Part shown: piece by piece, positions 1-47,496 of the stretch
Layout of the letters: each line of letters starts with the position of its first letter
How positions within the stretch are numbered: position 1 is the first letter of the stretch
NCBI GenBank assembly: GCA_024274695.1
Contig: JAJSAI010000031.1
Location: 1 to 47,496 of the forward strand
DNA: 47,496 nucleotides
Origin: an archaeon
GTDB lineage: Archaea; B1Sed10-29; JAJSAI01
Reading direction: 5' to 3'
Notes under the pieces: model-generated
What the model was told of the DNA's origin: nothing
Database searches by the model: none
The model's input: only the letters and a program-made list of their open reading frames with translations
Position numbers and translations under genes: made by a program

Positions 1-336
1 GGTGGTGTTAGTGCAGTCTGTGGTGCAGTTGTAGAACGCGTCACAGTAGGCCGCCAGGGGCCCGGAAGAATATGAGATGTTAAGGTCAAGCGCTTTTGAG
101 GACGCGTACCACTCCGCGTACTTGCTGAAGTCTGAGATCCTGGCTGTGTTCGTTGGGTCCATTCTGACAACATACACCATTTCCCTGCTGATCTCCTGGA
201 ACACTGACTCTGCGGTCCCGGTTTCCTCCACGTTCTGCTCTGCTCTGTGGAAGTAGCTCACGTACGCTGCAGCAACCCCCGCGACCACGATTATCATCAG
301 GTACGCTGCGATTATGTAGAACTGGCCTCTCCTCAT
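1..336 (-). CDS. Type IV pilin-like protein (runs off the left edge)
   Basis: Not in the ORF track. Hand translation from ATG at 336 gives MRRGQFYIIAAYLMIIVVAGVAAAYVSYF..., a class III signal peptide (RRG/QF plus hydrophobic helix); ATGA overlap with the upstream gene. Confidence 0.8.
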   Translation of the reverse strand, partial: MRRGQFYIIAAYLMIIVVAGVAAAYVSYFHRAEQNVEETGTAESVFQEISREMVYVVRMDPTNTARISDFSKYAEWYASSKALDLNISYSSGPLAAYCDAFYNCTTDCTNTT

Positions 337-776
337 TCCCGCCATACCATTACCACCAGCCTTTTTGGAGCGTACTCCACCGTCCACACCCCGGTCGCGG
401 TGTCATTGTATGCTGCTCCTGAGAAGAGCAGGGAGTACGAGACAACCTCCTTTCCTGGAGGAGGTTCTGCCCCCGTCCAGTTCACGGGAACATCAAGAGC
501 ATTACCGCTGGAGTTAGAATACAAGACTATCTTGTACCCTATTCCTTCGGGCAGGGTGCTGTTGTCAGGGGGGTTTAACTCGTTCCTGGCCAGGCTGACC
601 CTGTCCCCATTGTACGATAGTGCGATCCTCTTGGCCACGTCATACATTCTCGGGATGTTGGCTTGGTCCGTGTACTTCGGGAAGTTATGCAGGTGAATGC
701 TGGAAAGCACTGTGAAGAAGAGCACCAGCGCGAGGAAGGCCTCTATCATCCTGAAAAACCCTTTCACCAGACCCAC
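333..776 (-). CDS. Pilin-like protein
   Basis: KG/FF followed by hydrophobic helix with Glu (IEAFLALVLFF); several NxS/T sequons; within pilus operon. Confidence 0.7.
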   Translation of the reverse strand: MGLVKGFFRMIEAFLALVLFFTVLSSIHLHNFPKYTDQANIPRMYDVAKRIALSYNGDRVSLARNELNPPDNSTLPEGIGYKIVLYSNSSGNALDVPVNWTGAEPPPGKEVVSYSLLFSGAAYNDTATGVWTVEYAPKRLVVMVWRE

Positions 777-1231
777 ACCTCCACGCTCCCGGGCACTCCG
801 CCTACCGAAACAGGTCTTTTAACGTACCTGGGAGTTCCGATCACCTGGTCTGGAACGCATTCCGTCACGTTCCCTGACCATGACACCCTCACTTTCACCC
901 CGTTATCAGGGAGTCCTATCTTTTGCGCTATGACCGTGCAGTTACTCTGGTTGATGGCAAGAGCCTTGGCCGGGTCCACCAGTCCTGGCAGGGTCTGGTT
1001 CTGGAACATTGCGAGGCCTATCTCGTTCGCGGCGGTCACGCTCGTCCAATTGAAGGGATCACCTGGAGAGTCCAGGAGCATGTGCTCTGCGAACCGCGCT
1101 TCTTCAAGGTAAACGTCTGGGGACTCTCTGTACGGCTGGACGAGGTAGGGGCTTGTGTACAGGAAGCTCGCGTACGCCGTCAGGAAGACTATCATGCTCA
1201 GCAGGAAATCGTAGTTGTCAGCGCTCACCAT
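764..1231 (-). CDS. Pilus-associated, N-terminally anchored protein (minor pilin-like)
   Basis: N-terminal hydrophobic helix (DFLLSMIVFLTAY), PxNW motif, overlaps the next gene, operon context. Confidence 0.6.
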   Translation of the reverse strand: MVSADNYDFLLSMIVFLTAYASFLYTSPYLVQPYRESPDVYLEEARFAEHMLLDSPGDPFNWTSVTAANEIGLAMFQNQTLPGLVDPAKALAINQSNCTVIAQKIGLPDNGVKVRVSWSGNVTECVPDQVIGTPRYVKRPVSVGGVPGSVEVWVW

Positions 1232-1235
1232 GACC

Positions 1236-2435
1236 TTACCCCGCCACGTCCTCTATTATTATGCTGTACCCTTTTCCTGTGTTGTATATACTGTACTGTA
1301 CCTTGGAAGGCTTTTTCACGATTATGCTGTCCTCGTTCACTATCAGGTCTCCCTTGTCGCACGGGGTGCACGCTCTCGCCCCGAACTTTATCTGCTCAGG
1401 CTTGAGGTCATCAAACCCTCTGAGGTTCTTTTCTTCAGCAAGCCGCTTGACCTCCCTGAGCACGTCCACGTTGGTGACATCTGAAGTGAAAGTGTACACG
1501 ATGTTCTTCGCGCTGCTGCCAGAAGACCCTGGTGGTATGAGCAGGATCTGGTTTGCTGCTTTCACCTGGAAAGGCTCAGGGGTTACTATGAACTGGAAGG
1601 CGAGTATTGTTATGATCACGAGTATTATAGAGTGCTTTATTCCCGCGATCACACTAGCTTCTCCCATCTGCCCGCTTATGAGCCCCGCGAAGAACGCTTC
1701 TATCAGGCACAGGTGGAAGAATATCGTCCTGAAGTCCTCCTCGCTCATGGGAGTCCCTGAACCCCCTCCCAGTATCGCCGCGGCCCCCTGAAGCTGGGGC
1801 GTGGCAGGGATGAACGTCTTGGTCAGCACCAGGATTATCCCCAGGAACAGGAAGAAAATGAAGTACGTTGATATCACGTACACGCTGAGCTTGCTCTTTC
1901 TCTCCATCTCTATTTCCTTGAGTGTCCTGACGTCCGTGGACACAGTCTCAAGGATACTCGCGATGTCCCCTCCGGACTTGTAACTTTCTATTATGATGAG
2001 GAGGGCCTGTCTCATGAGCTTGCTCTTGGTCTTGTTCGCGAGCCTTTCAAGCGCGTCCTCTAGAGGAATTCCCCAGCTCAGCTGGGCTGCCACTTTCCTC
2101 ATTTCCTTGGACAAGGGCCCGTAGTCTCCCTTGCTTGCGTTGTCAAACGCTCTTGGCAGGGTCATCCCTGCCCTGACCGACTCTGCCACGTCCCTTAAGA
2201 AGTCAGGAAGGTACAGTTCCATCTGCTTGACCTTCACGTAGTCAAGATAGTACACGAGCAGTATCGGCAGGACGGCCGTGAGCGCTCCCGCCACGAGCAG
2301 GCCCTGGAAGTACACGGTATACTGCATTACCGTGACCGCTAAGATGATCATGATGGTGCCGACTATCGTTAGCAGGTAAAGGGGCGAGACCTCTTTCCCG
2401 AGTATCCTGAACCTTCTCATGCTACTACACTCCAA
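1236..2435 (-). CDS. Type II secretion F family / TadC-like pilus platform protein with C-terminal extension
   Basis: LPDFLRDVAESVRAGMTL, YGPLSKEM, SGGDIASILE motifs; multiple TM helices. True start may be 2420. Confidence 0.9.
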   Translation of the reverse strand: MECSSMRRFRILGKEVSPLYLLTIVGTIMIILAVTVMQYTVYFQGLLVAGALTAVLPILLVYYLDYVKVKQMELYLPDFLRDVAESVRAGMTLPRAFDNASKGDYGPLSKEMRKVAAQLSWGIPLEDALERLANKTKSKLMRQALLIIIESYKSGGDIASILETVSTDVRTLKEIEMERKSKLSVYVISTYFIFFLFLGIILVLTKTFIPATPQLQGAAAILGGGSGTPMSEEDFRTIFFHLCLIEAFFAGLISGQMGEASVIAGIKHSIILVIITILAFQFIVTPEPFQVKAANQILLIPPGSSGSSAKNIVYTFTSDVTNVDVLREVKRLAEEKNLRGFDDLKPEQIKFGARACTPCDKGDLIVNEDSIIVKKPSKVQYSIYNTGKGYSIIIEDVAG

Positions 2436-3324
2436 CAGGCTTGCTTCCCTCTATCATGAACATGAACCCAACAGCCATTATGGGCAGCAGGAGGTAAACG
2501 AATACCGCGAATATCACGTTCATGGGCATGCCCAGGTTGGTCATTGACCCCATCACTGTTACCATTATAACGAACAGCACCGGGCCGGCCACGAACAGTG
2601 TAATATACATTTCTGCCATGAGGCTGAGGGTGTCCAGGTACTGTGATTCTACCATCCTTCTTTTGTCCATGAGTTCCTTAGCCTTGCTCACCAGGTACTG
2701 TCTGAGATCTCCTCCTGTCCTGACTATGGTCACTATCCCCCAGAGGAGGTCCTTCAGGCTGGGGCTCGGGGTCCTGCTCGCGGACTCTGCCAGGGCAGTG
2801 GTCGTATCATAACCGAACACTTCAATGTTCCTGGCGATTCGCCTGAACTCCTTCGAGACCTCCCCGTACTCGTCAAAAGACCCTATTATCTTGAACACGA
2901 GGTACACAGGAACTCCTGTTCCCGCGATCGTGGCCATGTGCGTCACGGCGTAGGGCAGGTTCACCTCCAGGTTCCTCTTCAAGCTGTCCTTCGCGTACTC
3001 TGGGTACAAGAGGAAGAACAGTATGACCCCGCTGGCAGACACGAACGAGAAGATAACGGACAGGAGGAACGCGATCCCTGGCTCTAGTTCCAGCACGTGC
3101 AGGAACACGAAGTTCAGTCCCAGGAAAAAGAAGGGCACTGAAAGTAGGCACGTGAGCAGCATGCTGGCCACGTACTCCTCGGGCGTAATGTACAGGCCTG
3201 CTTTTTTCAGGGAGGGCTTGAGGCCTGCCAGATAACTCTTAGGGAACAGAGCATTGATTATTCCAGTCCTGTGGAATATCCTGTACGCAATCACCCGGTA
3301 CGACCTGCTGAGCATTGGGATCAT
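2425..3324 (-). CDS. Type II secretion F family / TadC-like pilus platform protein
   Basis: LPYAVTHMATIAGTG, YGEVSKEF, TGGDLRQYL, LSLMAEMYIT motifs. Confidence 0.9.
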   Translation of the reverse strand: MIPMLSRSYRVIAYRIFHRTGIINALFPKSYLAGLKPSLKKAGLYITPEEYVASMLLTCLLSVPFFFLGLNFVFLHVLELEPGIAFLLSVIFSFVSASGVILFFLLYPEYAKDSLKRNLEVNLPYAVTHMATIAGTGVPVYLVFKIIGSFDEYGEVSKEFRRIARNIEVFGYDTTTALAESASRTPSPSLKDLLWGIVTIVRTGGDLRQYLVSKAKELMDKRRMVESQYLDTLSLMAEMYITLFVAGPVLFVIMVTVMGSMTNLGMPMNVIFAVFVYLLLPIMAVGFMFMIEGSKPVGV

Positions 3325-5243
3325 TTTTCAGACCTCTTCCCGTAGACTTCTTCCAGGACGCTCACAGGGTCCTTGTAGTATCTTGCGATGATCTCTCCAA
3401 CATCCTTGTAGTACCTTATTCCCTTTTCCTTCATCCAGTTGAGTATGTCTCTTCTTCTCCTTATTTCTTCCCAAACGCTCTTTTCAGGAAGGCCCTTCTC
3501 TTCTATTATCCTGTTCACGATGTAGCTCCTGTCAGAGGAGAACTCGTAGTAGTCCTGGGACGGGACCCACTTGAAAAGGGTGTTGGTTATCAGGTTCCCT
3601 GTCCTGAAGTCCACTCCGACTATTTCTATCAGTTCTTTTATTCTTCTGACGTCCACGCCCTTGATGTGCGCGTGCTGTAGGATTATGACGATGTCAAGGT
3701 GCTGGAGAAGTCCTGGCGACAGGTTTATTGGGGGTGTGATGAGCCTGTTCACCACTGCCTCGAATGACTCCGCGTGCAAGGTGGCCATTCCAGGGTGTCC
3801 CGTCGCCATTCCCTGGAACAAGACGTACGCTTCTTTTCCCCTGACCTCTCCGACTATTATCTCGTCGGGCCTTTCTCTCAAGGCCGCTCTGAGCAGGTCG
3901 AACATGCTCACTTCCCCTCTCTCGCTCGGCCCGTATCCTGGTCTTGCGATCTTGGCCACCCAGTGCTCGTGAGGGAGCCTGAGCTCTGGAGTGTCTTCTA
4001 TGCTCACGATCTTGGCTTCAGGGTGCAGGAAAAGGCAGAGCGCGTTCAGCAGGCTTGTTTTTCCGGTAGCAGTTCCCCCGGCCACTAGTATGGAGTTCCT
4101 GAACTCTATGGCCAGCCACAGGTACGCTGCAATTGTTGCGGGAAGCGTCCCGTAGTTCATGAGGTCTATTACAGTGAGGGGATCCTTGGTGAATTTCCTG
4201 ATGGTGAACGTCGAGCCTCTTATGGCAATATCCTTCCCTGCTGAGAACGTTGCCTGCACTCTGCTCCCGTCGGGCAGGGCGCCGTTCATCAGGGGTTCTG
4301 CGACGGAAATGTGCTTCCCGCACCTCTGCGCTAGCTTGATTATGAAAGAATTCAGTTCCTCGGGGTCCGTGAACACGATGTTTGTTTTCAGGGAACCATA
4401 CTTTCTGTGGAAGACGTATATCGGGATGTTCACGCCGTCACAGGATATGTCTTCTATGTTCTCGTCCTGCATCAAGGGCTCTATCCTGCCGAGCCCGAGA
4501 AAATCCCTGTAAACGTAGTAGAGTATCTTGTTGTACGTTGCTTCCGTCATTTTTATGTCATAGTCCGCGATTATCTGATCAAGCTTTTCTTTCAAATAGT
4601 CCTTAACCCTCCCCGGCTCTTTCACTTCCATCAGGTTTATGTCCAGAAGGTCTATTATGAGCTCCTTAATCCTAGCAAGCTGTTTCTCCTCCTCCTGGGT
4701 CAAGGGAGGCTCTAGAACGTTGTACGTAAGACTGTGCTCCTTCTTGTTCCATTTTATGACCGCGTACGCGTACGGTTCTATTAGCGGGTATCTCACGTCA
4801 ATGGTTTTCAGTTCAGGAGGAGTCCACTGGGAAGGGATTATTCTCTTTTCTTCCTCGGGCACCTTGTGTTCTATGAACGCGAGGCCCCTCACCTTTTCTT
4901 CCTTCTTTCCCTTTGCCTCCCTTTTTATTTCCTCAGTGACCTTCGGGAACTCTATAACGACAGGGGCAGATGGCTTCTTCTTTTCCTCGGCTGGGGTCAT
5001 GCTCTCTTCAGGGATCTTCTCCTTGATTTCCTCCACTCTCTTTTCTTCAATCTCTTCTCCCGTTATCTTCTTCAGTTCTGAAAGGTAGTCCTTTTCCTCT
5101 TCCTTAGCCTCTTTTATCCACTCTCCGTACAAGGGCTCTTCTTCCTCTGTTTTGGCCAGCTTGACCCATTCCCCTACTTTCTCCTCTTCGGATCCCGGCC
5201 ACTCCTTCAACAGTTCCCTAAGCTTTTTCTTAGACAGGGGCAC
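3321..5243 (-). CDS. Type IV pilus assembly ATPase (FlaI/VirB11 family)
   Basis: Walker A GGTATGKT, SIEDTPEL, LRERPDEIIVGEVRG, TGHPGMATLHA. Confidence 0.95.
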   Translation of the reverse strand: MPLSKKKLRELLKEWPGSEEEKVGEWVKLAKTEEEEPLYGEWIKEAKEEEKDYLSELKKITGEEIEEKRVEEIKEKIPEESMTPAEEKKKPSAPVVIEFPKVTEEIKREAKGKKEEKVRGLAFIEHKVPEEEKRIIPSQWTPPELKTIDVRYPLIEPYAYAVIKWNKKEHSLTYNVLEPPLTQEEEKQLARIKELIIDLLDINLMEVKEPGRVKDYLKEKLDQIIADYDIKMTEATYNKILYYVYRDFLGLGRIEPLMQDENIEDISCDGVNIPIYVFHRKYGSLKTNIVFTDPEELNSFIIKLAQRCGKHISVAEPLMNGALPDGSRVQATFSAGKDIAIRGSTFTIRKFTKDPLTVIDLMNYGTLPATIAAYLWLAIEFRNSILVAGGTATGKTSLLNALCLFLHPEAKIVSIEDTPELRLPHEHWVAKIARPGYGPSERGEVSMFDLLRAALRERPDEIIVGEVRGKEAYVLFQGMATGHPGMATLHAESFEAVVNRLITPPINLSPGLLQHLDIVIILQHAHIKGVDVRRIKELIEIVGVDFRTGNLITNTLFKWVPSQDYYEFSSDRSYIVNRIIEEKGLPEKSVWEEIRRRRDILNWMKEKGIRYYKDVGEIIARYYKDPVSVLEEVYGKRSEK

Positions 5244-5673
5244 ACGTGTTCACCAGGCTAATTTTTTTGGTCCCGTTGTTCGAGGCGATAAGACACCTTT
5301 CTCCCCAAGAGACACTTCCGTTAACACTCACGAGGCTGCAGTTTATATTAGATACCGCGACAAAGCTCCTGTAGTACGCGGGATCCTGGGCGGTTACCTT
5401 GAGGCTGTCGTTCTCGCAGGATATGCTGACAGAGTACTCCGTGTCAGAGACAGGGAGGCTTACCCTGGTCTGGTACTCTGTATTGTTGTTCTTGATGAAC
5501 TCGTACGCGTTGATAAGCTTGTACTGGACGTCTCTTGCGATGTCCTCGAGCATGGCCTGATGCTGGGTCCCGCGCATTCCATGGGCTTCCTGGTTGAGGA
5601 CAGTCCAGATAGCGGACAGCATTATGACCAAGATCAGCACCCTGGTCATCGTTCCTACCGTGAACACGACCAT
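5230..5673 (-). CDS. Pilus-associated, N-terminally anchored protein
   Basis: N-terminal hydrophobic helix, Cys pairs, NxS/T sequons; overlaps the ATPase start. Confidence 0.6.
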   Translation of the reverse strand: MVVFTVGTMTRVLILVIMLSAIWTVLNQEAHGMRGTQHQAMLEDIARDVQYKLINAYEFIKNNNTEYQTRVSLPVSDTEYSVSISCENDSLKVTAQDPAYYRSFVAVSNINCSLVSVNGSVSWGERCLIASNNGTKKISLVNTCAPV

Positions 5674-5686
5674 AATATCATCCTCT

Positions 5687-6292
5687 TTAGCACATGCTCA
5701 CGCTAACGACCGGCCGCCCGTTAGTAACGTTTTCCTTTCTTATGATTATCACCGTTTCAGGCCCTACTTTCCCTTTGCCGCACTGGTCTCCCCAAACAAG
5801 GTCAATGTCAGGAAAGCACGCTGCCACTTCTGTCTGGGACGTTCCAGGCCCTGCAGCGCCCTGGTAAGTGGTCTCGTACTCGTTCAGCCGGTACATTACT
5901 ATCCCTGTCACGTTGTCAAGCAGGTAATCATACCCGCAGGACTCGTTAGCCTGGACCCTGGCGCTGTCCCCAGGGTACCCTATTACCGCGGCGTACTGGT
6001 TAAACACAAGGGTAATCCTATCGTTTTCCTCGTCCAGCGACAGGTAAGGGTTCACGTACTCGTACTGGGGATGGTAAAACACGAACATTGTCGTGAAGTT
6101 CTCGTCTCCAGCCGCGACCTGTTTTATTATCCTCTCCAAGGAGACCATCTGATTATAGTATGATCTGACCCTTCCCTGTTCTCCGAACTCTTTCACGGTT
6201 CCCGTGGCCCAGTAGTACGTGGCAGCCGTGAAGATTATTATGATCGCTACTGACAGCACGAAGGATACCGTGGGAGAAATTCCCCTTTGCAT
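5687..6292 (-). CDS. Type IV pilin-like protein
   Basis: Start re-assigned to ATG 6292: MQRG/ISPTVSFVLSVAIIII is a typical archaeal class III signal peptide. Confidence 0.85.
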   Translation of the reverse strand: MQRGISPTVSFVLSVAIIIIFTAATYYWATGTVKEFGEQGRVRSYYNQMVSLERIIKQVAAGDENFTTMFVFYHPQYEYVNPYLSLDEENDRITLVFNQYAAVIGYPGDSARVQANESCGYDYLLDNVTGIVMYRLNEYETTYQGAAGPGTSQTEVAACFPDIDLVWGDQCGKGKVGPETVIIIRKENVTNGRPVVSVSMC

Positions 6293-6349
6293 AAGGATTA
6301 AAAACCAGGCGTATTTATTAAAGTTACCTGCCGGCGGACGATACTGGTA

Positions 6350-7018
6350 GTGATTTGCATGGTGCCAGGAACAGTGGGGTTCATCCCTGACGGGAACAGG
6401 CGGTACGCCAGAAAAAAGGGGATAACCCTTGACCAAGCGTATTCTGAGGGCTTTGACACCGCAGAGAACGTCCTTGACTGGTGTGACGCCGCGGGCGTGA
6501 AGAACGTTATCCTCTGGGGCTTCTCAACCGAGAACTTCAGGAGGTCCGAGCAAGAAAGAGAGCTTCTATTCTCCCTTTTCTCAGAGCACCTGAAGAGGAT
6601 GTACGAGTCCAAGAAACTGGTGGAAAGGAAGTCCAGGGTGCTGTTCGCGGGAGTGAAAGAATTTCTGGACGATCCGAGGATAAGCAAGTGGGTCAGGAAG
6701 ATTGAGGAAAAGACCAGAGAGTTTGCAGGGAAGACAGTGTACATCGCGCTCGGCTACGGCGGTCGGGCAGAGCTCTTGCAGGCGCTCCGGGAGAGGGTTG
6801 AGAGAGAGTCTGACGTGCTCAAGAGGCTGTGGATTCCCTTAGAGCCTGACCTGATAATCCGCACCGGGGGATACCAACGGCTCTCAGGATTCATGCTCTG
6901 GCAGGCCGCTTATTCTGAGCTCTACTTCACCAAAAAACTGTGGCCCGAGTTTGACGAGACGGAGTTCAAGAACGCTCTAAAGTTTTACGCTTCTTCCCAG
7001 CGGAACTTCGGGATCTAG
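6350..7018 (+). CDS. uppS: cis-prenyltransferase (polyprenyl diphosphate synthase)
   Basis: IPDGNRRYA, FSTENFRRS, YGGRAEL, PDLIIRTGG, RLSGFMLWQAAYSEL, RNFG. Confidence 0.95.
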   Translation: MICMVPGTVGFIPDGNRRYARKKGITLDQAYSEGFDTAENVLDWCDAAGVKNVILWGFSTENFRRSEQERELLFSLFSEHLKRMYESKKLVERKSRVLFAGVKEFLDDPRISKWVRKIEEKTREFAGKTVYIALGYGGRAELLQALRERVERESDVLKRLWIPLEPDLIIRTGGYQRLSGFMLWQAAYSELYFTKKLWPEFDETEFKNALKFYASSQRNFGI

Positions 7019-8031
7019 AAGAAGGAGAACAGGAAAGCCTTTCTTCCAAGAACCTTCTTGACAGTGTGCCCGATGTGGTCCATGTCTCCCTCTTCTTCAG
7101 CCACTCTCTTGAGCCCTATCCTTTCCGCGAGGCCAAGGGCCCGGTCAGGCCCCAGCCTGTCCACCAGCTTTCTTATCCTAGCATGGGCTTTCAGGTCAGG
7201 CTCGTACAACCGCTTGAATCTTTCCTGATACCTTTCAAGATCCCCGTGGTCCAGCGCGTCAGCCAGGAGCCTGGCGCTCTTGCACCCGAAAACTATTCCT
7301 CCTCCGGTCGTGTTCTTCACCTGGCCTGCAGCGTCTCCAACGAGAGTTTTGTCCCCGTCAACTATCCTCTTCCCGGAATACAGTGGGATTATTCCAGCCC
7401 TAGGGTTTGACCAGCTGCTTATCTTTATCGGCCTGGCGAAGGCGTTAAAGAGGGCTCTCGCGTTCCCTTTCCGGGTGCCAAGGCCTATCCTCACTTCCCT
7501 CTCGTTCTTTGGTATCACCCACGCGAAAAACCCAGGGGCGAAGTCACCGAAGTACAGGTGCACGTAATCAGGGTCCACAGGCTCTTCAAGCACTGCGTCA
7601 ATCTGGTACGTGAAAACAAACTCCTTGTTCCTTGAGCCCATTGCTTCCGCTACCTTGGACAATGCGCCGTCCGCGCCGATCACGGGCATGTTGGGGTCAG
7701 GGTGCCCGTGCCAGAAAGCCCCCCACCTCACCTTCACGCCCCTTGCTTCAGCCTCGTCCAGCAGGATCCCGTGCATCTTGTCCCTGTCGAGCACAGCAGC
7801 CTGGGGAGAGCTCCTTTCTATAACAAGGTCTCTGTTCTTCGTGTGGAACTTGGCTCCCTTAACGTAGTTCAGCACGCACTCCTTCCACGGAAGGCCAGTG
7901 GCCCTGAGTCCCGTGAGGGAAACGAGTCCCGAGCACGGCTTAGGCTCCAGCCTCTCGCTTCTCTCCCAGACTTCTACTCCTCCAAGACGAGACGCTAGAT
8001 ACAAGCCGACTATCCCTGCACCCACTATCAA
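7015..8031 (-). CDS. Geranylgeranyl reductase family flavoprotein
   Basis: GAGIVG FAD motif, KPCSG, IGADG, PGFFAWVIP, LVGDAAGQVKNTTGGGI; TTG start preceded by GGTGA. Confidence 0.85.
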   Translation of the reverse strand: MIVGAGIVGLYLASRLGGVEVWERSERLEPKPCSGLVSLTGLRATGLPWKECVLNYVKGAKFHTKNRDLVIERSSPQAAVLDRDKMHGILLDEAEARGVKVRWGAFWHGHPDPNMPVIGADGALSKVAEAMGSRNKEFVFTYQIDAVLEEPVDPDYVHLYFGDFAPGFFAWVIPKNEREVRIGLGTRKGNARALFNAFARPIKISSWSNPRAGIIPLYSGKRIVDGDKTLVGDAAGQVKNTTGGGIVFGCKSARLLADALDHGDLERYQERFKRLYEPDLKAHARIRKLVDRLGPDRALGLAERIGLKRVAEEEGDMDHIGHTVKKVLGRKAFLFSFF

Positions 8032-8118
8032 AAAAGTTCACCCGGCCGAAGAGGTAACAATTATTCTGGTCCCAGGGGTTTAAAAAACCAGCCCCAGCCA
8101 TCCTCTCCCATCCTCCTA

Positions 8119-8177
8119 ATTTTGGCATTCTCGGATGCCAAAATCATGGTCATTTTGGCACTTGCTAGTGCCAATTT
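8119..8177. repeat. 59-bp repeat, copy 1: two 26-bp palindromes at 33-bp period
   Basis: ATTTTGGCAT-TCTCGG-ATGCCAAAAT (8119-8144) and ATTTTGGCAC-TTGCTA-GTGCCAATTT (8152-8177). Confidence 0.9.
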
Positions 8178-9370
8178 TAGTATAATAGTCCGAACAAGAA
8201 CAAAGGAATCCGATTTCCCCTTGTCTCGAGCGAGTCGGTCGCCAGGTAAACTCCTTTCCGCTTGCGCTTCTTGGCCCTTCCTCCTACTTCAACGATCCTG
8301 CCGGCCACGTAATAGTCAGGGGTTCTTTTACCCGTTTCCCGCACGTACTGGAGCCTGTCAAGGTGGTTTACCAGGAATTCCTCTCTGAGACTGCCCTGTC
8401 CCGGCTCCCGACCTATCATGTAGTTCAAGGCCGCTCGGAATGGGATCCTCAGGAAAATTTTCGGCTCCTTCCTAACGAGCTTGTGTCCCCTGGCTCTTGG
8501 CAGTACTGTTCTCAGCAGGCCGACCCTTTCAAGGTCCCTGACGAGAGAGGCTACCAGCGTCTTGCTGACTCCCAGAGAGCTTGCCATCTTATTGTAACTG
8601 GCTGAGCCCGGTTCGCAGGTGGCAACATAATACAGCAGCCGATAGCACAAGCTTGCGACGAGAGAATCAACCTCCCTGACGTATGCCAGGTCAAAATGGA
8701 TCACCCGCTCGAGCATGCTCGCTAGGGAATCGTAGAACAACGTGTCCCGGGTGGAGTAGGGGAATCCTCCAAACCTCAGGTACTCTTGCAGGAAACTACT
8801 AGCGTGAGCATATCCTGAAATCAGGTTCCTCCGGAACTCTTCATTGAACAGGTCTTCCAGCCTGATCGCCGGAGCTCTTATTCCCTTGAACATTTCAAGG
8901 TACTCCCTGAAGGAAAGGGGCTTTAGCTCGAACAAGAGCGCTCTCCGGCTCAGGTCAATCGTCTGACTAGCAAGAGCCAGGGCAGAAGACCCTGAAAACA
9001 TTACACTTATTTCCAGGTCATCGTGCGCGTTCTTTAGTTCCGCGGCCCACCCAGGGTAGGAGTGTATCTCGTCCACGAACGCGTGCTTGTATCCCCGGGA
9101 ATCAAGCTCCCTTAGTATCTCATACAAGGAGAACTCTCTCAAGTACAGGGAGTCCATTGAAAGGTACACGCTGTCCTTAAACTCTCCCGCGATCTGCAGC
9201 ATCAGGGTTGTTTTGCCCACCCCTCTCAGGCCATGCACTCCGACGTAGTACCTGCCGAGCGCGCTCTTTACCTTATCGTACAAGTACCTCCTGAAGCTTT
9301 TGTCAGAAGCCCAGGCCTTCTTGCTCGCACTGTCAGCCAGTACCCTGGAAACAACGCTCTCGGGAATCAT
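8177..9370 (-). CDS. AAA+ ATPase (AAA_14 / DUF4143 type) with wHTH and C-terminal PD-(D/E)xK-like region
   Basis: Walker A GLRGVGKT, Walker B FVDEIH, SGSS, GGFP, HTH-like SYNKMASSLGVSKTLVASLVRDLERVGL, C-terminal TPDYY...IVEVGG. Confidence 0.85.
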   Translation of the reverse strand: MIPESVVSRVLADSASKKAWASDKSFRRYLYDKVKSALGRYYVGVHGLRGVGKTTLMLQIAGEFKDSVYLSMDSLYLREFSLYEILRELDSRGYKHAFVDEIHSYPGWAAELKNAHDDLEISVMFSGSSALALASQTIDLSRRALLFELKPLSFREYLEMFKGIRAPAIRLEDLFNEEFRRNLISGYAHASSFLQEYLRFGGFPYSTRDTLFYDSLASMLERVIHFDLAYVREVDSLVASLCYRLLYYVATCEPGSASYNKMASSLGVSKTLVASLVRDLERVGLLRTVLPRARGHKLVRKEPKIFLRIPFRAALNYMIGREPGQGSLREEFLVNHLDRLQYVRETGKRTPDYYVAGRIVEVGGRAKKRKRKGVYLATDSLETRGNRIPLFLFGLLY

Positions 9371-9390
9371 TATGACAGAATAAGCCCAGG

Positions 9391-9401
9391 TTATATATAA
9401 A
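9391..9401 (-). promoter_or_regulatory. TATA box of the ATPase gene (probably leaderless)
   Basis: TTTATATATAA on the minus strand, 21-31 nt upstream of ATG 9370. Confidence 0.6.
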
Positions 9402-9459
9402 TCTTGGCATTCGCGAGTACCAAAAATGGTATAATTTTGGCACTCGTTAGTGCCAAAAT
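9401..9459. repeat. 59-bp repeat, copy 2: two 26-bp palindromes at 33-bp period
   Basis: ATCTTGGCAT-TCGCGA-GTACCAAAAA (9401-9426) and ATTTTGGCAC-TCGTTA-GTGCCAAAAT (9434-9459); 43/59 identical to copy 1 by ungapped hand alignment. Confidence 0.9.
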
Positions 9460-10205
9460 CGCTTTATGGTCTTGTGGGCTCCTGATAAGAGCTTTAGCCC
9501 AACACCCCTGTACTCTCCTTCCACGCTCACCCTCCTCTCCAGAATCTTCTTTTTCAGCCCCTCAAGATCACCAGCATCGGCTATTATCCTCCCCATCCCT
9601 ACCTGCTGGGGAACGTGAGCATCGCTTCCTGCGGTCACGGGCAAGCGTTCTCTCTCCGCGAACTCCCTCGCCCCCGCGTCAAACTCCGGGCTCCTTGAAT
9701 GGGAGTTGAAAGCCTCCACCGCGTCATAATAGCCCAAGAACTCTATCACCCTTTTCCCCATCCCGTACCGGTAGTGGTCAAAAGGGTGAGCGACCGAGAC
9801 AATTCCTCCCTGGCCCCTCACTTCATCGTACAAGTCCGGCAGGGCCCGTGACTTCACGGGTTCTGACAAGAACAAGCACAGCACGTGCCCCAGAAGATTT
9901 TCCTGTTCGTCCACCGCACTGACCTCAACTCCTGGAACGAACAGGATCCCTGTCTTCCTGCTCCACTCCCTGGCCTTCTCCCAAGCGCCGCACGAGTCAT
10001 GATCCGTGACCGCTATCGCGCCAACCCCTTTTTTTGCAGCCGCCTTGAACACGCTCTCCACACTAGCCAGGGAATCAGGCGAGTACCTGGTGTGCACGTG
10101 CAGGTCAGCTATCAAGCCCGCAGCCTCCTGGAAATTTCTTTCAGATCCAGGTTTTTTATCGATTCGTTTGTTTTGTTGAAGCATAAGTATATACTCGTAA
10201 TTCAA
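9447..10205 (-). CDS. PHP-domain metal-dependent phosphoesterase
   Basis: DLHVHTRYSPDS, AVTDHD, PGVEVS, AHPF, GSDAH motifs; start uncertain. Confidence 0.9.
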   Translation of the reverse strand: MNYEYILMLQQNKRIDKKPGSERNFQEAAGLIADLHVHTRYSPDSLASVESVFKAAAKKGVGAIAVTDHDSCGAWEKAREWSRKTGILFVPGVEVSAVDEQENLLGHVLCLFLSEPVKSRALPDLYDEVRGQGGIVSVAHPFDHYRYGMGKRVIEFLGYYDAVEAFNSHSRSPEFDAGAREFAERERLPVTAGSDAHVPQQVGMGRIIADAGDLEGLKKKILERRVSVEGEYRGVGLKLLSGAHKTIKRFWH

Positions 10206-10209
10206 CTAT

Positions 10210-11088
10210 CTAAATATCTCCTTCTCTCTTGAGCTCCCGCACCTTTTCCAGGGTGTCAACCTGCTTGTACCCCAAGTCCCTAACCCCTTCTCTTGTTTCC
10301 AGGAGCCTGTCCGCGAACAGGTTCCTCGCGAACGCGGGGGTGATCGGAGGATTCCTACCGGCAGCTTTCCACGCTGCCTGCGCAGGGTATCCTGTTAGCA
10401 CGAGGGGCCAGGAGAACGCCCTCGGGAGCACGAGCACTGGCCTCGGCCTGGCGAGCTCCCTGTAAAAGTCTCTTGCTCTGACAGGGCTCTTGTCCCCGAC
10501 CTCGTAAACCTTGTTCTTCCCTTTTTCCAGCGCGTTGGCCAGGGCTTCTGCCACGCTGTGCTTCCAGGACAAGTGCAGCACCTGGCTCCCGCAGGGTATG
10601 GGAAGCCACGTGAGCCGTTTTATCCTCCTGAGCACGCTGGCGTCATAAACCAATGCGGGCCTTATTACAGGGGCCTTGAGCCCCTGCTCCCACGCGCTCA
10701 TTACAATCCGTTCGCACTCCTTCTTGGCCTTGGAGTACGGTGTTTCGTGGGGCAGTTTGACCGCCGCGCTGCTCGCGTGCACGAACACGCGCACCCCTTC
10801 TTCCAGCACCGCTTTAATCAGGTTTTCTGTGCCCTTCACCGTCACCCTGTGGTGTTCCTTGTACGGCCTGTTGTGGCCCTTGAGCTTTGCCAGATGGACC
10901 ACCGCGTCAACACCCTCGACCGCCCTCCTGGCATCCTCTGGGTCCGCAAAGTTCCCCTGCACCACCTCGCACCCGGGAACGTTCACACGCTGTCTGGACA
11001 ATACTCTGACAGAGTATCCTCTTTCCAGAAGGATCGGGATCAGTTCCCTTCCCAGGAACCCAGTGCCGCCGGTAACGAGGACAACCAT
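10210..11088 (-). CDS. NAD-dependent epimerase/dehydratase (SDR)
   Basis: TGGTGFLG, VVHLA, YSKAK (YxxxK). Confidence 0.9.
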   Translation of the reverse strand: MVVLVTGGTGFLGRELIPILLERGYSVRVLSRQRVNVPGCEVVQGNFADPEDARRAVEGVDAVVHLAKLKGHNRPYKEHHRVTVKGTENLIKAVLEEGVRVFVHASSAAVKLPHETPYSKAKKECERIVMSAWEQGLKAPVIRPALVYDASVLRRIKRLTWLPIPCGSQVLHLSWKHSVAEALANALEKGKNKVYEVGDKSPVRARDFYRELARPRPVLVLPRAFSWPLVLTGYPAQAAWKAAGRNPPITPAFARNLFADRLLETREGVRDLGYKQVDTLEKVRELKREGDI

Positions 11089-11377
11089 GCCCCTTTTCCG
11101 TCCAGAATTATATTAAAAACTATCCAAAACTTATATAATTCCATACCACTTAAAATACCAATCGTATGAAATACAAAGCACATGATCTTGCCTATTCCTG
11201 TACCTCCTGCGGAGAAAATAGGAGAAAAAATAAAGGTACGGGGTTCAGGTCCGTTTCGGGAGTATGTTACTTTTATACCTCAGAGATCCAATATAAATAC
11301 TGATAAACTGAATGAAAAGTAAAATTTGATCAAAAAATTAATTATATATAGATTATTTCAAATGAGGGTGCGCTGGT

Positions 11378-12178
11378 ATGGATCGTTTGGACTATCTTGA
11401 GAACCAGAGTATATACATCATCAGAGAGGCTTACAGGCAGTTCCGGGATATCGGGCTTCTCTGGAGTATTGGGAAGGATTCTACGACTCTGCTGTGGCTT
11501 ACTCGGAAGGCCTTTTATGGGAAGATCCCTTTTCCTGTGATTCATATTGATACAAGTTACAAGTTCGAGGAAATCTATGAGTTCAGGGACAAGTGGGCTA
11601 GAGAATGGGGCCTTACCCTTATAGTGGGCAGGAACGAGAAGGCCATAAAAGAGGGAATGGGCCCCGAGAAAGGTGCTCTCTTGTGTTGCACAGAGCTTAA
11701 GACGAACGCATTAAAGCAGGTTATAGAGCGGTACAAGTTCAAGGCTCTTCTCCTTGGGATCAGAAGAGACGAGCACGGAATCAGGGCCAAGGAGAGGGTT
11801 TTCTCTCCGAGGGACAGGAACTTCAGGTGGAATTATAAGGACCAGCCTCCAGAACTCTGGGACCAGTACAAGTCCAAGCAGGCTGAAGAACAGCACATAA
11901 GAGTTCACCCCCTCCTGCACTGGACTGAGTTGGATATCTGGAGGTACTGCAAGCGTGAAGGCATTCCTATTGTCAGCCTGTATTTTGCTAAGAATGGAAT
12001 GAGGTACAGGAGCATAGGCTGTAAACCGTGTTGCCGTCCCATCCAGTCAAACGCATCCACAGTAGACGAGATAATCGAAGAACTCATGACGACCAAGACC
12101 TCGGAGAGGAGCGGCAGGGCTCAGGACAAAGAGCAAGCGTACATGATGCAGAAGCTTAGAGCCCTGGGTTACATGTGA
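11378..12178 (+). CDS. cysD: Sulfate adenylyltransferase subunit 2
   Basis: LENQSIYIIREA, WSIGKDS, GIRRDE, RAKERVFS, RVHPLLHWTELDIWRY, YRSIGC, SERSGRAQD; followed by cysN. Confidence 0.92.
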   Translation: MDRLDYLENQSIYIIREAYRQFRDIGLLWSIGKDSTTLLWLTRKAFYGKIPFPVIHIDTSYKFEEIYEFRDKWAREWGLTLIVGRNEKAIKEGMGPEKGALLCCTELKTNALKQVIERYKFKALLLGIRRDEHGIRAKERVFSPRDRNFRWNYKDQPPELWDQYKSKQAEEQHIRVHPLLHWTELDIWRYCKREGIPIVSLYFAKNGMRYRSIGCKPCCRPIQSNASTVDEIIEELMTTKTSERSGRAQDKEQAYMMQKLRALGYM

Positions 12179-12192
12179 AGATGGTGATGATA

Positions 12193-13440
12193 ATGGGCAA
12201 GGAACAGCTGAGTTTCGTGGTTGTAGGGCACGTGGACCACGGGAAGTCCACATTGATAGGCCGACTATTATATGATACTGATAGTCTTCCGAAGGAGAAA
12301 ATAGAAGAAGTAAAGTCAGTGTGCGCTGCCCTGGGAAAGGAGTTCGAGTTCGCGTACATTCTGGACCATCTGGAAGAAGAGAGAAAACAGGGCATAACCA
12401 TTGACATTGCTCACATCTTCTTCAAGACGGATAAGAGGGAGTACCTTATCATAGATGCTCCTGGTCACAGGGAGTTTACCAAGAACATGATTACAGGAGC
12501 ATCTCATGCAGAGGCTGCTGTTCTAATCGTTGATGCTACAGAAGGCGTTCAGGAGCAGACAAGAAGACACGCGTACATCCTCAAGCTACTTGGCCTCGAG
12601 CAAGTGGTGGTCGTGATAAACAAGATGGATGCAGTAGAATACTCAAAAGAAAGGTTTGAAGAAGTGCTTTCCGAGGTGGCCTCTCTTTTTGATACTCTTG
12701 GAATCAAGCCAGCGTACGTGATACCCATTTCCGCCAAGGAAGGGGATAATGTTGCAGAACACTCCTCCAAAATGCCATGGTATTCAGGGCCGACGATCTT
12801 AGAAGCCTTGGACACGTTCCGTCCCGCTAAAGAAAGGGACGACATGCCCTTCAGAATGGCAGTCCAGGACGTTTATAACATTGACGGTAAGAGAATAATT
12901 GTGGGAAGGGTGGAGTCAGGCACTGTTTCAGAAGGGGATTCAGTGAAGGTCCTGCCGTCAGGAGAGGTAACACGCGTGGCCAGCATTGAAAAATTTTTAG
13001 ACCCTGACAAGAAGAAAGCATTTTCAGGAGAGAGCATAGGGATTACAACACAGGACAAACTGTTCTTGGACAGAGGCTACATTCTATGCGATCCTGACGA
13101 CACTCCCAAGATGGTTAGAAAGATCCAGGCAAGCCTGTTCTGGATGAGCAAAGAACCCCTGAAGAAGGGAGAGACTGTCCAGTTTAAGTGCAGCACGCAG
13201 GAAGTCCCGTGCATGATAGAGAAAATAGAAAAAAGAATGGACTCCAGTACCCTGGAGGTTTTGGAGGAAGATGCTGAAAAACTGAATAATAGAGAAGTGG
13301 GGGAGGTTATCCTCTCTTTTGAAGACCCTGTTATAGTGGAAGACTTTAACAAAACTCCCTCCTTGGGAAAGTTCGTGATAGAAAAAGGCTATGATATTTC
13401 AGGAGGGGGAATAATAACTCACATGAGCGAGGGAGAGTAA
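12193..13440 (+). CDS. cysN: Sulfate adenylyltransferase subunit 1 (GTPase), no fused APS kinase
   Basis: GHVDHGKSTLIGRLLYDT, QGITIDIA, DAPGH, NMITGAS, QTRRH, NKMD, ISAKEGDNV; start after GGTGA. Confidence 0.92.
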   Translation: MGKEQLSFVVVGHVDHGKSTLIGRLLYDTDSLPKEKIEEVKSVCAALGKEFEFAYILDHLEEERKQGITIDIAHIFFKTDKREYLIIDAPGHREFTKNMITGASHAEAAVLIVDATEGVQEQTRRHAYILKLLGLEQVVVVINKMDAVEYSKERFEEVLSEVASLFDTLGIKPAYVIPISAKEGDNVAEHSSKMPWYSGPTILEALDTFRPAKERDDMPFRMAVQDVYNIDGKRIIVGRVESGTVSEGDSVKVLPSGEVTRVASIEKFLDPDKKKAFSGESIGITTQDKLFLDRGYILCDPDDTPKMVRKIQASLFWMSKEPLKKGETVQFKCSTQEVPCMIEKIEKRMDSSTLEVLEEDAEKLNNREVGEVILSFEDPVIVEDFNKTPSLGKFVIEKGYDISGGGIITHMSEGE

Positions 13441-13443
13441 AAA

Positions 13444-14154
13444 ATGATAACAGTAATCGCGATAGACGCTTTAGAGTATGCTCTTGTTCAAGAGTTTGAT
13501 ATGAAAAACCTCAAGCAAGAGTACTACGGGAAGACCGACATTTCAGAGTTTTCCCAGCCCAGAACAATGGTCCTATGGAGTTCCTTCATGACCGGAAAAA
13601 ACATGGAAGAGGAAATCCTGGCAAAAGGGGACAAAGAGATGTGGAACACCAGAATACCCCTTGAAGATACTTTCTTCTCCAAGTTTGACAATCCAGTGGT
13701 TATAGACCTGCCCGGTTACAACTATGATCTGGAACAGCACAAGAGAGAAAGAGAAATAATGAAACAATTCTTCAGCACCGAGGACCCTGAGGAAAAGAAC
13801 AAAATAAGAACGGAGTACAACAACCTCTCCTTCGAGCATCACAGAACCGTTAAAGAAAAATTTCTTAAGGCACTGGAAGAAGACCACGACTTTGTCTTAG
13901 GATATTTCAGCGTAGCGGACGTTATCGGCCACCTTAACTTCGGGAACAAACTGCTCATGAAAATGATATACAGGGACCTTGACGATATAGCCTCCAAAGC
14001 AAAAGGTGACGTGATCATTCTATCTGATCATGGCATGAAACCTGTTGGAATGTTCGGAGACCACTCCGAGTACGGTTTTTGGAGTACGAATTTTAAAGAC
14101 CTTGGTACCCCGCGGATTACGGATTTCGCAAAGGTTATCCGTGAGATAGCATAA
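13444..14154 (+). CDS. Short alkaline phosphatase superfamily protein
   Basis: IAIDAL, TMVLWSSFMTG, DVIGH, ILSDHG, DHS motifs. Confidence 0.75.
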   Translation: MITVIAIDALEYALVQEFDMKNLKQEYYGKTDISEFSQPRTMVLWSSFMTGKNMEEEILAKGDKEMWNTRIPLEDTFFSKFDNPVVIDLPGYNYDLEQHKREREIMKQFFSTEDPEEKNKIRTEYNNLSFEHHRTVKEKFLKALEEDHDFVLGYFSVADVIGHLNFGNKLLMKMIYRDLDDIASKAKGDVIILSDHGMKPVGMFGDHSEYGFWSTNFKDLGTPRITDFAKVIREIA

Positions 14155-14180
14155 TGTGGTGTTTCAATGGACAACGAAGA

Positions 14181-14387
14181 TTACTCCATGTACCCTAAAT
14201 CTATTAGTCTTTTCTTTATTTCTTCCTCATCCTCTTTATTCCAGTGAAATTCTCCTTTTTCTTCTGGAAGCACTGTTTCGATTATGTACGCAAGATATTC
14301 TTCGATGCTTTCGAATCCTGTTTTCGGAAGGTATTCCCTTAGCTTTTCAATGAGAGGTTTTGGAAGTAAAACAGCTTCTTTTTCCAT
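14181..14387 (-). CDS. Small RHH/CopG-like protein with C-terminal RLxxLGY motif
   Basis: AVLLPKPLIEKL...GFESIEEYLAYII (RHH-like) and EEEIKKRLIDLGYME. Confidence 0.7.
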   Translation of the reverse strand: MEKEAVLLPKPLIEKLREYLPKTGFESIEEYLAYIIETVLPEEKGEFHWNKEDEEEIKKRLIDLGYME

Positions 14388-15987
14388 CAGTATTCATCCT
14401 CCTTAATATTTTTTTAATACGCTCTTTTTCAAAATCTTTTCTTGTGATATATCTCAAGGGGTGCTGGTTAATGAAACATTCTTTTAAGGGTCTGCCATCA
14501 AAATCGGTTAATAAGGGTATATTAAATATGTATAGTATTGTGGGAAGAATATCTATTATTTTAGCAGTTCCGGGTTTTACACCCTTTTTGATGTTAGGCC
14601 CAGTTATAATAAGCACACCGTACTTTGAATGGGTCCCTGCTTTTTTTGGTGTAGAGAATATTTCCCCTCTTCTGAAGGTTTCTATAGGGATTATTGTCTC
14701 ATTCTCCAGTTCTATTGTTATGTCTGCTGCATTTTCTGTATGCGGCCCATTGTAGAGCTCATCTTTTGTGTAAACTCTTTTGATCAGATTTTTCCCGGTA
14801 AGCGGATCCGTAATTTTGTACAATTTTTCTGTTATTTCTTTTATCAATTTGTGATAGTCCTTTTCATTTATTTTTCCATTAGGCTGTCTGTTTTTAAGAT
14901 TTAGATATATACGTCCCCAGCATCCATGCGCCCAGGCTTTTGTTTTGTTCCAGTCAATATCCCAGTTTCTGACTTCATGAGAGGGTACACTCTTTTTAAC
15001 TATTGAAGGCAGACTGTATGCCCACTTCTCTTTGCCTATTTGTATTGCTATTTTTAGTAGTGTTTCTTTTGAGAATCCTAATTTCATCAAAACAGTCTTA
15101 ATTGCACGTTTGATTAATCTCTCTTCTTTTAAACGGAGATAACCTTCTTTTTTCAGCCAGTTGTTGACTAGAAACTCTTTGTACAGAGGGCATGAACCAT
15201 GATCTGACATTATGATAACATAAGTATTAGAGAGATCAACTTGTTCTAGGATTTTGCCGATCGCAGCGTCTACATCAGTATATATTCGTTCAAAGATTTT
15301 ACCATACTTATCACTTTTTTCTTGAGAGTACTTTGGGTGATTTGGATCAACACAGTCCCAAAAGATATGAGGAACGCTATCCGTGATAGTAAATACTGTG
15401 AACAAGAAATCCCAAGGATATTTTTTCATTAAATAGATCATTGTGTCAAGCTGTATCCTTAGTAGACGTTTTTCTTCCTTAATCCTAAGGTCCCTGTTTT
15501 CTCGTGTTTTGTCCTCAAGAGAGATCTTATAACCTCTTTTCCTAAGTTCCTCGCTAAGCTCAGGAGGATAAGTGTATACTCCCTTCAGCGAGGGAGTGCC
15601 TATGCCTGCTACCATAAACCCGTTGACAGGTTCAGGAGGATATGTTACATATGGAATATTTAGTATACCTGTTCTGTAGCCTTCTCTGTTAAGAATCTCC
15701 CATACTGCCTCTGCATCCCTCTGGTTTGAGCTAATTAACTCAGGATGATACGTGTGAAGAGGAGGCTTAGTAAAATCAAAGATACCATGTTTTCCTGCAT
15801 TCTTCCCAGTTATGGCAGACGTCCATGCTATAGGTGTTATCGGGGGAACTGTGCTCTCTAGAACATATTTTGCCCCTTGTTCTATGAGTCTCTTTAGATT
15901 AGGTAATCTTCCTTTCTTTATTAAAGGATCTATAATTCTGTAATCTGCGCCGTCTAATCCTATTACAATCACTTTGGTGTCTTCCAT
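14347..15987 (-). CDS. AlkP superfamily protein (nucleotide pyrophosphatase/phosphodiesterase-like)
   Basis: VIGLDGA, STVPPITPIAWTSAITGKNAGKHGIFDF, DSVPH, MSDHG, GTH, IDILPTIL. Confidence 0.88.
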   Translation of the reverse strand: MEDTKVIVIGLDGADYRIIDPLIKKGRLPNLKRLIEQGAKYVLESTVPPITPIAWTSAITGKNAGKHGIFDFTKPPLHTYHPELISSNQRDAEAVWEILNREGYRTGILNIPYVTYPPEPVNGFMVAGIGTPSLKGVYTYPPELSEELRKRGYKISLEDKTRENRDLRIKEEKRLLRIQLDTMIYLMKKYPWDFLFTVFTITDSVPHIFWDCVDPNHPKYSQEKSDKYGKIFERIYTDVDAAIGKILEQVDLSNTYVIIMSDHGSCPLYKEFLVNNWLKKEGYLRLKEERLIKRAIKTVLMKLGFSKETLLKIAIQIGKEKWAYSLPSIVKKSVPSHEVRNWDIDWNKTKAWAHGCWGRIYLNLKNRQPNGKINEKDYHKLIKEITEKLYKITDPLTGKNLIKRVYTKDELYNGPHTENAADITIELENETIIPIETFRRGEIFSTPKKAGTHSKYGVLIITGPNIKKGVKPGTAKIIDILPTILYIFNIPLLTDFDGRPLKECFINQHPLRYITRKDFEKERIKKILRRMNTDGKRSCFTSKTSH

Positions 15988-15996
15988 TTTGAGAAA

Positions 15997-16593
15997 TCAC
16001 CTTCTTTTTAGTATTATATTCTTTGATCTGGTTACTATTATACTATTCTTCGGGACGTTCTCTTTAATAACCGAACCGGCACCGACAACCACTCCTCCTT
16101 CTAACCTAGAACCTCTTAAAATTTTCACTCCAGCGCCGAGCCAGCAGTCACTGCCAATTATGACTTCTCCGGTTCTGAAACCTTGTTTTCTTATGGGTAT
16201 CTCTTTGCTTGAGTATTCATGATCTGCGTCGGTTATTACGCAATGCGGGCCAATTAATGTATTATCCCCTATGACTATCCTTCCATGCGAGCTTATAAAA
16301 GAGTAAGGTCCTATGTGTACCTTTCTTCCGATTCTGATCTCTTTACAGTCATACATCCCTGCATGAATGGTGACGCCATCAGCGATGTCTGTCATGTCTC
16401 CTATGTACACCTTTCGCGTGTCTCCTTTGAACGTAACATTTCGGCCTATTTTCACATTTTTGCCGAAATATCCCCAGGGCCTTGATATCTTGTACCATCT
16501 TGAACGCGCTCGCTCGCAGAGTTCTTCTCCGGCCCGTAGAACCACGACTCTTGGCCCTCTTTCTTTAAGTTTCTTCAGAACTCTGAACAGCAC
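15997..16593 (-). CDS. Hexapeptide-repeat O-acyltransferase
   Basis: Left-handed beta-helix repeats; DADH, IGSDCWLGAGV, VVGAGSVI. Confidence 0.88.
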   Translation of the reverse strand: MLFRVLKKLKERGPRVVVLRAGEELCERARSRWYKISRPWGYFGKNVKIGRNVTFKGDTRKVYIGDMTDIADGVTIHAGMYDCKEIRIGRKVHIGPYSFISSHGRIVIGDNTLIGPHCVITDADHEYSSKEIPIRKQGFRTGEVIIGSDCWLGAGVKILRGSRLEGGVVVGAGSVIKENVPKNSIIVTRSKNIILKRR

Positions 16594-16651
16594 GCCGTAA
16601 TATATGGAATAACCCTTTTATAATGTTTCGCGTTAATATTTGTGGATGGCT

Positions 16652-17950
16652 ATGAAGATATCAGTGGTGGGCACAGGGTATGTGGGTGCAGTCACTGGTG
16701 CTACTTTCGCTGAGGTGTGTGGCCACAGCGTGCTTTTTGTTGATGTGATAAAAGACAAAGTGGATAAGATTCGTTCTGGAAAAGCTCCATTTTATGAGCC
16801 TGGTCTGGACGAACTTCTTTCCAAAAACAGGGACAAGTTACATGCTACTACTGACTTCTCTGAAGTAAGAGATTCTGACGCAATCTTTTTGTGTGTTGGG
16901 ACACCTCCTAGCCCAGATGGTTCGGTTGATTTATCCCAGGTTTTTTCTGCGGTAGGTTGCATTCTTCCGTATATTCAGGATGGAAAGTTCAGAGTGATTG
17001 TCACCAAGAGCACTGTGCCTCCTACAACTGGAGAAAAAGTAATAAAAAGGTTGGAGCAAAAGGGTTTAGTTCTTGGGAGAGATTTTGGTTACGCGTCTAA
17101 TCCTGAGTTTCTTAGAGAGGGAAATGCTGTCCATGATAGTCTGCATCCTGATAGAATAGTTGTAGGATGTGCTGATAAAAAGACCGAAGATGTGATGAAA
17201 AAAATATACTCTTCTTTTCAGTGTACCAAGATCTTTACTGACGTGAGAACGGCGGAGATGATAAAGTACACTGCAAACGCTTTACTTGCAACAAAAATTT
17301 CATTTGCTAATGAAATAGCGCGTTTATGCAGTCGTTTAGGTGTGGATGTGTATCATGTGATGGATGCGGTAGCTTTAGATCATAGGGTAAATAGAGAATT
17401 CCTTAATGCAGGACTGGGGTTCGGAGGAAGTTGTTTCCCAAAGGATGTTAAAGGCTTGATTTCTTTGTTTGAAAATATGAATATACCCACAAACTTGCTT
17501 TCCAGTGTGTTGGACGTTAACGAGTCACAGCCTCTTTTTGGGATAAATATCCTGAAGGAATCACTCGGAGGCTTGTCCAGGAGAACGGTTGGTGTGATTG
17601 GGTTGTCCTTCAAGGAGAACACTGATGATGTAAGAGAGACCCGTGCCTACCCGCTCATAAAAGGGATTTTATCAGAAGGTGCGAGAGTTGTAGTATATGA
17701 TCCTCTTGCAAGCGAGAACTTCGTTAACGAGTATCCCGATGTTGGTCAGAAGATAGTGCTGGCTAAATCCTTAAGAGACGCAATTGACTCTTCTGATGCA
17801 ATAGTAATACACACAGCCTGGGATGAGGTTAAAAGATTATCCCCGAACAGTTTCAAAGAGGGACAGGTTATTCTTGACGGCCGGAGAGCTCTGGACGTGG
17901 AGAAATTTAAAAATTCTGATAAGGTAACATACGTAGGGATAGGTTGGTAA
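16652..17950 (+). CDS. ugd: UDP-glucose 6-dehydrogenase family
   Basis: GTGYVG, CVGTP, KSTVPP, SNPEFLREG, GFGGSCFPKD, FKENTDDVRE. Confidence 0.92.
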   Translation: MKISVVGTGYVGAVTGATFAEVCGHSVLFVDVIKDKVDKIRSGKAPFYEPGLDELLSKNRDKLHATTDFSEVRDSDAIFLCVGTPPSPDGSVDLSQVFSAVGCILPYIQDGKFRVIVTKSTVPPTTGEKVIKRLEQKGLVLGRDFGYASNPEFLREGNAVHDSLHPDRIVVGCADKKTEDVMKKIYSSFQCTKIFTDVRTAEMIKYTANALLATKISFANEIARLCSRLGVDVYHVMDAVALDHRVNREFLNAGLGFGGSCFPKDVKGLISLFENMNIPTNLLSSVLDVNESQPLFGINILKESLGGLSRRTVGVIGLSFKENTDDVRETRAYPLIKGILSEGARVVVYDPLASENFVNEYPDVGQKIVLAKSLRDAIDSSDAIVIHTAWDEVKRLSPNSFKEGQVILDGRRALDVEKFKNSDKVTYVGIGW

Positions 17951-17963
17951 GCTGGCGAAGGAT

Positions 17964-18923
17964 ATGAAAGTGCTTGTTACAGGAGCAGCAGGGTTTATCG
18001 GCAGTCACTTGACCGAAGCTTTGATACAGAGAGGTCATGACGTAGTTGGAGTGGACTGCTTTGATGAGTTTTTGTACCCGGCAGAATTCAAGCGCAGGAA
18101 CCTTTCAGAAGTCGAGAAAGCCACTGGTGCTAGCCCTAAGAGAATCCGGGAGAACATCCTTTCGCCCAAGATCAAAGACATACTAGATGAAGGATCTTTT
18201 GACATCATTGTGCACCTTGCTGCCCGCGCTGGAGTCAGAGCATCTTTAAAGGATCCGCTGTCATATTCCGATTACAACATAAAAGGGACAATAAACTTGT
18301 TGGAAGCAGCGGTCCATTCAGGTGTTAAGCACTTTGTTTTTGGTTCATCTTCCTCTGTTTATGGGGCCACGCGACAGATCCCATTTTCTGAAAATGATCC
18401 CGTAGATAAACCACTCTCAGTGTACGCTGCGTCAAAGAGGTCAGGAGAATTAGTGTGCCACGCATATCATAGGATATATGGCTTGAGCGTGAACTGTCTT
18501 AGATTTTTCACGGTTTATGGTCCAAGGCAGCGGCCGGATATGGCCATTCATAAGTTCACTCAGGCAATAGATCGGGGTATGCCAATAACCATTTATGGGG
18601 ATGGGACTTCAAAGAGAGATTACACCTATGTGACGGACATAGTGCAGGGCATTCTTGGTGCTATGAAGTATCGTAACAGGTTTGACGTTTTTAACCTCGG
18701 GAACTCACGGACTGTAGAACTTAAATATTTAATATTTCTTCTTGAGAGAGAGCTGGGCAAAAATGCTAATGTTAAGTATGAGGAGTGGCCTGAGACAGAT
18801 CCTCTAGTCACATGTGCAGACATTTCTAAGGCTCGTCGACTCCTCGGTTATGATCCGCAGATAAGTATTGAGGAAGGTGTTCATAATTTTGTAAAATGGT
18901 ATAAGGACGTGAGGAGGGTATGA
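17964..18923 (+). CDS. UDP-glucuronate 4-epimerase-like SDR
   Basis: TGAAGFIG, HLAARAGVRASL, SSSSVYG, YAASK, RFFTVYGPRQRPDMA. Confidence 0.85.
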   Translation: MKVLVTGAAGFIGSHLTEALIQRGHDVVGVDCFDEFLYPAEFKRRNLSEVEKATGASPKRIRENILSPKIKDILDEGSFDIIVHLAARAGVRASLKDPLSYSDYNIKGTINLLEAAVHSGVKHFVFGSSSSVYGATRQIPFSENDPVDKPLSVYAASKRSGELVCHAYHRIYGLSVNCLRFFTVYGPRQRPDMAIHKFTQAIDRGMPITIYGDGTSKRDYTYVTDIVQGILGAMKYRNRFDVFNLGNSRTVELKYLIFLLERELGKNANVKYEEWPETDPLVTCADISKARRLLGYDPQISIEEGVHNFVKWYKDVRRV

Positions 18924-19693
18924 AAGCAATAATCCTGGCAGCTGGCAAGGGCACGCGACTTCGGCCATTGACCTATGCTGTTCCGAAACCTTTACTTCCT
19001 GTCGGTGGACTGCCGATAATAGATTATGTGATAGAGAACCTTCAGACCTCTCCTAGAATAGATGAGGTATATATTGCAGTGAATGGGTCAGAACATATAG
19101 GAAAGACAATAATTGAACATTTCGAGTCTTACAAAAAATACGAGCCTGAAGAATTCAAGAAGAAGTACCATGTGGAAATCAAGGTAATCGATGTCAAAGG
19201 ATGGGAGACCGGTGGGGATCTTAAAATAGCAGCATACGAGGCAGGCATAGATAACGATTTTGTAGTGTGCTTTGGAGACAATCTTACACGCATAAACCTG
19301 GGACGTATGATTTCCGTTCACGAACAAACAGGTAAAAAACTAACCGTAGCTCTTTTTCCCGTTCCTTTAGACGAGACCCACAGGATGGGTATAGCCAAAC
19401 TAAACGATTCTGGGGAGGTTACTTATTTTGTTGAAAAACCAAAGGAATATCCTGGTTCCAACCTCGCGAATGCAGGATATTACATAATGAGTCCAGAAGT
19501 ATTAGACCTAATTCCCTTTGGTAAGTGTAAATTTGAAGTATCAGTTATACCTGAGCTAGTCAGTCAAGGCGAGGTACACGGACACCTGTTTAATCCGCCT
19601 TACTGGTACGATATAGGTACACTGAAGAGTTATATTGAGGCGAATAGACTTATGCTTGAAGAAAGGGGGGGTATAATTTCTCCGCCAGAGTAG
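18920..19693 (+). CDS. Sugar-phosphate nucleotidyltransferase
   Basis: LAAGKGTRLRPLT..PKPLLP, GD, FVEKP, WYDIGT. Confidence 0.9.
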   Translation: MKAIILAAGKGTRLRPLTYAVPKPLLPVGGLPIIDYVIENLQTSPRIDEVYIAVNGSEHIGKTIIEHFESYKKYEPEEFKKKYHVEIKVIDVKGWETGGDLKIAAYEAGIDNDFVVCFGDNLTRINLGRMISVHEQTGKKLTVALFPVPLDETHRMGIAKLNDSGEVTYFVEKPKEYPGSNLANAGYYIMSPEVLDLIPFGKCKFEVSVIPELVSQGEVHGHLFNPPYWYDIGTLKSYIEANRLMLEERGGIISPPE

Positions 19694-19705
19694 GAGGGAG
19701 AGTAA

Positions 19706-20650
19706 ATGGAGAGGGTGCTTGTAGCAGGAGGAGCGGGGTTCATAGGTTCCCATCTATGTGGTGAACTTATCTCAAGAGGATACAAAGTAGTGTGTGTTGA
19801 TAATCTTATAACTGGAGATCTGCGAAATATTTCTCATCTAAAAAAGCATGAGAACTTTGAGTTCATAAAAGCTGACATTACCCATCCTTCCGAGGTATTA
19901 TCAGAAAGTAACGTAGACTACGTGTTCCACCTCGCGAGTCCCGCCAGTCCAGTAGATTATCAAGAGCATCCTTTCGAGACGGCCATGAGCAACTCTAGCG
20001 GGACCCTAAACCTGCTTGAACTAGCTTTGGAATCAGAGGCCCGATTCCTTTTTGCCTCAACCTCTGAGGTGTATGGTGATCCTCTTGTGCATCCTCAAAA
20101 AGAAGAGTACTGGGGCAACGTGAATCCAGTGGGCCCAAGAAGCTGCTACGATGAGAGCAAGCGATTCGGGGAGATGATTTCAATGCTCTACCACAGAAAG
20201 TATGGCGTGGACGTCAGAATAGCCCGTATATTTAACACTTACGGACCGCGCATGCGCAGGAATGACGGCAGGGTTATCCCAAATTTTATAACACAGGCTC
20301 TGGCGAACCAGCCAATAACAGTCTATGGGGATGGCACGCAGACAAGGAGCTTCTGTTATGTTTCGGACATGGTTGAGGGACTTATTAGGCTAATGTTTGC
20401 CGATAATGCTGCGGGGAAGATCGTGAATCTTGGAAACCCTGACGAGCGCAGAGTTGTTGATGTAGCAAGGCTAGTACGCGAAATTGTTGGAAGCAGATCA
20501 GAAATAGTATATTTTCCTCTTCCTAAAGATGATCCCAAGGTTCGCAAGCCAGACATATCAAAAGCAAAGACTCTACTCTCATGGGGTCCTAAAGTATGTT
20601 TTGAGGAGGGGCTGACTAATACTATTAATTTTTTCAAGCAAAACGAATAG
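19706..20650 (+). CDS. UDP-glucuronate decarboxylase (UDP-xylose synthase)
   Basis: HLASPASP, STSEVYGDP, YWGNVNPVGPRSCYDESKR, RIFNTYGPRM, DGRV. Confidence 0.9.
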   Translation: MERVLVAGGAGFIGSHLCGELISRGYKVVCVDNLITGDLRNISHLKKHENFEFIKADITHPSEVLSESNVDYVFHLASPASPVDYQEHPFETAMSNSSGTLNLLELALESEARFLFASTSEVYGDPLVHPQKEEYWGNVNPVGPRSCYDESKRFGEMISMLYHRKYGVDVRIARIFNTYGPRMRRNDGRVIPNFITQALANQPITVYGDGTQTRSFCYVSDMVEGLIRLMFADNAAGKIVNLGNPDERRVVDVARLVREIVGSRSEIVYFPLPKDDPKVRKPDISKAKTLLSWGPKVCFEEGLTNTINFFKQNE

Positions 20651-20651
20651 A

Positions 20652-21125
20652 TTATATTTTCCGTATATGTTTAGCTGGAACCCCCCCATAAAACGAGTCG
20701 GGTTCAACATCGGATATAACAGTAGAATTTGCTCCTATAACAGCGTTTTCTCCTATGGTCACTCCTGGAGAGATAATAACTCCTGATGCTATCCAGGCGT
20801 TCTTTTTAATAAGAACAGGCTTTTTTATGTGTTTTTTTGTTTTAAAATCTAGTGCACCAGTGTGAATTTGTGAGTAAGGTGATATATGGACGCCCTCTTC
20901 TATTATTATCCTGTCTCTTGCGTTGATGAACACGCCTTGGTTAAGTCTACAATTCTTGCCTATTTTAATATTTTTTGGGTCTCCTACCACAAAGATTTTT
21001 CCATAAAATTTTACGGAGGGATGTATCTCCGCGCCTTGAATTCTCAGGAGAGTTCCTTGCATCTGCCAAATTCTTAGTCTAATCTTTTTGATTACTGAAA
21101 ATATTATAGACGACAACACCACCAT
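20652..21125 (-). CDS. Hexapeptide-repeat acyltransferase
   Basis: AWIASGVIISPGVTIGENAVIGANS, GGVPAK. Confidence 0.88.
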   Translation of the reverse strand: MVVLSSIIFSVIKKIRLRIWQMQGTLLRIQGAEIHPSVKFYGKIFVVGDPKNIKIGKNCRLNQGVFINARDRIIIEEGVHISPYSQIHTGALDFKTKKHIKKPVLIKKNAWIASGVIISPGVTIGENAVIGANSTVISDVEPDSFYGGVPAKHIRKI

Positions 21126-21907
21126 AGTGCTTTATCTCCTTTCTTTTGTATGGGATTACTTTCCATTACTTTAAAACCTCTATTTTCTAAGAGTTGTTTT
21201 AATATTTTTACTTTAAAGTTTCCGAAATTATGTACTTCCATAACAATATGCTTAATCAAGGGCCAATTTTCATCGTGTAAAGAGGAGAGGACATCATATT
21301 CAGCCCCCTCACAATCAATCTTTAAGAAATCTATTTTGTTAATGTTGTTATCGGAAATGACATCATTTAACGTTATTGTTTTAACTTTTATTTTGTCTGC
21401 AAGAGACTTGTCTGGTCTTGTTATAATAGAGTGAGACACTGAGGAGGTATATCTATAAAAGACGATGCTTCCTTTTTTCTTCCATATTGCATAGTTTTTC
21501 GCTTTTACTAGTTTAGATAAATTCTTGTTCACTTTTAAATGATCAAGTAAGTGTTCGAAATTTGAAGGATCAGGTTCAAAGGAGAAAACTTTTGATCCTT
21601 TGCTTGCAGCTAATAAGGTGAATAAACCGATGTGCGCACCGATATCTATGACAATGTCCGTTTTTTTAGGAGTAGTGTATTTGAAGTAGTTCTTTTGAGT
21701 AAATATGTTGTCAAACTCTCCTATTTCTGTAGGATATTGAGCGAGTGAGAATAATAACGTGAGTTCAGGCTTTTTGACTGAAGTGAGATAATAACTTCTG
21801 TTATTTACAGAGACTAGGTACGTTTTCATGATATTGGCACTAGCCCTGAATTTGAAGAAATCAGTTCCAAACTCTCGTATTATTTTTAATGCTTTTTTTA
21901 CGTTCAT
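21104..21907 (-). CDS. FkbM family methyltransferase
   Basis: IDIGAHIG, FEP, LKIDCEGAE, MEVH. Confidence 0.9.
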   Translation of the reverse strand: MNVKKALKIIREFGTDFFKFRASANIMKTYLVSVNNRSYYLTSVKKPELTLLFSLAQYPTEIGEFDNIFTQKNYFKYTTPKKTDIVIDIGAHIGLFTLLAASKGSKVFSFEPDPSNFEHLLDHLKVNKNLSKLVKAKNYAIWKKKGSIVFYRYTSSVSHSIITRPDKSLADKIKVKTITLNDVISDNNINKIDFLKIDCEGAEYDVLSSLHDENWPLIKHIVMEVHNFGNFKVKILKQLLENRGFKVMESNPIQKKGDKALWWCCRL

Positions 21908-23034
21908 GTATCCTCCCTCATTTTGTTGATTATTTTAAGAAGTTGCCTTGCACGGGCATTATATGAAAACTTTTCTGCCTTTTTTAAGCACGTTCCTTTT
22001 CTCTCCTTCGACATGTTCCTGTATGCTTGAATAATTTTTTTTGCCAGATCTTCAGGGTCATCCGGATTAAAAAAGGTCACCTCCTTTTCTGTGACTATTT
22101 CTCTTATCGGAGGTAAATCGCTTGCTACTATAGCTTTTCCGGATGCTAGGTACTCAAATAATTTCAAAGGGCTGGAGTATTTTTGAGAGAACTCGCTCTT
22201 ACCGGAGCTGGGTAAGACCAGTACATCCATTCCTACCATCTTTTTTGGTACATGATTATGGCTTATGTTACCCATTAAGTGCACTCTCTCGGAAAGTTCT
22301 TTTGGGATGCGTATTCTTCCAATTGTTTTGCCGAACAGGAACAGGTGAAATTTTTTCGGGAGAAATCTCATGCTTTCTATTAGGGTGTTGACTCCTTTCC
22401 ATTTGTATTCTCCTGATGTGGCTATTTTTCCGAAGTACCCTACCCTCACAATACCGTCTTTCTTTTTCAAGGGTCTGACCTGCTGGTAATCTTCCAAATC
22501 CACCGCGTCTGGGATTACTCTGATCCTTTTAGGGTCTCCTCCAATTGAAATTAGTTCCTTTTTTGTCTCTCTAGTGATAGGCGCCAGGAGAACATTCTCT
22601 GATTTCAGGAGCCTGAGTAGTGCAGCCCTCCTGAGGCCTTTTTTTGGGATTTCATGCACCTCAAACAGAACACAAGAGTTCGGCAGTAGTACCGAGGCTA
22701 CCAGCGCGAGAGGTTCTGATGATCTACAGATTATTGCATCCGGTTTCTTTCTTAGCGCGAGGATCATGGAAGCGAAAATGAACAAGATTCTGTTGATAGC
22801 AAAGAATATCGCCCTGTTTTTTTCCTTGAGTGGGATGTACACCGCGTATACATTGTTTATATATTCCTTATCCAAAAATTGCGAAAGCCGTTTTTTGTAT
22901 TCCTTTGAATGTGTTTTGAGCACTACAGTAATGTTCCTTTCTGTTTTGAACAGGTATTTTATTGTTTTAAGCGCTTGAATTATATTTGCAGAATTGCTTT
23001 CTATGTTTAGTGGAGCGATATAAAAAGTTTTCAT
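21904..23034 (-). CDS. GT4 glycosyltransferase
   Basis: KGV, SPLKLFEYLASGKAIVASD. Confidence 0.88.
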   Translation of the reverse strand: MKTFYIAPLNIESNSANIIQALKTIKYLFKTERNITVVLKTHSKEYKKRLSQFLDKEYINNVYAVYIPLKEKNRAIFFAINRILFIFASMILALRKKPDAIICRSSEPLALVASVLLPNSCVLFEVHEIPKKGLRRAALLRLLKSENVLLAPITRETKKELISIGGDPKRIRVIPDAVDLEDYQQVRPLKKKDGIVRVGYFGKIATSGEYKWKGVNTLIESMRFLPKKFHLFLFGKTIGRIRIPKELSERVHLMGNISHNHVPKKMVGMDVLVLPSSGKSEFSQKYSSPLKLFEYLASGKAIVASDLPPIREIVTEKEVTFFNPDDPEDLAKKIIQAYRNMSKERKGTCLKKAEKFSYNARARQLLKIINKMREDT

Positions 23035-23039
23035 AATTT

Positions 23040-25154
23040 TTATTCCTCCAACATAATTTTTGATATCTTTTTTATTAACGAAAAAACACTGTGCTGAATT
23101 ATAATGGTACTTCTTAGTTTTTTTCCAATTCTTTCTGCTTCTTCTTTATTTTTTAAAAAGAATTCTATCTTGTTCCATACTTCTCGAGGATTGTCAATGT
23201 AACATTTCTCTATTAATTCCTTTTCTTTAAGGATTTTTTTATAAGTGACTAACGTTGACAATACTGGCCGCTCACAAGCCATAGCTTCTAAAATAGTCTT
23301 GTCTAAACTATGTGTTTTTTTTGAAAAATTAATGACTAATATTGAGTTGTTATACTCATCACACATACAATTATAACTTATTGGTCCTTTAAAAACAACT
23401 GAAAGATTTTTTCTTGAAGAAATTTGATTTAATCTTTCATAATATTTTTGGTTGAGTATAGGTCCTGCAAAAGTTACCGTTACTGGAGCGTTTTTAGGTA
23501 AATATTCTAAGAATTCTTTTTGTCTTTTTAAGGGGGAGTATCTTCCAGGGAAAAATATTCTTTCTTTTTTTAAGGAAGTGATTGATTTTTTCTTTTTAAA
23601 TTTTTGTGTGTTAATCCCGTGGCCCACGACAATAATTTTAGAGGATTTTAAATGAATGCTTTCTGAGGTCGGAGTAAATATATTTTGAACTACCTTTTCT
23701 GCCAACCTTAGGGGGAGGGGTGTGGCCCCGTGAGCGTACCATAGGAATAAGGGAGATTTGTGCAGTTTTGCAGGGACTGCTGCGACTAGTGCGTATTCTG
23801 GGCACATGTGCGCGAAGAAGATTGTCTTATTGTTTTTTTGACATATTTTCAGAGCAGTGTTCAGGAGATGCAAGGCTTTGGATACTCTTCCCTTACCCCT
23901 TATTTCATGTACTATGACGTTCTCGGGGAGATCAACTTTTCCGAGATTTAGTGTTATCACATGGACTTTTTCGAAATACTTTGAAAATTCTTTTATCCAA
24001 TCGATGAAGAATGCAAGTACTGGATCGTTCTTATCAACTGCCTGTGTTATTATTACCAGTTGATGTGTATTCTTTTTTGATTGGGCATGATAGAATTCCA
24101 TAAGTTCTTCTAGGGGACTCTTGTTGTGTTCGAGCAGGTCTTTTCGAGCCTTCAGCATTTTTTGATGATATTTCATTATGCTATTAGGCCTTGTGGCCAT
24201 ATTTTCTATTACTTTTGCCAGTTCCTTTTCGTTGTTGACCAGTTCTCCTATTCCATAGGATTCTACAAGTTTTTGAGCAAGTCCTGTTGGTGTAGAGATT
24301 ACTGGTAAGCAGCTTAGCACTGCTTCTGCCACAGACAACCCGTAGCTCTCGTGCAGTGATGTTTGAACGTAGAGGTCTGAAGAGTTATATTCCTTGCAAA
24401 GTTTGTCGTGAGGGACGTATCCTTTAAACTCAACGATTTCTTTTATTCCTTTATTCTCAGCCATCCTTTCTAATTTGTGTCTAAGGGTGCCGTCACCAAT
24501 GATTTTCACTTTAATCTTTGAGCGTGCTTCGTCAGAAAGAAGGGAGACTGCGTTGAGCAGCATTTCTATATTCTTTTCTTTTTCAAGTCTCGCCACAGTT
24601 ATTAGATTCAGATGCCTCCGGTTTTCCTTTTTCGCGCACCTGAATTTCCCTGTGACGAACACAGGGATTACTTTTATCTTATCCTTGGGCAGCCCATATT
24701 TTAGTAACTCGGATTTTATTTTTTCGCTGACTACTCTGACAGCATCAGCTCTTCTTAAAGTAATGATGCCAATCGCATGAAGTATTCTATTTACGAACGG
24801 TCTCTGGTTTATCCATTTCCTATTGTTTATGAACTCCCCATGAACTTGCACGATCAGCGGGACCTTGTATGTTTTTGAGAGGATGACGCCTATGATTCCT
24901 GATAGGAAAGGATCTGCGACAGTGAGAACCACTCTCCTCTCTTTTTTCAAGATGGTGCTGCCCTTCAGGATTCCGGAAATGACAAACTTGAACGAATTTG
25001 AGCCCAGCCCGCACACTTCGATGTTTTTTACTTTCTTGTTTTTGTCAGCATTATTCAAAATGTATATCTTCCTGAAGTACTTCCTGTATTCTAGGGTTCT
25101 GTCTCTTGCAGGATTACCCTTGTCCATTATCCGAGGATCCCTTCCGATCATCAC
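23040..25154 (-). CDS. Fusion of two GT4 (GT-B) glycosyltransferases
   Basis: First unit ESYGLSVAEA; second unit begins LVIITQAVDKNDPVLAFF and contains SLDKTILEAMAC. Confidence 0.85.
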   Translation of the reverse strand: MMIGRDPRIMDKGNPARDRTLEYRKYFRKIYILNNADKNKKVKNIEVCGLGSNSFKFVISGILKGSTILKKERRVVLTVADPFLSGIIGVILSKTYKVPLIVQVHGEFINNRKWINQRPFVNRILHAIGIITLRRADAVRVVSEKIKSELLKYGLPKDKIKVIPVFVTGKFRCAKKENRRHLNLITVARLEKEKNIEMLLNAVSLLSDEARSKIKVKIIGDGTLRHKLERMAENKGIKEIVEFKGYVPHDKLCKEYNSSDLYVQTSLHESYGLSVAEAVLSCLPVISTPTGLAQKLVESYGIGELVNNEKELAKVIENMATRPNSIMKYHQKMLKARKDLLEHNKSPLEELMEFYHAQSKKNTHQLVIITQAVDKNDPVLAFFIDWIKEFSKYFEKVHVITLNLGKVDLPENVIVHEIRGKGRVSKALHLLNTALKICQKNNKTIFFAHMCPEYALVAAVPAKLHKSPLFLWYAHGATPLPLRLAEKVVQNIFTPTSESIHLKSSKIIVVGHGINTQKFKKKKSITSLKKERIFFPGRYSPLKRQKEFLEYLPKNAPVTVTFAGPILNQKYYERLNQISSRKNLSVVFKGPISYNCMCDEYNNSILVINFSKKTHSLDKTILEAMACERPVLSTLVTYKKILKEKELIEKCYIDNPREVWNKIEFFLKNKEEAERIGKKLRSTIIIQHSVFSLIKKISKIMLEE

Positions 25155-26239
25155 GAGAGTAACTTCTCTAGGTCTTCTAGATGTTTTTTCCAGGAAAACA
25201 CCTCCTTTGCTTTCTCTGATATTTTTTTGTAGTCTTCTTTCTTTCTTGTCACGAGTTTAATTTTTTCCAACAGCTCTTGCTCATTCCTGCAGAGGTACAC
25301 CCCAATCCCCTTCATTCTGTCATATATTTCTTTGTGAGGGGGTATGTTTGAAAGTATTACAGGGGTTCCAAGATAGAGAGATTCTAAAACTACTTTAGGC
25401 AGGCCCTCATGTTGTGAGTACAATACTAATGCTTTCGAGCGTGCTATTAATTCCAGTACCTCAGACTGGTTTTTTCTCCCGAGGAAGACTATCCTCTTAT
25501 CTTTTCCAGAAAGTGCTTTCAGGTTTTCTTCTTCAGGTCCTGATCCTACAATCAAGTAATTAATGTCAGGAATACCCTTTTTGACTGCGATTATTCTGTC
25601 AACCCTCTTTAAAGGAATAAGTCTGCAAACAGTTATTATTTGTTTTCGCCTAGATCTATTTTTTATTGGGGGGATTATTGAAAAATTGTAGATGACTTTT
25701 ACTTTATTGTTTGGAATGTGGTACATTTTTGTTAAATACTCTTTCATAAATTTGCTGCATGTGTATACTCGGTCATATCCTCTTACTACAATTGACTGTA
25801 ACAGAAGTATGTGCTTGTTTGTTTTACGGTGTAAGAATTCTGTGAGATTATATTCTATCTTTTTTTCTCTTCTTGCTTTTTCCCATGCTATGTCTCCCAC
25901 GAAACGCAGTACTATCTTTACTCCGAAAATCTTTGCTGGAACTATTGCAGGCAGGCTAGATGATAATGGGTCTAGGGAGAGTATTACATTTGGTTTGAAT
26001 GATTTTATCTGTCTTATGATCTCTACAAATAGCTTTGCTATTCTTAGTATAAAGTTCTTTTCATGGATTATAATCACGTTATTATCAGCTTTCTTTCCAT
26101 TCAACGCGATTATCCTAACGTGATGCCCTCTCTTTTCTAGTAATGGAACTATTTCTTTTGTGTATGTTGCAGGCCCGCCTATTTCAGGGGGGTATATGGG
26201 GGTTATGAGCAGAACTTTGAGGTTGTCCTTCTTAGTCAT
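25151..26239 (-). CDS. GT4 glycosyltransferase
   Basis: YPPEIGGPATY, EGLPKVVLES. Confidence 0.88.
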   Translation of the reverse strand: MTKKDNLKVLLITPIYPPEIGGPATYTKEIVPLLEKRGHHVRIIALNGKKADNNVIIIHEKNFILRIAKLFVEIIRQIKSFKPNVILSLDPLSSSLPAIVPAKIFGVKIVLRFVGDIAWEKARREKKIEYNLTEFLHRKTNKHILLLQSIVVRGYDRVYTCSKFMKEYLTKMYHIPNNKVKVIYNFSIIPPIKNRSRRKQIITVCRLIPLKRVDRIIAVKKGIPDINYLIVGSGPEEENLKALSGKDKRIVFLGRKNQSEVLELIARSKALVLYSQHEGLPKVVLESLYLGTPVILSNIPPHKEIYDRMKGIGVYLCRNEQELLEKIKLVTRKKEDYKKISEKAKEVFSWKKHLEDLEKLLS

Positions 26240-27164
26240 TGTGGAGTACCTCGTCTATTAGAAGCCTTAATCCAGTTCGTATGTCATATCTTGGTGAATA
26301 TTCTAAAATTCTTTTTGCTAGAGTTATGTCTGCTTTATTTTGCATTATATCTCCAGGTAATGGTGGAGCGTGCTTTATCACAGGATCTTTGCGAGTGTAC
26401 TCTGCAATGTATTTTATTATGTTATTAATACTGGTTTCCTCTTCAGTGGCAATGTTTATAATTTTTCCTACTGCTCTCTCTTTTTTAGAAGCTAACATGG
26501 TTGCTTCCACCGCATCTTTTACATATGTGAACGCTCTCCTCTGTTCTCCGGTTCCATATACTGTAACTGGCAAGTCGTTTAGAATATTATGCACGAACTT
26601 GGGAATTACTGCAGAGTGGCGAAGGTCCCATCTTTGTCTAGGCCCATACACGCTGAAGTATCTTAAGATAACCGTTTTCAATCCATATAACTCGTGGTAG
26701 ATCCTTGTGTACTGCTCTCCAGTGAGTTTTCCTACTCCATAGGGGTGAGCGGGTAAGAGAGGGGCAAGGTCTTCCCTTCTTGGGAAAGAGGGATTTTTTC
26801 CATACACCGAAGATGAGGAAATGTATATTACTTTATTAACGCCGCTATTTCTGGAAGCTTCGAGTACATTGAGTGTGCCGGTTACGTTTACAGCGTTTGA
26901 TCTTAATGGATCTTCTATGGTTGTCATTGCTCTGTTCATCGCTGCTAAGTGAAATACTACATCCACTCCTTCAAACGCGTCTTTTATTTCGCTGTAGACT
27001 GAAATATCTTTTTTTAATAGTTCGACTCCCAATTTTTTAAGAATGTTTTCATTTTTTCCACTACTAAGGTCGTCTATAACTTTGACGTTGTGTGATTCAT
27101 TGACAAGTGCTTCTACAAGATGGCTTCCTATGAATCCTGCTCCTCCAGTCACTAACACATTCAT
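26232..27164 (-). CDS. NDP-sugar epimerase (SDR)
   Basis: TGGAGFIG, SSSSVYG, YGVGK, RYFSVYGPRQ. Confidence 0.88.
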   Translation of the reverse strand: MNVLVTGGAGFIGSHLVEALVNESHNVKVIDDLSSGKNENILKKLGVELLKKDISVYSEIKDAFEGVDVVFHLAAMNRAMTTIEDPLRSNAVNVTGTLNVLEASRNSGVNKVIYISSSSVYGKNPSFPRREDLAPLLPAHPYGVGKLTGEQYTRIYHELYGLKTVILRYFSVYGPRQRWDLRHSAVIPKFVHNILNDLPVTVYGTGEQRRAFTYVKDAVEATMLASKKERAVGKIINIATEEETSINNIIKYIAEYTRKDPVIKHAPPLPGDIMQNKADITLAKRILEYSPRYDIRTGLRLLIDEVLHND

Positions 27165-28303
27165 ATTATCTCCTCATATACTTTTTCTACCCTTTTTAGG
27201 ACTTTGTCCCAATCATATTTTTCTTTGACTGTTTTAATACCATTTCTAGCCAGTTTTTTGGACAGGTTGCGATCGTTTAGCACTCTAATAATGCTTTTAC
27301 TAATTTCAGAGACCTTTGGGTCTATAAGTAGGCCATTATCCTCATCAATTATGATGTCTGTTATCCCTCCAACAGCAGTGCCTATGGTTGGGACGCCGCA
27401 AGCCATTGCTTCTATGAAAAAAATCCCGAACCCTTCATCTAGAGAAGGTCTTATTGCCACGTCCGCCATTCTAAGATACTTTGGTGTTTCAGAATGGGGT
27501 ACTCCTCCGGTGAAAATTATTTTGTCTGATATTCTTAGTTTTTGAGCAAGTTTCTTGAGCTCGTTTTCTTGTTCTCCGGATCCTACTAATACTAGAACCA
27601 CATCTTTCTTTTCTTTAATAATTTCAGGCATGGCTCTTATTAGCAGATCTAATCCATTCTTAGGAGTAAGTCTTGAGAGGCTTACTATTACTCTTTCATT
27701 TGTTATGCCTAGTTTCTCTTTAATTTCTCTTGCGTCTACGTGAGGATTAAATAGAGTAACATCTACACCATTAGGGATTACTATGGTGTGTTTAGCTCCT
27801 AGTTCTTTCGCTTTTCGTTCGCAGTCTTTACTGACAGCATGAACAAGATCCGCTCTTTTTAGACCATAGGAGATTATTGGTTTTAGAATACCACCAAATT
27901 TTCCAGTATTTTCTGAATAGTCGCCCAAATCTCCTCCTTGTACTGTTGTGAGAAGAGGTGCTTTTATTTTCTTTTTTATTACAGCTCCGCTGACTCCTGC
28001 TGGGAAGGCGAGATGAGCGTGTATCAGGTCTGCTTTGTTGGGGTGATTGAATACTGCTGATAATGCATAAGATACTAAACGCAGATTTTTTTTGTTTATG
28101 ACTGGGATTCTCTTTATTCTTACTTCGTGTGTTACTTCGTCAACCGCATCTTCTTTGCTCCATTTACCGGTTACTACTGTAACTCTATTTCTTTGAGCAA
28201 AATATTCTGCCAGTCGTTGGGCGAAGACTTCTGCTCCGCTTACATGGGGGTGGTAGAATCCTGAAAGTATTAGAATCTCTTTATCTGAGATCATGTCTTT
28301 CAC
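27161..28303 (-). CDS. GT4 glycosyltransferase
   Basis: IPNGVD, EGFGIFFIEAMACG. Confidence 0.9.
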   Translation of the reverse strand: MKDMISDKEILILSGFYHPHVSGAEVFAQRLAEYFAQRNRVTVVTGKWSKEDAVDEVTHEVRIKRIPVINKKNLRLVSYALSAVFNHPNKADLIHAHLAFPAGVSGAVIKKKIKAPLLTTVQGGDLGDYSENTGKFGGILKPIISYGLKRADLVHAVSKDCERKAKELGAKHTIVIPNGVDVTLFNPHVDAREIKEKLGITNERVIVSLSRLTPKNGLDLLIRAMPEIIKEKKDVVLVLVGSGEQENELKKLAQKLRISDKIIFTGGVPHSETPKYLRMADVAIRPSLDEGFGIFFIEAMACGVPTIGTAVGGITDIIIDEDNGLLIDPKVSEISKSIIRVLNDRNLSKKLARNGIKTVKEKYDWDKVLKRVEKVYEEII

Positions 28304-28305
28304 TT

Positions 28306-29526
28306 TTAATCTGTTATTGTTATTAATAATTGAAATATCATATTTAATACTTTAGAAGTTAGTGATGCAAGAATGGCCCCTACAATTCCGAATGCAGGTA
28401 CAAGAGTTATCAGGAGGATGACGTACGCACTTGTTTGAAGTAGTATGCCCTCACTCATTTTTTTCCGTAGTTTTCTGCTTCGGATGTATGTGCTAAATGA
28501 AAATGTGTTTACTGTAATTAATATTGGCGAATATATTAGAGTATATTTAACAGATTCTGAGTACGCTGGAAAGAGGAATTTAAAAAATAAAATTGCAAAA
28601 ATACCATAAAGCATTACCAAAAAGATGCCTATTATGGTTAATACTCCAAATAATTTTAATGTTTTTTTCTTAATTTGATTTTTGTCTAGTTTGATAAATG
28701 TGGGAACGAACACTGTTATTACGTTTTTAAACAAATTTCGTACAGCATCTGGAATCATTTGGCTGACTTTATACACTGCTAGGTCTGAAGGCCCCAAAAC
28801 GCTCATTACTACGATAGAATCGATGGATCCTGAAATTCCTCCTAAGGCTCTTTGTACGCTCCATTTAATAGTTTCTTTTTTCAAATTTTTTGGGATTGTT
28901 CCGGAACTGTGGATTTTTTTACGGATAAAGATTCCTTCTATTACTATTTTTGATAACAGAAAGGCTATAATAGAAAAAAAGACATTTTGTGTAATAATCA
29001 CAACCAATATTGTGGCAATAAATTGAAAAACGTTCCGATATACAATTATTTTTGAAAGATTGTTAAATTGATTGTAAATGTAATATAATACATATACTAA
29101 AGTAGTTGTATTACTTATAAGAAAAAGAGCTGAGATGGCAAGCATGTTTAATATTTGAAAAAAAGATAAGTGCATGTTAAAAATAAACAAAAAACCAATA
29201 AAGATAATTCCTATGCCTAATAAGTTATATTTTATTTTTTGTAATAATATCTCCCATGGAACCTGTTTGTTCTGATTTTTGGCGTAAGAAAAAAATAACG
29301 CATCCTTAAATCCTGGTGCAGATACGAGTTCTGCTATACCTATTAATGCGAGAATGTATTTGTATATTCCGTAGTCTGTTGGTGTAAACAACCGTGTTAA
29401 TGCATACGAAAGTAAAAAAGTGAATACAAGAGTTGTAATGTTAGAACTTGTTAAATATCCGAAATTTTTCATGTGTTGTGTTATTCGCATCTTATTGAAT
29501 AAACGATTAGCGACCGATTCCAACAT
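28306..29526 (-). CDS. Oligosaccharide flippase (Wzx/MOP family)
   Basis: Many TM helices; TRLFTPTDYGIY, LVPAFGIVGAILA. Confidence 0.82.
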   Translation of the reverse strand: MLESVANRLFNKMRITQHMKNFGYLTSSNITTLVFTFLLSYALTRLFTPTDYGIYKYILALIGIAELVSAPGFKDALFFSYAKNQNKQVPWEILLQKIKYNLLGIGIIFIGFLFIFNMHLSFFQILNMLAISALFLISNTTTLVYVLYYIYNQFNNLSKIIVYRNVFQFIATILVVIITQNVFFSIIAFLLSKIVIEGIFIRKKIHSSGTIPKNLKKETIKWSVQRALGGISGSIDSIVVMSVLGPSDLAVYKVSQMIPDAVRNLFKNVITVFVPTFIKLDKNQIKKKTLKLFGVLTIIGIFLVMLYGIFAILFFKFLFPAYSESVKYTLIYSPILITVNTFSFSTYIRSRKLRKKMSEGILLQTSAYVILLITLVPAFGIVGAILASLTSKVLNMIFQLLITITD

Positions 29527-30772
29527 ACCCTTTTCCCTTTAGAATTATCTCTTTCTTATTCAGACGATTGTGGCAGTCTACTATTATTTTTGCTGGACTT
29601 TCTATGATCTTTTTAGAATTTTCAATAAAATTATTATGCGGGACTGCTAATATTATTATGTCGACATTTTTTATGGCATCTTCAAATGAATCAACAGTGT
29701 TATACTCCGGATATACAGGATCATATACTCTTATTTCTGCTATTTTTTGAGATACTACCGACAAGAGTTTAAGCGCAGGAGACTCTCGTATATCATCTAC
29801 GTTTGGTTTATACGTGACACCTAAAAATGCGGCACGTGATCTGGAAAGTAAAATTCCATTTTTATTAGCAGAGTCATATAATTTCAACATGATATATTCT
29901 GCCATACTATCATTTATGCTCCGAGCTAGTCGAAAAAAGGAAGTGTTTCTGATATCCTTCTTTTCCATCTCTTCTATTAAATAATACGGGTCCACAGGTA
30001 TGCAGTGTCCTCCCACTCCAATACCAGGATAAAAGGGCATGAATCCGAAGGGTTTAGTTGTAGCGGCAGATATAACCTCTTTTACATCGATTTTTAGCTG
30101 ATCACAGACTCTCGCGATTTCATTGACAAATGCTATATTGACGTCTCTAAACATATTTTCATAGATTTTAGTTAATTCAGCAGTTTCAATATCAGGAGTT
30201 AAATGTGGAGGTTGTTCTAGAATATTTGTATAGAACTCTCTGGCTTTTTCTCTGCTCTTATCATTGAGAGCGCCCAGGATCCTCTTTATCCTTGGAAGGG
30301 GCCATTTATCTCCGGGTGATATCCTTTCAGGACAGTACGCTACATAAAAGTCTGTTCCTGCCTTTAGTCCCTTTCTTTCCAGTATCGGTACCACGAGGGT
30401 CCGTGTTGTTCCAGGCGCTATTGTTGATTCAATTATTATTGTTTCGCCTTTATGCAACCGTTCAGCTATCGAAGAAACTGCTTTTTCTAAGTAAGAATAG
30501 TCAGGCCGTTTGCCTGTTTTTACAGGTGTGGGAACACATACTAGAATATAATCAAAGAACTGGTCTGGCATGCTGTACGTAAATTTTTCTGAAGGAATAC
30601 TCTTAAGCAGCCTGGTCGCTTCAGGATCATCCGTGGTGACCCTTCTTTTTTGTAGGTTAAGGATTTTATTCTTGTCTATGTCATATCCTGTTACATCGTA
30701 GCCTACCTTTTTTGAATATGCTAAAAGAGGGAGGCCTACATACCCTAATCCTACCACACATACTTTTTTCAT
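29507..30772 (-). CDS. UDP-N-acetylhexosamine dehydrogenase (WecC/WbpA-like)
   Basis: Start re-assigned to MKKVCVVGLGYVGLP; CVPTP, ESTIAPGTT, PERISPG, GVGGHCIPVDP. Confidence 0.9.
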   Translation of the reverse strand: MKKVCVVGLGYVGLPLLAYSKKVGYDVTGYDIDKNKILNLQKRRVTTDDPEATRLLKSIPSEKFTYSMPDQFFDYILVCVPTPVKTGKRPDYSYLEKAVSSIAERLHKGETIIIESTIAPGTTRTLVVPILERKGLKAGTDFYVAYCPERISPGDKWPLPRIKRILGALNDKSREKAREFYTNILEQPPHLTPDIETAELTKIYENMFRDVNIAFVNEIARVCDQLKIDVKEVISAATTKPFGFMPFYPGIGVGGHCIPVDPYYLIEEMEKKDIRNTSFFRLARSINDSMAEYIMLKLYDSANKNGILLSRSRAAFLGVTYKPNVDDIRESPALKLLSVVSQKIAEIRVYDPVYPEYNTVDSFEDAIKNVDIIILAVPHNNFIENSKKIIESPAKIIVDCHNRLNKKEIILKGKGYVGIGR

Positions 30773-30783
30773 GTTTACCACTT

Positions 30784-31755
30784 TTATGGTTCTTCCTTCT
30801 CTTTTGTCAAGAGCTCTTGTAGTCGGGTCATGCCTTTGAAAAGAGATGCTTTTTCTACGATGTCGGGCACTCCTCCCACAGGGGTTGCCAGCACCCTGCA
30901 CCCGCACGCTTTGGCTTCTAGGATGCTTACCGGGAGTCCCTCTTTTTTTGAGGGCAGCACGAGGGTTTTGATCTGGTTGTAGTATTTCGGGAGTTCTTCG
31001 TGTTTGACCCTGCCAGTGAACTTAATGTGTTTGAGTCCGAGTTCTTTAGCTAGTTTTTCCAGGTTTTCTTTTTCTGGCCCATCTCCTATTATGATTATTT
31101 TCATTTCCTTATTAACTTTTGCGGCTGCTTTCAGGATCCAGTCCACTCTTTTTAGCTTGGTCAGCCTGCCCACGTACCCTATGTCATACTCTCTCTTTTC
31201 CAGGGGCACTATTGGCCGGAATTTTCTGGTGTCTACTGGTTGTGAGAGTTCTACTCTTGACCCTGGAATCTTTGGGCCTATCCGAGAGTGGGTGTAGATT
31301 AGTTCTGCCCTTGCCATTAGGACCATAGGGTAAAACAGGAGATCAAAAATCCTGTTAAGGACAGCTGCAAGGGTGCTGCTGCCTGCTTGCGCGTGATAAG
31401 TTATCCTGAGTTTCTTCTTGTGTAGCACTGCATACAGCCAGGCCCACAGGAACCCCCAAGGGTTTGGGTAGTGCTCGTGGATAATGTCAGGATCTATTTC
31501 AACTAGCTCTGGGTAGACTCGGTATACGGGCTCGTTGAACAGTACGTAGTAAGGGAGGCTGTGCACTGTGACTCCCAGGACCTTTTTGGGCTTTCCTGTT
31601 GGCAGGGTTGTTACCACGTGAACCTCGTGCCCTTCTTTTGCTTGCTTTTTGGCCAGTTCCTCCGCGACCGTTTCCACGCCCCCGTAGTGGTGCCAGTACC
31701 TGACAATATGTACTATCCTGAGCCCGCCAGTCTTTTCAGCCCTTCTTCCAGGCAT
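30784..31755 (-). CDS. GT4 glycosyltransferase
   Basis: GGVE, YVGRL, EGLPVSILEAKACG. Confidence 0.88.
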   Translation of the reverse strand: MPGRRAEKTGGLRIVHIVRYWHHYGGVETVAEELAKKQAKEGHEVHVVTTLPTGKPKKVLGVTVHSLPYYVLFNEPVYRVYPELVEIDPDIIHEHYPNPWGFLWAWLYAVLHKKKLRITYHAQAGSSTLAAVLNRIFDLLFYPMVLMARAELIYTHSRIGPKIPGSRVELSQPVDTRKFRPIVPLEKREYDIGYVGRLTKLKRVDWILKAAAKVNKEMKIIIIGDGPEKENLEKLAKELGLKHIKFTGRVKHEELPKYYNQIKTLVLPSKKEGLPVSILEAKACGCRVLATPVGGVPDIVEKASLFKGMTRLQELLTKEKEEP

Positions 31756-32594
31756 GTTTTAGGCCTCCATCCGAGTTGTAGGGAGAGCGTGGTGTCCGCC
31801 GCGCTCCGGGGCACGTCTCCAGGAACAGGGTCAACGTGGATCACGGGAGAGGCTGATCCCAGGACCGATTTTATTGTTTCAGCAAGCTGGTTTATGCTCG
31901 TCTCTTTTCCTGTCCCGATGTTGAACGTGTGGTTTCTTCCCAGCATTTTCGCTAGCGCGTCTGCAACGTCTTCCACGTACACGAAGTCCCTTGTCTGGTT
32001 CCCGTCCCCGTAGATCTTGAGTGGTTTTCCCTCGCGCGCGAGGGTGATGAATTTTGTTATGACCCCAGAGTATGGGTTTCCAGGGTCTTGCCCTGGACCG
32101 TAAATGTTGAACGGTCTTGCGATCGCGATTTTAGAGTATCTTCTGTAGTACTCACAGGCCTTTTCTCCCAGGATTTTTGTCAGACCATAGGGGTTCTCTG
32201 GGTTCAAAGGATGCGATTCTGGTGTTGGCACCTGCTGCGGGGTTCCGTAGACTGCTGCGGAGGAAACGAACACGATCGGTTTTCCCTTGTTGGCCTCTAG
32301 CACGTTCACTGTCCCTGTCACGTTCACGTCAAAGTACTCCCCTGGTTTTTGGAATGATTCTGGGACTGAAACCTTTGCGGCCAGGTGGAACACGGCGTCA
32401 ACATCATGCGATGCCCTTAGCACGTCTTTTGGGTTCCGGGTGTCCCCGACCACTAGCTCGACCTCGTCCGGCACGTTCTCTTCTTTCCCGGTGCTCAGGT
32501 TGTCCAGGACCACTACCTCGTGACCGAGTGCTTTCAGTTTCCTGCACAGGTGGGATCCCAGGAACCCTGCGCCTCCTGTTACCAGGACCCTCAT
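31713..32594 (-). CDS. UDP-hexose 4-epimerase-like SDR
   Basis: TGGAGFLG, SSAAVYG, YGLTK, NIYGPGQ, QTRDFVYV. Confidence 0.88.
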   Translation of the reverse strand: MRVLVTGGAGFLGSHLCRKLKALGHEVVVLDNLSTGKEENVPDEVELVVGDTRNPKDVLRASHDVDAVFHLAAKVSVPESFQKPGEYFDVNVTGTVNVLEANKGKPIVFVSSAAVYGTPQQVPTPESHPLNPENPYGLTKILGEKACEYYRRYSKIAIARPFNIYGPGQDPGNPYSGVITKFITLAREGKPLKIYGDGNQTRDFVYVEDVADALAKMLGRNHTFNIGTGKETSINQLAETIKSVLGSASPVIHVDPVPGDVPRSAADTTLSLQLGWRPKTCLEEGLKRLAGSG

Positions 32595-32601
32595 TTTCCT
32601 T

Positions 32602-33591
32602 TCACCACGCGTACGCTACTACGGCCAGGACTATCAGGGCCTGGATCGCGTACGTGTCAAGTACTATTCTTCTTTCGGTCAGGGGCCCGTGAATTCTCAT
32701 GAGCAGGTGCGGGAATGTTTCGATGATGTTGCTGGCTGGCTCGAGCCTTCCGTCTTTCCTGAGCCTGCTCCACCAAGTGTTCTTGAACTTTTTCCTGGCC
32801 TTAAGCCCTAACTCAAGGAAGTACAGTGGGAACATCAGCAGGCCTGCTTTTTCCATGTTTCCTATGATAACAGCGTTTGCTATCACTGCCCCTACGAGAA
32901 AGTCAGCCATTCCAGGCAGGCACCTGGCGGGATAAAAGTTGTAGTACCAGAACGCCAGGAAAGAACCGATTCCCGCGGCCAGAAGCAGTGCAGCGTGCAG
33001 GTTCCCGGTGTGCAGGGCGATTGCCAGCAAGCCCGTCATTGTTATTATTCCAGCCCCGCTGCTTATCCCGTTGTATCCCGCGAGCATGTTGGTCGCGTTG
33101 CTTGCCCCGAGTACTCCGAGGATCACGAGTATGTAATAGAATGCTCCGAAGTCAACTGTTCCCAGGAGGGGCACGGTCATGACCGTGGTCCCGGCCTTGA
33201 CAGCTATCAGGGGTACTGCTCCTAAGGCTGGTATGAGCGCTTTCATCTTGTTGCTTATTTTCAGCAGGTCGTCCACGAACGCCATGAAGGCAATGAGTGA
33301 CACTGATGTGAGCATTGCCAGGAGCATGCTTGTCTTGTTCCCTCCCAAAAACGTGAAGTACGCTACTGCTGCCAGAACTCCCATTGCCAGCGCAAAGTAT
33401 ACCCCCACTCCCCCTATTTTGGGCACGAGCGGCCTGCCCTTTTTATGCAGGTCAGGGACCATCAGTCCCAGGTCAACTATCCCAGAAAACTTGAGCCCCT
33501 TAACCATGCTGATTAGTTTCTCGAGCACCAGCACTCCCGTTATCAGGGACACTAGGAAGACAGCGAGTATTACCAGCATTTGTTGTTTCAC
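32602..33591 (-). CDS. Polyprenyl-phosphate HexNAc-1-phosphate transferase (GPT/AglH, MraY-like)
   Basis: DLHK, PKIGG, FVDDLL, NATNMLAGYNG, YNFYPA; adjacent to aglB. Confidence 0.82.
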   Translation of the reverse strand: MKQQMLVILAVFLVSLITGVLVLEKLISMVKGLKFSGIVDLGLMVPDLHKKGRPLVPKIGGVGVYFALAMGVLAAVAYFTFLGGNKTSMLLAMLTSVSLIAFMAFVDDLLKISNKMKALIPALGAVPLIAVKAGTTVMTVPLLGTVDFGAFYYILVILGVLGASNATNMLAGYNGISSGAGIITMTGLLAIALHTGNLHAALLLAAGIGSFLAFWYYNFYPARCLPGMADFLVGAVIANAVIIGNMEKAGLLMFPLYFLELGLKARKKFKNTWWSRLRKDGRLEPASNIIETFPHLLMRIHGPLTERRIVLDTYAIQALIVLAVVAYAW

Positions 33592-36122
33592 CGTCCCCTA
33601 TTCTTGTACACTGTGAGGAACTGTTCCGTCCACGCCGGCAGGTCAGGATCTTTTCTTGGGAACTTGTCCGGGTCAGGCACTCCTTCCCAGTTTATCTCGT
33701 ATATCTTGTTCCATCCGTTATCGTACACGAGCTTCACGTGCTTCAGGCTCGGGTCCTTGAAGTAGAGCCGGTAGAGGAAGGAGTAGAAAGCAGGCACTTC
33801 AGGGGACACTGCGAACATGGTGTACGCTCTCCCGTCCACGTCTGGCACTAGTTTTTCCTTCACTCCTCTTTTCTCAAGCTGCTTGTTGTACCAGTCCATC
33901 AAAGAAAGCCAGCCCTGCTCTGTCACCCCATACCCTGTCAGGGAACTGAGTGCTTTATAGTACTCTCCTTCGCTGGAGTCGTTCTCGAAGAAGACCCTCA
34001 TGGTCACGTTCCGGCCCTGGAACAGCGCTGGGAAAGTGTACACGTTCCTGTCACCCGGCCAGGTCTCGTTAAAGTAGAGTACCTTGCCCGCGGATGGATC
34101 GTACAGTATTCCTTTCTTCTCGTCGTACGAGAACACTATCGGGTAAAAGCTCACCCCAGACTCTCTGCTTTGCTTGACAGGCACGAAGCACACGAGGAGA
34201 GTTCTGTTGTTCGCGGTGTCGCATGGGATGTCCACGCCGGAGCCGATGACATTGTTGGCTATCCTCTGGGGCGCTCCGAATTTTCCTACGACCATTTCCT
34301 TGTCTATTAGTATGTGAGTGGTCCCGAACGGCTTTAGTATGGAGAGGGACTCCAGTTCTGCCCTTTCCAGAGCCTCTGGGCTCGCGTCGCACACTATCCC
34401 CATGGATGTCCTCCTGCACGGGGGAGTGTGCGTGAACGATGCGGCTGTCACGTAAATGGATCCTGGGGTCGAGTGAACGTTGTCAGTGAGCATGCTCACC
34501 TTTTTCCCGTTAAAGTATGCGATCCAGTGGCCGTAGTCCCACCAGAACGCGAACACGGAACCGTTCGGGATGTTTCGGTCAATGAACTTGAACGTCTCCC
34601 ACCAGCTTGGCGGCACGTCGTAAGAGTACGTGCTGCTAACATTGTATAGGAACATGTTGTAGGGCAGGGTTAGCAGGAGCACGAGTGACAGCAGTCCCAC
34701 TTTTGCTAGCCTCTCTAACCTGCTCTTTTTCATGTAGTCCAACGCGAGTTTGATCATGTTCCACGCCTGTCCGAAAAAGTATCCTGTCCCAAGAGCAACA
34801 ATTCCGGACAGGAAGAACGCTGTCTGGATCCTGTCGCTCTGTGTGACCAGCGCGGCTATCACGATGAACCCCACGAGCGCATCAAACTCGTAGTACCATC
34901 TTCTCTCTTTTATCAGTGGTACCAGCACTGTCTTCACCAGCGCCCAGAGTCCTCCTATGAACGCGGTCCAGATGAAGATCCCGAACGCCGCGCCTCCCAT
35001 TTTAGACAACACTTCCAGCCTGGCCGTGAGACTGCCTCCTATCTTCTGCTGTTCTGCGATGGTGGTGTCCAGTCTCTGCACGTAGTCCGGCTTTTCTCCC
35101 GCGGTTCCCCCTAGGGAGATTCCGAACAGTGACAGTGGGGCCTTGTAGAGGGAGGCGGAGTACACAGGTGCGAAGATTCCCACGAGCACTATGGCTAGTA
35201 GGCTTGAGAATACCACCGGGTCCCTGTACTCCTTCCAGACCTTTTCTATCTTCTTTCCTTCAAAGTAAACAAGTTGCAGCAGCGAGCAGTAGAGCACTGC
35301 CCCTACCAGCGGGAGGAGGGAGGACACGACGTATCTCGTGGGGCCTATGAGCTGGGTGACGAGCAGTGCAGGGAGGATGCTCGCCATCGCGACAATGTAT
35401 CTTCTTTTATTGACTGGCTCCTTCAGGTAGCCTGCCATCTTCATCACTGCGAGGAAAGTAAACCATGCTATCATGGTCGCAGTTATGCCGAAGACTGCCA
35501 CCAGGTAGGACTGCCAGGTGAGGGAAAGCCACGAGAACGCCAGAAAGTTTATGACCAAGTACTTCGGTTTTCTCTCCCTTGCCGCGAGAAGGAACGTGTA
35601 CAGCGCCACGAACAACAGGGACAGTCCCAGCGCGTCGTTTTCAGCGTGCGCGTATATAGAGTACTGCAAGTGAGCCACAGATCCTGACAGGAACAGCGCG
35701 CCCGCCAGCCCTGCGGCCCGGTTGAACGCCTTGCGCAGGAAAAGGTAAACGGCAGGTATTGCGAGCGCTCCGAATATTGCGGTGTTCCAGCTGGCGACCT
35801 TTCCGAACAAATCGTAGTCAAAGCCATTGACTCCCATCAGGGACGCGGTGAGTTTGTACGTTCCTGCGTTCAAGAGCCACCATCCGGACTCAGAAGGGGT
35901 TGCTATCCTCCCGTAAGGGTAGTCTATCATTGTTTCATTGTACGGGAACCATCCTCCTTCTATAATGTGCTGGGTGTGCCTGGCCGCCCAGAAGGAGTCA
36001 AACCCCATTATGTTAGGGAAGTGGTCTGCAGGGGCGGCCCGTATTCCGAGGGCGAGAAGGTATAGCCCGAGCACGAGCAGGATGTCTATCTTGTTTTCTG
36101 AAACCCATTTCCTGAAGTTCAT
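33588..36122 (-). CDS. aglB: Oligosaccharyltransferase (STT3 family)
   Basis: WWDYG motif, TIAE motif, GFDS, multi-TM N-terminal domain. Confidence 0.92.
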   Translation of the reverse strand: MNFRKWVSENKIDILLVLGLYLLALGIRAAPADHFPNIMGFDSFWAARHTQHIIEGGWFPYNETMIDYPYGRIATPSESGWWLLNAGTYKLTASLMGVNGFDYDLFGKVASWNTAIFGALAIPAVYLFLRKAFNRAAGLAGALFLSGSVAHLQYSIYAHAENDALGLSLLFVALYTFLLAARERKPKYLVINFLAFSWLSLTWQSYLVAVFGITATMIAWFTFLAVMKMAGYLKEPVNKRRYIVAMASILPALLVTQLIGPTRYVVSSLLPLVGAVLYCSLLQLVYFEGKKIEKVWKEYRDPVVFSSLLAIVLVGIFAPVYSASLYKAPLSLFGISLGGTAGEKPDYVQRLDTTIAEQQKIGGSLTARLEVLSKMGGAAFGIFIWTAFIGGLWALVKTVLVPLIKERRWYYEFDALVGFIVIAALVTQSDRIQTAFFLSGIVALGTGYFFGQAWNMIKLALDYMKKSRLERLAKVGLLSLVLLLTLPYNMFLYNVSSTYSYDVPPSWWETFKFIDRNIPNGSVFAFWWDYGHWIAYFNGKKVSMLTDNVHSTPGSIYVTAASFTHTPPCRRTSMGIVCDASPEALERAELESLSILKPFGTTHILIDKEMVVGKFGAPQRIANNVIGSGVDIPCDTANNRTLLVCFVPVKQSRESGVSFYPIVFSYDEKKGILYDPSAGKVLYFNETWPGDRNVYTFPALFQGRNVTMRVFFENDSSEGEYYKALSSLTGYGVTEQGWLSLMDWYNKQLEKRGVKEKLVPDVDGRAYTMFAVSPEVPAFYSFLYRLYFKDPSLKHVKLVYDNGWNKIYEINWEGVPDPDKFPRKDPDLPAWTEQFLTVYKNRGR

Positions 36123-36161
36123 TCCACAACACCGGACTAGTTGTTCTTTAGCCAGCAGGAA

Positions 36162-36722
36162 TTAAAAAAGGGTTGCGGTCAGGGTCAAAACAGTCCCGGC
36201 CACCAATGGGATGAGTATATTATCGTCAACCGGGGAGTACAGTTCTGTTAACGAGGAAGCAGCGCAGGCTGGGAGAGTGGTCTGCACCGGCAGGAACAGG
36301 CTGCTGACGGCCAGCGCGCTCAGAAACCCTGCGAGCGTTCCCTCAAAAGTCTTTTTTCCCCTGATCCTAACACGCCCGAAGGCCATCCCACACACGGTCG
36401 AGAAACTGTCAAGGAACGAGAGTATGAGTACTGACACGAACGCGGTGTACGGTCCGAAGAGCACGAGGCAGGCGTACGCTCCCAGGAAAAAGTTTATCGT
36501 GCCCTTTCCAGGGCGCACATTCTTCCTTTCCATCCTGTTCAGGAACCAGTCCACAACAGGAATCCTGAAGCCAGCGAGGGCTAGCAGGCTCAGGGTCACT
36601 CCCGCGAGCAGTATCCCAGAAAGAGCGAGGATGCTTACACTTTCTCCGGACAGCAGGATTCCGCAGGCAAGCGCTGTTCCCATCAAGAGGTGCACTAGGT
36701 TGCGTTCTGTTTCTTTCCGCAT
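36162..36722 (-). CDS. Dolichol/phytol kinase family membrane protein
   Basis: RNLVH, DSFSTVCG, KKTFEGT, DDNILIP. Confidence 0.82.
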   Translation of the reverse strand: MRKETERNLVHLLMGTALACGILLSGESVSILALSGILLAGVTLSLLALAGFRIPVVDWFLNRMERKNVRPGKGTINFFLGAYACLVLFGPYTAFVSVLILSFLDSFSTVCGMAFGRVRIRGKKTFEGTLAGFLSALAVSSLFLPVQTTLPACAASSLTELYSPVDDNILIPLVAGTVLTLTATLF

Positions 36723-36772
36723 CCAAAAAGGTTTTAAATGGATTAGACTAAATAAACTTTCTGGATGAGGGT

Positions 36773-36891
36773 GGGCCCATAGCTCAGCCAGGTTAGAGCG
36801 CCGGTCTTATATGGCCCGCTCTAGCACAGGTTTTGCTGGCGGCGCTTGAGAGAACCGGAGGTCCTTGGTTCGAATCCGAGTGGGCCCACCA
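36773..36891 (+). tRNA. tRNA-Ile(UAU) with 41-nt intron (36812-36852) at 37/38; CCA encoded
   Basis: GGGCCCA/TGGGCCC acceptor, A73, CCGGT/ACCGG anticodon stem, loop CT-TAT-A/A, TTCGAAT T-loop, BHB at the exon-intron junctions. Confidence 0.88.
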
Positions 36892-36928
36892 CCCTAACTC
36901 CATCTCTAACGAAAAAGGAGGGTTTTTG

Positions 36929-37711
36929 ATGGCTACAAGAGGACGTAAGAGGAAAAAAGAAGCGGATTTTGTTGAGAAAATCCAGAAGAAGGAGAGGACG
37001 TGGTTCAAGGAATGGAATCCTGAGATAATGCTCGTGACAGTCGTCGGTGTTCTCATGATCCTCGGCCTGAGTGTTGTGGCAGCGGCCAAGATAGGAGAAG
37101 TGCACGACACTCTCGCCAGGTCTAACCAGGAGCTGAACAACAAGATAAGCGCGCTTAACACCAAGATAACCGGGCTGAATAACGAGATCCTGACGCTGAA
37201 AGCAAGTTCTGGAGGATGCCTGTTCGAGCTCAACCAGTCCAACCAGACTCTTTGTACCGTGAAGGACAAGGTTGACAAGAGCCTTGCAGGAGTTCAGATG
37301 AAGCTTCCGCTGGAGTCTAACATCCTATGCTCTGACAACACGATGTGCCTGCCGGAGCACGGGAAGGCAAGGATACTAAGGTTCGTTTCCCCAACGTGCC
37401 CGTACTGCCACGCTCAGGAGCCTATCCTGCAGGAGATCTCCCAGAAGTACCCCGAGGTGGAAGTCAAGAACGTCTGCTTCCCAATACACCAGGGAGACGA
37501 CCAGCTTTGCAAGGAGAACGCTGACGCGTACGATATTGACTACGAGACAGGACTTGAACTGGCCAAGCAGTTCCACGTGAGCGGCACGCCGACCCTAGTT
37601 ATAGACTGCGTGTACAAGAGGACAGGCAGTTACGCGCTCTATGACCAGATGAAGAACACCAGCTACGAGAAGGAGGACCTGGAGAACCTGTTCAAAGCGC
37701 TCAGCGCGTGA
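36929..37711 (+). CDS. Membrane-anchored thioredoxin-fold protein with coiled-coil stalk
   Basis: Start after GGAGG; TM helix, heptad repeats, CPYC, GTPT motif. Confidence 0.82.
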   Translation: MATRGRKRKKEADFVEKIQKKERTWFKEWNPEIMLVTVVGVLMILGLSVVAAAKIGEVHDTLARSNQELNNKISALNTKITGLNNEILTLKASSGGCLFELNQSNQTLCTVKDKVDKSLAGVQMKLPLESNILCSDNTMCLPEHGKARILRFVSPTCPYCHAQEPILQEISQKYPEVEVKNVCFPIHQGDDQLCKENADAYDIDYETGLELAKQFHVSGTPTLVIDCVYKRTGSYALYDQMKNTSYEKEDLENLFKALSA

Positions 37712-37727
37712 AAACCCCCTCTCTTTT

Positions 37728-38393
37728 TTACCCTGTTTTTAACGCTATTATCGCGGCATGGTCTTTCTCAAAAGGATCAAGCCTTACCACGTCAACCACC
37801 TCCAGGCCCGCTTTTTCTATCTTCTTTTTCTCTTCCCTGAAGATTGTTTGGGGGTCTCTTGTGACGTCAATGCTCCTTGCCTTAACCATTATCATGAACA
37901 GCCCCTTCTCCTTCAGGAACATGCGCACGTTCTTCAAGCCTATCTCAGTCTGCCTTTTTTGGGCGACGTCCTCGTAAACCACATCAACCTTTCCGGGCAC
38001 CAAGTCAGCGTACTCTTCAGGATTGTTCGCGTCAGCGAAGACGGGGATCATGTTCTGCCTCTCCTCGCACAGGGGCAGGAGCTTCTCGAACGCCTTGGCA
38101 GAGAACTCAACGCATATAACAAGACCTTGGGGGCCGACGATGTCCGAGACGTGGGAGGGAGTGGTTCCCTGAGCAGCCCCAAGGTATAGTACCACGTCAC
38201 CCTCTTTAGGAAGAGGGCCCTTGTACCCTTTTTTTATCAGCGCGGCCAGCTTTGACCTTCGCGGGTTCCATTCCCTGTACTCCTTGCCCTTCCATTTTAC
38301 CAGTCTTTCTCCGTAAACCCTCTTGCCTGGCGTGAGGTTAAGAGTGTAAATTCTCCTCCCGTCAGAGTAAATGTTGCTTCCAATCTTCCTCAT
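37728..38393 (-). CDS. flpA: Fibrillarin-like rRNA/tRNA 2'-O-methyltransferase
   Basis: VYGE, YREWNPRRSKLAA, VLYLGAAQGTTPSHVSD, KARSIDVT. Confidence 0.95.
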   Translation of the reverse strand: MRKIGSNIYSDGRRIYTLNLTPGKRVYGERLVKWKGKEYREWNPRRSKLAALIKKGYKGPLPKEGDVVLYLGAAQGTTPSHVSDIVGPQGLVICVEFSAKAFEKLLPLCEERQNMIPVFADANNPEEYADLVPGKVDVVYEDVAQKRQTEIGLKNVRMFLKEKGLFMIMVKARSIDVTRDPQTIFREEKKKIEKAGLEVVDVVRLDPFEKDHAAIIALKTG

Positions 38394-39112
38394 TTTTTAG
38401 ACCTCCTTAGGATGAGTATCACTCCAAGTAACATCACCGCTCCGAACACGGCGGGTATGACTGATACCAGAACAAAAAGCCGTTCCATGTACTTTTCTTC
38501 TCCCTCCCTTTTTATGGTCCACCCCTGCTTGAGGGGCTTTTCAAGGTCCCCCCTTTCAAGACAGTACATGCTTCCAGGAATGTTCTCGTTGACCTTCAGG
38601 ACTATCCTCTCGTTAAGCACGTTCCCTTGCGCCACTGCAGTGTACGAGAGGCTCATGTGCGGGCTGGTGACAGAATAGTTTTTGGGAGCAGTTTCCAGCG
38701 AGTATCCTGGAGGGATAATGATCCTGGAAACGATTTCCTGCTCGATAGGGCCTATAGCGCCAGAAGGGTTCTCGCAGTACTCGTCCACGAATCCTTTTCC
38801 CCCTAATTTTATCAGCCCGTTCTCCTGCTGGACCGCATACCCGGGGAGCACTCCTTCTGCCCCGAGCCTGATCCTGGAAAGATTCCTTTCAAAAAACCAT
38901 TCGCTTATGCTCATTTCAGGCGCTCTGGACTGGACGAACTCCTCCCGGAAGAGCCTGAACGCGGTCCACACGCTGGAATAGTTAGAGTACTCTTCCGTGA
39001 AAGAGTAGTGGTCAGTAAGGTTACTGTCAAGAACATGCGTGTTCTCCCTGACCACCTCGTACCCGAGGGATGGGGAGATCAGGAGCAAGGCCAGCGCAAG
39101 CATTCTCTTCAT
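38390..39112 (-). CDS. Hypothetical secreted protein with C-terminal membrane anchor
   Basis: Signal peptide, NxS/T sequons, C-terminal TM followed by RRSKK. Confidence 0.65.
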   Translation of the reverse strand: MKRMLALALLLISPSLGYEVVRENTHVLDSNLTDHYSFTEEYSNYSSVWTAFRLFREEFVQSRAPEMSISEWFFERNLSRIRLGAEGVLPGYAVQQENGLIKLGGKGFVDEYCENPSGAIGPIEQEIVSRIIIPPGYSLETAPKNYSVTSPHMSLSYTAVAQGNVLNERIVLKVNENIPGSMYCLERGDLEKPLKQGWTIKREGEEKYMERLFVLVSVIPAVFGAVMLLGVILILRRSKK

Positions 39113-39113
39113 T

Positions 39114-39374
39114 TTACAACAGCCCGCTTACAGACAGTATCATGAGTATTATCAGCGCGAGTATGACCACTTTTGCCATGTACCCTATTCCACTCTCTTT
39201 TCTCACCACTTCGTCTCCCTTCTTCTGGACCCTGCGCAGGTGCCAGGGCGCGTGCGTGAGCAGGAACTGCCTCAAGCCCTTCTCGGTCGCGACCATCCTG
39301 GATATCCTTTCAGCCTCGTACACCATTCCTGTGATGAAACCTATTGCGAAGGCTACTGCCAGCTCGTACAACAT
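39114..39374 (-). CDS. Small hypothetical membrane protein
   Basis: Two hydrophobic segments; tight operon spacing. Confidence 0.6.
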   Translation of the reverse strand: MLYELAVAFAIGFITGMVYEAERISRMVATEKGLRQFLLTHAPWHLRRVQKKGDEVVRKESGIGYMAKVVILALIILMILSVSGLL

Positions 39375-39381
39375 ACTGCCA

Positions 39382-40152
39382 TCACTTCTGGCTCTTCAGT
39401 TCCTCCACTTCTTTCTCGAACTCTTCCCTCAGCTTGTCTCCCACGAACTCTCCCTTGAAGTAGTCTACCTTCGCGGCTATCGCTATCTTCCCCGCCAGGC
39501 GTCTTGCGATCTTGCCCCTCAGCCTCTTCTTGGCCCCGCTTATCGCGGGGTGAGAGAATATCACACCGTGCTTGGGGCTGGGCACTCCCTTTTTCCTGAG
39601 GTGAGCGAACAGCGCCTTTTCCGCCCCAAGAACCTGTATGGTGGAGCTCGGCATTTCAGCAAGCCTTTCCAGGGACCCTGCTATTGAGATGAGCCTGGCC
39701 GCTATTGTTGGGCCCACGAGCGCGTTCATGTTAGGTGCTTCTTGTGACACAAGCTCCTCCAGGTATTCCACCAGGGAATCCCTTTCCTCCAGCAGGCCCT
39801 CTATCCTCTTCGCGAACCCTATCATTCTTTCAACATCCCTGTCAGGCAAGTCTGCTCCCACGGTCTTCTCCGCGGCTTCAGCCAGCCTGCCGGAATACTT
39901 TTCCCTGTACCCCGTGCCCGCTACCGCGCGCACGTAGTCCCTGAGCTCGGGCAGTTCCCTCTCAAGCTCAGGAAAGTACACAGAATACCAGTCCCTCAGC
40001 CTTTCAGTGAGGAGGTTTATCGTCCTGTCAAGCTCGTCTATCGTCCTCACTACCTTCACGATAAGGTGGTCCCTCTTATACATGCTTTCCTTCAGTTTCT
40101 TCCTGGTCTTCTGCAGGGCTTTCTTCCGCAGTTCAGCGTACTTTGAAGGCAT
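39382..40152 (-). CDS. nop5: C/D box sRNP protein Nop5 (short form, 256 aa)
   Basis: Start re-assigned to MPSKY; ERLRDWY, FPEL, APN, PSSTIQVLGAEKALF, PKHGVIF, RGKIARRLAGK. Confidence 0.92.
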   Translation of the reverse strand: MPSKYAELRKKALQKTRKKLKESMYKRDHLIVKVVRTIDELDRTINLLTERLRDWYSVYFPELERELPELRDYVRAVAGTGYREKYSGRLAEAAEKTVGADLPDRDVERMIGFAKRIEGLLEERDSLVEYLEELVSQEAPNMNALVGPTIAARLISIAGSLERLAEMPSSTIQVLGAEKALFAHLRKKGVPSPKHGVIFSHPAISGAKKRLRGKIARRLAGKIAIAAKVDYFKGEFVGDKLREEFEKEVEELKSQK

Positions 40153-40186
40153 AACAATATTACCATCAGAGTGTTTAATAAAACAG

Positions 40187-40984
40187 ATGCTCTCCCAGAA
40201 AAGGCTGTTCAGGATAAGAAGGGAAGTTGAGTGGATTCTCAGACTGCCCTCAGCTGACCGCAAGACCTCTCTGTCCCTGCTGGCCGAAAAAGAAGGCGTT
40301 GAATACGAGACCGTGAAAAAGGACATGTACGCGCTGGCCTACGCGGTCATCCCCGGAGGAAAGATTCCAGAGTCATACGAGGCTGATGCGAGAGCCATCC
40401 GCGAGGCTATAGAAAAGGGCCTGCTGGACAGGCAGAAGTGCGAGTCAGCAGCCCTGATATTCCTAGAACACGATCCCATTTTTGACCTTGACCGGCTGGG
40501 TATAACAGGCGTTGACGACCCGTACCTTGACGAGATCAAGTCCCTTGTCTTAGAGTACGCTGAAAAAACGGCAGAGCTCAAGGCAAAGAGGCTGGGCTGG
40601 CATCCTGCCAGGCAGAAGGCAGAGCTCTGGAGGATAGCAGGATCAAAAATACATTCCGAGCTCCCGAGACTGCTGGAGTCCTCCACTCCGGAAGAAGTGC
40701 TGAAGAACGTGAGGCGCTTGTGGGAGGAGAACCTCATGCGCGCCCAAGCAGCATGGCACTACGAGCTGGCCCTGCAAGAGCTCAAGAAACTGGCAGAGCA
40801 TGCTGGATGGGACCACCTGCTCGAAGCAGTAACACGAGACGAGATAACGCTTGACAGCATCACGGTAGAATGGGTTAAAGAACACGCTCCGAAGGACGCT
40901 GAATCCACCAGGCGACTGATAAGGTTCTTGAGCCAGGTTACCGCCGCCCGGAAGATTTTTGCAGGCCGGCCGAAACAGTTTTAA
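40187..40984 (+). CDS. Hypothetical helical protein
   Basis: Long ORF with host-like composition, divergent from nop5; start inferred at MLSQKR. Confidence 0.65.
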   Translation: MLSQKRLFRIRREVEWILRLPSADRKTSLSLLAEKEGVEYETVKKDMYALAYAVIPGGKIPESYEADARAIREAIEKGLLDRQKCESAALIFLEHDPIFDLDRLGITGVDDPYLDEIKSLVLEYAEKTAELKAKRLGWHPARQKAELWRIAGSKIHSELPRLLESSTPEEVLKNVRRLWEENLMRAQAAWHYELALQELKKLAEHAGWDHLLEAVTRDEITLDSITVEWVKEHAPKDAESTRRLIRFLSQVTAARKIFAGRPKQF

Positions 40985-41011
40985 CTGAAAAGAAAGAGAA
41001 TCAAGACTCGT

Positions 41012-43843
41012 ATGGCGTACGATCCCTTTTCGGTGGAAAGAAAGTGGCAGAAAGCCTGGGAAGAAGCAGGCCTTGGCAAGGCAGAGCCTGACCCTGGGAA
41101 GCCAAAGTTCTTCCTGCACTTCGCTTACCCCGGACCATCAGGATTCTTCCACGTAGGCCACATGAGAGGATACACTTACTCAGACGTGATCGCCCGGATA
41201 AAGAGAATGCAAGGGTACAACGTGCTCTTCCCCGTAGGAATTCACGCGACAGGAAACCCTGCAGTCGGTTTTGCCACGAAAGTAAAAAAGAAGGATCCTG
41301 TCATGCTCGAGTACCTTAAAGAAAACGGGGTAAGCGAACAGGACATCCAAAAGCTTGAAACTCCGGAAGGAGTGGTGGACTTCTTTGCTGAAGAATACCC
41401 AAGAGAATGGAAGTCCTTCGGGATAATCGCGGACTATGGCCGGCTCACGTGCACCATATGGCCTGACTACCAGAAGTTCATAGAATGGCAGTTCAAAAAA
41501 CTGAACGAGCTAGGGCTGCTCGTGCAAAAACCATACTATGCAACGTTCTGCGTGCGCTGCGGTCCAGTGGCCGTGGACCCCTCCGAGACGGACATCTCAA
41601 AAGGGGGGAACGCCAGGAAAGAAGAGTACGTTGCCCTCAAGTTCAAGCTGGAAGATTCTGATGAGTACCTTGTGGCGGTTACCCTAAGGCCAGAAACAGT
41701 GTACGGTCAAACGAACCTGTGGATAGACCCTGAAGGAGAATACTCAAGGGTGAGGGTTGGTAGTGAAGTTTGGGTAGTGTGCAAGCAGGCCGCTGAAAAA
41801 CTGACCTACCAGAAAGATGATGTTGAGATCCTAGGAGACGTTGACCCGAAAGACCTGCTCGGGAAGAAGGCAATAGCCCCAGGAATACACAAGCCAATAC
41901 CAATCCTTCCAGCCCACTTCATAGACCTGGAGGTCGGGACAGGGGTTGTTACCAGCGTGCCCTCCGACGCTCCAGACGACTACATAGGCCTGAGGGACCT
42001 CTGGGAGAACCCGTCAGAACTGGAAAAGTACGGCATAGACCCAGAAGAAGTGAAGAAGATAAAGGTTATCCCGATAATCAAGACCCCCGGGTACTCTGAC
42101 ACTCCTGCCAAGGACGTTGTTGAAGAACTCAGCGTGAAAAACCAGTTCGACAGAGAAAAACTAGAAGAAGCGAAGAAAATAGTGTACTCCAAAGGATTCC
42201 ATACAGGAGTAATGAACGAGAACTGCGGGAAGTACGCGGGAATGCCTGTTAACAAGGCCAAGGAACTCGTCAAGCAGGAGCTCATCGAGTCCGGAGAGGC
42301 TGACACCTTCTGGGACCTCTCGGAAGAAGTGGTATGCAGGTGCGGTTCAAGAGTTGTCATAAAAAAGGTGGACGACCAGTGGTTCATAAAATACTCTGAC
42401 CCAGAATGGAAAGAAAAGTCGAAAGCGCACGCCAGGAGCATGAGAATACTCCCACCGGAATACTATGAGAGCATGCCCCAAGTGATAGACTGGTACGACG
42501 ACAGGGCGTGCACCAGGATGGGCACGTGGCTGGGAACAAAACTCCCGTTCGACCAGAAGTGGATAATAGAGCCCATATCAGACTCTACCCTGTACCCTGT
42601 GATGTACGTTCTCTCAAAGTACACGAACGCAGGGAAGCTCAAGCCAGAGCACATGACGGAAGAGCTCCTGGACTACCTGCTGCTCGGCAAGGGCAGTCCC
42701 GAGGGCCACGGGATCCCGAAAGAACTTGCGGAAGAAATACGCAGGGAATTCGAGTACTGGTACCCGGTTGACCTGAACATCGGCGGGAAAGAGCACAAGA
42801 CAGTTCACTTCCCCGTTTACGTAATGAACCACGTGGCCGTCCTCAAGCCAGAACACTGGCCCAAAGGAATCTTCGTGCACTGGTGGATAACAGGAAAAGG
42901 AGGAAAAATAAGCAAGTCCAAAGGAGGAGCGAGCACCAGCATCCCAGTAATAACAAAGAGGAGGTCGGTGGACGCCCTCAGGCTTTACTACTGCCACTCG
43001 GCGAGCCCGTTCGTTGACTCAGAATTCGACGAGGGCACGGTAGAACAGTACGAGGAGCACCTGCAAAAGTTCTACTCTCTCGCCACAGAACTCTACTCTA
43101 AGGCGGGCGAGGAAGAAAAAGAGATAGACAAGTGGTTAGAGTCCAGGGTATCAAAAAGGATCGCGGACTCAAAGGAAAGCCTGGAAGAATACAACTTCAA
43201 GAGAGTGCTGGACCAGGTTTTCTTCGGGAGCATGCAGGACCTGGCATGGTACCAGAAAAGAGGAGGGAACAACAAGCAGGCCGTGAAAAGAGCCCTGGAG
43301 AAGGTGCTCAGAGCACTCTGCCCGTTCGTGCCACACGTCTGCGAGGAAATATGGCACGAGATAGGAAACACGAGCCTCTTATCAGCAGAATCCTGGCCAG
43401 AAGTAACACAGGTGGACGAGAAGGCGATAGCCGCAGAGGAAATGGTCCAGAACCTGGCCTCAGACATCCGGGAAATAATCCGGCTCGTCGGCAAAAAGCC
43501 TGCGAGGATAGTCCTGTTCGTGGCACCAGAATGGAAGAGAATCGCCTTGGAAAAGGCAAGAGAACTTTCCCCGAAAGAAGTCATCAAAGGGCTCATGCAA
43601 CTCCCTGAAGTCAGGGAAAAAGGAAAAGAAGGAGTCAAGTACGCTCAGTTCCTGGTCAAGCACATGAAAGAACTCCCAGACACTGTGCTTTCCAGGGACG
43701 AGGAAAAGAGCGCACTGGAGTCAGCCTCAGAATACCTCTCAAAAGAGTTTGACGCGGAAGTGCTCGTGCAACTAGCGGAAGAATCAGACAATCCAAAGGC
43801 AGGAAACGCTGTTCCAATGAAGCCAGCGGTCTTCCTGGAGTGA
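41012..43843 (+). CDS. leuS: Leucine--tRNA ligase (archaeal type)
   Basis: HVGH (HIGH), TLRPETVYGQTN, GTGVVTSVPSDAPDD editing domain, KISKS (KMSKS), C-terminal PMKPAVFLE. Confidence 0.95.
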   Translation: MAYDPFSVERKWQKAWEEAGLGKAEPDPGKPKFFLHFAYPGPSGFFHVGHMRGYTYSDVIARIKRMQGYNVLFPVGIHATGNPAVGFATKVKKKDPVMLEYLKENGVSEQDIQKLETPEGVVDFFAEEYPREWKSFGIIADYGRLTCTIWPDYQKFIEWQFKKLNELGLLVQKPYYATFCVRCGPVAVDPSETDISKGGNARKEEYVALKFKLEDSDEYLVAVTLRPETVYGQTNLWIDPEGEYSRVRVGSEVWVVCKQAAEKLTYQKDDVEILGDVDPKDLLGKKAIAPGIHKPIPILPAHFIDLEVGTGVVTSVPSDAPDDYIGLRDLWENPSELEKYGIDPEEVKKIKVIPIIKTPGYSDTPAKDVVEELSVKNQFDREKLEEAKKIVYSKGFHTGVMNENCGKYAGMPVNKAKELVKQELIESGEADTFWDLSEEVVCRCGSRVVIKKVDDQWFIKYSDPEWKEKSKAHARSMRILPPEYYESMPQVIDWYDDRACTRMGTWLGTKLPFDQKWIIEPISDSTLYPVMYVLSKYTNAGKLKPEHMTEELLDYLLLGKGSPEGHGIPKELAEEIRREFEYWYPVDLNIGGKEHKTVHFPVYVMNHVAVLKPEHWPKGIFVHWWITGKGGKISKSKGGASTSIPVITKRRSVDALRLYYCHSASPFVDSEFDEGTVEQYEEHLQKFYSLATELYSKAGEEEKEIDKWLESRVSKRIADSKESLEEYNFKRVLDQVFFGSMQDLAWYQKRGGNNKQAVKRALEKVLRALCPFVPHVCEEIWHEIGNTSLLSAESWPEVTQVDEKAIAAEEMVQNLASDIREIIRLVGKKPARIVLFVAPEWKRIALEKARELSPKEVIKGLMQLPEVREKGKEGVKYAQFLVKHMKELPDTVLSRDEEKSALESASEYLSKEFDAEVLVQLAEESDNPKAGNAVPMKPAVFLE

Positions 43844-43851
43844 GCGGTCCC

Positions 43852-44139
43852 ATGAAAGAAGAGAAAGTGATCAGGGTGCACGCTTTCTTCTCAGGCCTTG
43901 TACAGGGAGTTAACTTCAGGTACTACACTGCCATTAAGGCAAGAGAACTGGGAGTCAGGGGCTGGGTGAAAAACCTGTCTGACGGCAGGGTCGAGGCAGT
44001 GTTCGAGGGGCCTGAAGAAAGCGTGAAGCAAGTGCTCGAGTACTGCAGGCGCGGTCATCCGATCGCAAGAGTCGAGTCAGTAGAATTGAAGGAAGAAACG
44101 CCCCTGGGAGAAGAAGATTTCAGGATAGTCTATCACTAG
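43852..44139 (+). CDS. acyP: Acylphosphatase
   Basis: GLVQGVNFR, GWVKNLSDGRVE. Confidence 0.93.
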   Translation: MKEEKVIRVHAFFSGLVQGVNFRYYTAIKARELGVRGWVKNLSDGRVEAVFEGPEESVKQVLEYCRRGHPIARVESVELKEETPLGEEDFRIVYH

Positions 44140-44978
44140 CCTTTTAGCAGGGAGGACACGTACCTTTCCGTGCCTTTTATCACGAGCCCCTTGTTTCCAA
44201 GAGTTGTTGGAATGCTGGGAACCGAAAACGTTTTTTCCTTACGTATTCTAGTCTGAAGGTATTCGGAAAGCCTGCGGATCGCGAGATCCAGTCTCTCTTC
44301 CAGCGTTTCAGGAACATATTCCTGTACTTCCTCCTCTAGCACGTGTTCTATTATGTGCTTTTCAGGGAGCTGTATCCAGGCTTTTTTCACTTTTTCGGGT
44401 TTTAGCACGTGACCGAACACGTTAGCAGAAGGCCTGTTCACGAGTTTTCCTCCCATGACCACGACCAACGGTTTTTTGAGAGTTCCCAGGTTGTACAATC
44501 GGAAAAAAGAGTCCTTCCAGGCGAACGCGTCAAATCCCCAGCCCCTGAACAAAGGAACCCTTCTCTCGTTTATGAGCTCTAGCTTGAACAGGATCTCGTG
44601 GTACTCCTTGTTGCTCACGCTCTTTTTCTCAGACTCCTGCATTTTCGGGAGCGTGTTGATTTCCATGCTCTTTCTCTGGGAGAAATCTTTTCTGATGCCA
44701 AGCAGTTCACTCACGGTGTCCCTGAACAGTCTCTTCTTTTTCTCGTCAGGAACTCTTTTGGGAAGGAGGGCCAGCAGAGAATACCCCCTGGGAATGTTCG
44801 TTCCAAAATTTTTTCCCAGCCCCGCGATCTCCAGCAGGGACTCCGGGGTCACATTCTCTATGAACAGTTGAGAGGATACAGGGAACTGGTCGGCAAACCC
44901 CTCGGATTCTAAAAAAAGCGCGACCATGTCCTCGGCTATTACTCTCGAGGCCTGTTCAAAGAACTTCAACCCTACCAT
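44136..44978 (-). CDS. Hypothetical protein
   Basis: 280-aa ORF overlapping the upstream PEP-mobile gene; no motif recognised. Confidence 0.65.
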   Translation of the reverse strand: MVGLKFFEQASRVIAEDMVALFLESEGFADQFPVSSQLFIENVTPESLLEIAGLGKNFGTNIPRGYSLLALLPKRVPDEKKKRLFRDTVSELLGIRKDFSQRKSMEINTLPKMQESEKKSVSNKEYHEILFKLELINERRVPLFRGWGFDAFAWKDSFFRLYNLGTLKKPLVVVMGGKLVNRPSANVFGHVLKPEKVKKAWIQLPEKHIIEHVLEEEVQEYVPETLEERLDLAIRRLSEYLQTRIRKEKTFSVPSIPTTLGNKGLVIKGTERYVSSLLKG

Positions 44979-45279
44979 CCTCTGACACTCTCACGTCTTT
45001 CCCCAGCAGGCGAGAGGCTTCTTCCGGGCTTATCCTGACGCAGGGTATTCCAAGTTCTCTCAGGTAAATCCCAATGTGCGACAGGAAACCTCCTTCTGTT
45101 ATTATCACTCCCTTGCCTTTGCTCAATGCGAGAAGCTCCTTCAAGCTACTCTTTTTTGGCTCGAGCAGTACTATTCTACCGTTTAAGTCCTCCTCGTCCC
45201 GGAACAGTACTACTTTACCTGACGCTATTCCAGGAGAAATCACTTTTCCTTGAAGGATCTTCTTTGTCGTATGAATCAC
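44956..45279 (-). CDS. Stand-alone PEP-utilising enzyme mobile (phosphohistidine swivel) domain
   Basis: SPGIASGKV and TEGGFLSHIGIYLRELGIPCV, matching the GGxTSHAAIxARExGIP signature. Confidence 0.85.
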   Translation of the reverse strand: MIHTTKKILQGKVISPGIASGKVVLFRDEEDLNGRIVLLEPKKSSLKELLALSKGKGVIITEGGFLSHIGIYLRELGIPCVRISPEEASRLLGKDVRVSEDGRVEVL

Positions 45280-46419
45280 CCTCTTTGAGGATGTTTAATG
45301 CTAACTTTTTATATTTTACCACCTGAGGCCATACCCATTTTATGAGTTGACTTTCATACTTGCAGTTGGGTGGATGCGCCATTATATTGCCTGAAACATA
45401 TGCTAGAAATGGGCAGCTTCCTCCTTGACAAAGATTTTTTGAGAACAGAAAGCAGGATGAACATTCTTTCTTTAGTTTGCTAACTCGATTGTTCAGCAAA
45501 GATATTACAGGGGCTTCAAAGGCTTTTTCTAAAGTATTTATTTTAGAGAGATCAGCTAATTTAAAGAAATTATTATCTAGACTTGATGTCCTGTTACATA
45601 TGCTGATGCTACCGTCCCAGTCTACTGAAAGGTAATGTTTGGTTAACATGCATCCTGGGCTGAAGTGGCAGTAAGGAAGAGGTCTGTTGAAAATGATTGA
45701 TTGAACTATTCTATAAAATGTAGGTATGTTTATGGGGTCAGTGTCGTTACTCCAACATTTAAATAGATTTTTCATAAACTCAATATATTCTTGATGAGAA
45801 ACATGTATCTCGTCAAAATTTTTTACGGCGTTTCCTGAATAAACAAGAGGACTAGGTTGTAATCCAATTCCTTCTTCTTTAAAGAAATAATATATATCTT
45901 CTGCCCGGTTAACGTGATATCTTGTAATAACAATAATTGCTCCGATTGTTTTTTGTGTTTTTTAAGCATTCTTAAATTTTTTAAAACTTTTGTATGAGTT
46001 CCCTTGCCTTCATAATCTACTCTTAAAAGATCATGAATTTCTTTTGGTCCATCTAAACTAGAAGAAACATATGTGTGATATTTAGAAAAAAGAGAAACCC
46101 ATTTTTTGTTAAGTAATGTTGCATTTGTTTGAATTTTTACTTTTAAAAACAAATTTTGATTGTTTAGTGCGTTAAAAATTTCTTTTAATGCTTTTTTATA
46201 TTTTTCTAAACCCCAAAGAAGAGGTTCTCCTCCATGAAAAAGAATTTCTAAAGTGGATATTTTATTTTTGATTATATATTCTTTTGTCATTTCAATAAGT
46301 TTTTGAAAAAGTTCGAATGACATTTCTTTTTTATCTTAGTGAGGAACATAACAATATCGGCAATTAAGATTGCAAGCATTTCTTACGGGTCGTATCATTA
46401 ATGATAAAGTTTTAGACAT
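45215..46419 (-). pseudogene. Radical SAM/SPASM peptide maturase-like gene with two lesions
   Basis: MSKTLSLMIRPVRNACNLNCRYCYVPH* (CxxxCxxC); in-frame TAA at 46336-46338; FHGGEPLL, QTNATL, SLDGP; frameshift at the T6 run 45949-45954; SPASM cysteines in 45215-45775. About 401 aa if repaired. Confidence 0.85.
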
Positions 46420-46428
46420 ATTATTCAC

Positions 46429-46539
46429 TTAATATCTATCAACATAATCTACTCCTGCCCAATTATCATCATAATGATCAATATATTCATCAATATAATT
46501 ATCATCATATTCATCTTCATAAATATTATTAAATTTCAT
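46429..46539 (-). CDS. Putative RiPP precursor peptide, 36 aa, with YxD repeats
   Basis: Hand translation MKFNNIYEDEYDDNYIDEYIDHYDDNWAGVDYVDRY*; ends 9 nt before the rSAM ATG; TATA-like TTTTATTATAAA about 25-35 nt upstream. Confidence 0.75.
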   Translation of the reverse strand: MKFNNIYEDEYDDNYIDEYIDHYDDNWAGVDYVDRY

Positions 46540-46670
46540 AATTTTTTAAAAAGAAAAAATACTTTTTATAATAAAAGGCGGACAAGAAACATTTTTTGAA
46601 TCCATTTTTATACCCCCTTTTTAAATTTTTGATTATATCTTTTATTTTTTTAAAATAAAAAATTTTCTGC

Positions 46671-46889
46671 CGGGCCCAGTGGGATCCGAAAGGGAAGACA
46701 CCTGTGGTTTCATACCAGGAATTTCCAATTCCGGGATGATTCGGAAAGGCCTTTGCCTTTCCGATACTTCCCTTTACTCTCTTCCCTTCTTCCAAGGGAA
46801 AGGGGTAATAGGGGAATACCAAAAGGCGAAGCCTTTTGGATTATCTAAGAACCCAGGGGGCTCTTGGTATAAAACCGTAGGTTGTCCCT
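46671..46889. repeat. tRNA-linked hairpin repeat element, copy A (tRNA 3'-end fragment plus ~200-bp inverted-repeat-bounded body)
   Basis: 46671-46690 reads TTCGGATCCCACTGGGCCCG on minus; body 46691-46889 has imperfect terminal inverted repeats and internal hairpins. Confidence 0.8.
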
Positions 46890-46894
46890 GTCAG

Positions 46895-46968
46895 CGGGCC
46901 CACCGGGATTCGAACCCGGGTCACAAGCTCCGGAGGCTCGCATTCTGTCCAGGCTAAACTATGGGCCC
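46895..46968 (-). tRNA. tRNA-Arg(CCG)
   Basis: GGGCCCA/TGGGCCC-G, anticodon arm CGAGC-CTCCGGA-GCTTG, T arm CCGGG-TTCGAAT-CCCGG. Confidence 0.93.
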
Positions 46969-47018
46969 CTCCTGCATCACGGTTAGGATGAGGCGGGAGA
47001 GTGCTCAGCATTTTTGAT

Positions 47019-47106
47019 CTCGAGGCCAGCGCGTTGACCACTCCGCCATCCCGGCGCTAACGCCGGGAGTGGGATTCGAACCCACGAGGGCAAAAGCCCA
47101 CTGGCT
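47019..47106 (-). tRNA. Circularly permuted tRNA-Ser(CGA): 3' half 47106-47061, 5-nt linker, 5' half 47055-47019
   Basis: Halves assemble into a full cloverleaf with long variable arm and G73; break at 37/38 lies within a strict BHB; 11-bp leader/trailer stem. Confidence 0.9.
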
Positions 47107-47166
47107 CGCTCGTCTGACCAGGCTTTTCAGAAAAGCACTCTCCCAAGAAAAGTTTTGGTCCCGGCG

Positions 47167-47180
47167 TTTTTATTACTTTT
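47167..47180 (-). promoter_or_regulatory. Putative BRE/TATA for the permuted tRNA-Ser / tRNA-Arg transcript
   Basis: AAAAGTAATAAAAA about 23-36 nt upstream of the leader stem start at 47144. Confidence 0.5.
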
Positions 47181-47202
47181 CCTAATCCTGGAAAAGAAGG
47201 AA

Positions 47203-47495
47203 TGGCGGGCCCAGTGGGATCCGAAAGGGAAGACACCTGCGGTTTCTCCCTCTACCCTCTTCCCTTCTTTAGGTAAAGGGAGGCTCATAAGGGGATACCA
47301 AAAGGGCGTTGCCCTTTTGGATCATCCAGGAACCTTTGGTTCCTGGTATGAAACCGTAGGTGCCCCTTATTCGGGTGAGGAGGGTAAAGAAAAATTTAGA
47401 AGGGAAAGGGGTAATAGGGGAATACCAAAAGGCGAAGCCTTTTGGATTATCCAAGAACCCAGGGGGTTCTTGGTATAAAACCGTAGGTTGTCCCT
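47203..47495. repeat. tRNA-linked hairpin repeat element, copy B
   Basis: 34 nt identical to the left end of copy A (plus CCA on minus); 47400-47495 matches 46794-46889 at 94/96; extra internal variant unit at about 47291-47367. Confidence 0.82.
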
Positions 47496-47496
47496 A

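Follow-up and report, generated by a model that had tools for sequence, protein, structure and literature searches.

Triceptides are RiPPs with three-residue cyclophanes, made by radical SAM/SPASM enzymes that include XyeB, GrrM/OscB, YhhB, FxsB, AmcB, ChlB and HtkB (PMC11499958). For archaea, passages of a 2025 survey predict radical SAM peptide clusters across the lineages, DPANN included, and state that, as of that date, functional characterisation was lacking for every radical SAM-modified peptide of archaeal origin (PMC12144867). The locus considered here lies in an archaeal contig of 47,496 nucleotides (the window, by which we mean the whole stretch of DNA analysed). It resembles the triceptide systems in that the gene of an anSME-like radical SAM/SPASM enzyme without an N-terminal recognition domain directly follows that of a short precursor, that aromatic-X-X motifs are repeated in the peptide in numbers varying between relatives, and that triceptide maturase families are among the best HMM matches of the enzyme, whose four solved relatives by sequence include anSME 4K36 and the triceptide synthase ChlB (9GM3). 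It differs from them in its archaeal hosts, in an enzyme clade of its own that reaches no family cut-off, in an invariant C-terminal Tyr and in two conserved partner proteins, a phosphohistidine swivel protein and a protein of 280 aa; the cross-link, moreover, is here a predicted one. The system is of the radical SAM RiPP type, as a variant of its own. On balance, we favour the reading that a rare RiPP-like cassette of four genes, known here from small (DPANN-type) archaea, reached this genome by horizontal transfer and that the copy in the window has probably since lost its activity.

Three other radical SAM families bear comparison with the enzyme. [quoted passage not shown] The DynA family (NF041298) gives the highest NCBIfam score for P0002 (the cassette enzyme of the relative L002), for P0123 and for the enzyme of a Cys-rich relative, L021 (196.7, 189.0 and 127.5 bits); these values are far below its cut-off of 450, as are those of the two halves of the window enzyme (123.3 and 69.2 bits), and Tyr/Asp repeats stand in place of Trp and His. 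The closest solved structure by sequence is anSME (TIGR03942; PDB 4K36-4K39; E 1.8e-38), with the same domain layout. Unlike anSME, the cassette enzyme has a dedicated upstream peptide, falls in a separate clade and scores below the cut-off of 349.45 (P0002 192.9 bits; window halves 126.3 and 56.2), and the best PF00884 sulfatase match in the source genome, which is 91% complete, is 18.9 bits against a cut-off of 25. PapB carries out Asp-directed radical chemistry on acidic repeat peptides; its family (NF047865) gives a good score for the L021 enzyme (119.7 bits), whereas the window-type cores are without Cys.

Features of the insertion and its surroundings, in window coordinates
Feature	Position	Strand	Remarks
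Acylphosphatase gene	43840..44139	+	Pfam PF00708, 88.9 bits; inside the insertion
Insertion relative to same-genus genome, 3.05 kb	43844..46893		Holds the cassette, the acylphosphatase gene and the edge repeat
280-aa conserved protein	44136..44978	-	No family or fold match; overlaps swivel gene by 23 nt
Stand-alone PEP-utilizers (phosphohistidine swivel) protein, 107 aa	44956..45279	-	Pfam PF00391
Radical SAM/SPASM maturase gene	45215..46428	-	ATG at 46419; two lesions; all cluster cysteines kept
Precursor peptide ORF, 36 aa	46429..46539	-	Five YxDx units, then conserved core YDDNWAGVDYVDRY; lacks the leader known from relatives
AT-rich upstream region	46540..46661	-	TATA-like string about 28 nt before peptide ATG
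Multi-copy genomic repeat copy	46662..46893		Island edge on the tRNA side
tRNA-Arg(CCG)	46894..46968	-	Flank of the insertion

An earlier note on this DNA had described a 36-aa ORF with five YxD motifs at a four-residue period and a sixth, 9 nt upstream of a radical SAM/SPASM gene. Translation of 46429-46539 reproduces it as MKFNNIYEDEYDDNYIDEYIDHYDDNWAGVDYVDRY, the sixth motif being the YVD near the end, and the coordinates agree with its placement (stop codon at 46429-46431). The coding DNA is a 12-nt tandem repeat of 4.8 copies with 75% matches; six [YFW]xD motifs in 36 aa arose in none of 1000 dinucleotide shuffles of the AT-rich island, in which the maximum was three, reached in eight. 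The note had also reported a TATA-like box, an almost absent leader and no nearby protease or transporter. Neither of the last two was found within the island. The TATA-like string is present (about 46562-46573) and is weak evidence, because the surrounding DNA is 23% GC. The leader is indeed missing from the window copy, but relatives carry Lys-rich leaders of 25-35 aa, and its near absence here therefore looks like decay rather than design. A leader HMM from seven relatives detected no remnant in another frame upstream of the peptide (1638 six-frame segments; best E anywhere in the window 0.74).

That the short ORF is a genuine partner of the radical SAM/SPASM gene, as the note had proposed, is borne out by the search for upstream short ORFs around homologs that it had suggested. 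A short Tyr-terminated ORF lies directly upstream of a cassette-clade enzyme in all seven distinct loci with readable upstream DNA, namely the window, L002, L003 (=L020), L022, L109, L021 and L023/L060/L113; a precursor gene beside its modifying enzyme is thus co-conserved across genomes, as is general for RiPPs. The four-residue repeat turned out to be private to the window copy. What is conserved is the stretch of the last 14 residues (YDDNWAGVDYVDRY), found again ahead of the orthologous enzyme gene in further archaea with small genomes. Across the cassettes, the peptides range from 36 to 84 aa, six of the seven ending in Y-[VF]-D-[RKG]-Y. In this core, the window peptide and that of L002, its closest relative, have the same residue at 11 of 14 positions and differ by eight synonymous codon changes; judged at the codon level, the peptide is a genuine gene under protein-level selection. 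The number of YxD motifs is six in the window, two in L002 and about 13 in L003, where 12-13 are counted and 12 units follow a three-residue period independent of the window repeat. These 12 units mix both Tyr codons (TAC/TAT), both Asp codons (GAT/GAC) and five Ser codons, and because of this mixture YxD behaves, to judge from sequence, as a selected unit. Aromatic-X-X motifs of the kind present in triceptide precursors are found in the window, L002 and L003 peptides.

Cassette enzymes are about 390 aa long. The window gene has the CNLNCRYC, HGGEP and SPASM cysteine motifs that had been noted before, and its product scores above the cut-off with Pfam Radical_SAM (67.7 bits against 29.5) and the NCBIfam SPASM domain TIGR04085 (29.4 against 27), and below it with Pfam SPASM (16.9 against 21.5). 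The CxxxCxxC motif and the SPASM auxiliary-cluster cysteines come together only when the gene is read through two lesions, an in-frame TAA at 46336-46338, just past CYVPH, and a one-base frame change in an A6-CAC-A6 stretch at 45949-45963. Relatives of the enzyme were found by HMMER; a word-indexed search with the C-terminal piece gave only the window ORF (189 candidates), and 27 pattern matches in viral contigs yielded no confirmed relative. The phylogeny that the earlier note had called for, a tree of 33 rows, unites ten cassette-type enzymes in one clade (SH-aLRT 95) apart from the named anSMEs sampled. The likeness to cyclophane maturases that it had pointed out is also seen in the scores of P0002 against NCBIfam maturase families, among which the best after DynA and anSME are GrrM/OscB (152.4 bits, cut-off 310) and YhhB (148, cut-off 445). 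FxsB (119.7, cut-off 370), AmcB (106.3, cut-off 425) and XyeB (103.9, cut-off 450) score lower, and P0002 reaches none of the curated cut-offs of the maturase families scored.

The genomic setting bears on the origin of this copy. In the same-genus genome G016, 22 nt separate the LeuRS stop from the tRNA-Arg gene behind it, and the insertion is absent. The acylphosphatase gene is likewise not found there, being present in G000 only among G000, G016 and G031. On the tRNA side, the 96-nt core of the edge repeat has copies of 98% identity on three other contigs (C27, C22 and C19) and at 47400-47495. GC content is about 25% in the part with the peptide and enzyme and 23 to 35% over the AT-rich 1.4 kb, against about 52% in the flanks. 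GC3 falls in a gradient from 0.63 in LeuRS through 0.61 in the 280-aa gene, 0.48 in the swivel gene and 0.31 and 0.14 in the C-terminal and N-terminal parts of the enzyme to 0.05 in the peptide. The cassette lies 1-2 kb from the contig end. Judging from the DNA itself, the window copy is foreign. It is also probably inactive, because an in-frame TAA and a poly-A frameshift coincide with a missing leader.

For intact members of the family, we suggest the following scheme. The short ORF would encode the precursor, with a conserved acidic, Tyr/Asp-rich C-terminal core that ends in the invariant Tyr. The enzyme, which has no N-terminal recognition domain and forms with its relatives a separate clade beside DynA- and anSME-like enzymes, would most likely abstract hydrogen from the Asp beta-carbon; this carbon would then bond with the ring of the Tyr that precedes Asp by two positions, giving an aromatic-X-X cyclophane of the triceptide type. 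There would be one cross-link per YxD unit, which would account for the free variation in unit number among relatives. The swivel and 280-aa proteins may add or relay a phosphoryl-dependent step. A Tyr-to-Asp cyclophane cross-link of this kind is plausible, at somewhat less than an even chance. Against the scheme, the invariant C-terminal Tyr has no account in a simple YxD model.

Two rival explanations concern the state and origin of the window copy. The system might be intact and its modified peptide made, if both the TAA and the frameshift were errors of sequencing or assembly within AT-rich DNA of low complexity. The frameshift does sit in a poly-A context, and such frameshifts can be assembly errors, because the L060 and L113 contigs are identical at 1146 of 1147 positions and differ only in the length of an A run (A6/A7) within the orthologous gene; the GGEP motif and every Fe-S cysteine have been kept as well. 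The in-frame TAA, however, is not a homopolymer error, and the leader conserved in six relatives is missing from the window peptide, so that we regard an intact system as rather unlikely. It is also conceivable that the AT-rich 1.4 kb was misjoined from another organism in the sample, as the shift in GC content, the multi-copy repeat at one edge and the nearby contig end might suggest. Yet the flanks are host-like, with LeuRS and tRNA-Arg in the same order as in the same-genus genome, the gene order and the overlap of enzyme and swivel genes match those of L002 and L003, and the assembly would have had to join the wrong DNA twice in 1.4 kb; we consider a chimera very improbable. Our preferred reading of the copy is that of a decaying import.

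The remaining alternatives concern the peptide and its chemistry. A 12-nt tandem repeat in AT-rich DNA could by chance be open to translation, and anSME is among the top family matches, so that the short ORF might be a mere reading of non-coding repeat next to an ordinary anSME. We give this hardly any credence: synonymous changes accompany the conservation of the C-terminal core, and the enzyme scores below the anSME cut-off, falls outside the clade of named anSMEs and comes from a genome with no sulfatase above the Pfam cut-off. It is harder to dismiss the C-terminal Tyr as the target. MftC carries out oxidative decarboxylation and cyclisation at the C-terminal Tyr in mycofactocin, and PqqE forms a Glu/Asp-Tyr link; by analogy with either, a small cofactor-like product could be made here, the YxD motifs being spacer or decoy. 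As in the mycofactocin substrate, Tyr is the last residue in seven of seven peptides, six of which share the five-residue pattern given above, and L109 contains a gene of the Flavoprotein family, which includes peptide C-terminal decarboxylases. MftC (TIGR03962) and PqqE nevertheless lie outside the best 25 of 39 families for P0002, so that each scores under 62.4 bits, where 265 and 381 respectively would be required; independent in-frame YxD expansions under protein-level selection are hard to explain if the motifs are inert; and the cassette is sporadic (the 280-like marker occurs in 8 of 215 and 1 of 31 genomes), unlike a core cofactor. We therefore think this alternative improbable. Much the same weight is given to a third possibility, in which the enzymes would all abstract hydrogen at a side-chain carbon, that of Asp or another one, and differ in the partner to which it is joined. 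This would be Cys, through a ranthipeptide-like thioether, in the Cys-rich relatives and Tyr, through a C-O or C-C bond, here, so that the product would not strictly be a triceptide. The L021 core is rich in CDS/CDK and the L023-type core has four Cys; these cores fit a thioether rather than a Tyr-ring link, which leaves the common chemistry of the family uncertain. PapB, the ranthipeptide enzyme, is near the top of the scores for both P0002 (132.1 bits) and the L021 enzyme. Against this stand the absence of Cys from the cores of the window, L002, L003, L022 and L109 and the PapB cut-off of 340, which neither enzyme reaches. For the window-type peptides, the Tyr-to-Asp cyclophane is the link we prefer.

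The earlier note had drawn the unit as peptide plus enzyme, which proved too small and missed two conserved genes: swivel and 280-like genes accompany the peptide and enzyme in six of six sufficiently long loci, with overlapping reading frames. A His swivel domain is present in rifampin phosphotransferase and in the PEP synthase/PPDK family (PMC4844700). Like these, the cassette swivel protein matches PF00391 (29.8 bits, cut-off 23.1), and its catalytic-type (phosphocarrier) His is invariant in ten of ten cassette homologs. Unlike them, it is free-standing at about 100 aa, the cassette has no ATP-grasp domain, and the swivel gene adjoins a radical SAM enzyme, the 3′ end of which its start overlaps by 65 nt, and a protein without a fold match. 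The latter, the 280-aa protein, has no Pfam, NCBIfam or PADLOC match. Its AF2 model (pLDDT 83.5, pTM 0.84) matched nothing in the PDB (best Foldseek E 0.09, best VIA-align Z 3.4) and gave no usable match in the Atlas. Homologs were found in nine other loci or locus families; in viral contigs, four pattern matches to its relatives gave none confirmed, and an HMM of the family had no match at E <= 1e-3 among the proteins of about 300 aa next to other swivel genes. Besides its Flavoprotein-family gene, the L109 cluster contains genes for a methyltransferase and for another radical SAM protein. A defence-system reading was set aside, the only PADLOC matches being of generic radical SAM to pVip (49.7 bits) and a weak one to mad2. 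The weak mad2 match is the L109 methyltransferase.

Because the window copy is probably a decaying import, its direct physiological weight in the source genome is low. Its value lies rather in a concrete and very small target, one peptide with one enzyme and two small partners. Natural variants with 2, 6 or about 13 YxD motifs offer a ready-made range of doses in which cross-links could be counted. The cassette also draws attention to swivel proteins and radical SAM maturases as an undescribed pair that recurs. A search of the accessible literature found no description of the cassette and no paper on this pairing. One speculative proposal, which we hold to be doubtful, is that radical SAM/SPASM peptide maturases of these small archaea have free-standing swivel proteins as their dedicated partners and that radical cross-linking of YxD is coupled to phosphoryl transfer on the same acidic peptide, for example to Asp carboxylates or Tyr hydroxyls, with the 280-aa protein as acceptor or substrate module. 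We know of no described RiPP class that couples the two in this way. The evidence for the partnership is gene adjacency: three of the four other short swivel genes in the source genome, and 5 of 15 stand-alone swivel genes in other genomes of the phylum, directly follow a radical SAM maturase-like gene. The 280-like and swivel pair also occurs without the peptide in four loci (L110, L111, L112 and L114), and the link of the two proteins to the peptide may therefore be indirect. In L111, a protein with PPDK_N and swivel domains is encoded next door.

The earlier note had proposed that a short peptide built of repeated Tyr-x-Asp (YxD) units and the radical SAM/SPASM enzyme encoded beside it form an archaeal RiPP system. 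The pairing is confirmed: the 36-aa ORF holds six motifs, and the enzyme gene follows at a spacing of 9 nt. Genes for a phosphohistidine swivel protein and a 280-aa protein lie downstream of the enzyme, in the same orientation and with reading frames that overlap, and we refer to the four genes as the cassette. The window is one entire contig of an 825-kb genome (32 contigs, 91% complete), and is archaeal: LeuRS, Nop5, fibrillarin and an STT3-type glycosyltransferase are encoded nearby.

Features of the cassette and its surroundings in the window
Feature	Position	Strand	Remark
Precursor peptide ORF	46429-46539	minus	encodes MKFNNIYEDEYDDNYIDEYIDHYDDNWAGVDYVDRY
Radical SAM/SPASM gene	ATG at 46419, 9 nt past peptide stop	minus	two breaks as assembled
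PEP-utilizers (phosphohistidine swivel) protein, 107 aa	44956-45279	minus	PF00391
280-aa protein	44136-44978	minus	no family match
Acylphosphatase gene	43840-44139	plus	within 3.05-kb insertion
Multi-copy repeat copies	46662-46893 and 47203-47496		also on contigs C27, C22, C19 and C9 of the source genome (G000)

The DNA of the peptide ORF consists of 4.8 tandem copies of a 12-nt unit; six [YFW]xD motifs within 36 residues were reached in 0 of 1000 dinucleotide shuffles of the AT-rich island, where the maximum was three. The pairing extends to the relatives of the enzyme, whose DNA was taken from 18 genome loci and 80 of 142 metagenome loci, with more from a genome search with the 280-aa protein. 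Among cassette-type enzymes with readable upstream DNA, a short ORF ending in Tyr lies directly upstream at all seven distinct loci, the window included, and six of the seven end in Y-[VF]-D-[RKG]-Y. The C-terminal ends are ...TMYDDSWATEDYVDRY at locus L002, ...(Y-x-D)x12-SWATEDYVDRY at L003 (=L020), ...NYEDWAGDEYVDKY at L022, ...HGADEYVDGY at L109 and ...CDQYFDKY at L023/L060/L113; the L021 ORF has a Cys/Asp-rich core and ends in ...SSEKY. The window and L002 peptides are identical at 11 of their last 14 residues, with synonymous differences in eight of those codons. In the L003 tail, Tyr is encoded by 9 TAC and 5 TAT and Asp by 7 of each codon, and its 12 tandem Y-x-D units hold five Ser codons with both codon families represented; the repeat is therefore maintained at the protein level, rather than being a product of fresh DNA slippage. 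Selection on the peptide, judged from these codons, acts on the protein. The unit in front of the conserved W-A-x-x-D-Y-V-D-R-Y core has been expanded in frame twice independently, with a 4-residue period in the window and a 3-residue period in L003. The family is tiny in public data: a profile of the peptide alignment, run against 5.8 billion proteins, returned only six peptides, all from the known locus families plus one new 42-aa variant. A near-absent leader, also claimed earlier, holds for the window, where MKFNNI alone precedes the repeats and none of the frames shows a detectable remnant of a leader, but not for the relatives, which carry a Lys-rich leader of 25-35 aa with a motif common among the leaders.

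As assembled, the window enzyme gene has two breaks, both positioned by alignment to the intact P0002 (390 aa), its best full-length relative (44-46% identical across both halves): an in-frame TAA (46336-46338) immediately after CNLNCRYCYVPH, and a one-base frame change within A6-CAC-A6 (45949-45963). Read through, the enzyme keeps CxxxCxxC, GGEP and all SPASM cysteines, and it has no N-terminal recognition domain, since it begins a few residues before the first cluster motif. The enzyme has few close relatives: of 1.84 billion representative proteins, just three matched its C-terminal part at E <= 1e-30, including the window's own ORF, and the next best stood at 3.5e-23. The full-length relatives reached the cut-off of none of their best-scoring NCBIfam models; for P0002 the scores, with cut-offs in parentheses, were 196.7 bits for DynA (450), 192.9 for anSME (349), 152.4 for GrrM/OscB (310), 148 for YhhB (445), 143 for TIGR04083 (300) and 132.1 for PapB (340). 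Solved relatives by sequence are anSME, the CteB-like 5WGG and ChlB, a triceptide synthase. A quick maximum-likelihood tree (33 rows, six of them with skewed composition; short search; window enzyme read through, with X at the breaks) places the ten cassette-type enzymes in a single clade (SH-aLRT 95), apart from the named anSMEs (96) and also from the enzymes of a Bacteroidales clade (100), which likewise have acidic, aromatic-rich upstream peptides. No sulfatase scored above the Pfam cut-off in the 91% complete source genome. Four Bacteroidales loci (L004, L007, L013, L018) carry DynA-like radical SAM/SPASM genes (L018, 276.8 bits against a cut-off of 450) behind acidic, Tyr/His/Asp-rich ORFs, of which those at L004 and L018 terminate in ...GVGY; no swivel gene turned up near these enzymes, which look like a separate unnamed bacterial family.

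Gene pairing and protein-level selection support the RiPP part of the proposal, while the specific Tyr-Asp cross-link is a hypothesis. Within aromatic-X-X motifs, triceptide synthases are described as bonding the ring of the aromatic residue to the beta-carbon of the third residue (PMC11499958). By analogy, the cassette enzyme would link the Tyr ring to the Asp beta-carbon of each YxD unit, a chemistry that fits the cassette and that we consider possible, at somewhat less than even chances. It fits the variation in YxD copy number among relatives with Y and D kept, the placement of the enzyme in this general clade, and the absence of other tailoring genes. However, three findings cut against a simple triceptide version: the terminal Tyr is invariant, pointing to a second or a different site; two relatives have Cys-rich cores, which are compatible with thioether chemistry; and the scores fall short of every curated family cut-off.

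Swivel and 280-like genes recur at L002, L003, L021, L109 and the L023 type, with the order changed in some of these, so that all four genes are present in six of six sufficiently long loci (L022, at 1.2 kb only, lies outside this count). We regard the system as a putative radical SAM/SPASM RiPP whose conserved partners are unusual and whose distribution is archaeal. All ten swivel homologs compared keep the phosphocarrier-type His. For the 280-aa protein, neither Pfam, NCBIfam nor PADLOC gives a match; its AlphaFold model is confident (pLDDT 83.5, pTM 0.84) and matches no PDB fold (best Foldseek E 0.09, best VIA-align Z 3.4). The pair also occurs without a peptide (L110, L111, L112, L114), and at L111 adjoins a kinase-like protein with PPDK_N plus swivel. 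There is no ATP-grasp domain in the cassette; the source genome has a 771-aa PEP synthase. The pair has a putative role in phosphoryl transfer, for which the conserved His argues. L109 (3257-7692), with peptide, radical SAM/SPASM, methyltransferase, 280-like, swivel, Flavoprotein-family and second radical SAM genes, has the look of a fuller biosynthetic cluster. At L002, the peptide is immediately preceded by a histidine-specific methyltransferase-family gene (4702-5652; PF10017, 74.2 bits).

Beyond the cassette, the source genome has four further PF00391 genes, PEP synthase excluded, and three of these come after a radical SAM peptide-maturase-like gene on the same strand. Contig C30 (L130, 3556-8199) encodes a 606-aa and a 710-aa enzyme, and a swivel gene (103 or 130 aa) overlaps each of them; C29 (L131, 2644-5136) encodes a 384-aa enzyme and, 316 nt further on, a 340-aa protein whose N-terminal part is a swivel. 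The L131 radical SAM gene (2644-3798) is likewise AT-rich (GC 0.35; neighbours 0.50-0.55), and L132 on C19 was also among the loci examined. The sample from elsewhere in the phylum comprised 15 stand-alone swivel genes (L162-L176; open frame of 132 aa or less): five have a maturase-like enzyme directly upstream (A2 profile of enzyme relatives, E 2e-12 to 1.5e-36), eight adjoin a 284-371-aa protein of no known family without the cluster motif, and two are ambiguous. With three of four in the genome and five of 15 in the phylum, the swivel-radical SAM pairing is therefore recurrent; no paper describing it was found in the literature searched.

The window copy of the cassette is probably a dead import. 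In a same-genus genome (G016), whose flanks are 73-85% identical to the window in nucleotides, 22 nt lie between the LeuRS stop and tRNA-Arg(CCG); in the window, 3.05 kb (43844-46893) separates the two, containing the acylphosphatase gene, the four cassette genes and a copy of the multi-copy repeat. The 280-aa protein was detected in one of 31 genomes of the window's phylum, the source genome itself, and in eight of 215 genomes of the L002 phylum. Composition across the region is mosaic, GC3 being 0.63 for LeuRS, 0.62 for the acylphosphatase and 0.61 for the 280-aa gene, and dropping to 0.48 for the swivel gene, 0.31 and 0.14 for the C- and N-terminal parts of the enzyme, and 0.05 for the peptide. 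We infer that an allele of very AT-rich origin (L022, the closest AT-rich relative, has 22% GC) took the place of the peptide-enzyme module, and that the module then decayed through the nonsense codon, the frameshift and loss of the leader. An alternative is assembly or sequencing error. The L060 and L113 contigs are identical at 1146 of 1147 positions and differ by one A in a poly-A run (A6/A7) that breaks the enzyme gene in L060, so the window frameshift alone could be an error, but the in-frame TAA is harder to explain in this way. The acylphosphatase gene was detected neither in the same-genus genome nor in that of L002; its place beside a phosphoryl-carrier protein and an Asp-rich peptide may be coincidental.

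Finally, we note two features near the end of the contig. The multi-copy repeat has a 96-nt core with four further copies at 98% identity, one of which forms the last 96 nt of the contig; the repeat begins with a tRNA-like 3′ end, has no match in Rfam, and may be a mobile or structured element and a cause of assembly breaks. On the minus strand at 47018-47105 there is a circularly permuted tRNA-Ser(CGA), its 3′ half (47105-47061) 5 nt upstream of its 5′ half (47055-47018). ARAGORN misses it as it stands and returns a clean 83-nt tRNA-Ser once the halves are re-ordered. Permuted tRNA genes are very rare in archaea; conservation of the region against the same-genus genome is 85%.

Follow-up and report, generated by a model that had tools for sequence, protein, structure and literature searches.

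A probable circularly permuted tRNA-Ser(CGA) gene with an anticodon-loop junction in a small-genome vent archaeon

Split tRNA genes, as found in Nanoarchaeum equitans and in the Desulfurococcales, combine a bulge-helix-bulge (BHB) motif at the junction with a long helix between leader and trailer. The circularly permuted tRNAs of Cyanidioschyzon merolae reportedly mature through a circular RNA intermediate, an observation credited to Soma et al. in 2007. In Archaea, permuted genes for tRNA-iMet and tRNA-Tyr have been described from Thermofilum pendens. They are permuted at the junction 59/60, encode their CCA end and contain an extra canonical intron (PMC3218864). Split tRNAs are mentioned in the same work. 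In the passages considered from papers of 2018, 2021 and 2025, Chan et al. (T. pendens, 2011) is still the sole citation for archaeal permuted tRNAs. Permuted Ser(CGA) genes with a 37/38 junction are listed in Table 1 of a review for Ostreococcus lucimarinus, O. tauri, Micromonas pusilla, Micromonas sp. RCC299 and the nucleomorph of Bigelowiella natans, where the intervening sequence is 5 bp long (PMC3978253). This review calls the passage of archaeal permuted pre-tRNAs through a circle unclear.

We analyzed a window of 47,496 nt, which is contig C26 of a metagenome-assembled genome of 825 kb in 32 contigs (referred to as G000), with an estimated completeness of 91% and a contamination of 0.25%. 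The only other genome from its genus (G001, 95% complete) is labelled Candidatus Micrarchaeota. The minus strand near the end of the window very probably contains a real, functional, circularly permuted tRNA-Ser(CGA) gene of type II, i.e. with its junction at 37/38, as judged from the arrangement of its parts and their conservation. Such a gene is new for the lineage, and its junction type is new for Archaea, but the mechanism is not new. A literature search, with most subscription journals and supplements outside its range, turned up no permuted tRNA described from Micrarchaeota or other DPANN archaea.

The locus shares several properties with the T. pendens genes. In both cases an archaeal gene has its 3' half upstream of its 5' half on the same strand, behind a single (here putative) promoter and with a BHB at the junction. 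Standard tRNA finders score these genes low or miss them, and each is the sole copy of its anticodon, here as far as the assemblies go. The intervening sequence measures 7 nt and 1 nt in T. pendens and 5–6 nt here. The junction, however, is located in the T loop (59/60) in T. pendens and in the anticodon loop (37/38) in the present gene, which has neither the CCA nor the canonical intron of the T. pendens genes and, unlike them, carries an 11-bp clamp outside the BHB. The hosts differ as well: T. pendens is a crenarchaeon of normal genome size, whereas the present organism is a vent archaeon of ~0.8 Mb with a sister labelled Micrarchaeota.

The Ser(CGA) genes of green algae and the nucleomorph agree with the present gene in isoacceptor, junction and the lack of both an intron and an encoded CCA, and the nucleomorph genes also share its 5-nt intervening sequence (PMC3978253). 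Yet the Ostreococcus, Micromonas and Bigelowiella genes are eukaryotic nuclear or nucleomorph genes, likened to ours by their features, and the archaeal gene presumably originated independently of them. A first-pass annotation of the window had described the gene as one of a different lineage and isotype from the known cases. The lineage is indeed new and the isotype differs from those of T. pendens, but Ser(CGA) permuted at 37/38 has precedents in green algae. The reading of the locus as a functional permuted gene is supported wherever it could be tested here. Split tRNAs have a BHB and a leader/trailer helix as found here, but their halves lie at separate loci or have separate promoters. In the present gene only 5 nt separate the halves within one predicted precursor, so it is not split; nor is it of type IV (59/60), since its T arm is unbroken within the 3' half and its halves meet at 37/38. 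We also considered an att-site tRNA fragment, which would be a partial copy at the border of an inserted element, and rejected it: both halves, BHB, clamp and promoter-like box are present and conserved in G001.

Table 1. Features of the permuted tRNA-Ser(CGA) locus, in the direction of the minus strand.
Feature	Position	Strand	Description and basis
TATA-like box GTAATAAAAAC	47166-47176	-	22-32 nt upstream of leader clamp; putative promoter
Leader clamp strand GGGAGAGTGCT	47134-47144	-	perfect 11-bp complement of 47005-46995
Leader spacer, 19 nt	47115-47133	-	holds UGGUC, able to pair with trailer GAUCA
BHB, leader side	47107-47114	-	outer helix GA (47114-47113), central helix CGAG (47112-47109), bulge C-G
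3' half, 46 nt, tRNA positions 38-73	47061-47106	-	ARAGORN cloverleaf of the rejoined halves
Linker TTAGC	47056-47060	-	joins G73 to G1; direct reading
5' half, 37 nt, tRNA positions 1-37	47019-47055	-	ARAGORN cloverleaf of the rejoined halves
Trailer	47006-47018	-	A completing the A36-G37-A bulge, outer helix UC (47017-47016), 10-nt spacer
Trailer clamp strand AGCACTCTCCC	46995-47005	-	pairs with 47144-47134
tRNA-Arg(CCG)	46894-46968	-	ARAGORN and Rfam; same neighbour in G001

Direct reading of the minus strand from 47144 to 46995 gives the order clamp, leader, 3' half, 5-nt linker, 5' half, trailer and clamp, which matches the order and boundaries of the first-pass annotation base for base (Table 1). 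The precursor has a length of ~150 nt. Its 3' half comprises A38, the 3' strand of the anticodon stem, a 14-nt variable arm, the T arm, the 3' strand of the acceptor stem and the discriminator G; a CCA end is not encoded. The 5' half is built up from the 5' strand of the acceptor stem, the D arm, the 5' strand of the anticodon stem and the loop residues C-U-C-G-A-G, with the anticodon CGA at 47022–47020 and G37 at 47019. The leader bulge residues C-G form a 3-nt bulge together with A38, with a predicted cut between 47107 and 47106. On the trailer side, the cut is predicted between 47019 and 47018.

The two halves were cut out by coordinate with a script and joined in silico at 37/38. ARAGORN called the product a tRNA-Ser(cga) in both paddings (2/2), in agreement with the earlier claim that joining at this position yields a complete serine cloverleaf. 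Its stems comprise 7 bp (acceptor), 3 bp (D), 5 bp (anticodon), 4 bp (long variable arm) and 5 bp (T), with a T loop of sequence TTCGAAT and a G as discriminator. The mature sequence shares 87% identity with both Ser(UGA) and Ser(GGA) of G000, and it has the same acceptor stem, G73 and a long variable arm.

In its genomic order the gene escapes detection. ARAGORN calls only the neighbouring tRNA-Arg(CCG) at the locus, and none of the 40 matches of the Rfam tRNA model over the whole of G000 falls on it. An Rfam scan of the window at gathering level found only tRNA-Arg(CCG) and an intron-containing tRNA at 36773–36888. Even at a permissive threshold the tRNA model gives just 16.1 bits, on the 5' half. 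The expectation that standard annotation would miss the gene was thus borne out for ARAGORN, which is silent, and for the Rfam tRNA model, which gives no gathering-level match. A tRNA-Sec candidate covering the leader and the 3' half (24.8 bits vs a gathering threshold of 47) was discarded as an accidental pairing of GGGAG in the leader with CTCCC in the acceptor stem.

In a canonical pre-tRNA intron BHB at 37/38, both cuts follow the second bulge nucleotide, and the flanking helices have a minimum of 2 bp. At the present locus, CGAG of the leader forms the central helix with C32-U33-C34-G35, C-G-A38 and A36-G37-A stand out as 3-nt bulges, and GA/UC makes the outer helix. Two 3-nt bulges, 4 bp between them and flanking helices are therefore all present, with only standard pairs in both G000 and G001; the outer helix consists of 2 bp only. 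The folding energy of a 161-nt stretch corresponds to z = -4.35, with none of 200 shuffles folding as well. A perfect 11-bp complement between leader and trailer, as first read from the letters and confirmed here, occurs in only 4 of 5000 shuffles of the two 60-nt flanks. In a 41-pair model, all 81 of 81 cells across G000 and G001 are standard pairs. Fold z-score, clamp shuffles and paired cells together exclude that the arrangement arose by chance.

The minimum free energy (MFE) fold calculated with ViennaRNA (-74.7 kcal/mol) lies 4.7 kcal/mol below the best fold that keeps the BHB (-70.0 kcal/mol). It pairs UGGUC of the leader with GAUCA of the trailer, which buries the cleavage site at G37 and leaves a 1-nt bulge on the trailer side. 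Since both the BHB fold and the UGGUC/GAUCA alternative are conserved in G001, the sequences do not choose between them. Of the earlier description as a strict canonical BHB, the geometry stands, as it is formally strict, but the outer helix is minimal (2 bp) and the conformer lies above the MFE. No compensatory change is found in any of the 41 pairs between G000 and G001 (0/41), because only two, nearly identical, sequences can be compared. The structure is supported by conservation, not by covariation.

ARAGORN detects 31 tRNA genes without and 29 with introns in G000. The serine genes found are those for GCU (C12), UGA (C32:4633–4717) and GGA (C32:40919–41003). A further ARAGORN call, tRNA-Ser(tga) with an intron at C32:7728–7852, was rejected, as it appears by eye to be a Thr(UGU) gene with an intron. 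Long introns, in part located in the D loop, are frequent among the tRNA genes of G000. Neither ARAGORN nor the 40 matches of the Rfam tRNA model include an ordinary Ser(CGA) gene in G000, and a BLAST search of G000 with the locus returned Ser paralogues as the only other matches. A pattern for the anticodon arm has 7 matches in G000 (6 in the reversed control) and 2 in G001, with the permuted locus as the only tRNA-like one in each genome. A second Ser(CGA) gene, which the first-pass annotation had asked to be looked for, is thus found in neither assembly (91% and 95% complete).

The codon UCG accounts for 973 of 183,996 codons in 450 long ORFs of G000, i.e. 7.9% of the serine codons. It is in use and hence requires a reader, though Ser(UGA) might serve via wobble, so that the permuted gene need not be essential. 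The locus could be a non-functional relic, in which a tandem duplication or a rearrangement of a Ser gene set a 3' half beside a 5' half, with UCG read by Ser(UGA), its close paralogue (87% identical), or by an ordinary Ser(CGA) on DNA that the 91% and 95% complete assemblies do not contain. The lack of covariation in all 41 pairs would also fit a relic. We regard this explanation as improbable in view of the comparison with G001.

In G001 the parts have the same order, and both halves are 100% identical to those of G000. Clamp to clamp, 96% of the columns are identical, in contrast to only 70–76% identity in the neighbouring coding DNA. Beyond the precursor, only a 13-nt A/T-rich block and tRNA-Arg(CCG) can be aligned between the two genomes. 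The differences are confined to the linker, the spacers and the clamp ends. The linker has 6 nt in G001 (CTTTGT) vs 5 nt in G000 (TTAGC); the leader spacer is identical at 18 of 19 positions, and the trailer spacer of G001 has a 4-nt deletion and two substitutions. In the clamp of G001 the outermost pair is lost, the next pair is G-U and the helix is extended on its inner side by complementary T/A residues. BHB and clamp are thus both retained in the relative, the latter with changes at its ends, as had been predicted for a functional gene. A relic would not be expected to keep 41 of 41 pairs together with a precisely placed BHB, nor to conserve BHB, clamp and promoter-like box while linker and spacers vary. 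Even the functional Ser(UGA) differs between G000 and G001, unlike the permuted halves. This pattern of invariant functional parts next to a variable linker, spacers and flanks argues for function of the permuted gene.

The locus is located 350 nt from the end of the contig, where a repeat-rich stretch broke the assembly, and a chimeric join or a collapsed repeat might in principle have inverted the order of the halves. The same order is, however, present in G001, in an independently assembled JGI metagenome contig (L057) that is identical to G001 over the locus, and in Logan contigs from two studies (9031 bp, run X1; 7936 bp, run X3), which span 46891–47143 in the G001 form. All of these sequences, that of G001 included, run across the linker and extend well over 31 letters to either side of it. 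This recurrence excludes a misassembly, which the first-pass annotation had named as a possible refutation. Linker and spacers of G000 differ from those of the other assemblies, so that G000 represents a separate sequence with the same architecture. Taken together, we give an assembly artefact next to no probability. A third variant is present in run X2 as a single 151-nt contig with T>C at 47005 on the plus strand. This change, the only one in its clamp, would turn the innermost pair from A-U to G-U, if the X2 leader is unchanged. The runs X1, X2 and X3 are all DNA and labelled as hydrothermal vent metagenomes; a search of public sequencing runs for the locus listed no RNA run.

The permuted locus is adjoined by att-type tRNA fragments from integrative elements at 47203–47225 and 46668–46690. 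G001 does not have the flanking elements that border the locus in G000, but has kept the permuted gene. On the downstream side, the trailer clamp is separated from tRNA-Arg(CCG) by 26 nt that contain no T run, and both genes are probably co-transcribed. Upstream, the TATA-like box is part of the 13-nt block AAGTAATAAAAAC, which is identical in G001 amid diverged sequence. Similar A/T boxes are found ~30–45 nt upstream of many other tRNA genes of G000, such as CAATAAAAACGC for GlyCCC. The box is a putative promoter; it lies at a customary distance, and its position fits a transcription start at the clamp. A second promoter has no room in the 5-nt linker.

G000 encodes an α-type EndA subunit of 172 aa with both Pfam domains (C23:7310–7825). 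A tblastn search of G000 with this α subunit revealed no second EndA subunit (nothing below E = 0.5). To our knowledge, every known EndA type should accept a strict BHB at 37/38. RtcB, RNase Z and an archaeal CCA-adding enzyme are also encoded in G000, and an archaeal RNase P RNA is detected with 148.8 bits. With no CCA in the gene and an acceptor stem closed by the linker, maturation would call for each of these five processing activities, and G000 encodes every one.

Based on the gene structure and this enzyme set we infer the following maturation pathway, in all its steps. Transcription would start ~22–32 nt downstream of the TATA-like box, at the leader clamp or slightly ahead of it, and the transcript probably continues into tRNA-Arg(CCG). 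In the precursor, the 5-nt linker would be the loop that closes the acceptor stem into a hairpin, around which the tRNA body would form. The anticodon stem would be extended by the BHB, and the 11-bp clamp between leader and trailer would hold the ends together. EndA is expected to cut both 3-nt bulges, after G37 and before A38. RtcB would then join G37 to A38 to yield a circular intermediate, with a predicted size of 88 nt, or trans-spliced halves if the linker is cut first. RNase P and RNase Z would excise the linker, and the 3' end would be finished by the CCA-adding enzyme. The corresponding route in Cyanidioschyzon merolae (BHB cleavage, ligation to a circle, end processing) is experimental, whereas it is predicted here.

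The order of the last steps could also be reversed. RNase P and RNase Z might cut the linker first, and the paired halves, held by acceptor stem, anticodon stem and clamp, would then be trans-spliced by EndA and RtcB, as in the split tRNAs of Nanoarchaeum. The 11-bp clamp is akin to the helices that leader and trailer form in split tRNAs, whereas circular intermediates are reportedly documented for Cyanidioschyzon merolae, again in the work of Soma et al. from 2007. For archaeal permuted pre-tRNAs the circle is called unclear in the review (PMC3978253). Nothing speaks against the two-piece order, a variant of the main explanation with an identical mature tRNA as its product. We consider it possible, but the less likely course.

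To search G000 for other permuted tRNAs, we used an in-house scan for a T arm followed by the acceptor 3' strand, a linker of up to 80 nt and a complementary acceptor 5' strand; T-loop (59/60) permutations are outside its reach. It gave 25 raw matches, of which only the C26 locus is genuine. The remaining matches fall on non-tRNA sequence, on internal Ser hairpins or on adjacent tRNA genes in tandem. Searches with a covariance model of the 100-column permuted core covered 18 genomes from the order and 31 from the phylum. The model scores 125 bits in G000 and 129 bits in G001, but at most 43.4 bits elsewhere in the phylum genomes (31/31 searched). Those mid-scoring matches that were looked at turned out to be ordinary Ser genes or tRNA genes in tandem. 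BLAST over 61 genomes found the full arrangement in G000 and G001 only. An exact junction pattern, which is specific to the acceptor stem of G000/G001 and blind to other permuted tRNAs, has one record in 185,579 species genomes (G001 itself), one in metagenome contigs (identical to G001) and none in viral contigs.

Relatives carry ordinary Ser(CGA) genes. The gene is intronless in G007 (same order) and G021 (same class), and in G018 (same class) a 50-nt intron with a BHB interrupts it at 37/38. The permutation is therefore a derived state, restricted to one genus among the 31 genomes searched. In G012 (same order), Ser(UGA) contains a 28-nt intron at 37/38, which starts with ATC and contains AGCCTGG. 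The trailer and the leader of the permuted gene show these motifs too. This likeness is suggestive, if weakly, of shared descent between the G012 intron and the leader and trailer of the permuted gene. The intron-bearing Ser genes of G018 and G012 have the same 37/38 BHB geometry as the permuted gene, but a normal exon order. The permuted gene is likely to descend from a Ser gene with an intron at 37/38 that was duplicated in tandem or rearranged internally. The simplest course would be a tandem duplication of such an intron-bearing gene with loss of the outer halves. In either case, the clamp would be the former intron hairpin.

We lean slightly towards a reading in which the gene is the first archaeal permuted tRNA outside the Crenarchaeota and the first with an anticodon-loop junction, has arisen recently in one genus from an intron-bearing Ser gene, and has converged on the isoacceptor and junction of the green algae. 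If this is true, the permutation of Ser(CGA) at 37/38 would be recurrent and perhaps favoured. A possible reason would be that permutation breaks the target of tRNA-inserting elements, and such elements flank the locus in G000. Permuted tRNAs would also be under-counted in uncultivated archaea, since standard finders miss them; the present locus is a concrete tRNA gene that annotation pipelines would list as missing in metagenome-assembled genomes.

The ~150-nt precursor and the 172-aa EndA would provide a compact pair of substrate and enzyme for in vitro work, and the intronless, intron-bearing and permuted Ser(CGA) genes form a natural series for studying how permutation arises. With this gene, a second archaeal lineage joins the small number of organisms known to have permuted tRNA genes. 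With a phylogenetically remote lineage, a very small genome and a different junction type, it suggests that the archaeal splicing machinery supports permutation more broadly than a single species had indicated.

An element of approximately 230 nt occurs in multiple copies in the source assembly (G000). It starts directly after tRNA genes with GGGCCC acceptor stems, namely those for Arg(UCU), Arg(CCG), Lys(UUU) and Lys(CUU), and its end is a duplicate tRNA 3' end of the Arg(UCU) type (TTCGGATCCCACTGGGCCCGC). Two hairpins are contained within the element, the first of which carries compensatory differences among the copies. Overall, it resembles a miniature integrative element with tRNA 3' ends as its targets. 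Pieces of the element are also held by the introns of tRNA-Arg(UCG) (contig C9) and tRNA-Pro(CGG) (contig C32).

Coordinates of repeated elements, hairpin inserts and intron-containing tRNA genes (C, contig; window positions refer to contig C26 of G000)
Feature	Location	Strand	Details
~230-nt repeated element	window 46661-46893	minus	
~230-nt repeated element	window 47203-47496	minus	
~230-nt repeated element	G000 C27:2568-2698		
~230-nt repeated element	G000 C22:26163-26258		
~230-nt repeated element	G000 C19:11095-11267		
~230-nt repeated element	G000 C19:25837-25932		
Hairpin insert and tRNA 3'-end repeat	G000 C32:41003-41070 (locus L048)		
Hairpin insert and tRNA 3'-end repeat	G030 C8:8180-8340 (locus L062)		genome from another family of the class
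37/38 intron with common core	G000 C32:7728-7849		Thr(UGU)
37/38 intron with common core	G000 C27:2442-2566		Arg(UCU)
37/38 intron with common core	G000 C12:21449-21582		Arg(CCU)
37/38 intron with common core	G000 C32:9409-9530		His
Intron-containing tRNA	window 36773-36888	+	Rfam, 58.3 bits

Copies of the element lie on either side of the permuted Ser(CGA) gene in G000, and the assembly is broken by the element. The tail of contig C27 (C27:2568-2698) has the same sequence as the beginning of C26 read on the minus strand (window 47367-47496), so the two contigs join. The resulting order is tRNA-Arg(UCU), which contains an intron, element copies, the permuted Ser(CGA) gene and tRNA-Arg(CCG). 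The three tRNA genes are found in the same order in the sister genome of the same genus (G001), where the permuted-gene locus contains no copies of the element.

A short hairpin-bearing insert (GGTAGAGG..AACCCGCTGGAGGTT.CCC) was observed 3' of tRNA-Ser(GGA), and after it the 3' end of the tRNA is repeated. A motif related to this insert is located at window 47226-47262.

Approximately 3 kb adjoining tRNA-Arg(CCG) (window 43845-46890) have no counterpart in G001, in which this tRNA gene immediately adjoins the homologue of window position 43844. For the open reading frames of this region, all Pfam matches were weak or partial (radical SAM, SPASM, PEP-utiliser mobile domain). The GC content of the whole contig C26 is 46.8%, compared with about 50-55% for most other G000 contigs. 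The region may be an island inserted at tRNA-Arg(CCG).

Upstream of the permuted gene in G000, the heptamer GCCGGGA (window 47159-47165, minus strand) directly follows a TATA-like box and exactly matches the 5' strand of the Ser tRNA acceptor stem. It may represent a relic of a lost upstream 5' half; in G001 the heptamer is not present after the TATA-like box, and its occurrence in G000 may be due to chance. The 19-nt leader spacer (window 47115-47133, minus strand), which is unpaired in the bulge-helix-bulge model, is identical in G001 at 18 of its 19 positions, unlike the trailer spacer and the linker, which differ between the two genomes. A competing UGGUC/GAUCA helix may be relevant to this conservation.

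Several 37/38 introns of G000 share a common core consisting of GAGCC..., a hairpin and then ...GCCCTCGGGGAAAG... This suggests that the introns belong to a single family, which has spread from one tRNA gene to another. ARAGORN assigns the tRNA at window 36773-36888 to Ile(UAU) and places an intron of 41 nt at 37/38. In G001, tRNA-Ser(GGA) (locus L047, contig C8, about 4969-5081) carries an insertion of ~34 nt in the T loop, whereas its G000 orthologue (C32:40919-41003) is uninterrupted. Intron content thus varies within the genus.
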